A DNA stretch of 34,409 nt from an uncultured Nitrososphaeraceae archaeon (GTDB lineage Archaea > Thermoproteota > Nitrososphaeria > Nitrososphaerales > Nitrososphaeraceae), in contig CAWIMJ010000002.1 in NCBI GenBank assembly GCA_963837175.1, positions 1 to 34,409 of the forward strand, in the 5' to 3' direction. The translations under genes were made by a program, and so were the position numbers. Positions within the stretch are counted from its first letter, which is position 1. Every line of letters starts with the position of its first letter. The notes under the pieces were generated by a model, which was given only the letters and a program-made list of their open reading frames with translations, was not told the origin of the DNA and ran no database searches. This document shows, piece by piece, positions 1 through 34,409 of the stretch.

Positions 1-99
1 GACTCTATTTTGCAACTCAGACTATAAGTACACTGAAATATTTAGAGGTAAAGGACAGTGAATAAAGTATTTCAAAGATTTTGTACTGCCAGCCATCTG

Positions 100-1629
100 T
101 TATTTTTCCATAGGCTTGGAGGTAGTAGTCGTTATTGGTGAAGTAGAATTGAGAGGACTACTTACTCCTTGGGTTTGATTGCCAGAAGTAGTACTAGTAG
201 TAGTAACAGCTGCCGCCGGTGTAACTGTTAATGGAAAGTCTGCGTATTCTCCAGTATTGTTGATGTTTCCAACCCTTGCTATGACAGAGCCGACATTCGC
301 ATCATTAAAGGTAAAAGATTGCTGTGCAGAACCATTTTGAGCTATCTTGGCTGCTCTATGTGTTATCATTGTCTCAGGGTCTTCTGCTGGCATAATCATA
401 AAATCATACTGGACATTGTCTTTCTTTTGATTTGTTTTTGGATCAAGAAATTCTAAATTAAATGTTGTAGTATTTGTAGGTTGTATGTTAGCTGGACTAT
501 AAGACATATTTATTTTGTATCTGCCGCCATCTGTTAATTTTTCCATAGACTTGGAAGTAGTAGTTGCTGTTGTTGTTGAAGTAGTGTTACTAGTAGCGAC
601 TGCCGCCGATGCTCCTGTTCCACCTGGCTGTAAAGTAAACTTCATCGATTCATTAGAAGAAGAAGATGATGCCTGTCCAGTTTTATTATTTACTTGTTCA
701 GCAATTTGAATAACTGTAGGTTTTGGTATCATAAAATGAATTACATCTTTTTGCGGATCAGTATCATCTAGCACTACATGTTTAGTCACGTCAATATCAT
801 TCACTGTACCTATATAGGATCTATTTGCAGCAAATTCTGATGGTTTTGGAACTGTGACTTCTTCGTGAACTAGTATTTTATTCTTTTCTAATCTTGTAGT
901 ATTCCAATCAAATGGCATAGTAAACTGCATCTGTCTTTTGCTTTCATCGAACTTAAAGGCATTTAATTTGTCATAATAAGAAATTATTTGAATTGGGAGT
1001 TGTTTACCTTGTATTATTATCTGTTGCTCCTCTGTGTTGCCAACACTTAACCAGCCATCATAGACAGGTTGCTTGTCATCTGGAATAAAAGTCCTATCAA
1101 AGTCGACTGTTAATATCCTCACTATAAAATGGTATAAACCGCCTTCTAGAAATACTGGCCCTTCAGCTATTACAGGACTATTTTCTGTTCCCGTGTATGC
1201 TTGCAAAATTGGATCCTGTTCGCCATAGACTGTTACTAAAGATGTATTTTTGGGTCTCATAAGTAATCTCAAATCTCCATTGTGATCATGGAACCAATCT
1301 GAAAGTAGTTTTTTACCATTTTTCTCTATTGTTATAAAATATGTTACATGTTTTAGCCCTTCTTTTGTATTTGAATCAAAGAGCTTAAACTGAATAATTG
1401 GCTTCTGGTCCTGGCTCTTCAATGTCTCTGTTGTAACCACAGGAGGTGTCATTTTGATAAGCAAATCTGCTTTTCTATTTCCAAAAGACGCCGATAGTTG
1501 TTCCATGAACAGGCCATCACCAAAAGCAGGCTTCATTGGCATAATTAATGAAAAAGACGATATGAAAATAACTGCAATAGTAGAAGCAGCTAAACCACAT
1601 AGAAGAATCAACTGTTTTTGTGACTGCAT
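100..1629 (-). CDS. Exported thaumarchaeal surface protein with Thr/Ser-rich linkers; C-terminus probably truncated or frameshifted
   Basis: N-terminal signal-like hydrophobic segment followed by AFGDGLFMEQL. The internal motif SMEKLTDGGRYKI restarts at the end as PMEK-(frameshift)-TDGWQYKI. Confidence 0.7.
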   Translation of the reverse strand: MQSQKQLILLCGLAASTIAVIFISSFSLIMPMKPAFGDGLFMEQLSASFGNRKADLLIKMTPPVVTTETLKSQDQKPIIQFKLFDSNTKEGLKHVTYFITIEKNGKKLLSDWFHDHNGDLRLLMRPKNTSLVTVYGEQDPILQAYTGTENSPVIAEGPVFLEGGLYHFIVRILTVDFDRTFIPDDKQPVYDGWLSVGNTEEQQIIIQGKQLPIQIISYYDKLNAFKFDESKRQMQFTMPFDWNTTRLEKNKILVHEEVTVPKPSEFAANRSYIGTVNDIDVTKHVVLDDTDPQKDVIHFMIPKPTVIQIAEQVNNKTGQASSSSSNESMKFTLQPGGTGASAAVATSNTTSTTTATTTSKSMEKLTDGGRYKINMSYSPANIQPTNTTTFNLEFLDPKTNQKKDNVQYDFMIMPAEDPETMITHRAAKIAQNGSAQQSFTFNDANVGSVIARVGNINNTGEYADFPLTVTPAAAVTTTSTTSGNQTQGVSSPLNSTSPITTTTSKPMEK

Positions 1630-2109
1630 ATTTGATTTATAATAGCTATCTAATGTAATAAATTTATAGAATGTATTCTTATAGATACACTTTTACTTCT
1701 AGATCCGGATGGCAATATTTCTGATTTATTCATAGCAGAGGATGCAAAGATAATAGATAGATCTATGGTTGAAACTGTAAGGCGGGTCTAAACCTCAAAT
1801 TTCAAAACAACCAAGAACAAAGAAGAACAAATTCATCATCATTAGGAGAACATCTTTGGGATATATCAGAATACGATAAAATAAGAGTTATTAAAATATA
1901 TGAGTCAAATCGTTTAATAGTAGTATTAGCACAGAGCCATACTTCTCCTGGAGAAGTTGCTGATACAGTATTGGGCTATCTATATGAGTCTGAGGAAGAG
2001 CAACCAAAAAGTTTATTTTAAAAGTGGAATTGTCTTTGTATAAGATTCTTTCTGGAATATTCTTAGAAAAACCTAGATGAAATGTGTTATGTGAACTCTT
2101 TTAAATAAT

Positions 2110-2389
2110 AAGAGTTCTTGTTACTAATACATATATGGTTGCTACTGGATTCTTAGTGTTTTATGGTTTTAAAGCAATGGATAAAGAATAAACAACATTG
2201 TAAAAGATTAGTTATAGCTGTACCTGTGGCACCACCACACAAATTTTAGATGAACTAAATCAAGTAGCAGATGAAGTAATTGTTCTATATTCTCCGTTAT
2301 CATTTAAAGCCGTTGGACAATTCTATCAAGATTTTTCTCAGATTAGTGATAACGAAGTAAAAGAAATAATGAAAAAATATAGGATATAA
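2110..2389 (+). pseudogene. Degraded phosphoribosyltransferase, C-terminal part
   Basis: Manual translation gives KRLVIAVPVAPP...LDELNQVADEVIVLYSPLSFKAVGQFYQDFSQISDNEVKEIMKK, a typical PRTase C-terminus. The upstream part is broken by stops and frameshifts. Confidence 0.75.
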
Positions 2390-2649
2390 TGTCTCAATAA
2401 AACTCCTTTGTAAGATCTATGACTAGCGTAGCAATACATACATACATGCTTCCTTGAGATCTACACGACATATTTACTTCTGTAGCTATTTCTGCTATTA
2501 TCACTTTCATTACATAAACTATTCCTTGTGAGTTTTAGGGATGTTTAGATTATTGCCGCAATCCTGCATTATCCATCCATCTTCTGAAACCTGAACTAAC
2601 TGATCTTCTTTATTATTATTCATAGAAAATTTTCATTCTATTATCGCTC

Positions 2650-2820
2650 TCATTGAGTAGTAAATCCCTCTATTCCATCTAAAACCATAGAATGATTGCT
2701 ATCTGTACAACATTTGCAATTGGCTTTCATGCAGTCTCCTGCAGTCCTGTGATTACACGACTTGCAAGTACAAACACTATCACTAAATTGTGTTGGTTTA
2801 GCATTATCATCTAAATGCAT
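2650..2820 (-). CDS. 56-aa Cys-rich putative metal-binding mini-protein (not in ORF track)
   Basis: MHLDDNAKPTQFSDSVCTCKSCNHRTAGDCMKANCKCCTDSNHSMVLDGIEGFTTQ*; 7 Cys and 3 His. Confidence 0.65.
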   Translation of the reverse strand: MHLDDNAKPTQFSDSVCTCKSCNHRTAGDCMKANCKCCTDSNHSMVLDGIEGFTTQ

Positions 2821-3063
2821 TCTTATGTACAGTTAACTCCTAAACTTCGTCAAATTTAACCTTTCTAAAATATCATAGAAACACTTACTGCTGATATTTT
2901 TTCCTTTTTTAACTTGCTCCCTAGTGATAATATACTGAAAAATGTTAAATCAAAGCAAATATATTATTAATTCCTAATCGATGTTTTTATTACAAAATAT
3001 CTGTCAACAAATTTCTTTATATGGACTTCTTATTCTTGTTGAAAGTCATCTTTAATTTAATTC

Positions 3064-3330
3064 CTATGAGATTTTAATCTCTAATTTTTCTTTTGCTGTT
3101 TTTCTGATTGTATTCATTGTCTCTTCTGAGAGTGGTGTTGATAATAATATCTTAATTCCCATTAAAGAATTTTCTGTATGTGAAATGTCCATTAATAATT
3201 GTGCCTTGCCTAGGTTAACACTTTTTTCTTCTTCCTCTTCTTTGATTTGAACTTCTTTATCTTCTTCTTTTAGTGAAGAAATTGATATGTAAATCTCCAT
3301 TCTATTTGAATTAAAACTCACTAACACCAT
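3064..3330 (-). CDS. Hypothetical protein
   Basis: 88-aa ORF with protein-like charged composition; no recognised motif. Confidence 0.45.
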   Translation of the reverse strand: MVLVSFNSNRMEIYISISSLKEEDKEVQIKEEEEEKSVNLGKAQLLMDISHTENSLMGIKILLSTPLSEETMNTIRKTAKEKLEIKIS

Positions 3331-3475
3331 TCTAATTCATGCTCTCTTTACATACATATACATTAATTTTCATATTTTAAGGATATTCCAAGGATATCAT
3401 ATAACGTTTTAATTAACAGAGAATCTGTAGAACAACTTTTAAATCTTATTTTCACGATTTTTAATGCTATAGTAT

Positions 3476-3733
3476 ATGGATAATAGCACTAAAGATACTC
3501 CTCCAATTGATTGGAAGGAGATAACTAAATCAAATAAAGGAGTAAGAACCAACGACAATCAGACATGTGGAAATGTAATTGCAGAAGATGATTACAGCAT
3601 TATCGTATCTGATGGTGTAATAAATATACATGAATTTTTGGTACCCAAATCTAAAGTATGCTACTATGATGGAAGTGAAGTTCATCTTGATGTACCATAC
3701 GATATATTATCAGCAGTTTTCGAAATAAAATAA
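3476..3733 (+). CDS. Small conserved Nitrososphaeraceae protein, PRC-barrel-like
   Basis: Pattern IDW..KGVRT.D...CG.V......I.V..G....HEF.VPK..V..YDG..V.L resembles a multicopy thaumarchaeal family. Confidence 0.65.
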   Translation: MDNSTKDTPPIDWKEITKSNKGVRTNDNQTCGNVIAEDDYSIIVSDGVINIHEFLVPKSKVCYYDGSEVHLDVPYDILSAVFEIK

Positions 3734-4260
3734 AATCAAAATAGCCTCACTGTCAGTACCAGAAGAAGAAGAAGCAGCCGTGATAGAATTAATTCATGGG
3801 TTCGGTGGGATGCAATACACTAGTGTATGTAATCCATTTTCAAATGCAACACATGTTCCTATATGGAAGTTTATCCTCTTCTTATTTGGGTTTAATATCA
3901 GCAACCTCAGATTTAGTCATCTACTTTGTTCGTAAACAGGATACTTTTTTTCGGTTTGAAATTATGCATGGTCCAAAATAATAATTGCCGATTATCCCAA
4001 TAGCTATACTAACTAACAAAAGTTCGCTTACACATTATTTACTATACAATGTGTTTATTATGCTTAAATAATACATTTTCTTGAAAGTAGAAGATATACG
4101 AACTTAAGTTAGAGAGTATAATATAATAGAGCCCATAGTGTGCAACGGTTCTTGTATGTCTATATTAACCATCTAACAACAGATATCCTTTCTTAATTAT
4201 GCATATCAATTTCTTTTAAAGTTCTATGTTGGAGCCTGTATGTGTGATTCTATTATTGAT

Positions 4261-4908
4261 TCACACTTTTGTTTCTTTTAGATTTACGTCCATTTTTTAA
4301 TACAAATATTATAGATATTACAGTGCGGCAGGCAACAATATAGCCAGAACCTTGCTTGCCAGAAGGGTTTCATTATTTTCGATAGTACCAGGTGAAGAAG
4401 GAAATGGATATAAAATACTTGGACCTGACTGATGTGGAACAAAGACATTAAATGACGCCAAAGTAGCAAAATTTTTTTCATTTATTCTGGTTACGACTTG
4501 ATGAGTACCATCATCTGGAAATATATATTTTACAGAGAAGTCACCATCAGGAGCTGTTATATTTTCAAATTTAAATAATCTTTGACCATTTGTTACTACC
4601 ACTCTTGCGGTAAAGTCTTTTAAATGATCACTTGTTGTTAAATTTTGCACACTAAATTTTAATTAAGTGAAAGTATCAATTATTGGTTTTTCTGGCTGAT
4701 ATGTAAATTGAATCTTAATGCCATCTCTATTGTTTATCCATTCTTGAGTTCTGTTTCCATAGAGATGTGCATAAGAAACATGTGGGATTATTGTAGATAC
4801 ATCTATTATGGACATAGTTGAAAATATTGTAATTGAAATAGCAATAACAATAATAATAATAATACTGTATGCTTGTGTAGAAGAAGAAGATAAAGAATCA
4901 ATTAACAT
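4261..4908 (-). pseudogene. Exported protein with C-terminal membrane anchor, interrupted
   Basis: ORFs 4663-4908 and 4318-4650 are in the same frame, split by one TAA (IDTFT*LKFSVQN). A further frameshift near 4320 leads into VISIIFVLKNGRKSKETKV*. Confidence 0.65.
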
Positions 4909-5061
4909 ATGCCAATAGCTGCAAGAGTTCTCATATAAATAAAATTGCTTGTTTACCTCACAAAATTGAGTTAACGTAATCAGTAAAAAATTGTATTGGT
5001 AATCTGATGCCTGTCTTGTCAGATGTTATTCTAACCGTAAGTCATATGCTGTTAAATTAAA

Positions 5062-6146
5062 TTAAATTATACCCTTGCGATACAGAAAGTAAGTAACCCC
5101 TGCTGCAGCTGGGATCCCAAATATAACTGCATATGTTATATAAACAAGTGTTAAATGACTTACTCTGAAAGGATTATTAGATGGATTATTAGCGCTATTA
5201 TGCTGTGATGCTAGTTTGTTTGCTGCAGCTGAGGAAATACTGGGATTGTCATATACTGTAGTATTAAATTCAGCAACAGATGATTTTGCACCTCCAATAT
5301 TTTCAATTCTAATAATTGTAGCACCAGAATTTGAAAATACATAATGCGGGACGTTCATTCCAACTTGCGCTATACTTGGAATGCGTTCAAGTTGTTTTCC
5401 ATTTTGTACCAAAACAAAATCAAATGGCAAAAGATTTGGTTTGTTGTTTGCACGATCAAAGAAGCTGACAAAGAATGATATTTCTTTACCTGTCAATAAA
5501 ACAGCAGGGTCCCAGCTTAAACTAACCTCAAATTTTCCATCAGGAGTAAAATGGTAAATTGGTAATTCGCTTATTCTTTTACCAGAAACATCAACAGGAT
5601 AGTTAGGGATGTTCTGTGCTTGTGCACCTTGAACTGTTATTACACCTTCCATCCATGGATGAACAGGTACAAAAATAAGTATACGTTCCAGGATTAGCAA
5701 ATGTGTGAGTCCATGATTGCCCTGGTTTGAAAAGAGCCGCTGTCAAATATTCCATTTGGCGTTCCTCTTTTATTGTTCATCAAGCTTTCAATTCCAGGAC
5801 TAGCACCGCTTGTAACAGTATGAGCTTCTGTATCATTGTTTTTCCAAGTGATGGTATCATTTGTATGCACTGTGATTTGCCTTGGAAGATACCATTGCAT
5901 TGGGCCTAACTTTGTAATATCGACTTCTGGGTTTGCTGAGCCTTTTGGTATTAAGACAGTAAACAATTTTCTCTCCTCAGTAGTTCCGTATACTGACTGG
6001 TAATAATAATAGTAAGTATAACTACCATTATCAGTGTCGTCGTTAATATAGAAGAACAATGGCAAGTTGGTTAAGCTTCCTGTAACAAAAATTGATAACA
6101 AGAAGAACAATAATATGGATGAGAAAAGGAAGATTTTAGCATTCAA
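5062..6146 (-). pseudogene. Membrane-anchored cupredoxin (plastocyanin/azurin-type blue copper protein), two frameshifts
   Basis: Signal peptide, W.N.D..AHTVTSG, GIFDSG, a middle frame reading FKPGQSWTHTFANPGTYTYFC, then VHPWMEGVITV (His and C-x2-H-x2-M ligands), and a C-terminal TM helix with RKG. Extra bases lie near 5735 and 5665. Confidence 0.85.
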
Positions 6147-7055
6147 ATAATTACATCACTATTATGATTTATACAATAATAATAATAATAAACATAACTG
6201 TCTATCTACTGCACTAACATTGTTGTAGAATTTGCGGTTGGATGGAAGTAGAGCATCAAACACTTCTAAAATAAAAGAAGGTATCATGCTACGTTTCCCA
6301 TAATAGAAGTTAACTTGCCGAATAAATTATCTACACGCCAGTTAGATTATTTGAGAAGTCGTCTTACAAACAACCTAAATTTTATTATAGCGTTCAAGCC
6401 GAAATTATTTATCTTCAATGGAACTCCATGCAATCAAACATGATTTAATGAAGAAATATCGGAAGGTTATGATTTCAAAGTTATTCAATATCTATTTCTT
6501 TAAATTCAAGGTGTTTCAAGTGTATTATTTGACAAGTTCTTCTCAAGGCACTATTGGGGAATAACTGATTATGATAGAAAGATTACACTACCAAGATTAA
6601 TTCGTGCAAAATATAAAAACCTACAATCAATTTGCTGATATAATTATAAACAGCCATATTTGGTGATTTTATAAAAATTACTATAATTGCAAACTACTGA
6701 TATATCAGTCAGCAATGTCGCCTTTACTATTATCATAAATTTCTTGGTATTCTTTTAGATGTTATCTTTTTGATGTTATGTTTGGGAATATCGATGATTG
6801 GTAATGATGATGTAGGATTAGAAGTAGCTTGTTATGCAATCAACTTCTTTCATATGCTTGTTTTATAAGAGATCATGCAGAAGGTAAGCCAAGCTCTGAA
6901 ACTCTTAACAAGGCTAAGGTAAAAGTAAGAGATGCACTAACTTAAGTAGAATGCCTTATTTTTAATTGAGGATCTTAATCGGTTACTTCAAAAAGTGAAG
7001 TGAAACTTATATATTTACTAAACAATTCATTAAGTTAACTGCAAGTCTTAATTTA

Positions 7056-8759
7056 TTAGGTGATAGGTAGACTAAATGAAAAGGTGGCACCTTTCTTTCC
7101 ATCTGAGTTATTTTCAGCCCATATTCTGCCACCATGGGCTTCAATAATGCTTTTTGAAATAAACAACCCTAATCCAGTACCTTTATCAGATTTTGTAGTA
7201 AACTTTGTAAATAGTCTTGGCAATATTTCAGGATGTATTCCTGCTCCACTATCTCTCACACTCACTATAACGTGATTAGAGCTACTAATAAGATAATCAC
7301 TTCCTTCCTCTTCTTCTTCTTTATTCCTACCCTTTTTTTGTGTCACTTTTACAGATATCGATATAGCTCCTTCTTTGGTGAATTTTATAGCATTATATAG
7401 TAGATTTGCAATAACTTGGTATATTCTTACTTTATCTGCTTCTACAAATATAGCCTCCCTTGGTTCTATAAATAATATTTTTAATTTATTAGAATCAGAG
7501 ATTTGCTTTTCGACATCTTTTATAACATTTAATATTTTTTTATTTATGTTGAATTTTTCTTTGTTTAGTTTTAATGACTGACTTTCTATTTTAGTAACAT
7601 CTAGTATATCTTCTGTAAGTCGTTGGAGTCTTTTTGCATTTCTGATTATAATATTAAGTAATTCAAGTTGTTCGGTATCTTTTATTTTAGCGTGAAGGAC
7701 CTCAGAGAAACCAAGTATTGGTTGGATAGGAGTTCGCAATTCATGGGCTGCCACATTAATAAATTCATCTTTCATCTTTTGTATCTCTTTTAGTCTTTCA
7801 TATTCTCTTAGTTTTTCATATTGAATACGCTCATTCCAAAGTAGTTCAAAAAATACTTTGGAGGAATCTATACCAACTTTACTGTTTGAGTATACAACAA
7901 ATCCAATAGCTTCTGAAAAGTCTTCAAATCCTGGTTCTTTAAGCTCAAATCTCATAAACCTTGAACTATCTACTATAAACAGTCCGGAATGAGAACCTTC
8001 GCTGTTTTGAATCCTAATATCAGGTGCCTTCTCTATAATTTTTCTTATTATGTGTGAATTCTCAGCTGTTGATGGACAGATAATTCTGATTGTTGCACCT
8101 TTCATTGCCCCTCTTCTTTTGGCCGATGCTTCTATCAGATAATTAATAATCCCTAATTTATCTGACCTAACTATGGCTTGGCTATTTGCAAAGAGTAATA
8201 GAGCTTCCTTCTCTATTGACTTTGCAAGATCAATAAACACATTCTTTGCTTTTTCATTATCGGTGATAATTTCATAAAATTCTGATTCTATTCCCTCTTC
8301 AATTTCTCTTATTTTTTCATTTGCAACTATTGATTTATTCCAAACATTATCAAAAATATAGTGCTGCTGTTCTATGACTTCCTTTATATTGCAATAAGTA
8401 GCTTGTAATCGTTCTTCTTGCAAACTTACAGCTCCTAAATATTCTATCTCATTTAATCCAAAGTTAGCTTCAATCTTATCTGAATGACGAACATCATCAA
8501 CTAATTTCATTAGCTCTTTACAATATTTGATATTTTCTTTTGTAATTTCAATGATATATCTTTGTCTTATGCCTTTATTTTTAGAAGCAATAATTGCCTT
8601 CCTTATTGGTTCAAATGAAAATATCAATGACGGAAATTTAGAATTTCCACAAACATCTACTCTGTGCTTTGCATTATAGAAAACATCTACTATCGTGTTT
8701 ATTACTTGAGCACTATGTAATATTTTGGTCTTATTTGCAGCGTTGTGGAAGAGCAACAT
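7056..8759 (-). CDS. Soluble sensor histidine kinase (HisKA + HATPase_c), Nitrososphaera type
   Basis: H-box AAHELRTPIQPILG, N-box NLLYNAIKF, G1 DSGAGI, G2 GTGLGL; no TM segments; no response regulator in the window. Confidence 0.95.
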   Translation of the reverse strand: MLLFHNAANKTKILHSAQVINTIVDVFYNAKHRVDVCGNSKFPSLIFSFEPIRKAIIASKNKGIRQRYIIEITKENIKYCKELMKLVDDVRHSDKIEANFGLNEIEYLGAVSLQEERLQATYCNIKEVIEQQHYIFDNVWNKSIVANEKIREIEEGIESEFYEIITDNEKAKNVFIDLAKSIEKEALLLFANSQAIVRSDKLGIINYLIEASAKRRGAMKGATIRIICPSTAENSHIIRKIIEKAPDIRIQNSEGSHSGLFIVDSSRFMRFELKEPGFEDFSEAIGFVVYSNSKVGIDSSKVFFELLWNERIQYEKLREYERLKEIQKMKDEFINVAAHELRTPIQPILGFSEVLHAKIKDTEQLELLNIIIRNAKRLQRLTEDILDVTKIESQSLKLNKEKFNINKKILNVIKDVEKQISDSNKLKILFIEPREAIFVEADKVRIYQVIANLLYNAIKFTKEGAISISVKVTQKKGRNKEEEEEGSDYLISSSNHVIVSVRDSGAGIHPEILPRLFTKFTTKSDKGTGLGLFISKSIIEAHGGRIWAENNSDGKKGATFSFSLPIT

Positions 8760-10266
8760 TTACAAATAATATTAATCTAATACTTATAGATTCATTTATA
8801 AAAAATCTCAACAATTTGCCTTTCTTTGGAAAAAAGATAAATACATTCAAAATTTAGGGATAATTATCAAATTTATATATATCAAATCTATTGGCTGTGA
8901 TAGATGTATTAATTAATAATAAGGATAAAACAATAAATGAATATCTAATTTCTGGTTTTTCTTTTTTGGATATAGTAAGCTATAATATTTAATGTCACTA
9001 AAATTGGCATTGAAGTTACAGGTCACTATAGATGATATAGAGTAATTAACCTTAATCTAAATCTGTTAGGCTTCTGGAGATATTTAGATTATATAATATT
9101 AGATGAATTGTGTTGTTTGGAAAATTAAGGGATATAGATATCATTTCTGGGATCTGGTTCATAGATATATGCCTAATTATCAACAGAAAATAGAGTGGCT
9201 GAAGATTAATGGAGCTAATTTAATCTGAAATAAATGTACAAAATTTATGATCTGGCCATGATTTGTAGATCATATTGACCTCTTCTTTCAGCTTCATTGC
9301 CTTGTTCAAATTCCCAAATCGCATAAGTATCTACACCAGTAGCTAATACTGAGTATCTTTCATTTGCATGACTAAATCTTGTAATGATCTCATTATTCCT
9401 TTTTTTGCAATTTTCCCCACACATAGAACAGTGCTTTGATTAATCCAAAGTCGACTCCCGAATCAGCACTTCCATCAACTTCACCTTTTGCTAATGATGT
9501 GACAGTTTCAAACTCATTTACTGTACTAACTTCTTTTACTTGGTCAGAAGGAGCAGGCCTTATCAACGTGAATTCGTGGGTAGCCTTCATTATCGATAGA
9601 TCTGAAGCTCAAGATGAAATGAATATTGCGAATAATATCTTGTCCGTAACTTCCTACTCCAATTTTTGTTATTACAATAAAGTAATCAAATTTATTGTCT
9701 GGAGGAGGATTTATTCTGTATGAATACAAAATGTCTTCTGTAGTACACCAGTATTTTTTTTCTTCCCACCAAATAACCATGTCCGTTTTTGCATCACGGA
9801 CATACTAGCAAGTATCAATGAGTAAATATCCATTATATCTAATCAAGATGTTATAAATTCTAAACATATATCCTTTTTAGCAAATATTTTTACTGAATTA
9901 GGATACACAGCATTAACGATGTATAAATTTCTAAACTCAATGAATTTCAAAACAACGCTATAAGGTAATAGATTAGCATAATTGGGATCTATAACTAAGG
10001 CTTTATCATGCAGTATATCTCTTATCTGACCTAAGAATGCGAATAGAATGCTTACGTCCTCATCTGTCTCAACCCTGAATGGATTATCACTGCTTATAAC
10101 AGATACTTGGACTCTACCATTGGACGAAAAAGTATAATTGAATGTCTTTTACCTATACAATATTAAAACCAGTGAAATAATCGGTAAGCTGTAAAAAGAT
10201 AACCAATAATCAGATGCAAGTCAAAGAAATCTTTATCTATTTAAAGATATTGTTTATTGTTATTTA

Positions 10267-12552
10267 ATGCGAACCTTTGCGTTAAATCTTGTCTCCGTCA
10301 TTTTGCTTATATTTGCTATCTTGGTCTTTGTAAGTTGTAAACCATTTCTGAGTAATGTATGGGCACAATCGCCTTCTGTTGGCCGTCAGGCATTTCCAAA
10401 TACATCTATAGACTGGACTTTTGTACCAGTAGACAAAAGAGTTATTGACTATCCCTACAATGGGCGAACAATTTATTTTAACACTTCATCAGATAGATCT
10501 CAATGCAACATTGGACCTTTACCTAAGATAGATTCAGTAAGTTATCTTGGGGATAGTAAGACATTAAATAGTACTTTTTGGTTGTCTCAACCACCCATAA
10601 ATAATAGTTCTCCAAATTCTCCGTTTGTATCTCTTACACCAATACATCAAGAATCTTTACGAATAGACATTACACCCTCAAAAAATAGGACGCTTGGCGA
10701 AATAGTCCTTTATGAAAATATTAGCTTGAAAAAAGACAATTTTACAATCATTGAATCAAAACCAATAAAGGCTGATAACAATTTAGCTCACAAATTAGTA
10801 TATACAAGAACAGATAATTCAACTCATTATTTTAACCTCATAGGAATGAAAATCTTGATAGTAAAAGACGAAAAATTATATAGCATTTTGTATACTGCGG
10901 ATTCACTTAAAGAGTATACTGATTTTTTACCATACTTGGAATATATGATTGATTCATTTCAAATAATAAATAGCACAGGAAGTAAGCATGCGACGTCAGT
11001 ATTTAGCAACATTATTCAACCAGAGAAATTTGAAACATATACAAATTCTACTGTTGGTGTACAGATAAGGTATCCTCATAATTGGTGGAAAGTAGAAAAT
11101 GTAGACAATACAAAGAATATTATATCAGTAGTATTTTTTACGCCAATCAAGGGTCCTTATTTGATTGCAGAGGACTTTGTAACATCAATTGATGTTCCTG
11201 GTACTTATGATTCAGATCTGGACTACACGGTTCGTTTAACTTGGGAAAATACCTTTACTAACAACACTACCTGGACTAAGAAAATACAAGAAAAATCTTA
11301 TGATAAACACCAATTAAGGATTTTGGATATACAGCCAAAGCAAGAAAATCTGCTAAACTATGAAGAAAACAACATTCAATTGCCAATTAATTTGTCTACA
11401 ATCAGTTCACCCAATAGATATCTGCTCATATTTTCTACAGAGGTAGCCTTTATAAAAAATGGTAATTTATGCTATTTTGTTGATATGACAAATCAGGTTA
11501 CTGTTCCTCCACCAAAGTTTTCTATAATTACTGCATCTAATTCAACTACTATAGGATTATGGCAAACAAAGAATATAGAGATCAAGGTGAAATCATTTTC
11601 AAGTATTCTTTCACATATTTCCTTTTCCACTTATTCTACAGATTTATTAGATGTAGTCATTCAGCCCAATGAATTGGATGTACCACCATCAGCATGGGCA
11701 ACTGCGATCTTGACTATTAAAGACAGGGGAACCGCAGCACTGAATATAGCTTCCGTACCACAAACCATACCTATAATTGCAAATATTACGTTTCCAAAAA
11801 CAGTATTCCTCCACATATTTAATTCTACTATACCCATAGAAGGGAATGTACAAACACCAAATAATGAGGACTCACGTTTTACAAGTTTTACTATAACAGT
11901 GTTTAACCTTCCTGATTATTTTCTTACTTTTTTAACTTCTTTGAGTGGTCTTGTTCCATTAGCTGGTATTATTGGTGCAAGCATAGCATGGTTCCTAAAG
12001 AGAACGAAACAGAATGTCACTCCAATGTTTATTGGAAAGGAATTAGCAAGACTTGAAAGACTTAGAGAAGAAGGAAAACTTTCAAAACCTGAATTGGATG
12101 GATTGAGAAATGAACTCTTAAATAGTAAAAAACAGTTGTCGTGGCATAACAGGGATAGATGGCTATATTACAGTGCTGCCTCTGCTACTGCGATAGCTGG
12201 AATATTGCATATAATTCTTGCATCTAATAGTATGAATTTTAATCCAATGGTTGGTATATTCTTCCTTATATCTGGAATAGTACAATTATTTTGGGCATAT
12301 CCAACAGTAAGGCAGTGGGGAATAATATGGTACTATGTTGGAATAAGTGGTACTATATTGCTAATAATCCTGTGGGCAATAGCAAGGTTACCAAGTATAA
12401 TTTCAGGAGATAGATTTCCACTTAATGTAATAGATGTTTCCATAGTATTTTTCCAAATTATATACGTAGGAACAGCTACTATTCTAGTAGCTAAAAGAGG
12501 AGGCAGCAGACTCAAACCTCAGTCTTATATGCATACAGAGGGCAGGGATTAA
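10267..12552 (+). CDS. Large membrane or surface protein with PsbP-like inserts and a multi-TM C-terminus
   Basis: Signal peptide; PsbP-like segments (AHKLVYT...KLYSILYTA...MIDSFQI; YTNSTVGVQIRYPHNW); DMTNQVTVPPPKF; about 5 C-terminal hydrophobic helices. Confidence 0.75.
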   Translation: MRTFALNLVSVILLIFAILVFVSCKPFLSNVWAQSPSVGRQAFPNTSIDWTFVPVDKRVIDYPYNGRTIYFNTSSDRSQCNIGPLPKIDSVSYLGDSKTLNSTFWLSQPPINNSSPNSPFVSLTPIHQESLRIDITPSKNRTLGEIVLYENISLKKDNFTIIESKPIKADNNLAHKLVYTRTDNSTHYFNLIGMKILIVKDEKLYSILYTADSLKEYTDFLPYLEYMIDSFQIINSTGSKHATSVFSNIIQPEKFETYTNSTVGVQIRYPHNWWKVENVDNTKNIISVVFFTPIKGPYLIAEDFVTSIDVPGTYDSDLDYTVRLTWENTFTNNTTWTKKIQEKSYDKHQLRILDIQPKQENLLNYEENNIQLPINLSTISSPNRYLLIFSTEVAFIKNGNLCYFVDMTNQVTVPPPKFSIITASNSTTIGLWQTKNIEIKVKSFSSILSHISFSTYSTDLLDVVIQPNELDVPPSAWATAILTIKDRGTAALNIASVPQTIPIIANITFPKTVFLHIFNSTIPIEGNVQTPNNEDSRFTSFTITVFNLPDYFLTFLTSLSGLVPLAGIIGASIAWFLKRTKQNVTPMFIGKELARLERLREEGKLSKPELDGLRNELLNSKKQLSWHNRDRWLYYSAASATAIAGILHIILASNSMNFNPMVGIFFLISGIVQLFWAYPTVRQWGIIWYYVGISGTILLIILWAIARLPSIISGDRFPLNVIDVSIVFFQIIYVGTATILVAKRGGSRLKPQSYMHTEGRD

Positions 12553-13064
12553 CTTTAATTTTATTATCTATTCCATTAGTTAGTTAATTAATCCAGTATG
12601 ACCAATACTTATCTTACTTTTAATGGGAACTTTACTATGCAGCCGTAAGTAGGGTAAACTTTTAGGCATACTATAACGAAAATGATACACACATAAATTA
12701 AGATATGATAAAATTTTTATAAATGACTCACACATTAACAGATAGATATTATTAAACTATTTACCACACCATGTTTGTGTGTCATAGTAGTCATCGTTAT
12801 TGCTACCTTGTCATGACGAATATGCCAAATTACCAAGAAAAGGTGGGGTAGTTAAACGTAAATGGCGAAATTTTACTTTAATAAAGACGATACAATATTG
12901 AGAGATGATATTGCAGAGGAGTTACTTTTGCTATTATTATTAAATCACTCAGCAATATTGCCTTTATTATTATAATAAATATCTAAATCTTTTATTCTGT
13001 AAGTATCACTTTGATTGGACTGACCTAAGAACTTGAAGATGATGAAAGCAACGATAATTACGGA

Positions 13065-14036
13065 TTAGACAAAGGCAGCAGTTAGTGCTATAGTATTATT
13101 TATCAATGCTTCAACAAGGTTTTCGTAATTCTTTTCGACCAAGTCTACTAAGCTATCTTTATTGGATTCAAGGTATTTGGTAACGTTATCGTTGTTATTA
13201 TCTTTACATTGCTCACTGTCATTCTCAGTCAGTATTTTGTAAATTATATTAATCATTTGTGGATCTGATTTTAACGTCTGGATCAGTCCAGTAAAAGCTA
13301 CTGATATAACTTGTTTATTTTCTGATAAGGCGGCTTTAACATTTTCTTTGACGACCTGTTTTAGATCATCATTGTTTGAAATCTTTACAATCAACTTTTC
13401 TAATCTATCGTTTTGAGCAATAAGCTCCTGTAACTGTTGTTCTTTTCTCTTGCAATCTTGCTCACAAGAGAATGCAGTTTTATCTAATATAGATATTTTA
13501 TAATTCAAAGCCTCTACATCTTTTATCAATCCTTGTCTAATACATTGCATCTTATCTACCTGCTCTTTAACCTGTCCATAGAGACTTTCCATATGAGGAA
13601 GTCTATCGGCAGCAATCTCTACAGCATTAACTACTTGCTCTATACTCATGCCTTTTTCGTTTATTAGTTGTCGATATAATTTCAAAAATGGTCCTAGTTT
13701 GCCGTTTGTCTCTTTGAATATAGAGTTGAGAATATCCAGGCGCTTTAATTTCCAATATTCCCTATAGTATTTAGTTGCTTCTGGCTCTCTTAGGCTTAGT
13801 GGGATAGCCACTTCTATAGGCCGCTTACCTTTAGAAAATAATTCATAGGCTTTAGAAGATATCTCTTCTTGCTGTTGCTGATGTCTATATTTTTGTCGTC
13901 TGGTTTCTTCTTCCTTTATAATAATGTTGATGTCACGTGGTGAGATTCTTTCTATTTGTGCGATTTGAGCATAAGTCTTGTGCTGATTAAAATATAGATC
14001 TATTACACGCTTTCTTCTTTCTTCTGTTATCTGCAC
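13065..14036 (-). CDS. HTH plus coiled-coil protein of a multicopy Nitrososphaeraceae family; tail degraded
   Basis: N-terminal HTH-like VIDLYFNQHKTYAQIAQIERISPRDI, a second HTH-like segment and a heptad-rich middle. An out-of-frame remnant tail (SNQSDTYRI...KGNIAE*) runs to 12945. Confidence 0.75.
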   Translation of the reverse strand: MQITEERRKRVIDLYFNQHKTYAQIAQIERISPRDINIIIKEEETRRQKYRHQQQQEEISSKAYELFSKGKRPIEVAIPLSLREPEATKYYREYWKLKRLDILNSIFKETNGKLGPFLKLYRQLINEKGMSIEQVVNAVEIAADRLPHMESLYGQVKEQVDKMQCIRQGLIKDVEALNYKISILDKTAFSCEQDCKRKEQQLQELIAQNDRLEKLIVKISNNDDLKQVVKENVKAALSENKQVISVAFTGLIQTLKSDPQMINIIYKILTENDSEQCKDNNNDNVTKYLESNKDSLVDLVEKNYENLVEALINNTIALTAAFV

Positions 14037-14329
14037 TATTATTATAGATAACTGATCCTTAAAAAGGGAACGTTCGTAATACCATGTGCTTTCATCTATA
14101 TTCCTTTATTACCATCTACTTTCTTCTTTCTAGTAATACTTCTAAAAGTACTTAAATTTGAGTACCTTAAAGATTTTACAATTATTGCATTCGAAACTGT
14201 TAGGTGGAGAGCAAATAAAAGTAAATAGTAGTGGTATACATATCAGATGCATTTATCCTATGGGAAGAAGACGAAAGACTATCCGAAGAGCAAGAAAGAG
14301 CACAACCAATAGTGTCTTAAGGGGATTAT

Positions 14330-14465
14330 TTGGAATTTTCAGAAGAACAAATTGCGATAGGAGAATCCTTTGAGGTTTGCATCGATGGACCAGACGGATA
14401 CTCTGATTGTAAGACTTTGACAAATTCACGTGCAAAGCAACAGGAGGTAGTAACCTTCTATTTTA
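14330..14465 (+). pseudogene. Relic of a small two-Cys secreted domain (copy 1)
   Basis: Reads LEFSEEQIAIGESFEVCIDGPDGYSDCKTLTNSRAKQQEVVTF; homologous to 16527-16670. Confidence 0.6.
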
Positions 14466-14842
14466 CTGTGTTAATATCTTTAGAATTCACATATACGCCA
14501 TAAACATTATCATAATCTTTTATGCTGGATGATTGAAGAAATAAAAGTACTCAAAATACCTCTACCTCTACTTTTGTTTATTTTACAAACAGAGCAAGAT
14601 TTGAGCTTCTTTTAGTAGATCTATTATAGAATCACATCTCCGCCAATGATTGACATATATCTCCATTACATATAACGATACTCTACATTTATTTAATGTA
14701 AAGAAGTGGAGGTATTCGTTCTCAGTGAGATATTACATAGAGCATCCAATAATACCTCCTACCGATTTATACTAATTTTGAGCGCTAAACTACTGATAAA
14801 TGTATAAGATTTATTATTATCCTCATAAATTAAGTACGTATT

Positions 14843-16279
14843 ATGTTTAACGTAGGTATTTTCTTAATTCTCTTATTATCATCTGCTCTCATACTTGTAT
14901 ACCCTCAAGCATTTACTCACCAATCTATAACATTGCTAGCTTTACAATCAGCACAAGCACAAGAAAATTCCCTTCAAAATGGTATTGATTTAAATGGTAT
15001 ATGGAAGAGAGACGATGGAGTACAGGTATATTTCACACAGACAGGTACCCAGGTGATTTCAAGCTTTGAGACAGAAGGAAATGAGAGAGAAGGAGACTGC
15101 AGCTCTGTCGGCATGGCGAATGTTAAAAGTTATTTAGACTTTTATGCAAACATTGAAGACAATCAGCTGACAGGAGAAACCAATGTCTGTGTTATAGAAA
15201 TGAACAATGTTCAGTTATATCCTATGCACTTAACTATGAGTGATAATGGTAACACGTTGACTGGAACTTATGAATACGAAGGTGGAAGTTATCCTATAAG
15301 TTACATAAAGACGACTACTACTTCCCCTCCTATATTGAATTCACTACCTCCGGCTCTAGTAAATTTTGGAAGAGTCTACATTACAAACCCAAATACAGAT
15401 AAAGTCTTACTACCTGTAGCATTAGGGAATTTTGCTTGGAATTACGTTAAAGCATCAAACACTGATCCAGTATCAATGCTTACAGGATTAGGAGCTGTGT
15501 TTGTGGCCATTGTGGCAGGTAGTTATGCAATTAAAAAGATACACAAGCATAGCAAATCACATAAAAAAGATAAAGAACAAAAAGAGGAACAGAAACTACA
15601 TGTAATAAGACTTGCCATTAATTGTGACTTGGAAAATATAACAGAAGCTAAAGAGATTGAAAATTTGCAATCCATTAATGAAATTAAGAGGATAGAAAAA
15701 GAATTCAGAACTGTTCTAGGAGCCATACTTGAAGGCAGAGAAAAGCTAAAGAAATTACAAAAAGCTAAAGATTTTGTTGAGTGGTGTAGAGAAGCTAAAG
15801 AAGATCCAAACACAATTATTTCCAAAATATCAAATGATATAATTGGAAACTTTATAGGATGTATAGAACCATATTTTGCTAGTCTTTTTTTAAAGAGTAT
15901 CAGCATTGAGAGCCAAACTGTGATAATAAATAAAGATAAAGAAACCAATGATCAATCAATTCAAAATCGCTATGTAAATTTTAATGCAAAATTCAATCTA
16001 AAGCCTTTAGAACCATTTATTAAATTAACCTTACTTATTGATGAAGTACCGACGTCATCTGTGAGACTAATATTTTCAATTGATACAAGTGTAAATATGA
16101 ATAATGCAACAGTTTATTCTAGCAATGAAGGTACAAAAATAGTTGTTGAAAGTATTAATATTGGTTTGCAATTATCATTTTCTAGATTAGTAATTAGTCA
16201 TTATTTGAATAAATCTATAGAAATGCCCATAGTTTTAGGTAACAAGGAATTTGGAATTAAAAGCCTTCCCATGCAGTAA
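14843..16279 (+). CDS. Single-pass membrane protein: extracellular beta-rich domain, TM helix, cytoplasmic domain
   Basis: Signal peptide ending AQAQ, DLNGIWK motif, TM LTGLGAVFVAIVAGSYAI followed by a Lys/His-rich stretch. Confidence 0.75.
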   Translation: MFNVGIFLILLLSSALILVYPQAFTHQSITLLALQSAQAQENSLQNGIDLNGIWKRDDGVQVYFTQTGTQVISSFETEGNEREGDCSSVGMANVKSYLDFYANIEDNQLTGETNVCVIEMNNVQLYPMHLTMSDNGNTLTGTYEYEGGSYPISYIKTTTTSPPILNSLPPALVNFGRVYITNPNTDKVLLPVALGNFAWNYVKASNTDPVSMLTGLGAVFVAIVAGSYAIKKIHKHSKSHKKDKEQKEEQKLHVIRLAINCDLENITEAKEIENLQSINEIKRIEKEFRTVLGAILEGREKLKKLQKAKDFVEWCREAKEDPNTIISKISNDIIGNFIGCIEPYFASLFLKSISIESQTVIINKDKETNDQSIQNRYVNFNAKFNLKPLEPFIKLTLLIDEVPTSSVRLIFSIDTSVNMNNATVYSSNEGTKIVVESINIGLQLSFSRLVISHYLNKSIEMPIVLGNKEFGIKSLPMQ

Positions 16280-16299
16280 TAAGTTTTTTGCTTCTACAG

Positions 16300-16670
16300 A
16301 AAAATAACCTTTGTTATAACGTTCCTCTTAACAGTAGCAGCAATACTTGGTGATATTAGCCCAGATAAAGGAGAGGAACAATTCAGTATATTTGTTACAG
16401 TTCCAAGTGTTGAAGGAAATTGCTGAGACCAACAGCAAAATAGGAATTACAAATATTAGAATGCTGCAAAATGAAAGACCGTCAGAAGAACAATAAAGAG
16501 CAAATCCAATAATCTCTGAAGGAAGTGAATTTGAATTTCTAAAAGGACAAATTGCAGTAGGAGAATCATTTAATGTCTGTGTTGAAGTGTCAGGTGGATA
16601 ATCCCATTGTAGGACTTTGACAAATTCGCTTGAAAAGCAGCCAGAGAAAGTAACCTTTAGCATTGATTAA
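16300..16670 (+). pseudogene. Relic of a small two-Cys secreted protein (copy 2)
   Basis: Signal-like ITFVITFLLTVAAILG, then EFEFLKGQIAVGESFNVCVEVSGG*SHCRTLTNSLEKQPEKVTFSID*. TAA at 16599-16601 aligns with TAC in copy 1. Confidence 0.6.
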
Positions 16671-16909
16671 ATTCTCTCATTTTGCATCTCTGGTATTTTG
16701 TCATGTCAACGGTCTTCCCTTTTTATCAATAGAAATATCCTTCCAAAATTAGAATTCCATATAATCCATATTCTAGCCATGTAAGAAATAGATGTAATAG
16801 GTATTACTTACCATAGTTCCCAACACAAGGTGTTTTTCATCTCATAATTTCCCCGAAGTATTTGTATATAAGTAAAAAGATCTATTACTTTGATCTATGG
16901 AATAAGAAA

Positions 16910-19561
16910 ATGTCCTTTGCTAAAGATGCTATATCATCATTAATAGAATCAGACCAAACCAAGGAATATGTACATACTGCAGTAAAATCAACTGTACCTA
17001 CTTTAGTACAGTTTGGCCTTGGATTTGCAGTTCCTTTCTTATCTCCTATAATTATAGCTGCATCATCACATCTGATTTTAAAAGGATTAGAAATTGCCGG
17101 AGATAAAATAAAAGTAGCAGATGATAAAATACAACAATACAAAGGCCAAACTGGAACTAAAGGCTTTCTTGCAAAAATGGCATCTCCAGCTTTAGGAGTA
17201 CTCAAAAAGGTATTTCCTGCCACTGAAAAAGAACTTTATGAAGCCTTAACTGACAGTAACAAACTAAAGCAGTTCCTTTCTGAAATATTAGAAAACCCAA
17301 AGAAAAAACAAGAGTTTGAAGAAAGCCTAAAGAAATTTTTAACTGGCAAATATGGAGATTTTGAAGAATTTCAGAGAAATGTCAAAGACACATTAGGCAT
17401 AGAAGTTGATAGGTTAGCTTTAGAAGCATATACAGAATTCACAAGTATAATTTACAATAGTGAAATATTAAATAAGATTATCACACTTTCTGGAACCTCT
17501 GAGCAGATTAGAATTAATATTGAAGAGAGCATAAAAGAAATTCATAAAGATTTTGAAGACAAATATGGTGAAATTAAAAATGAAATAATAAGTCTTCGTG
17601 ATACCTTTTATGGAAGATATGGATTATACAGGCTCACTCCTAATTACTTTGAAGACTATGTTGATACAAAACAAGATATGGAAAGATGGAAAGAGGGTTT
17701 TAGCTTCCAATCATTATCATCAATTAAGCAGAATAAAGAATTTAGGAGAGATAAAATCCTAGAAGAGATTAAGAAAAGAATTGAAGGAAAAAACCGACAG
17801 TTGATAGTAGCTGGGTCTGGAACTTCAAAAAGCACTATACTTATGGAAATCATTTGTGATTATTATGACAATGGCTATGAAATACTTTGGAATAGAGGGG
17901 ATGCTGTCATAAATAATGGTAATGATATTATAGACTTTATCGGAAAGCTATTGAATGACGGTAACAGAGTATTAGTTGCTGTAGATAATGTTCATGATGA
18001 AAGAAGATCTGCAATATTTTATGCTATGGATCAGCTCTCATTGCATAATAAAAGTAAAAATCTAAGATTCATTCTCACAGCTAGACTTCCAGAATATGAT
18101 TTATTAGTTGATCCTCAAAGGTTGCTAATCCAAGTGCAAAAAGAATATAGAGGTTCTCTGCAAAGATTTAGAGATGAATCTAATAGAAAGGATTCTCTTT
18201 TAAAATATGAAATACCATTCTTTACACACGAAGATATTAGAGGTTTTATTAGAAAGTATAGAGAAGAAGAAATGATATCTTCTACAACAGAAGAAGAAAT
18301 AGTTGTTGGCTCAGAAAAAATCTACAAGGATACAAATGGCCATCCTATAATGGTGAAGTTTGCTGTTATTGGAGAGGGTCTTCGTAAGGACGTTGAAGAT
18401 AGGTATCTTGATTATCTGATTGATCAAACTAGTAAGATAGCTGATCCATCAAAGATTCAAACTATACTTGTATGTTCCCTATTAGATATAGCTGGCTTGC
18501 AAATAACTGACAGATTACTTAATGATATGAAGATAAAGAAATATGCAAAAAACCTAAGACATGCTCTATTATATCATTATCCTGATGGTGGGATATGGAA
18601 GACCATACACCCAAGATGGGATTTAGAACTACTATCTTTTTTGTTTACAGATATTGATGATGAAGACATAACAGACCAAAGACAGAGATACCTTAAGAAA
18701 GCGATAGCCTCTATATTCAGCATCAAGGATGAACAAATAACTGTTTCAATTATAACAACAATGTATGATATTGCAGCTGATACTGTCGATGGAGTTACGA
18801 AAATTCCTATAGATGTTGTTGATAATGTAATAGAAAATCAAATGCACACTTCTGATTATCTAAGCAATGAGACAAAGGTCGATTTATATGCAGTAATCAT
18901 TGCAAATGATTATTATAAGCTTAATAGATTTAATGATGTTGTCGATAAATGTAATAAAGCTTTATCTATAGAGCCTAATAATATTTATGCATTAAATAAC
19001 AAAGCTGCAGCTCTTGATAAGTTAGGTCAATATCAAGAATCTATACCATATTATGATAAAGCTTTATCTATAGAGCCTAATAATATTTATGCATTAAATA
19101 ACAAAGCTGCAGCTCTTGATAAGTTAGGTCAATATCAAGAATCTATACCATATTATGATAAAGCTTTAGCGATAGATCCAAATCATGTTTATGCATTGTA
19201 TAACAAAGCTGCAGCTCTTGATAAGTTAGGTCAATATCAAGAAGCTATAGAATGCTATGATAAAGCCTTATATATAGATCCAAATCATGTTTATGCTTTG
19301 AATAACAAAGCTGCAGCTCTTGATAAGTTAGGTCAATATCAAGAAGCTATAACATATTATGATAAAGCCTTATATATAGATCCAAATCATGTTTATGCAT
19401 TGTATAACAAAGGTAGTGCTCTTGCTAAACTAGCTAAATTTCAAGAAGCTATAGAATGCTATGATAAAGTTTTAGCGATAGATCCAAATCATGTTTATGC
19501 TTTGAATAGCAAAGATATTATTCTTGAGTATATGGGACTACATGAAGAATCTACTAATTAA
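16910..19561 (+). CDS. STAND-class P-loop NTPase with C-terminal TPRs (NLR-like architecture)
   Basis: Variant Walker A AGSGTSKST, Walker B VLVAVDNVH, sensor FILTAR, GxP motif TNGHP, and about 6 TPRs. ATG at 16910 preferred over TTG at 16862. Confidence 0.8.
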   Translation: MSFAKDAISSLIESDQTKEYVHTAVKSTVPTLVQFGLGFAVPFLSPIIIAASSHLILKGLEIAGDKIKVADDKIQQYKGQTGTKGFLAKMASPALGVLKKVFPATEKELYEALTDSNKLKQFLSEILENPKKKQEFEESLKKFLTGKYGDFEEFQRNVKDTLGIEVDRLALEAYTEFTSIIYNSEILNKIITLSGTSEQIRINIEESIKEIHKDFEDKYGEIKNEIISLRDTFYGRYGLYRLTPNYFEDYVDTKQDMERWKEGFSFQSLSSIKQNKEFRRDKILEEIKKRIEGKNRQLIVAGSGTSKSTILMEIICDYYDNGYEILWNRGDAVINNGNDIIDFIGKLLNDGNRVLVAVDNVHDERRSAIFYAMDQLSLHNKSKNLRFILTARLPEYDLLVDPQRLLIQVQKEYRGSLQRFRDESNRKDSLLKYEIPFFTHEDIRGFIRKYREEEMISSTTEEEIVVGSEKIYKDTNGHPIMVKFAVIGEGLRKDVEDRYLDYLIDQTSKIADPSKIQTILVCSLLDIAGLQITDRLLNDMKIKKYAKNLRHALLYHYPDGGIWKTIHPRWDLELLSFLFTDIDDEDITDQRQRYLKKAIASIFSIKDEQITVSIITTMYDIAADTVDGVTKIPIDVVDNVIENQMHTSDYLSNETKVDLYAVIIANDYYKLNRFNDVVDKCNKALSIEPNNIYALNNKAAALDKLGQYQESIPYYDKALSIEPNNIYALNNKAAALDKLGQYQESIPYYDKALAIDPNHVYALYNKAAALDKLGQYQEAIECYDKALYIDPNHVYALNNKAAALDKLGQYQEAITYYDKALYIDPNHVYALYNKGSALAKLAKFQEAIECYDKVLAIDPNHVYALNSKDIILEYMGLHEESTN
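18956..19513 (+). repeat. 102-bp tandem repeat (about 5.5 units) encoding 34-aa TPRs
   Basis: Units start at 18956, 19058, 19160, 19262, 19364 and 19466; the first two are identical in nucleotide sequence. Confidence 0.95.
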
Positions 19562-19874
19562 TCAAAGACAGACTTAATCCTTTCTAATTCAGGAAATGAA
19601 TCACGACAAAAGTTAATAGGGTCTACGCTAATATTTTATTGTAGTTCTAATATGCTGAAGGTTTATGCTCTAAACGATAGGAGATCAAATAGTTTCCTAG
19701 AGTTACAACTTTTTTAATAACCGCCTTAGACCATCTAAAAATAGTAAATATGAATTAAGTATTTATGCTCCGTTACCACAATGTAGGAAGGAGAATTTTA
19801 TACTGGGAATCCACCGATTAAGCAGGAAGATTCCATCCAGACAAGAATCAAAAACTAGAACTTATGTAATATGA

Positions 19875-20883
19875 TGCTTTGTTGCATGATTCATTAACTT
19901 TTAAGTGATGTTCATCTGACCGATCTGCATTTAGCTTACTAATAGTAATTATTCTATGTATATGATTGACTGGCCTCTCTATAATGAATCACTAGTTAGA
20001 CGTGGTCAAGTTCTCTTAGATTTTGATATACTTGATGGATGGGATCATGAATTATCTCAAATGAACCGTGGTAAGGTTGGCGAACCCTACGATTATCCAA
20101 ACTCCTTTATTCAGCTTCTAGGTTATATGAGAGTATATTTTCATCTACCATATAGACAAACACAAGGTGTAGTTATAGCTCATACAAGTACAAAAGTACC
20201 GTTCATACCTCATTACAGTACTATTAGTAGACGTATAAACAGACTAGAGATCAAAATCAATGAGAAAATAGGAGATGATATCGTGATTGCTTTAGACAGT
20301 ACAGGTATCAAAGTAGCTAACAGAGGAGAATGGATGCGGCATAATAAATGGCACGTTAGAAAGGGATATCTGAAAATACACGTATCCGTAGATATCAAGA
20401 AGAAAAGAATCCTATCTTTGGAGGTCACAAGTGAAGAGGTACATGATGGCAAGATGCTAAAGAAGTTGGTAGATAATGCTTCTAAAAATAATAATGTGAA
20501 GCGTGTGTTAGCTGATGGTATGTACGATAATAATAAGAATTTTAGATATCTATCAAAGAACCATATTAAACCTGGTATAAAGACCAGAAGTAATTCCAAG
20601 GTCAAGACAACTACTAACTGTCAAGCTAGAAACATGTCTGTAGTAAGACAACAAGCAAACCTCAAAAGATGGAAGCACAGCGTAAGCTATGGACAGAGAT
20701 GGATGACAGAAACTGTCTTTTCGTGTATGAAAAGGATGTTCGGAGAACACGTATCTGCGAGAAAGTTTCCTAACATGATAAATGAGATCTTTCTAAAGGC
20801 ATCTTTGTATAACATGTTTAGTAAGATTATCTGAGTAATCACAGATTATAGCCTTGAAGTTTAGTTAATCATGCAACATAGCA
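19875..20883 (+). mobile_element. IS5-family insertion sequence (IS903-like ends), 1009 bp
   Basis: 17-bp TIRs TGCTTTGTTGCATGATT (19875-19891) and AATCATGCAACATAGCA (20867-20883) with 1 mismatch; flanking direct repeat TAATATGA at 19867-19874 and 20884-20891. Confidence 0.93.
19956..20834 (+). CDS. tnp: IS5-family DDE transposase
   Basis: W..YNESLVRRG, LPYRQTQG, PHYSTISRR, ALDSTG (D1), LADGMYD (D2), YGQRWMTETVFSCMKRMFG (Y-R-E-K motif). Confidence 0.95.
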   Translation: MYMIDWPLYNESLVRRGQVLLDFDILDGWDHELSQMNRGKVGEPYDYPNSFIQLLGYMRVYFHLPYRQTQGVVIAHTSTKVPFIPHYSTISRRINRLEIKINEKIGDDIVIALDSTGIKVANRGEWMRHNKWHVRKGYLKIHVSVDIKKKRILSLEVTSEEVHDGKMLKKLVDNASKNNNVKRVLADGMYDNNKNFRYLSKNHIKPGIKTRSNSKVKTTTNCQARNMSVVRQQANLKRWKHSVSYGQRWMTETVFSCMKRMFGEHVSARKFPNMINEIFLKASLYNMFSKII

Positions 20884-21031
20884 TAATATGATATTAAATA
20901 GTGTTCTCCTCATATACACTTTGTCCAGTTCTTGAATCAACTATAGATCTCATCTTTAAATGGCAGTTCATGATAGACTTCAAGGAAGGATCTATTGAAG
21001 ATAATTCCTTGCTATTGTCATATTGTAATAT

Positions 21032-21375
21032 ATGGTAAAATATGATGATTCAATATTGCTGAACAATATTAGACCAAAAGCTTTCTTCTTCCAAATGCAA
21101 TTTAATGTAGTAGATATTCCATATGATATAATTACAAGTATAAAACTGGAAAAAGGGTTGTTATCGTCTACAATTAGATTCAAAGCCCCAGCATTAATGA
21201 GCTCAACTAGACTTGGAATGATGGACAGTATAGTTGATGGTGAAGATAATGATCAAGGGCGGCATAATTGAAGCTATTCTAAAGGATAAGGCAGAAGATT
21301 TGTTGGAAATAATTCGTTCGGGTATGCAAGAGAGTGGCGCTAAATCAGCACCCTCAAAAAAACAAAACCTCCCTC
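21032..21375 (+). pseudogene. Fragment of a bacterial-type PH-domain protein, frameshifted
   Basis: VDIPYDIITSIKLEKGLLSSTIRFKAP continues in another frame as GIIEAILKDKAEDLLEIIRSGM; N-terminus missing. Confidence 0.55.
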
Positions 21376-21379
21376 CGAA

Positions 21380-21630
21380 TTACTCCAGCATACTCTACTC
21401 TGTAATGAGCAGTCATCGAATCAACAATTAATAATTTTATTTTTGAATCCGATATAGAACAAGCGGTTCCTACACATGACTCCTGTTGGGCGCTATCTAT
21501 TGGTCTTGCAATCTGAATGTTCTGCAGAATATATTTGGAGTCCAATTTTCTTGCTCTGGCAATAGATTCTATTCTCTCCTGCCTAAATGTAGCCTCAGTA
21601 TTAATGTAGATAGCTTTGTGTTCTAAGGTT
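21380..21630 (-). pseudogene. RadA/RecA-family recombinase paralogue, internal fragment
   Basis: EHKAIYINTEATFRQERIESIARARKLD...ILQNI...KIKLLIVDSMTAHYRVEYAG matches the RadA motifs YIDTE.TFRPER and Walker B LLIVDS...HFR.EY.G. Walker A and the C-terminus are absent. Confidence 0.85.
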
Positions 21631-21876
21631 GAGTATCATACATAGTAATTGCGATCAGTCAGCGCTATCTCCTTTATTAGTCTCTTGAATTCGTGACTCT
21701 TCTGTTGTATGAATGCTGCTGTGATTACCAAGGTTATGAAATACAGATGATGGCTCATCAGTTTTTTCAGGCCTTCAAGATCAGGATCATGAGGGTAAAT
21801 AGAGGCATCTTTTTTATACTACTACAAGTCCTATGTAGGGGGTAGGCATTTTTCAGATTGGTAGTAATCTAGATTT

Positions 21877-22959
21877 TTACCCGGTCTTAGAACTAGCACT
21901 CTTCTTCTTATCATTACCGTCGCCACCATCACCATCACCATCACTAAGATCTATATCTAATGAGTCGCATAAATCTACTACATTACTTTCTATTTCGTTG
22001 ATATCTTGATCTTCAGCTATTACTTTCATAACACGGTCTTTGTTGTTTTTCTTTTGTTCTGCAACTTCAAGAAATCCTTCTACCTTTTCTTGTTCTGATC
22101 GTATTTGTGCCTCTGTCTGTTCAACAATATTGCTTACCTTGTTTCGAAAATGCAGTATGAACTTTCTGATTGCATTTGGATAAATGTCTATTTCATCTGA
22201 GTCCTTATCTTTACTAGGCAATTCAATAGCTCTATTGTAATTTCTCATAGGAAAGCGTTCTTTAATTTTATGCATTATAAAGTCCCAAAATCGTTCGTCT
22301 CCAACTTGTGCAATTACTGCGTTTATTTCTATACGGCTTTCTTTTAAAAATTCGATATCAATGTGTTTAAACCTGCTATCTGTTTTAACTATTTCTTCTA
22401 CTTTGTTTACTAATTTTGTATTTGTTGCATTTACTACAATTCTCTTGTCTTTCTGTAAACCAAAGTGTTCTAATGTAGTATCATCCATAGTTATGAAGTA
22501 TACACTTTCATCACACTTAGATGCTAGATTGATACCAGATAGATCATAGTCCGTAATTACGATAATATTGGCACCGGATTCTTTGGCTGCCTCTATTAGA
22601 TCATGTGCGTATTCAGTTAGATATCCTCTGCTATTAACCATCGCAACACCATATTTGTCGGCGTGCTCCTTCAGTTCGTCTATAATTCCTTCTTTTTCTA
22701 TGAATATTAAATCTGTTCCTTTTGCTGCTAACTCCCTAATAGCATCAAAGCTAACACTTTCCCAACCGCCGTCAAAATACAGCTCAGCTCTTGCACCTGT
22801 AACTATACCTATATCAGCACGCTTTTTGCCTACCTCATCACATATTTTTCTAATTAAAGTTTTGAACCATGCTCTAGTTACCTTGATGTCAAATCTTTGC
22901 ATATCAGGAAGAAGCAAGTACCAAATTGTATCAGTAGATCTCATTTTTTTGGTGGTCAT
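21877..22959 (-). CDS. Topo VIA/Spo11-like TOPRIM subunit (short; Mini-A or Topo VIII-like)
   Basis: TDTIWY (cf. the RDxYY catalytic Tyr motif), FIEKEG (TOPRIM Glu), SRGY, ITDYDLSGI (DxD), RIEINAV; ATGA overlap with the upstream gene. Confidence 0.8.
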   Translation of the reverse strand: MTTKKMRSTDTIWYLLLPDMQRFDIKVTRAWFKTLIRKICDEVGKKRADIGIVTGARAELYFDGGWESVSFDAIRELAAKGTDLIFIEKEGIIDELKEHADKYGVAMVNSRGYLTEYAHDLIEAAKESGANIIVITDYDLSGINLASKCDESVYFITMDDTTLEHFGLQKDKRIVVNATNTKLVNKVEEIVKTDSRFKHIDIEFLKESRIEINAVIAQVGDERFWDFIMHKIKERFPMRNYNRAIELPSKDKDSDEIDIYPNAIRKFILHFRNKVSNIVEQTEAQIRSEQEKVEGFLEVAEQKKNNKDRVMKVIAEDQDINEIESNVVDLCDSLDIDLSDGDGDGGDGNDKKKSASSKTG

Positions 22960-24963
22960 GTCGTAATAGTGTCCTTTTTCTCCTCAGCGTAGTATTCGTA
23001 GTCATAGTCGCTGTTATTGTTCTTGTTGTTGGTCACCAACCCGTGCTCCTTCCTCAGATAATCCATTAGTAGATCTTTTAGCGATTTTTCGCCGCTACTA
23101 CTATGCAGTCGTATTGCATTACGACGCTCCTCTGGTTTTCTGAAACTATAGCCTAAAGCATGAAATGATTTAATTTCAGAAGCTATTCTTTTTACTCCTT
23201 CCATAATTGTTTCGGTAAATGGACTTGTATCTATACGTGATTTATCCTGGCCGTGTGGATCACGTCTTGGTGTTACCAGATTAGCGACTACAAGACATGG
23301 TATTTTTGCGCTATCAGTTGCATATTCGTGAAATCCATAGTGTTCTAAAACACCTAGGATGTTCGTGGTAGCATCATATTCCCTGGTCCCATCATTATAA
23401 GCCGAAACTTCTTTGTATTCGCCTTCAAAAAGACTGCCATATGTTTTTGGTGAAATAGAGTAATTGATTGCGCCTATAAAATCAATTCTTTTTTTTGCGT
23501 GTATTGGATCTGCAAATGGAATAGCCAATATTTCCCAAAAATAAGGATAAGCTATTCCTTTTTTTGTATCTTGATAATATCCATGAATTGACTTATATGA
23601 TGCCTTCTTTTCATCGCTATCTAAGTTGTCGTAAAGTTTTGCAAGCCTTTCGATAAGAACTGCTTTTCTTTGTTGTTTGTTAGCGGTGTACGGTAAGATT
23701 AGCTTCGGTGGAGCAGGCAATGCATTCTGTAATTGCTTATAGAAATACTCTATTTTCCTATTCCGTTTTTTATCATCAAGTAACGATAATAATTTGGCTA
23801 CTGATATCTCATTTTCAGCACTTTTTTTTAGATTACTGCCTTCTCTATATGTTGCAACAAGTATATCGTAGACCTGAGTCTTAGCGGCATGTTTGGGATC
23901 TATATTTACAATGCGTCGTTTGAATTCTTCTGGTGTATACGAATGCACGCTGTTTTGTTTATTCCATGATTCATTTGATATAGGATGCAATGCGTGGTAT
24001 TCTATATTTACCGTTGATTTTGGGGACTCTTCTAATGCAGTAGTTACAAGGGCCTTTGCAAAAGATGCCGCTCCTGCTGTTGTTGTTCTTCTTATTCTCA
24101 TTCTTGTTGTTAGTAGTATTGTCATTATCATTATCGTTGTTATTATTACTACTATCAATGATGCCTACATCTTTATTGTTATTGACGTTGTAATAGTAGT
24201 ATTTTGAGTTATCAGTTATATGAAATCTAAAAGTGATGTCTGTTGTGAATAGGGGATATCTCTTGCAAAAGTCTTCAACGCATCTTCTATCTAAAACGTA
24301 TTTTACTTCATCGATTATTGGTAATACAAGTTCAATCTCTGTATCGCTGTGCGTGAGTTCTTCTCCATGCGTTTCTCCCACTTTAACTATTGCTGTTTGC
24401 CTAACTTTGTCGACATTTAGATATACCTTAAATTCTCTTTTATTGTGGTGGATTATTAAAGGATGCTTTGGTTGCTTATCTTCAAATGTACTTCCATCAT
24501 CATAGTCGACATGAATTAGTATGTATTCAAATGCCAGTATTTGTTTTAATGCATCGCCTAACATTCCCCTGCTTATTATATGGACATCTTGCTTTGATCC
24601 ATAGCGCATTTCATAATCAAATATTGCATCTAGATTTGAGAACACTGGAATATTTTTATAATTTGAGTTGCGAATTTTTAGGCGAAACATTTTATCATCT
24701 TTGTATATATTTACATCAATGACTGTATCGTCTGCGCCTTTGTAATTTTTGCTTAAGAAGTCTACAGCATTATCTAATAACTCTCTAATGCATAGCAAAT
24801 ACCAATCTTGTTTGTTCGAATATCCTGTCCTTAGAGTTACGCCGTCTACAGTGAAATAGTCAATGCTGTGTTTTCTATAGGTGAAAATGTCCTCTACTGC
24901 TGGATTAGTAGCAGGGGGGTCCTCATTTTCTGGCTTGTTGTGAGCTAGATTTTTGTTATTCAT
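22956..24963 (-). CDS. Topo VIB-like GHKL ATPase with transducer, split by one frameshift in an Asn-rich insert (about 24075-24200)
   Basis: IRELLDNAVD (N-box), YGSKQ, SRGMLGDALK (cf. Topo VIB TRGxxGxGxK), SDTEIEL, and distal GQDKSRID (cf. the transducer Lys loop). ORFs 23971-24963 and 22956-24158 overlap across low-complexity sequence. Confidence 0.8.
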
Positions 24964-24978
24964 TTTTGTTCGTTCTTT

Positions 24979-25140
24979 TTATTCGTTTTTGTCTTGTAAT
25001 ACAAGATACCAGTCCCTTTTGTTTGAGTATCCAGTTCTAATGATAACGCCATCCACAGTAACGTAATCCATGCTATGTTTTCTAGAGGTAAAAAAGTCTG
25101 TCATGATGGGGAGTCCTTTGCTTTCTGTCATCATCATCAT
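24979..25140 (-). CDS. 53-aa ORF duplicating the N-terminus of the adjacent GHKL subunit (not in ORF track)
   Basis: MMMMTESKGLPIMTDFFTSRKHSMDYVTVDGVIIRTGYSNKRDWYLVLQDKNE*; 25 of 32 aa identical to DIFTYRKHSIDYFTVDGVTLRTGYSNKQDWYL. Confidence 0.7.
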   Translation of the reverse strand: MMMMTESKGLPIMTDFFTSRKHSMDYVTVDGVIIRTGYSNKRDWYLVLQDKNE

Positions 25141-25169
25141 TTATTCTCTGTATAGCCAACGCTCTGGAA

Positions 25170-26183
25170 TTACAGGCCGATTGCCTTTTCCACCTTTTTA
25201 GCATATTCTGCAATCTGTTTCTCAAGTTTTTCAACAGGATTAAAAACATCGTTTATGAAATCGATAGCAGATTGGTTTGGATGTTTTCTTTCTTCTATCC
25301 TGCATACCGTATCCTTTCCTATTGATTTTATGTATATGGAAAACAGATGGTTAAGATGCTTCACCTGAACCTTTATTGCTGAAAAGTGGAGCAAGTCGCT
25401 AACTTTAATGTCTTTATTGATATCGCATTCAGTCAGCTCCCATTCTAATACATCGTCAACAATTCGTTCATGCTTGTCTTTTAGCAGATTTATCAGACCA
25501 GCTCTAATCTGTCCAAAGAATTCTATGATACGGAAGTGATCTTCTTCTGTTTCAAGTTTATAGGGATTGTTACTGCATTTAGCATGAATATCCACTGTTC
25601 CTTTGGAATAGAACACATAATCCACTCCGGTTTTACCTATGATTTCTGCATGGTGTTTTCCATTATTTCTCTTGTAATATGGAAGGTCTAACTCTGAATA
25701 ACATTCTGGAAGGACCTTGGTTTTAAAATGCATATTGTGGATGTATAATGGAGCTTCAGGCAGTAATGGAAGTACATAGCCTTCTAATGTATGAACAGTC
25801 GTAAGTTGAAGGCATTGAGAAAGAGGGAATTTAGATGAAGATAGAGTTGGTAATAGTATGCCTACCCCTGAGGGGTCTATTGGTGTATTCTTTGCTATCT
25901 TTTCTATTACTTCAGCTTTAATTGGAGTAGGATAGTATTGCTGTGGTCTCCTGTCTTTTAGTGTAAATAAATTGCCTGTTCTCAGATGATATTTTAAAAT
26001 GTCCTGAGCGTGAGTTTTATGAAGAGCTATTCCTGCATCAATTAAATCTATGTAAGTTATTCCTTTTCTAGTCTTCTTAAATTTATTAGTAGCTATCTCT
26101 ATGATTGTCGAAGAATGAATATATGATCTGTGGCCAGAAAAACACTGCCCGACTAAGTCAAGTGGTGTAATCTTGGTGGACAT
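25170..26183 (-). CDS. wHTH protein with a putative replication-initiator-like C-terminal domain
   Basis: N-terminal wHTH-like GITYIDLI...AQDILK...LFTL...PQQYY; C-terminal LTECDINKD, IYIK and CRIEE recall the Rep_trans motifs RxDxxxD, YxK and RxE; TAATG overlap with the upstream gene. Function is inferred. Confidence 0.55.
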   Translation of the reverse strand: MSTKITPLDLVGQCFSGHRSYIHSSTIIEIATNKFKKTRKGITYIDLIDAGIALHKTHAQDILKYHLRTGNLFTLKDRRPQQYYPTPIKAEVIEKIAKNTPIDPSGVGILLPTLSSSKFPLSQCLQLTTVHTLEGYVLPLLPEAPLYIHNMHFKTKVLPECYSELDLPYYKRNNGKHHAEIIGKTGVDYVFYSKGTVDIHAKCSNNPYKLETEEDHFRIIEFFGQIRAGLINLLKDKHERIVDDVLEWELTECDINKDIKVSDLLHFSAIKVQVKHLNHLFSIYIKSIGKDTVCRIEERKHPNQSAIDFINDVFNPVEKLEKQIAEYAKKVEKAIGL

Positions 26184-27048
26184 TAGTGGTGAATTCTATC
26201 ATAACTGCCGCTGACACTTCTGCCGCTATGGTCTTCAGTTGTACTTTGTTGTGATTTTCTTCCTGTACAAGCACTAAGGACTTTTCCAGTACTTTTGTCA
26301 AATGTGACGCTAAACCAGATATAGTCTTTTATCTTATCTACATTAAAGCTACTAATGATATATTTGCGGACATCTTCTAGTGGAAGAGAAAATTCAAAAT
26401 GCAAAATATTACTACTATTTTCCAACTGGCTGCCGTTATCAGCTGACGAAGAAGGTTGACTTATCTGGTCTGCTGGTATTAATTGGGTTGCTTTTCGGAG
26501 AGCGTCCCTTAATTCATTAAGCTCAGCACGTAGATCTTGGCAACTTGAGCACTCATTTAGATTTGATACAATTTTTTGCATTTTTAATCGTGTTTGTAGT
26601 GAATTAGCATTTACAGAATCATATTCAGATAAAGAACTGTTGCCTGCAGATAGATCGGAAGTTAATGGTATATCCTCCTCAACAGATTTTCCTTGAATAG
26701 CGGCAACAACTATTTCTTCTTCTCCTGTTCCTGTTGTAAGGGTGCTGCCAGAAAATCCAGCAGAATTATGCTCCTTTTGTCTTAATCTACCAGCTTTTTG
26801 CTTTTCTTGATTCTTAGCTTCTTCAGGTAATGCATCTAATATTGTCCTTTTAGCCCATATTCCAGCACAATCTTTCTCTATCCTATCCCTTGCATCTTCT
26901 GGTGAAATATTGGAATTTTCATTGAGGAGCGCTTCGTACATCTTTGGAATATATTCCTTAGCCGTTGATCGATAAGCTTTGCTCTTGTTCTTGCCTCTTG
27001 TAAGAGATCATCATAATCAGTCAATTTGCTGCATCGCTTATTTTTCAT
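26183..27048 (-). CDS. Conserved hypothetical element protein, one base missing near 26978
   Basis: From ATG 27048: MKNKRCSKLTDYDDLLQEARTRA-(frameshift)-AYRSTAKEYIPKMYEALL, joining ORF 26183-26941; includes a CxxC before a short coiled coil. Confidence 0.65.
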
Positions 27049-27217
27049 GTATTAGCGTCGTCTGTAGAGAATCGTGGTCTACAGTTTTCACATAGTAATA
27101 ATGATATCGTTCCTTTAGATCCAACCTTTACTGTAACCTCAATTTTGCTTTAGCAAAACATCCAACTGCTTCGCAAATAGCGTTATTAAGGTCAGAAGGT
27201 ATATTATTACTGCTCAT
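27045..27217 (-). CDS. Small Zn-finger protein (CxxxxC...CxxC), one base missing in a T4 run at 27143-27146
   Basis: MSSNNIPSDLNNAICEAVGCFAKA-(frameshift)-KIEVTVKVGSKGTISLLLCENCRPRFSTDDANT*; its stop overlaps the next ATG (ATGA). Confidence 0.65.
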
Positions 27218-27234
27218 TTGGGATCAACCAACTC

Positions 27235-27414
27235 CTATGGGCTTGAGGATTCGCTTGATTGCAGGCTTCTCAATCTACTATCAAGCGGATCCTTACTATT
27301 TCCTCTTGTTTCAATCAGGTCGTTGATGACTGCGTCGTATGTCTGATCCTTCTTTCCAATTTGTCGAAGTCTATCTCTTGTCGAAGTTTCAATGATTATA
27401 GTTGTTTTAGGCAT
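27235..27414 (-). CDS. Small ribbon-helix-helix (CopG or antitoxin-like) DNA-binding protein
   Basis: MPKTTIIIETSTRDRLRQIGKKDQTYDAVINDLI is the typical archaeal RHH pattern (TTIxI...RxxL...G...TYD.II..LI). Confidence 0.75.
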   Translation of the reverse strand: MPKTTIIIETSTRDRLRQIGKKDQTYDAVINDLIETRGNSKDPLDSRLRSLQSSESSSP

Positions 27415-27482
27415 ATATGCAACTATGCATAACAAATAGTATTATACATCCCTAGCACTATGGTACACTACCGGTACACGAT
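27415..27482. promoter_or_regulatory. Divergent promoter/operator region
   Basis: 68 bp between two head-to-head regulator genes; GGTACAC twice (27462, 27473), TATGCA twice near 27416-27429, and an AT-rich core TATTATA. Confidence 0.5.
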
Positions 27483-28415
27483 ATGACTAAAGAAAAAGTA
27501 GTCTCTGCTGAAGAAGTAGAAAAATTAAAAAGATTCGTTGATGATGTATTAAAAAAATCAATATCTGTTTCATCAGAGCAAATGTCATTGGTATTGGAGA
27601 AAAGCGACCTGGATAAAAAAGAAAAAGTAATTCTTAATTATATAAAAAACAATCCAGGCATTATCAAACAGGGAGTGGTGAATGATTTTGAAAATGAAGT
27701 TGGTTATTCAAAGAAACCAGTTCTAAAAATAATAAAAAAGTTAGAAGAATATAAGATGATTACTGTCACACCAGATAAAGTAAACAGTCAAACACATCAC
27801 CTGTTTGTTAACAATGAAAACATCCTAATATATTTAATTGAACATATTGATTCTTTTAAACAAGCCTATTTTACAATTATTGATGGTGTACAGAAGTTAG
27901 AAGGAATGATAAGCAATATGGATTTACCTGATAAGTCAGATTTGCTTCGTTCGATAATTTTGCCCTTCAAAGCCTTTACTTTGCTTATGCAGTATAATTT
28001 AATAGGACAATTAGGAACACCGTCAGATAAATCGACTTTAGATAAAAAATATAGCATATTTCAAAGTACAATGCAAGAAATACATTTGAAGCTATATGAA
28101 AGTAAGATATTGAAAATGTTACCTAACGATGAAATACTAATATTGATTCATCTATTTGCAAACAACTCAAATGGATTACGTCCTGAAGATATAATTGAAA
28201 TGCAGAAAACTTTTGAACAATATCGCTTAAGAGAAGACATAGAAAAGGTATTAGACGCATTATGGTATCTTAGCTATAGCATTCTTCCTTCTATACATTC
28301 TCATTATAGAAGATTTGATGCAAAACAGCTTAAAGATTGGAGAAAAGTAATATCAAAGTTCAATCATGTACCTTACAACCCAATGAGAGGATTTGGAATG
28401 ATGTCCACCCGATAA
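27483..28415 (+). CDS. wHTH (MarR-like) transcriptional regulator with a helical C-terminal domain
   Basis: LDKKEKVILNYIKNNPGIIKQGVV...YSKKPVLKIIKKLEEYKMI; divergent from the operon and convergent with the integrase. Confidence 0.7.
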   Translation: MTKEKVVSAEEVEKLKRFVDDVLKKSISVSSEQMSLVLEKSDLDKKEKVILNYIKNNPGIIKQGVVNDFENEVGYSKKPVLKIIKKLEEYKMITVTPDKVNSQTHHLFVNNENILIYLIEHIDSFKQAYFTIIDGVQKLEGMISNMDLPDKSDLLRSIILPFKAFTLLMQYNLIGQLGTPSDKSTLDKKYSIFQSTMQEIHLKLYESKILKMLPNDEILILIHLFANNSNGLRPEDIIEMQKTFEQYRLREDIEKVLDALWYLSYSILPSIHSHYRRFDAKQLKDWRKVISKFNHVPYNPMRGFGMMSTR

Positions 28416-28421
28416 TAGGTA

Positions 28422-29856
28422 TTATTCTTCAAATGTTTTCTTTGTTAGTGCTTCTGGCTTGATGTATGCTAATTGTGGATTTCGCTGTATCATTGACATA
28501 ATCTGACTGAATTGTCGGTTCATTTCTTCACGCATAGCCTTCATATCTTTTTCATATTTTTCCTTAAGGATTTTGTTTTCTTGTTCAAGCTCCATTTCTC
28601 TAGTATATTCATTATCCAAATTAACTGGGAGTGCACATCTAGAACAGAAATTCATTCCCGGGCTTATAGATTCTGAACACCTTTTGCATATTAATACTTT
28701 TAAGTTTATATTCTTCAATCCTTGGTTGTCCTATTCCTTCATTTAGTGCAATAAGCGCATTATCCACATCTTTACCTGATAAGTGTATATAGCGTCTAAC
28801 TACTTTTGTTCCATGCTCCCAACCAAAGAAAATACACATTTGTGCTTCTGTTAGATGATTAGCTAAGTGTGTTGCTCTAGAATGTCGCAATATGTATAAC
28901 CTACGATGCTTGTTAATCAATCCTGCATTTGGTAACGTTTCTTCGATTATTTTCTGAGCTCCTCTAAGTCCTAATGGTTGGTTTTTGAAATTTGTTGCTG
29001 TACTTATCCATAAAGGATATTGGTTCTGGTTTGTAAGAGGATGTACCTGTAGCCATTGTTGTAGTAACTTGACAAAAGATATGATCCTTACTCTCCTTTC
29101 GCCCGTCTTTCCCCTCAGCATAAAGACTGCGCCCTTAGAATCTACTTTTATGTCCAGGTTGGTAAGTCGCAAGAACTCCTCAGGTCTTGCTCCACTTTCG
29201 TACATGCACGCAAGAAAAGCTTTTTTTTGCACTGTAGGAGCTGCTTCTATTAATTTCTGAACTTCTTCTTCTTCCAGGTACTCTGACATATCCATATTGG
29301 TCTCTTTTCCTATCTTTTCTTTTCCTAGATTAACAGAAAACCAATTAACTGCTTCCGGATAGTGTTCATTGTTTCCATAAACTATCTTATAATAAAATTT
29401 CAGAATACGTCTGAATTTCTCATGGGTTGATGCTTTATAGTTTTTATCATCCATCCATTTCAATAATGACCTTATATCGTCTTTATCAGCATCTTTGAAG
29501 CTTTTTCCAAGATGTCTTCTCATCAAGAGAAGCGCAGTTATGCACCTAATTATCCATAATATACTGCTTTCTTTATCCTGCATGAATTGTATGAAATTTA
29601 AAACATCAGTTTTATCAGGTTCGTGAAGCTCTGTATTTGCTCTTTTAATCCAATAAGCAAGTTTCTCCTTTCTATGATACAGGTCTCTCATTTCATAGTT
29701 TGTGTTGATATGATGATTGAACTGAGTTTTAAGTATTTGGTCATTAGATGGTTTGTTGTTAGAATAATTCTTGGTTGTTTTGATTTTAGGGATTTGAACT
29801 GAGGATTCAGTGGACTGGGCGGGATTTGAACCCGCGACCACATACTTGCGAAGCAT
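28422..29856 (-). CDS. int: Tyrosine recombinase/integrase with C-terminal zinc ribbon; one extra base at 28698-28701
   Basis: ESGARPEE (R), GKTGER (K), YILRHSRAT (xxxRH), FGW, RRYIHL (Y). Removing one T joins EYKLK to VLICKRC...NFCSRC and a coiled coil. First ATG outside the tRNA is at 29691. Confidence 0.93.
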
Positions 29857-29885
29857 GCATTACTACCAGCCTGAACTACCAGCCC
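29811..29885 (-). tRNA. tRNA-Ala(CGC), intronless, CCA not encoded
   Basis: GGGCTGG...CATGC-TTCGCAA-GTATG...GCGGG-TTCAAAT-CCCGC-CCAGTCC-A folds as a cloverleaf with anticodon CGC, the G3:U70 alanine identity pair and discriminator A. Confidence 0.97.
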
Positions 29886-30406
29886 TGAATTACTTTTTCA
29901 ATACGAATTATTTTTCCAAGAAAATTCGTACCATCTTTATAATTAATCTACGGTACCGATATATATTTCAATAAATCACTATATTTTTATCTTTCTTTGA
30001 CTATTCTAGTATTTTGGTAAGAAGGGAGATAGTATTACATTTTTTAGAATTACTCTTCTTATCTGAGACTATTAGAATTTTACATTTAATAATAACTAAT
30101 TATTCATGGATTGTCAAAATTACTACATTAACAAAAAACTATCAATATAATAACGATAAGTAATAAAGCCATACTTTGAAGAACCAGGATTTTACGAGTC
30201 CTCTTATATCCAATAACAATATTACCGCTAAAAAATAAAACACAATTCAACGTTCTAAACTTTTTTCCACAACATGACTTTTAATTTATATGGCTAAATT
30301 AATTGTAGATAATTCTAGACATTTAAAGTATTTTAGTAAATGTTGTAATTTAATCTCTGAATTTTTTTGGTCTTGTTATTCTTTGCAATAATGAAAATTA
30401 GATAAT

Positions 30407-31818
30407 CTAGAGATTTGAATTAGGAGATGATCGAAGTCTCTCTTCTATTTTTATTCGTTCATCTGTAGTAATACTATTAAGTATTTTTTCGCGTGCGTCT
30501 TTAGGAAGTACTTTATCAAATATGTCAGTTAGCTCGTCGGTACTAAGCATATTTAGAAATTCTCCAAGTTTTTGTAGAGGTATATCTAAAAATGCTGCTA
30601 GGTTTTCTGCTGTTGGCTTATCATGCAGTTCTAAAAATTTCTGTACTTCCACTTGATTAAGCAGGGTTCGAAGCTGAGTACGTTCAGTAAGATCTACAAT
30701 TACTGCTGAACCAGGAATAATCGCAGTAATCGCAAATCCTAAATTTTGAGCAACTGGAATTATCTTAGCTCGTTCAGATGGATTATATTTTGTTGAAATT
30801 TCTTGACGTGTTTCTGGTGAAAGTATGATGGCATCTCCGTGTTGTTCTAACTGTTGTGGTGTAGTTCCAGCTGATGATTCGGTTGATATAGGAAGTGCTT
30901 TTGGTAATGTTGATGGCTGGTATGATTGAGCTTGTACATCTGGTAGCATCTTAAAAGATTTGCTCATACTGTTTATTACTAGATACAAAATTTCTGCACG
31001 TGCAGCTGGACTAAGTCTGTCAAGGAACATCTTGGATTCAACCAAGTCCTGTCTTGTATCAGGTATGACCATATTATCTACTATATTATTTAAAAATTTT
31101 GTACGTTTTTCTGGAGGTTGACTATCAAGATAATCTTCGGATTTGATTACATCTTCTTTAATATCAGATATATCGACAGCTGGTCCTGGCTGTGGTACTG
31201 CGATATTACAGGTTTCGATGCTGGGATCGCAGGACAGTTGTATGAACATCTTGTTGTTCTTTAATGCTGCTGCTATCACCGATAATGCTGCCGATATCAA
31301 AGTTATTTTTGATGGTGGCGCCGCTACTACTACTACTACTGCTACTGCCGCTAATGCTGCTGCTATCACCGATAATGTTGCCGATATCAAAGTTATTTTT
31401 GATGGTGGCGCCGCAGCCGCTACTACTACTGCTACTACTAGCTACTACTGCCGCTAATGCTAGCTGCTATCACCGATACGGCTGCCGATATCACCTACCT
31501 TATTTTTGATGGTGGCGCCACGCCGCTACCGCTACTACTACTACTACTACCGCTACTACTGCTACTACTACTATCACCGTCACCGCCGCTACTACTGCTG
31601 CTATCACCGTCACCGCCACTACTACTGCTGCTATCACCGTCACCGCCACTACTGCCACTATCATCTCCGTCTTTCTGTGCATATATAATCAAAGGATTAC
31701 TTATTATCGAACCAATTAAAATTAAAACTAGTGCTAATAGTGATGCTGCTGTTATAATATTATTTTTTTGGTAGAAAATTTGTCCTTGAAATATTATTCG
31801 ATTTTTTATGTAATGCAT
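30407..31818 (-). pseudogene. Exported Ser/Gly-repeat protein with an MgtE-N/FliG-like helical C-terminal region; several frameshifts
   Basis: Signal peptide ending IYAQ, (SSSSGGDGD)n, three GATIKNNFDIGSIIGDSSS-type units, then helical repeats (FLDRLSPAARAEIL, FLNMLSTDELTDIF). Confidence 0.6.
31262..31660. repeat. Nested low-complexity tandem repeats
   Basis: Three units of about 90-103 bp starting TAATGCT..GCTATCACCGATA (31262, 31352, 31455), then three 30-bp CTATCACCGTCACCGCC(G/A)CTACT units with CTA microsatellites. Confidence 0.9.
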
Positions 31819-32926
31819 TTTCCTTCGTCCATAATATTTATTAAAAAAGAAATAACATTTTTAAATATATTCATTGGTGTTATTAAATTATATAAAACCA
31901 ATATAATATAAGATTTTCTAATAAATTTAGTGTAATATTATTTGTATCCGATACTTCTATTTACTCAAACTCAAAGTAAATCAATCCACTAAAGTAGCCA
32001 TATGTAATTCAAACATTGTTTGACGAAATTATTGAAAATACTATAAACTAGGAAATGATTTTCCGAAAAAATAATGTAAAAGATTTTTCTTATAATATCT
32101 TAATAGAAAAGTATGAAAACATAGTTTTTTCCAGCTAATATCAAAGCAATTCAAATTATCATTATATTCTCCTTTACTATTTAGGTTATTCTTAACTTTA
32201 TTTACTAATGTTGTTCTATAAGTTTATTTGTCGAGAATGGCTTTTGTTCCTATGCTTACACTAAGAGAGGATGAACTACCTATCTTCAAATAGAATGCGA
32301 GCAGAACTCTGAACGTTATGACACTTGATTGTAACAAAGGAAGAGTGATAAAACACAAGAATCAACTGTAAATATAACTAGAGATATTCAAGTATTTGCT
32401 TCCGATATAAAATCATAACTAATTTCGCTACATGTATAGAATCTATAAGTATGCAGAAGTAATAATGATGTTGAAGGTTCGATACCATTTGGTCTTTCTG
32501 AATCTGTGCTCTCCTTCCCGGATAATAACAAAAACACATATAGACAGCTTGTAGGAGCAACTCTAACAAGTTATAGATGAACAATAAGAATATTTTTATA
32601 ATTTAATTTTGACTTTTTTTATTATCACTCTCAACTGCCGCTCATAAATGAATATTTTTCTACAATCTATTATGTATAATACGGACTTTTTGATGTATCA
32701 ATATATTTACAATTTTGTAAGGTCATTTTGGGCATTCACGTTTATTCCTGAGGACGATATATACTTCGTTGACTAAAATAATAGGAGTACGGAAATATTA
32801 GATATATTACATATCACCCATTCTTGATTTAGCAATATTATCTTGATTCTCAGACTCGCATTGTTTAGAACAATTAATGGGAAATAAAACATTATTTACT
32901 TCAATACGATATATACCAGCTAAGTA

Positions 32927-34097
32927 ATGCCAAATGCAAAGATATCGAATTATATTCTATTTTTGATTCCATTACTTTCTATTATACTATTATATATACC
33001 TATATCTTGCCGTGTTTTTGCCCTGTCTCCTACTTTTCCTCGTCAAGAAATTAAAGATGAACCTGTTGATTGGATAGACATGAATACACAGGAACGAAAC
33101 AATACAGGAAATCGATATACTGATATACGAAGAGTTAATTATTTTAGCGATGGCAATATTTTTAATGCCACACTTTGGTTGAAAGGCGGACCAGATAGAA
33201 TTCCTTCTTCTAGCTATAAGAATTTGATAAGTTATGGGATGTATATTGATGCTGATTCTAATAAGGAGACTGGATGGGGAGGAGTTGACTATCAAATGGA
33301 AATCACATGGCAAAATGAAATGTGGATCAGAAGGATGGTAGAATACTCCTCGCTTGGTGATCAGAGAGTATTGAATATACAATATCCTTATATCGGATTC
33401 TTTGAAGAGATGGGCAATTACGTTTTGTTATCTTTGGATCTGAATGACATGATATTCCCTGATAAATATAAAGTGATATTTTATGCAGGAGAAAAAGAAG
33501 AAAATTCTTCTATCTCGAAAATAGATTTTACTAATTGGGTGAATGTTCCGCCGCCAAAATTTGTAGTATCGACCAAACCAAGCTCTGTAGAGTTAAGACC
33601 TGGAGAAATAGAAACTATCACAGTGCTTGTAAATTCAACAACAGGTTTTGAACCTATAGTCTATCTTTCTGCTGTTAACCAGAGTGGAATAGAATGGAAG
33701 TTTAAACTAGATGAATTACACATACCTTCCTATGGCATGGAATCTACACCTTTACAAATCACGGTCTCAGAAAATGCAGATATTCAGCCACATATACTAA
33801 ATATATTTGCCAATGCAACTTTTCCATCAGAAGAATTAATTAAAACTAGAATCTCATGGAGAACCTAGTTCTGTCATACCTAGAGAAATAGGAAGTGAGA
33901 ATACAACGGAGCAGTCAACTTTAATGATAGATGTACAAGCTCCCTTGAGTACAGAAGAAAGGATGACTAATTTTTGGAATACATTCGGACAACCCATAAA
34001 TTTTGTATATGTAGTTGCTGCAGGAATTACACCATGGGTTTTAATCAAGATTAGAGAGAAATTAAGAAAAGCAAAGAGCAAAAATATTAATTATTAG
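32927..34097 (+). CDS. Exported protein with C-terminal TM anchor, paralogue of 10267-12552; frameshift near 33850
   Basis: Shared motifs SP.F.RQ...DW, I..V.Y..D....N.T.WL and D.TN.V.VPPPKF. A second frame continues EPSSVIP...FWNTFGQPINFVYVVAAGITPWVL to TAG at 34097. Confidence 0.75.
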
Positions 34098-34409
34098 ACA
34101 AATTTAATACTTAGAATGTTGTATGTTAATATTGTATCGCCTCAGCTGGACTAAGCTTTCATAATAGCGTTTAAATTATCAGAATTACTAGAATGATAGA
34201 ACATCCTACCCGATAAAGATAGATTTAGTATATATCTTAATAACGAGGAACTTTAACTCCTATGCTTATTAATTATAAAATGGTGTTTTTACACTATTAA
34301 AGAGAACATATAGCTTTTAAGATATTTATGATAATAAGATATATACTTTCATATATATCATAAAATACTAGAATCAAACTAAAATAAGTAGAAGATACAC
34401 ATTTTGTAT

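What the first reader, a model, noticed from the sequence alone, without database searches (positions are those of the whole stretch)
21877..24963. Type IIB topoisomerase-like B+A module on a thaumarchaeal integrated element
Seen: a GHKL ATPase with Topo VIB-like motifs (RELLDN, YGSK, SRGMLG, DKSRI) coupled to a short TOPRIM protein with a candidate catalytic Tyr (DTIWY), inside an integrase-bearing element. Known: mobile-element type IIB relatives exist (Topo VIII, Mini-A), and JetD of Wadjet uses a similar TOPRIM. Unusual here: the G1 DxGxG motif appears replaced by RNSNYKNIP, the A subunit lacks the usual N-terminal region, and it has an added helical tail. Inference: this is a divergent lineage that either serves the element's replication or segregation, or acts as an ATP-gated nuclease in defence.
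Basis: partly seen in the sequence, partly recalled or inferred. Interest (0 to 1): 0.9.

Follow-up and report, generated by a model that had tools for sequence, protein, structure and literature searches.

The report
Topo VIII-like topoisomerase genes, soil archaeon
Two adjacent genes in a soil ammonia-oxidising archaeon encode a very divergent relative of the plasmid-borne DNA topoisomerase VIII, part of a large family not reported from this group in the papers I could search, although this copy has one gene interrupted by a frameshift.

Summary
On the minus strand of 21877-24963 lie a Topo VIB-like gene (B) and a short Toprim gene (A), overlapping by 4 nt. B is interrupted by a +1 frameshift in a T4 run at 24060-24063. 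Predicted folds match Topo VIB (Foldseek E 2e-14) and Topo VIA/Spo11/MksG (E 7e-6). HMMER finds nothing among solved structures. The host has a canonical Topo VI on another contig.

The closest known relative is Topo VIII. Profiles of both genes match the Halalkalicoccus jeotgali plasmid-5 enzyme (hhalign 97%, E about 1e-10). Relatives carry B and A fused in one protein, as Topo VIII does.

The family is large: 767 representatives at 50% identity. All named members are Nitrososphaeraceae. It is patchy (17 of 401 genomes of the class), often broken, and sits beside tyrosine-integrase genes (14 of 26 loci of at least 8 kb).

In a tree it forms its own clade, not nested in five sampled Topo VIII. 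The catalytic Tyr, Toprim E/DxD and T2BI Glu are invariant (65 of 65). The Arg before the Tyr is lost (64 of 65). In the window's clade the G1 Asp is Asn.

Verdict: a new variant of a known kind. Activity is untested.

The parts
23971..24963 (-). 5' part of the B gene: Bergerat/GHKL domain (N-box ELLDN, altered G1 'RNSNYKN', G2 'GMLGDA') and an Asn-rich linker. After the frameshift this frame runs 30 more codons to a stop at 23971.
24060..24063 (-). T4 run where the reading frame of B moves by +1 relative to intact homologues.
   Evidence: Not covered by any laid contig.
22956..24062 (-). 3' part of the B gene in the +1 frame: helical (H2TH-like) region and transducer with the invariant DKS lysine. 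An in-frame ATG at 24099-24101 could in principle start a separate transducer protein.
21877..22959 (-). A gene (360 aa): truncated 5Y-CAP with Tyr14, Toprim (E88, D137xD139), T2BI box RIEINAV (209-215) and a C-terminal helical tail (about 222-340). Its ATG overlaps the B stop (ATGA).
24979..25140 (-). Relic of the first 35 codons of a different B allele. It is 94% identical to the start of P0165 and 68% to the present B. It is cut off 15 nt before the present B start.
25170..26183 (-). 337-aa gene of unknown family directly upstream. Homologues lie next to the module in 3 other loci.
28639..29856 (-). Tyrosine recombinase/integrase whose 5' end overlaps the 3' part of tRNA-Ala.
29810..29885 (-). 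tRNA-Ala(CGC), the likely attachment site.
19956..20834 (+). IS transposase (DDE_Tnp_1) about 1 kb beyond the 3' end of the A gene.

Best explanation
The two genes encode the B (ATPase plus transducer) and A (DNA-cleaving) halves of a type IIB topoisomerase. They belong to a lineage confined, as far as named members show, to Nitrososphaeraceae. This lineage is the sister or a deep branch of the mobile-element enzyme Topo VIII.

Shown:
- homology of both halves to a described Topo VIII;
- Topo VIB and Topo VIA folds;
- natural B-A fusions in relatives;
- invariance of the catalytic Tyr, the Toprim acidic residues and the T2BI Glu;
- linkage to integrase genes;
- presence of a separate canonical Topo VI in the host.

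Inferred mechanism: two A subunits dimerise, largely through the C-terminal helical tail. Tyr14 and the Mg2+ site (E88, D137, D139) cut both strands. Two B subunits clamp a second duplex on nucleotide binding and signal through the transducer lysine. The enzyme would then relax or decatenate the element's DNA during its replication or segregation, or merely cleave DNA, as one Topo VIII does in vitro.

In the window's clade the adenine-contacting Asp of the G1 box is Asn, and the Arg four residues before the Tyr is gone. Nucleotide use and cleavage chemistry may therefore differ from textbook enzymes.

This copy's B gene is interrupted. It may be decaying, mis-assembled, or working as three polypeptides.
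For: Folds:
- B (intact 80%-identical homologue, pLDDT 80.7) matches Topo VIB chains at E 2.4e-14 to 8e-13, TM(target) 0.50-0.61. GyrB, Hsp90 and MutL score only about 1e-6.
- A (pLDDT 85.6) matches Top6A 1d3y at 6.5e-6, M. mazei and S. shibatae Top6A, MksG at 8.7e-5, Spo11 at 7e-4 and JetD at 1e-2.

Homology:
- The A profile finds the H. jeotgali plasmid-5 Topo VIII (47.5 bits, profile positions 82-342) and the P. polymyxa pPPM1a enzyme (21.7 bits).
- hhalign of B against the H. jeotgali enzyme: 97.0%, E 8.2e-11, 414 columns. A: 97.1%, E 6.1e-11.
- Against the host's own Top6B and Top6A the values are 25% and 0.5%.
- PHROG 6247 'DNA topoisomerase' E 1.8e-7.

Motifs in 65 family members: Y14, E88, K89, D137, D139, G142 and E211 are each 65 of 65. 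R209 is 60 R and 5 K. The +3 Arg is present in 36 of 65 and the +4 Pro in 34 of 65; YxxRP is the Topo VIII signature according to PMC7671362 (passages read).

Fusions: 31 of the 150 best representatives have at least 450 aa upstream of the A part. Fused genes of 808-1049 aa occur in genomes and metagenomes.

The B stop and A start overlap (ATGA).

A homodimer: ipSAE 0.75 against a best control of 0.00. The mark was reached by 20 of 30 solved homodimers and 1 of 23 solved monomers. The runs share at least 68% of contacts and the partner pLDDT is at least 78. The interface is mostly residues 229-340. Solved Top6A and Spo11 dimers exist, but the predicted interface lies in the tail that they lack.

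Mobile-element context: integrase-cluster genes lie in 14 of 26 loci of at least 8 kb, some 13-50 nt from the module.

Canonical Top6A is present in 41 of 41 genomes of the phylum, including the host.
Against: - No activity has been measured for any member, nor for any archaeal Topo VIII (PMC8185306, passages read).
- The G1 box DxGxG is absent in the window clade (N99-S-N101).
- The Arg at -4 of the Tyr, present in all 21 Top6A, Topo VIII and Mini-A rows, is present in only 1 of 65 family rows.
- B is frameshifted here, and many relatives are broken. This copy may do nothing.
- HMMER profiles of A and B find no topoisomerase among PDB sequences. Pfam hits are below threshold.
- The B profile does not recognise the bacterial P. 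polymyxa Topo VIII (2.7%).
- The tree is a quick search with only 5 Topo VIII and 3 Mini-A rows. It leaves the order of the three groups unresolved.
- The predicted dimer interface does not list Tyr14 or the T2BI box.
- The borders of the element were not found.
Confidence: 0.7

Rival explanations
1. The lineage, or at least the window's clade with the Asn-for-Asp G1 box and no Arg before the Tyr, no longer passes strands. It is a nucleotide-gated double-strand-break maker used in conflicts between mobile elements or against viruses. It would be comparable in logic to the Topo VI-like/Spo11 complex or to the JetD/MksG nucleases.
For: - The G1 box is degenerate and the Arg(-4) is lost.
- The G2 box is of the GxxGxA type. 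According to PMC7671362 (section read) the one such Topo VIII tested only linearised plasmids.
- Distribution is patchy: 17 of 401 genomes.
- Pseudogenes are frequent.
- There is a relic of a replaced allele.
- A STAND NTPase-TPR gene lies 2.3 kb beyond the A gene.
- An AAA_15 ATPase is a neighbour in 7 loci.
- The fold resembles MksG and JetD.
Against: - No PADLOC family was matched by B, A or the recurrent neighbours, beyond E 0.078 for JetD and 4.6e-4 for Old.
- No SMC-like partner genes are present.
- The catalytic Tyr and the T2BI Glu are invariant, as expected of an enzyme that forms a covalent, resealable intermediate.
- The most constant neighbour is an integrase, as for Topo VIII on integrative plasmids.
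Confidence: 0.2
2. In this genome the module is a dead relic. The B frameshift is real, no full-length B is made, and the genes are decaying in a degraded integrated element.
For: - The frameshift lies in a T4 run, against an intact 80%-identical homologue.
- Stops or fragments occur in many relatives: 9 of the 30 matches listed have internal stops, and one search shows multi-piece genes.
- An IS transposase and a repeated segment lie beside the A gene.
- There is a relic of an earlier allele upstream.
Against: - The A gene is intact and 88% identical to its nearest relative.
- Both halves of B keep all conserved motifs.
- Natural splits at the same linker exist (GHKL gene, then transducer-A gene).
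- An in-frame ATG at 24099-24101 could start the second part.
- An assembly error cannot be excluded, because no laid contig covers the site.
Confidence: 0.35
3. It is a duplicated cellular Topo VI, or a Wadjet-type JetD nuclease with an unrelated ATPase.
For: Sub-threshold Pfam DUF2399 (E 4.8e-4) and HATPase_c (E 0.034). Top6A, Top6B and JetD appear among the fold matches.
Against: - The host has its own Top6B-Top6A pair on contig C3, and the module scores only 25% and 0.5% against it by hhalign.
- Top6A forms a separate 100%-supported clade.
- No JetA, JetB or JetC is nearby.
- JetD is a weaker fold match (1e-2) than Top6A (6.5e-6).
Confidence: 0.03

Closest known systems
DNA topoisomerase VIII (Gadelle 2014, PMC4117785; Takahashi 2019/20, PMC7671362), especially the H. 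jeotgali plasmid-5 enzyme
   Same: - Profile-level homology of both halves.
- B-A fusion in many relatives.
- The first half of the 5Y-CAP is missing.
- There is a C-terminal extension after the Toprim domain.
- The G2 box is GxxGxA.
- The T2BI box is R-[IV]-E-[IL]-[DN]-[AS], against RVELNAM.
- YxxRP is present in 36 (R) and 34 (P) of 65 rows.
- It is carried next to integrases.
   Different: - It forms its own clade (SH-aLRT 98), outside 5 sampled Topo VIII.
- The Arg of RxxY/FY is lost in 64 of 65.
- The G1 Asp is Asn in the window clade.
- The split here falls between B and A, not within the transducer.
- The hosts are Nitrososphaeraceae, whereas the paper lists only Euryarchaeota among archaea (section 11 read).
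- The family is larger: 767 representatives at 50% identity against 82 published sequences.
Mini-A (phage and provirus A-only proteins; PHROG 6247)
   Same: - A short A subunit of about 300-360 aa, with the truncated CAP, the catalytic Tyr, E/DxD and the T2BI Glu aligned.
- Direct sequence hits: PHROG E 1.8e-7 and tblastn E 3e-4.
   Different: - Mini-A has no B partner (paper, section 11). Here B is adjacent or fused.
- The Mini-A motif xWELDAL has a Trp; here it is RIEINAV.
- Mini-A keeps the Arg(-4).
- Mini-A forms a separate 100%-supported clade.
- The paper's 3 archaeal Mini-A are listed only in a supplement that I could not see.
Topo VI (Top6A/Top6B) and the meiotic Spo11/Top6BL complex
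   Same: Same folds and the same catalytic residues. The degenerate ATP site recalls Top6BL.
   Different: - No sequence-level match by HMMER.
- It lacks the N-terminal CAP part that binds B.
- It has the extra helical tail.
- The housekeeping Topo VI is present separately in the host.
JetD/MksG nucleases of Wadjet
   Same: A Toprim fold of the Top6A type and a weak DUF2399 hit.
   Different: No JetABC partners and no DUF3322/DUF2220 arm. That JetD has no catalytic Tyr is recalled, not tested here.

Membership tests
Type IIB topoisomerase A subunit (Top6A/Spo11/Topo VIII-C/Mini-A) | Toprim domain with the metal-binding Glu and DxD | tested here: met
   E88, D137 and D139 are each 65 of 65 in the family. 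They align with all 21 reference rows except one Top6A row at D139.
Type IIB topoisomerase A subunit (Top6A/Spo11/Topo VIII-C/Mini-A) | Catalytic Tyr in a 5Y-CAP, preceded by an aromatic residue | tested here: met
   Y14 is 65 of 65 and aligns with the YY/FY Tyr of Top6A, Topo VIII and Mini-A. Position -1 is W36, F17, Y10.
Type IIB topoisomerase A subunit (Top6A/Spo11/Topo VIII-C/Mini-A) | Conserved Arg four residues before the Tyr (RxxY/FY) | tested here: not met
   R in 1 of 65 (S27, D14, N14, Q9). R in 21 of 21 reference rows.
Type IIB topoisomerase A subunit (Top6A/Spo11/Topo VIII-C/Mini-A) | T2BI box R/K-x-E-x-x-A/S | tested here: met
   R209 is 60 R and 5 K. E211 is 65 of 65. Position 214 is A34, S27.
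Type IIB topoisomerase A subunit (Top6A/Spo11/Topo VIII-C/Mini-A) | Fold like Top6A | tested here: met
   Foldseek: 1d3y at 6.5e-6, plus 9o8p, 2zbk_A and Spo11 8urq. TM scores are only 0.36-0.46 with high rmsd.
Type IIB topoisomerase A subunit (Top6A/Spo11/Topo VIII-C/Mini-A) | Covalent double-strand cleavage and resealing | not testable with these tools
   Needs enzyme assays.
Topo VIB-type B subunit | Bergerat N-box (catalytic Glu, Mg-binding Asn) | tested here: met
   E61 is at least 90% conserved; D64 and N65 are invariant in 50 sequences. Aligned to ELIEN of the host Top6B.
Topo VIB-type B subunit | G1 box DxGxG | tested here: not met
   N99-S-N101 in the window clade. Six fused relatives (P0305, P0340, P0361, P0383, P0279, P0324) keep D-x-G.
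Topo VIB-type B subunit | G2 box GxxGxG/A | tested here: met
   G133-M-L-G136-D-A138 is invariant.
Topo VIB-type B subunit | Transducer with the switch lysine | tested here: inconclusive
   D572-K573 is invariant. It aligns with 'DKGK' of the H. jeotgali Topo VIII, and the fold match covers the transducer. Which Lys is the switch residue was not verified in 3D.
Topo VIII | Detectable homology to described members over both moieties | tested here: met
   (H. jeotgali). Only the Toprim part matches P. polymyxa.
Topo VIII | Single B-A polypeptide (most members) | tested here: not met
   The window has separate genes. Relatives are fused: 31 of 150 representatives have a whole B upstream. The split forms are a derived clade.
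Topo VIII | RVELNAM box and YxxRP after the Tyr | tested here: inconclusive
   The window has RIEINAV and YLLLP. In the family the +3 R is in 36 of 65 and the +4 P in 34 of 65.
Topo VIII | Groups within the Topo VIII clade | tested here: not met
   The family clade has SH-aLRT 98 and the Topo VIII clade (5 rows) 86. They are separate, and the order relative to Mini-A is unresolved. Only 5 of the 82 published sequences were available.
Topo VIII | Carried by plasmids or integrated elements | tested here: met
   Integrase-cluster genes lie in 21 of 86 loci, and in 14 of 26 loci of at least 8 kb. The window has an integrase next to a tRNA.
Mini-A | Stand-alone A without a B partner; xWELDAL box | tested here: not met
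   B is adjacent or fused. The box is RIEINAV.
JetD/MksG (Wadjet) | JetABC/MksBEF partners and the N-terminal DUF3322/DUF2220 arm | tested here: not met
   No such hits in the neighbours or in A.

The most novel reading that the evidence does not exclude
Soil ammonia-oxidising archaea harbour a large radiation of element-borne type IIB enzymes not reported in the papers I could search. Inside it, a canonical ATP site (DxG) was replaced by a conserved Asn-x-Asn, and the DNA-contacting Arg next to the catalytic Tyr was lost. The derived clade may therefore use another nucleotide or none, and may act as a regulated DNA breaker rather than a strand-passage enzyme. With its adjacent B subunit it would also be the first short-A lineage with a partner of the kind sought as 'Mini-B'.
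Probability: 0.2. Interest if true: 0.8.

Novelty: new variant of a known kind. Interest (0 to 1): 0.62.

Why it matters
Type IIB topoisomerases include the archaeal and plant Topo VI and the meiotic Spo11 complex. [quoted passage not shown]

This family would add hundreds of natural variants from one ecological group. It contains fused forms, two-part forms split at two different points, and here possibly a three-part form, with both canonical and altered ATP sites. That is a ready-made series for three questions:
- how the ATPase is coupled to cleavage;
- what the Arg next to the Tyr does;
- what the Topo VIII C-terminal domain does (a dimerisation role is predicted here).

It also marks integrative elements in Nitrososphaeraceae, whose mobile elements are poorly known.

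Tried and rejected
- Single-sequence and profile HMMER against PDB sequences found nothing useful.
- NCBIfam found nothing for B or A. PADLOC gave only JetD at E 0.078.
- A scan of genome contigs with the single A protein gave 60 pattern matches, none confirmed.
- tblastn of a fused relative against plasmids found no match.
- The search for a second att copy of the tRNA-Ala 3' part found none in the window. The only other copy is a complete second tRNA-Ala on contig C16, which shares nothing else with the window.
- Synteny with the same-genus genome G351 showed only scattered multi-copy genes, so the borders of the element could not be set.
- Public reads: no RNA holder was listed. Contigs of 4 soil or rhizosphere runs from 4 studies cover parts of the module at 99% identity. 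None bridges 24060-24063, so the frameshift is neither confirmed nor refuted.
- ESM Atlas for the 337-aa neighbour gave only a 0.78 hit to an unnamed Nitrososphaerota cluster.
- Foldseek of B against viral models gave only generic GHKL proteins at about 1e-6.
- Accession HE577055 is not in the collection.
[quoted passage not shown] They may name thaumarchaeal sequences.
- Programmed +1 frameshifting at TTT-T was considered. It was set aside because close homologues are single frames.
Full report
**What is there.** On the minus strand the window holds three consecutive frames.
- ORF 23971-24963 (330 aa) carries IRELLDNAVDF, IRNSNYKNIP, RYGSKQ and ISRGMLGDA.
- A frame open from 24158 to 22956 carries HGQDKSRID.
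- ORF 21877-22959 (360 aa) begins MTTKKMRSTDTIWY and carries FIEKEG and TDYDLSG.

The first two frames are one gene in relatives. 202 homologues were found among the 8000 candidates scored. The near-full-length ones are single proteins of about 585-668 aa, and the best (P0122) is 80% identical.

Against P0122 (SGVFAKTLV) the window reads SGIF in one frame and FAKALV in the next. The break is therefore one surplus base in the T4 run at 24060-24063. This lies in an Asn-rich linker that is disordered in the model.

The B stop and the A start overlap (ATGA).

**Is B broken?** This cannot be settled.
- Contigs of four public soil or rhizosphere runs match parts of the module at 99% identity, but none covers the site.
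- In some relatives the GHKL part is a separate gene in front of a transducer-A gene.
- An in-frame ATG lies at 24099-24101.

A three-polypeptide form is thus conceivable. A pseudogene or an assembly error is equally possible.

**Sequence databases say little; folds say much.** Pfam gives only sub-threshold hits: HATPase_c E 0.034 and DUF2399 E 4.8e-4. NCBIfam and PADLOC give nothing useful. HMMER, with single sequences or family profiles, finds no topoisomerase among PDB sequences.
- The AlphaFold model of the intact B homologue has pLDDT 80.7 and pTM 0.79. It matches Topo VIB chains over about 580-610 columns at E 2.4e-14 to 8e-13. GyrB, Hsp90 and MutL stay near 1e-6.
- The model of A has pLDDT 85.6. 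It matches Top6A (1d3y, 6.5e-6), the M. mazei and S. shibatae A subunits, the MksG nuclease (8.7e-5), Spo11 (7e-4) and JetD (1e-2).

**Not the housekeeping enzyme.** The same genome has a canonical Top6B-Top6A pair on contig C3. Top6A was found in 41 of 41 genomes sampled from the phylum. Against the host's own subunits the family profiles score only 25% (B) and 0.5% (A) by hhalign.

**Closest known relative: Topo VIII.**
- The A profile finds the Topo VIII of H. jeotgali plasmid 5 (47.5 bits, profile positions 82-342). It finds that of P. polymyxa pPPM1a more weakly (21.7 bits). Both enzymes are named in PMC4117785 (passages read).
- hhalign gives 97.0% (E 8.2e-11, 414 columns) for B and 97.1% (E 6.1e-11) for A against the H. 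jeotgali protein. It gives nothing for B against the bacterial enzyme.
- A also hits PHROG 6247 'DNA topoisomerase' (1.8e-7). It hits the roughly 300-aa 'DNA topoisomerase' genes of Casjensviridae and other phages (best E 3e-4; 17 records). By size, motifs and phage type these are Mini-A.
- Relatives of the window genes are often B-A fusions. Open frames of 808-1017 aa occur in genomes. Fused genes of 932-1049 aa occur in metagenome loci. Of the 150 best representatives, 31 have at least 450 aa upstream of the A part and 17 have 200-449 aa.

**Tree.** A quick IQ-TREE (LG+C20, 86 rows, A portion) was run.
- Top6A (13 rows) and Mini-A (3 rows) each have SH-aLRT 100. Topo VIII (5 rows) has 86. 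The family (65 rows, which I chose to span split and fused forms) has 98.
- The order of the last three groups is unresolved.
- 16 of the 18 A-alone rows form one 99%-supported clade nested among fused forms. The window's B|A split is therefore derived.

Only 5 of the 82 published Topo VIII were available, so 'sister' against 'deep member' stays open.

**Catalytic residues** (65 family rows).
- Tyr14, E88, K89, D137, D139, G142 and the T2BI Glu211 are each 65 of 65. R209 is 60 R and 5 K.
- The Topo VIII signature after the Tyr (YxxRP; PMC7671362, passages read) is present as R in 36 rows and P in 34. The window has YLLLP.
- The Arg four residues before the Tyr, present in all 21 reference rows, is present in 1 of 65.
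- R29 (64 of 65) and R47 (65 of 65) are candidates to replace it. This is inference.

**The B subunit.** The N-box (E61, D64, N65), the G2 box (GMLGDA) and D572-K573 are conserved. The G1 Asp column is Asn99 and the first Gly column is Asn101 in the window clade. Six fused relatives keep D-x-G, as do Topo VIII and Top6B. The altered ATP site is therefore a derived, conserved state, not decay.

**The helical tail.** The A homodimer prediction scored ipSAE 0.75 against a best control of 0.00.
- The mark was reached by 20 of 30 solved homodimers and 1 of 23 solved monomers.
- The runs share at least 68% of contacts, and the partner pLDDT is at least 78.
- My own alignment was used, so the counts hold only roughly.

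Most confident contacts lie in residues 229-340. This suggests that the tail is a dimerisation domain. The tail aligns in part with the C-terminal extension of the H. jeotgali enzyme. The model supports binding; it does not show it.

**Distribution and context.**
- The A profile finds 767 representatives (50%-identity clusters) at E <= 1e-3, of which 258 are at <= 1e-30.
- Every named member seen is Nitrososphaeraceae, including Ca. Nitrosopolaris.
- In 401 genomes of the class, 17 have a match (family f1 13 of 78 without the window's genome, f2 0 of 223, f4 1 of 11, f15 2 of 10). Nine of the 30 listed matches carry internal stops. This tally includes one genome flagged unpublished, G365. No other claim rests on it.
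- Neighbours are not conserved, except tyrosine recombinases. These occur in 21 of 86 loci: 14 of 26 loci of at least 8 kb, 3 of 16 loci of 5-8 kb, and 4 of 44 shorter loci. Some lie 13-50 nt from the module.
- In the window an integrase (28639-29856) abuts tRNA-Ala(CGC). No second att copy exists in this 34,409-base contig, and a same-genus genome shows no synteny. The borders of the element are therefore unknown.
- No defence family was matched by the recurrent neighbours, beyond weak hits.

**A trace of turnover.** Fifteen bases upstream of the B start lies a 53-codon ORF. Its residues 13-47 are 94% identical to the first 35 residues of another B lineage (P0165), but only 68% identical to the present B. 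An earlier module was apparently replaced from codon 36 onward.

**Literature.** PMC7671362 (abstract, sections 11, 13, 16 and passages) lists 82 Topo VIII. Its four archaeal ones are all Euryarchaeota. The 2021 and 2024 reviews (PMC8185306, PMC11894792; passages) list only Topo VI for Nitrososphaeria, and state that no archaeal Topo VIII or Mini-A has been characterised. Searches for 'type IIB topoisomerase' with 'Nitrososphaer' and for 'Topo VIII' from 2021 on found no description of this family. The thaumarchaeal mobile-element survey mentions only type IA topoisomerases.

**Verdict.** I rate this a new variant of a known kind: a large Nitrososphaeraceae lineage with an altered ATP site, a lost Arg next to the catalytic Tyr, and several fusion and fission states. 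This particular copy may be inactive. Biochemical function is untested.

Noticed in passing
window 24979-25140 (-): A 5' relic (35 codons, 94% identical to P0165) of a different B allele lies directly upstream of the present B gene. This implies replacement of an earlier module.
   Followed up: partly
window 16862-19561 (+), repeats 18813-19622: An 899-aa STAND-type NTPase (nSTAND_NTPase5, E 3e-9) with six tandem 102-nt (34-aa) TPR units lies 2.3 kb beyond the 3' end of the A gene.
   Followed up: no
window 19956-20834 (+) and 21104-21632: An IS transposase (DDE_Tnp_1) lies here. Beside it is a segment that recurs on four contigs of the same-genus genome G351, probably a small repeated element flanking the module.
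   Followed up: no
G000 contig C16, L040:1465-1540: A second complete tRNA-Ala(CGC), 97.6% identical over 84 nt, is followed by a 204-aa ORF with only a faint likeness to the integrase. Nothing else is shared with the window.
   Followed up: partly
L066:6977-9052, L071:5125-6876, L080:12382-14187 and four other loci: An AAA_15-type ATPase of about 580-690 aa lies 0.6-1.9 kb from the module in 7 loci. The PADLOC 'Old' hit is only E 4.6e-4.
   Followed up: partly
P0122 (B homologue), ESM Atlas: After its own cluster, the nearest clusters by language-model features are two mostly viral (Uroviricota) clusters of about 510 aa with HATPase_c in 19% and 54% of members. This is a lead towards phage B-like partners of Mini-A. 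The viral fold search did not confirm it.
   Followed up: partly
window 31262-31675: A dense set of direct repeats rich in GCT/ACT triplets spans overlapping ORFs on both strands (families D2, D4, D5).
   Followed up: no
window 7056-8759 (-) and 13065-14036 (-): A histidine kinase gene and a 323-aa gene of unknown family each have many paralogous matches scattered over G351 contigs.
   Followed up: no

Follow-up and report, generated by a model that had tools for sequence, protein, structure and literature searches.

A 53-codon open reading frame ahead of a topoisomerase VI-B-like gene in Nitrososphaeraceae: a probable recombination scar

Just ahead of a gene for a GHKL-type ATPase, the window (the whole stretch of 34,409 nt of Nitrososphaeraceae DNA that was analysed) carries an open frame of 53 codons whose product repeats part of the N-terminus of that ATPase, and the locus raises the question of whether this small ORF is a gene in its own right or a leftover. 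The original prediction had allowed for both: the small ORF was read either as a scar of allele replacement, in which recombination had placed a new topoisomerase module after an older 5' end, or as a dominant-negative mimic of the N-terminal strap through which GHKL ATPases dimerize.

The repeat and the resident module

The following features make up the repeat and the module behind it.

24979–25140, minus strand: 53-codon ORF, consisting of 12 fused codons of an upstream ORF, 35 relic codons, 6 junction-derived codons (LQDKNE) and TAA
24793–24897, minus strand: resident copy of the 35-codon N-terminal segment; 31/34 identical to protein P0161 and 79% identical in nucleotides to locus L022
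23971–24963, minus strand: resident ORF 1, 330 aa, GHKL (Bergerat-fold) ATPase domain, topoisomerase VI-B/VIII-like, P0161/L022 type
22956–24158, minus strand: resident ORF 2, 400 aa, remainder of the B-like protein (H2TH/transducer-like) in another frame
21877–22959, minus strand: 360-aa ORF, topoisomerase VI-A/Spo11-like subunit (5Y-CAP and Toprim), with a start that overlaps the stop of the preceding ORF

These ORFs belong to a row on the minus strand that runs over 21877–26941 and comprises ORFs of 252, 337, 53, 330, 400 (overlapping the 330-aa ORF in another frame) and 360 aa. The row is tight: 29 nt separate the 337-aa ORF from the small ORF, and 15 nt separate the TAA of the small ORF from the resident ATG.

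BLASTP aligns residues 11–48 of the small ORF without gaps to residues 21–58 of the 330-aa ORF (26/38 identical, 31/38 similar, E = 3e-18); this is the same match as the 25 of 32 identical residues that had been noticed at the TopoB-like N-terminus. The DNA contains a corresponding direct repeat (24792–24891 and 24999–25098) of 100 nt with 73% identity and a start-to-start distance of 207 nt, and matches to the small-ORF protein in its own 3.81 Mb, 58-contig genome are found at these two places only. The repeat of the resident N-terminus in the small ORF is real and far beyond chance. Its end had been placed just before the ELLDN catalytic helix, which is close to right: the copied part stops 4 residues ahead of Glu61, inside helix 51–73 of the resident model. 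The word 'strap' is slightly loose for what is copied, as the repeat covers the whole segment of ∼35 residues before the catalytic Glu, the strap equivalent included. The relic segment aligns with residues ∼4–37 of the Topo VI-B chain (VIA-align), and the strap lies within this part; in the portion of the source used here, the strap of Topo VI-B from S. shibatae is described as ∼10 residues at the extreme N-terminus that lock the dimer (PMC1616964). The Topo VI-B strap works as part of the full protein, whereas the relic is the segment before the catalytic Glu standing alone.

The description of the neighbour as a TopoB-like GHKL ATPase proved to be right. An AlphaFold model of residues 1–261 of resident ORF 1, built from 66 homologues (pLDDT 89.3), has topoisomerase VI-B as its best match in Foldseek (1z5a_B, E = 5e-8). 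VIA-align superposes the model on Topo VI-B with a Z-score of 17.1 and an r.m.s.d. of 2.8 Å over 196 residues (model residues 25–261 on chain residues 4–213), followed by Gyrase B, Topo II and MutL with Z-scores of 12–14. The N box (ExxxNxxD, with the ELLDN motif) and the G2 box are conserved: Glu61 is nearly invariant and Asn65 is invariant in the 66 homologues, and Gly133 and Gly136 of the G2 box, which is of the GxxGxA kind (GMLGDA), are invariant in the 66 sequences. The family profile reaches the Topo VI-B sequence at E = 8e-4, with lKEllDNAlD aligned to vRELIENSLD and RGaLGDAlK to RGMYGLGVK. At the place of the G1 box, a weak alignment sets the family's 'pknip' against DNGIG in Topo VI-B, and the register there is uncertain because this domain contributes only 7.9 bits; the conserved residues near this place are Asn99 and Asn101, in RNSN. 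The second ORF of the module is matched by Topo VI-B residues 387–472, the transducer with its switch lysine (ygKSri on AGKESI, E = 8e-4 to 1e-3). Searching the PDB sequences with the 330-aa ORF (phmmer) gave nothing other than a histidine kinase at E = 1.4, a 17-sequence profile (A1) gave no match in the PDB, and Pfam and PHROG scans of the small ORF and of both B-like ORFs were likewise without a match.

The resident B-like gene is split by a frame break into two ORFs in different frames, and the last ∼60 codons of ORF 1 are a low-complexity linker that is read out of frame. Protein P0161 is 79% identical to ORF 1 down to 24205 and 75% identical to ORF 2 from 24071 onward, in frame −1; locus L022 shows 77.7% and 71.0% protein identity to the module and 80.9% nucleotide identity from 24956 on. 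In the A-like subunit, Tyr14, Glu88, Asp137 and Asp139 (the catalytic Tyr, the Toprim Glu and the DxD motif) are invariant in 14 sequences. This 360-aa ORF matches phrog_6247, 'DNA topoisomerase', at E = 1.8e-7, and its model (pLDDT 79.4) finds Topo VI-A (E = 3e-5 to 8e-5), Spo11 (E = 1e-3) and also the MksG and JetD nucleases in Foldseek, with low TM-scores (0.29–0.36), so that either the domain orientation differs or the model is loose.

Topoisomerase VIII, reportedly described by Gadelle and coworkers in 2014, comprises type IIB topoisomerases that are carried by plasmids and integrated elements. As far as the published description of these mobile-element enzymes goes, the module resembles them. 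It is borne by a mobile element, places a B-like GHKL part before an A-like 5Y-CAP/Toprim part, has a G2 box of the GxxGxA kind and exists both in a fused form (a single ORF in locus L020) and in split forms; the RIEINAV stretch of the family also resembles the RVELNAM signature, as given in the part of the source consulted (PMC7671362). The family is unlike Topo VIII in having no Pfam match, only a weak profile link to Topo VI-B (the E of 8e-4 given above), no DxGxG visible in that alignment, and Nitrososphaeraceae as its host clade. Within the accessible text of Takahashi et al. (2019; PMC7671362), 'Thaumarchaeota' appears once, in the reference list. We found no description of the module in Nitrososphaeraceae in those parts of the literature on Topo VIII and Thaumarchaeota that were available (PMC7671362, PMC8185306 and PMC6563490), the tables or supplements of which may list it.

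Lineage of the relic and the join at 24999

Further features are needed at and above the small ORF.

25170–26183, minus strand: upstream gene, 337 aa, of no known family; it forms the L020-type flank and over 246 aa shares 82.9% identity with the gene that precedes the L020 topoisomerase gene
25105–25169, minus strand: native 5' region of an L020-type topoisomerase gene, collinear with L020 (87.8%), L040 (88.1%) and L073 (76.7%)
25000–25104, minus strand: relic proper, codons 1–35 of a topoisomerase VI-B-like gene of L020/P0153 type (residues 13–47 of the 53-aa ORF)
24998–24999, no strand: recombination junction; the relic-side blastn matches end at 24999 (L020, L040, L034 and L073) or 25001 (L079)
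24964–24998, minus strand: spacer of 35 nt between the junction and the resident start codon, with an in-frame TAA at 24979–24981

Of 19 candidate proteins with more than 93 aa, 16 match the small ORF at E <= 0.01; their identity to it is 79–96% over the matched part, and most have 583–612 aa. Several of these (P0152, P0153, P0155 and P0157) start exactly at the internal Met of the small ORF (MTDFSTSRKHS...). Counted from this Met, the relic is identical to P0152, P0153 and P0155 (201, 606 and 596 aa, respectively) at 33 of 35 positions, while the matching resident segment reaches 25/33 with these three proteins but 31/34 with P0161. The DNA gives the same division: the relic shares 97 of its 105 nt with L040 and 95 with L020 (90–92%), compared with 73% identity to the resident copy. 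A tree of the 105 nt was calculated from 34 rows, namely the two window copies and 32 loci chosen for holding the whole segment (leaving out L003–L019, L021, L026, L042, L043, L048 and L050–L072). The relic groups with L020, L040, L034, L079, L041, L073 and L047 (support 91/84) and the resident copy is the sister of L022 (93/87), this support being moderate because there are 105 columns. That the relic belongs to a different allele lineage from the resident gene is strongly supported by these sequence comparisons.

Had the gene duplicated its own 5' end in tandem, with later divergence in place, one would expect two copies that share strand and frame (both ORFs are in frame −3) at a distance such as the 207 nt found here. 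Against this stand the closeness of the relic DNA to the genes of other elements rather than to its neighbour, and an upstream flank that follows the lineage of the relic and not that of the resident gene. Moreover, the similarity in the 207 nt register is confined to about 100 nt and is 10–45% in 20-nt steps on either side. As relic and flank belong to the L020 lineage and the similarity is so confined, we rejected local duplication, which we regard as having next to no chance of being correct.

The lineage of the upstream DNA changes abruptly at the end of the relic. Ten loci were compared with the window by blastn (eight of the 24 metagenome loci that alignment A1 had retrieved and two of the eight genome loci); all ten match the relic side and none extends past 24999. 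The first 910 nt of L020 match window positions 25900–24999 at 87.8% over 916 nt, after which identity is only 64.7–68.4% across the topoisomerase genes; the matches of L040 (88.1%), L034 (84.8%) and L073 (76.7%) end at the same position. In steps of 100 nt, the identity to L020 is 84–94% from 25817 to 25020 and 25–77% in the steps across the topoisomerase genes, from 24819 to 21954, after a stretch of ∼200 nt that aligns only to gaps. The proteins follow: L020 has 82.9% identity to the upstream gene, 94.6% to the relic, 59.4 and 47.4% to the two B-like ORFs and 49.2% to the A-like ORF. In the alignment with L020 the common sequence runs to ...TGGTATCTTGTAT (ending ...CTTGTAT) and unrelated sequence follows. 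L022, on the resident side, has a different upstream gene and a non-coding leader of about 215 nt before its topoisomerase gene. The 35 nt spacer does not align with the upstream region of either L020 or L022, and in its own genome it gives A-rich chance matches only. A right-hand breakpoint was sought against L020 and none was found: downstream, the identity never returns to about 90%, and its best value is 75.9% over 249 nt (21386–21628, across a Rad51-like fragment). With only one breakpoint found, 'join of two elements' is a safer description than 'replacement'. Of the scar of allele replacement that had been proposed, the scar itself, with a new module behind an old 5' end, is thus strongly supported by the other lineage of the relic and the break at 24999; the word replacement goes further than a single breakpoint allows.

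Since the contigs of four runs (pieces of 31–373 nt) contain none that bridges 24999 or spans 24910–25031, the junction rests on one assembly. This would suit an assembly artefact, a chimeric contig made from the elements of two co-occurring strains, as would the nature of the genome, which is metagenome-assembled in 58 contigs, and the fact that both allele types have relatives in soil metagenomes. An assembler would nevertheless have had nothing to mis-join: the join is 207 nt out of register, the two sides share no long exact word (73% over 100 nt) and the sequence that follows is unrelated. Near-identical pieces from both sides (24759–24909 and 25032–25182) occur at similar low depth in one run, X4; run X2 contains near-identical pieces as well. 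The exact N-terminus of the resident gene is also present in two further assemblies (P0167 and P0168). We consider an artefact to be very improbable.

The small ORF is very probably a recombination scar: the stranded 5' end of an L020-type allele at a join of two related integrated elements. The window element would be a chimera of two such elements, integrated next to tRNA-Ala in the genome of a soil Nitrososphaeraceae archaeon. Its left block, of the L020 lineage, would have brought the 337-aa gene together with its intergenic region and codons 1–35 of the topoisomerase-like gene; at 24999 this block would have been joined, out of register, to a whole and divergent topoisomerase module of P0161/L022 type whose start codon came with only 35 nt in front of it. 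The 35 codons left stranded, an upstream ORF fused to them by a 2 nt deletion and six codons from the junction would then happen to read as an ORF of 53 codons.

The context fits an integrated mobile element next to tRNA-Ala. The ORF of a tyrosine integrase overlaps the tRNA-Ala at 29810–29885, and the named relatives of the module are Nitrososphaeraceae; when the tRNA-Ala region was searched against the remainder of the window for an att-like exact repeat of at least 14 nt, none was found. The 337-aa upstream gene has no Pfam or PHROG match and in the protein atlas falls only in an unnamed archaeal cluster (0.78).

The fused codons can be traced in the relatives. L020 and L040 have an upstream ORF of 11 and 10 codons, respectively, ending in a TGA that overlaps the main ATG. 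Relative to L020, a 6 nt ATGATG insert and a 2 nt gap put the upstream codons of the window in frame with the main ORF, so that the former short upstream ORF is now fused at 25105–25140, giving MMMMTESKGLPI.

Occurrence in related elements

The absence of the small ORF from all related elements, together with a lack of expression, had been named as what would make it a one-off duplication or scar, and as far as our searches reach it is indeed missing from them. No stand-alone homologue of 29–93 aa was found in a search that needs shared five-residue words and could miss very distant ones. The exact 53-aa sequence is absent from a collection of 15 billion proteins, so that it had not been picked up by any gene caller; that collection does contain the 330-aa and 337-aa ORFs. 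A second N-terminal motif was sought at 17 loci of relatives (19 loci entered this check, two being the window itself) and each holds one, with all second matches at E > 1. The 24 metagenome loci are all single, as are all eight genome loci, although these overlap with the genomes of the family search and so provide no independent cases. Searching across the family, 35 of 238 genomes match, in 74 places, and the sole contig with two places is that of the window; outside its own genome, the 72 places in 34 of 237 other genomes (one place coming from genome G258, flagged as unpublished) each lie on a different contig. Six further genomes from the same genus all lack the gene. The family has 312 cluster representatives at E <= 0.001. 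A locus search with the single protein in genome contigs found no relative, and one with alignment A1 in viral contigs found none.

One other free 5' remnant was found, at a locus present in two metagenomes (L042 and L043), where 45 aa of the same gene start are left. The cut lies elsewhere in this case (after RTGY), and next comes an unrelated convergent gene; no topoisomerase or ATPase gene adjoins it. P0153 is matched by 27 of 28 loci, seven of which have their pieces in more than one frame. In this family, remnants and broken copies occur often, which fits the scar reading.

Gene remnants are well known from mosaic junctions, at which related plasmids, phages or integrated elements have recombined illegitimately or out of register and left 5' fragments behind. 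The window is like such junctions in having flanks collinear with different lineages, a sharp break, a truncated gene start and no counterpart at related loci. It is unlike the usual remnants in that the fragment is open, lies in frame 15 nt before a paralogous gene and encodes the dimer-locking segment of a GHKL enzyme.

Constraint, possible roles and meaning

Several synonymous changes between the two copies had been noted; they are there, but this understates the difference. Over 38 codons the copies differ by 9, 6 and 23 changes at the first, second and third codon positions, and 21 of 23.7 synonymous sites differ compared with 17 of 90.3 non-synonymous sites. Saturated synonymous sites with the protein kept fit alleles that diverged as working genes and not a young local duplication. 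The pattern looks like purifying selection on the small ORF, and would be equally expected from alleles diverging inside full-length genes; the low dN/dS between the copies stems from this past. In the relic lineage, residues 7–35 are identical in five full-length or 5'-complete sequences (L020, L040, L034, L073 and L079), which differ from each other by 4–15 synonymous codons. The window relic has S5F, L22I and three private synonymous changes, with 1–2 amino-acid changes on its own branch. As the column of L22I is invariant in the 17-sequence alignment A1, this change is at most a faint sign that constraint has been relaxed. L020 and L040 retain the frame of the upstream ORF, and its break in the window hints at decay. 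The open frame itself is no evidence of selection, as most simulated copies stay open: with four or eight random changes the 35-codon frame is left open in 83 or 70% of trials, respectively.

Some features count against a scar. The ORF has no interruption, shares the frame of the resident gene and keeps its native start codon and 88%-conserved upstream region, so that it could well be translated; three private synonymous changes against 1–2 amino-acid changes do not show neutral decay. With the junction in one lineage only, the sequences speak neither for nor against selection since the event. In the scar reading the relic would have no function of its own. The tight row of genes on one strand and the retained native start region suggest that it is probably still transcribed, and the 41- or 53-aa peptide would perhaps be translated as a passive by-product. 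RNA data were sought among 20 runs of eight studies and none are listed.

A scar by origin might since have become useful in cis, with the relic and its native upstream region supplying transcription and ribosomes to the module and translation restarting at the resident ATG, 15 nt after the TAA. We think this unlikely, while giving it some weight. The close packing of the genes, with gaps of 29 and 15 nt, would suit it, as would the leader length, which is about 215 nt in L022, the closest relative that the resident module has, but 35 nt in the window; and because the upstream ORF of L020 and L040 overlaps the main start, coupled starts may be native to the gene. There is no Shine–Dalgarno-like motif visible by eye before the resident ATG, however, the arrangement is found once only, and the frame break in the resident gene makes it doubtful that expression of this gene is strongly selected for. 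Read-through of the stop into a double-strap fusion was also considered, as the two ORFs share one frame with a single TAA between them; we know of no TAA read-through in these archaea.

Dominant-negative micro-proteins are truncated paralogues that titrate a dimerizing partner, and are conserved and independently regulated genes. The small ORF is like them in its short product, with the interaction segment kept and the catalytic part gone; it differs in being found once and in having no homologue of its own size. As a functional micro-protein, a free strap of 41 or 53 aa would bind to the GHKL ATP lid and block ATP-dependent dimerization. The peptide does cover exactly the segment that aligns with Topo VI-B residues ∼4–37, including the dimer-locking strap of ∼10 residues described in the part of the source cited above (PMC1616964), its start signals are the native ones, and residues 7–35 are those kept identical in five sequences despite their synonymous differences. 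This strong constraint is explained by the past of the segment inside a full-length gene, however, and the openness of the frame is uninformative, as the simulated copies indicate; the relic has changed at an otherwise invariant Leu; and the sole other free remnant (L042/L043) ends at another point and lacks a neighbouring ATPase gene. With no homologue of 29–93 aa and the tandem arrangement in no related locus, the strap mimic finds no support, and we judge it highly improbable. To our knowledge no natural free-strap inhibitor of a GHKL enzyme has been described, so that a strap mimic would be the first.

A variant of this proposal would have the translated strap act in trans on the topoisomerase-like ATPase of rival elements of the L020 type, as an incompatibility or exclusion factor born from the scar. 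The identities point to that target: with 33/35 to the L020-type segment against 26/38 to the resident segment, the relic would preferentially poison L020-type enzymes. This has a very slim chance of being correct; were it true, a by-product of recombination would have become an inhibitor of the DNA-cleaving enzyme of rival elements.

The scar in itself matters little. What it records, on the preferred reading of a join between two elements, is a clean, base-resolved exchange of modules between integrated elements of soil ammonia-oxidizing archaea, and it illustrates that an open, conserved-looking small ORF beside a paralogue is not necessarily a gene. Of greater interest, as a by-product, is the surrounding family: a type IIB topoisomerase-like module of B and A parts, without Pfam coverage and often with several broken copies per genome.

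Frame break in the topoisomerase-like gene

The resident topoisomerase VI-B-like (GHKL) gene is split over two frames at 24071-24205 of the window, on the minus strand:

23971-24963, minus strand: first ORF of the B-like gene
22956-24158, minus strand: second ORF of the B-like gene

Frame -3 matches P0161, a homologous protein of the same type as the resident gene, at 79% down to 24205, and frame -1 matches it at 75% from 24071 onward. The site of the break is an Asn-rich low-complexity linker that is far longer than that of the metagenome locus L022. Gapless copies of the break stretch were found in contig pieces from two sequencing runs belonging to different studies (X1, covering 24071-24252, and X4, covering 24103-24253); a real frameshift or split gene is therefore probable, rather than a one-off assembly error. 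Many other members of the family in Nitrososphaeraceae are also found as pieces in differing frames (loci L054, L057, L060, L050-L053, L077, L078 and L080), and in L054 and L057 the break comes after the GHKL domain, the same as in the window. These frequent breaks reflect either a slippage-prone linker or the tolerance of a B subunit made from two ORFs.

The metagenome locus L020 has a single open frame of ~970-1013 codons that spans both the B-like and the A-like parts (679-3720, compared with 21877-24963 in the window), an architecture resembling the fused B and A parts of Topo VIII. The A-like ORF of the window is separate, with its start overlapping the stop of the preceding ORF at 22956-22959. 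Homologues of both sizes are present, ~600 aa (B only) and ~1000 aa (fused). In the family alignment (A4), the position of the G1 box, which is DNGIG in Topo VI-B, appears instead to be occupied by RNSN..NIP (residues 95-105 of the window ORF), which has conserved Asn and no evident DxGxG; the match to Topo VI-B is weak at this point. If the alignment register is right, the adenine-binding Asp is absent and ATP binding may be altered.

Leader and start region

In the L020-type gene, the 5' end of which is stranded in the window as part of a 53-codon ORF, the main ATG is overlapped by the TGA of a short upstream ORF (L020 769-804 and, in a second metagenome locus, L040 ~870-902). It reads MMTESKGLLPS and MMTEIEGPPS, respectively, and the frame is preserved between the two although their lengths differ by 3 nt. 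The corresponding region of the window is

25105-25140: region corresponding to the short upstream ORF

The short upstream ORF, seen in two sequences only, may be a translational coupling device. Around the resident start codon there is a 20-nt near-repeat (85%, copies 23 nt apart at 24950-24969 and 24973-24992), with ATG in one copy and ACG in the other. Slippage may have produced a short duplication here, or the likeness may be due to chance in A-rich sequence.

Other genes of the element and its surroundings

On the downstream side of the topoisomerase module, both the window and L020 carry part of a Rad51/RadA-like gene.

21354-21545, minus strand: Rad51/RadA-like fragment, a 63-aa piece
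L020 4028-4549: Rad51/RadA-like fragment, 173 aa (Pfam Rad51, E 2e-27)
19956-20834, plus strand: DDE transposase (DDE_Tnp_1, E 1e-24)
16862-19561, plus strand: 899-aa protein with a novel STAND NTPase domain (E 3e-9)

The DDE transposase adjoins the Rad51-like fragment, just beyond it, and could point to an insertion sequence that has disrupted the end of the element. The 899-aa protein also carries a run of near-identical TPR repeats. Within 28639-29885, a tyrosine integrase ORF (listed as 405 aa) extends into tRNA-Ala(CGC) (29810-29885) on the same strand; no att-like repeat of at least 14 nt for this tRNA region was found elsewhere in the window.

Stranded 5' ends and apparent exchange of the upstream gene

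The same gene family has left another stranded 5' end, independent of the one in the window, at a further locus seen in two metagenomes (L042 3215-3352 and L043 245-382); it is a 45-aa ORF cut after RTGY. An unrelated convergent 294-aa gene comes next, and the topoisomerase gene is absent from that contig. In L040 (at 840) and in the genome locus L073 (at 2043), homology to the window starts at 25174. This is two bases past the point where the 337-aa gene upstream of the stranded 5' end has its stop codon (25170-25172); these elements therefore share the topoisomerase leader with the window but have another gene ahead of it. Exchange of modules at the borders of genes seems to be common here.
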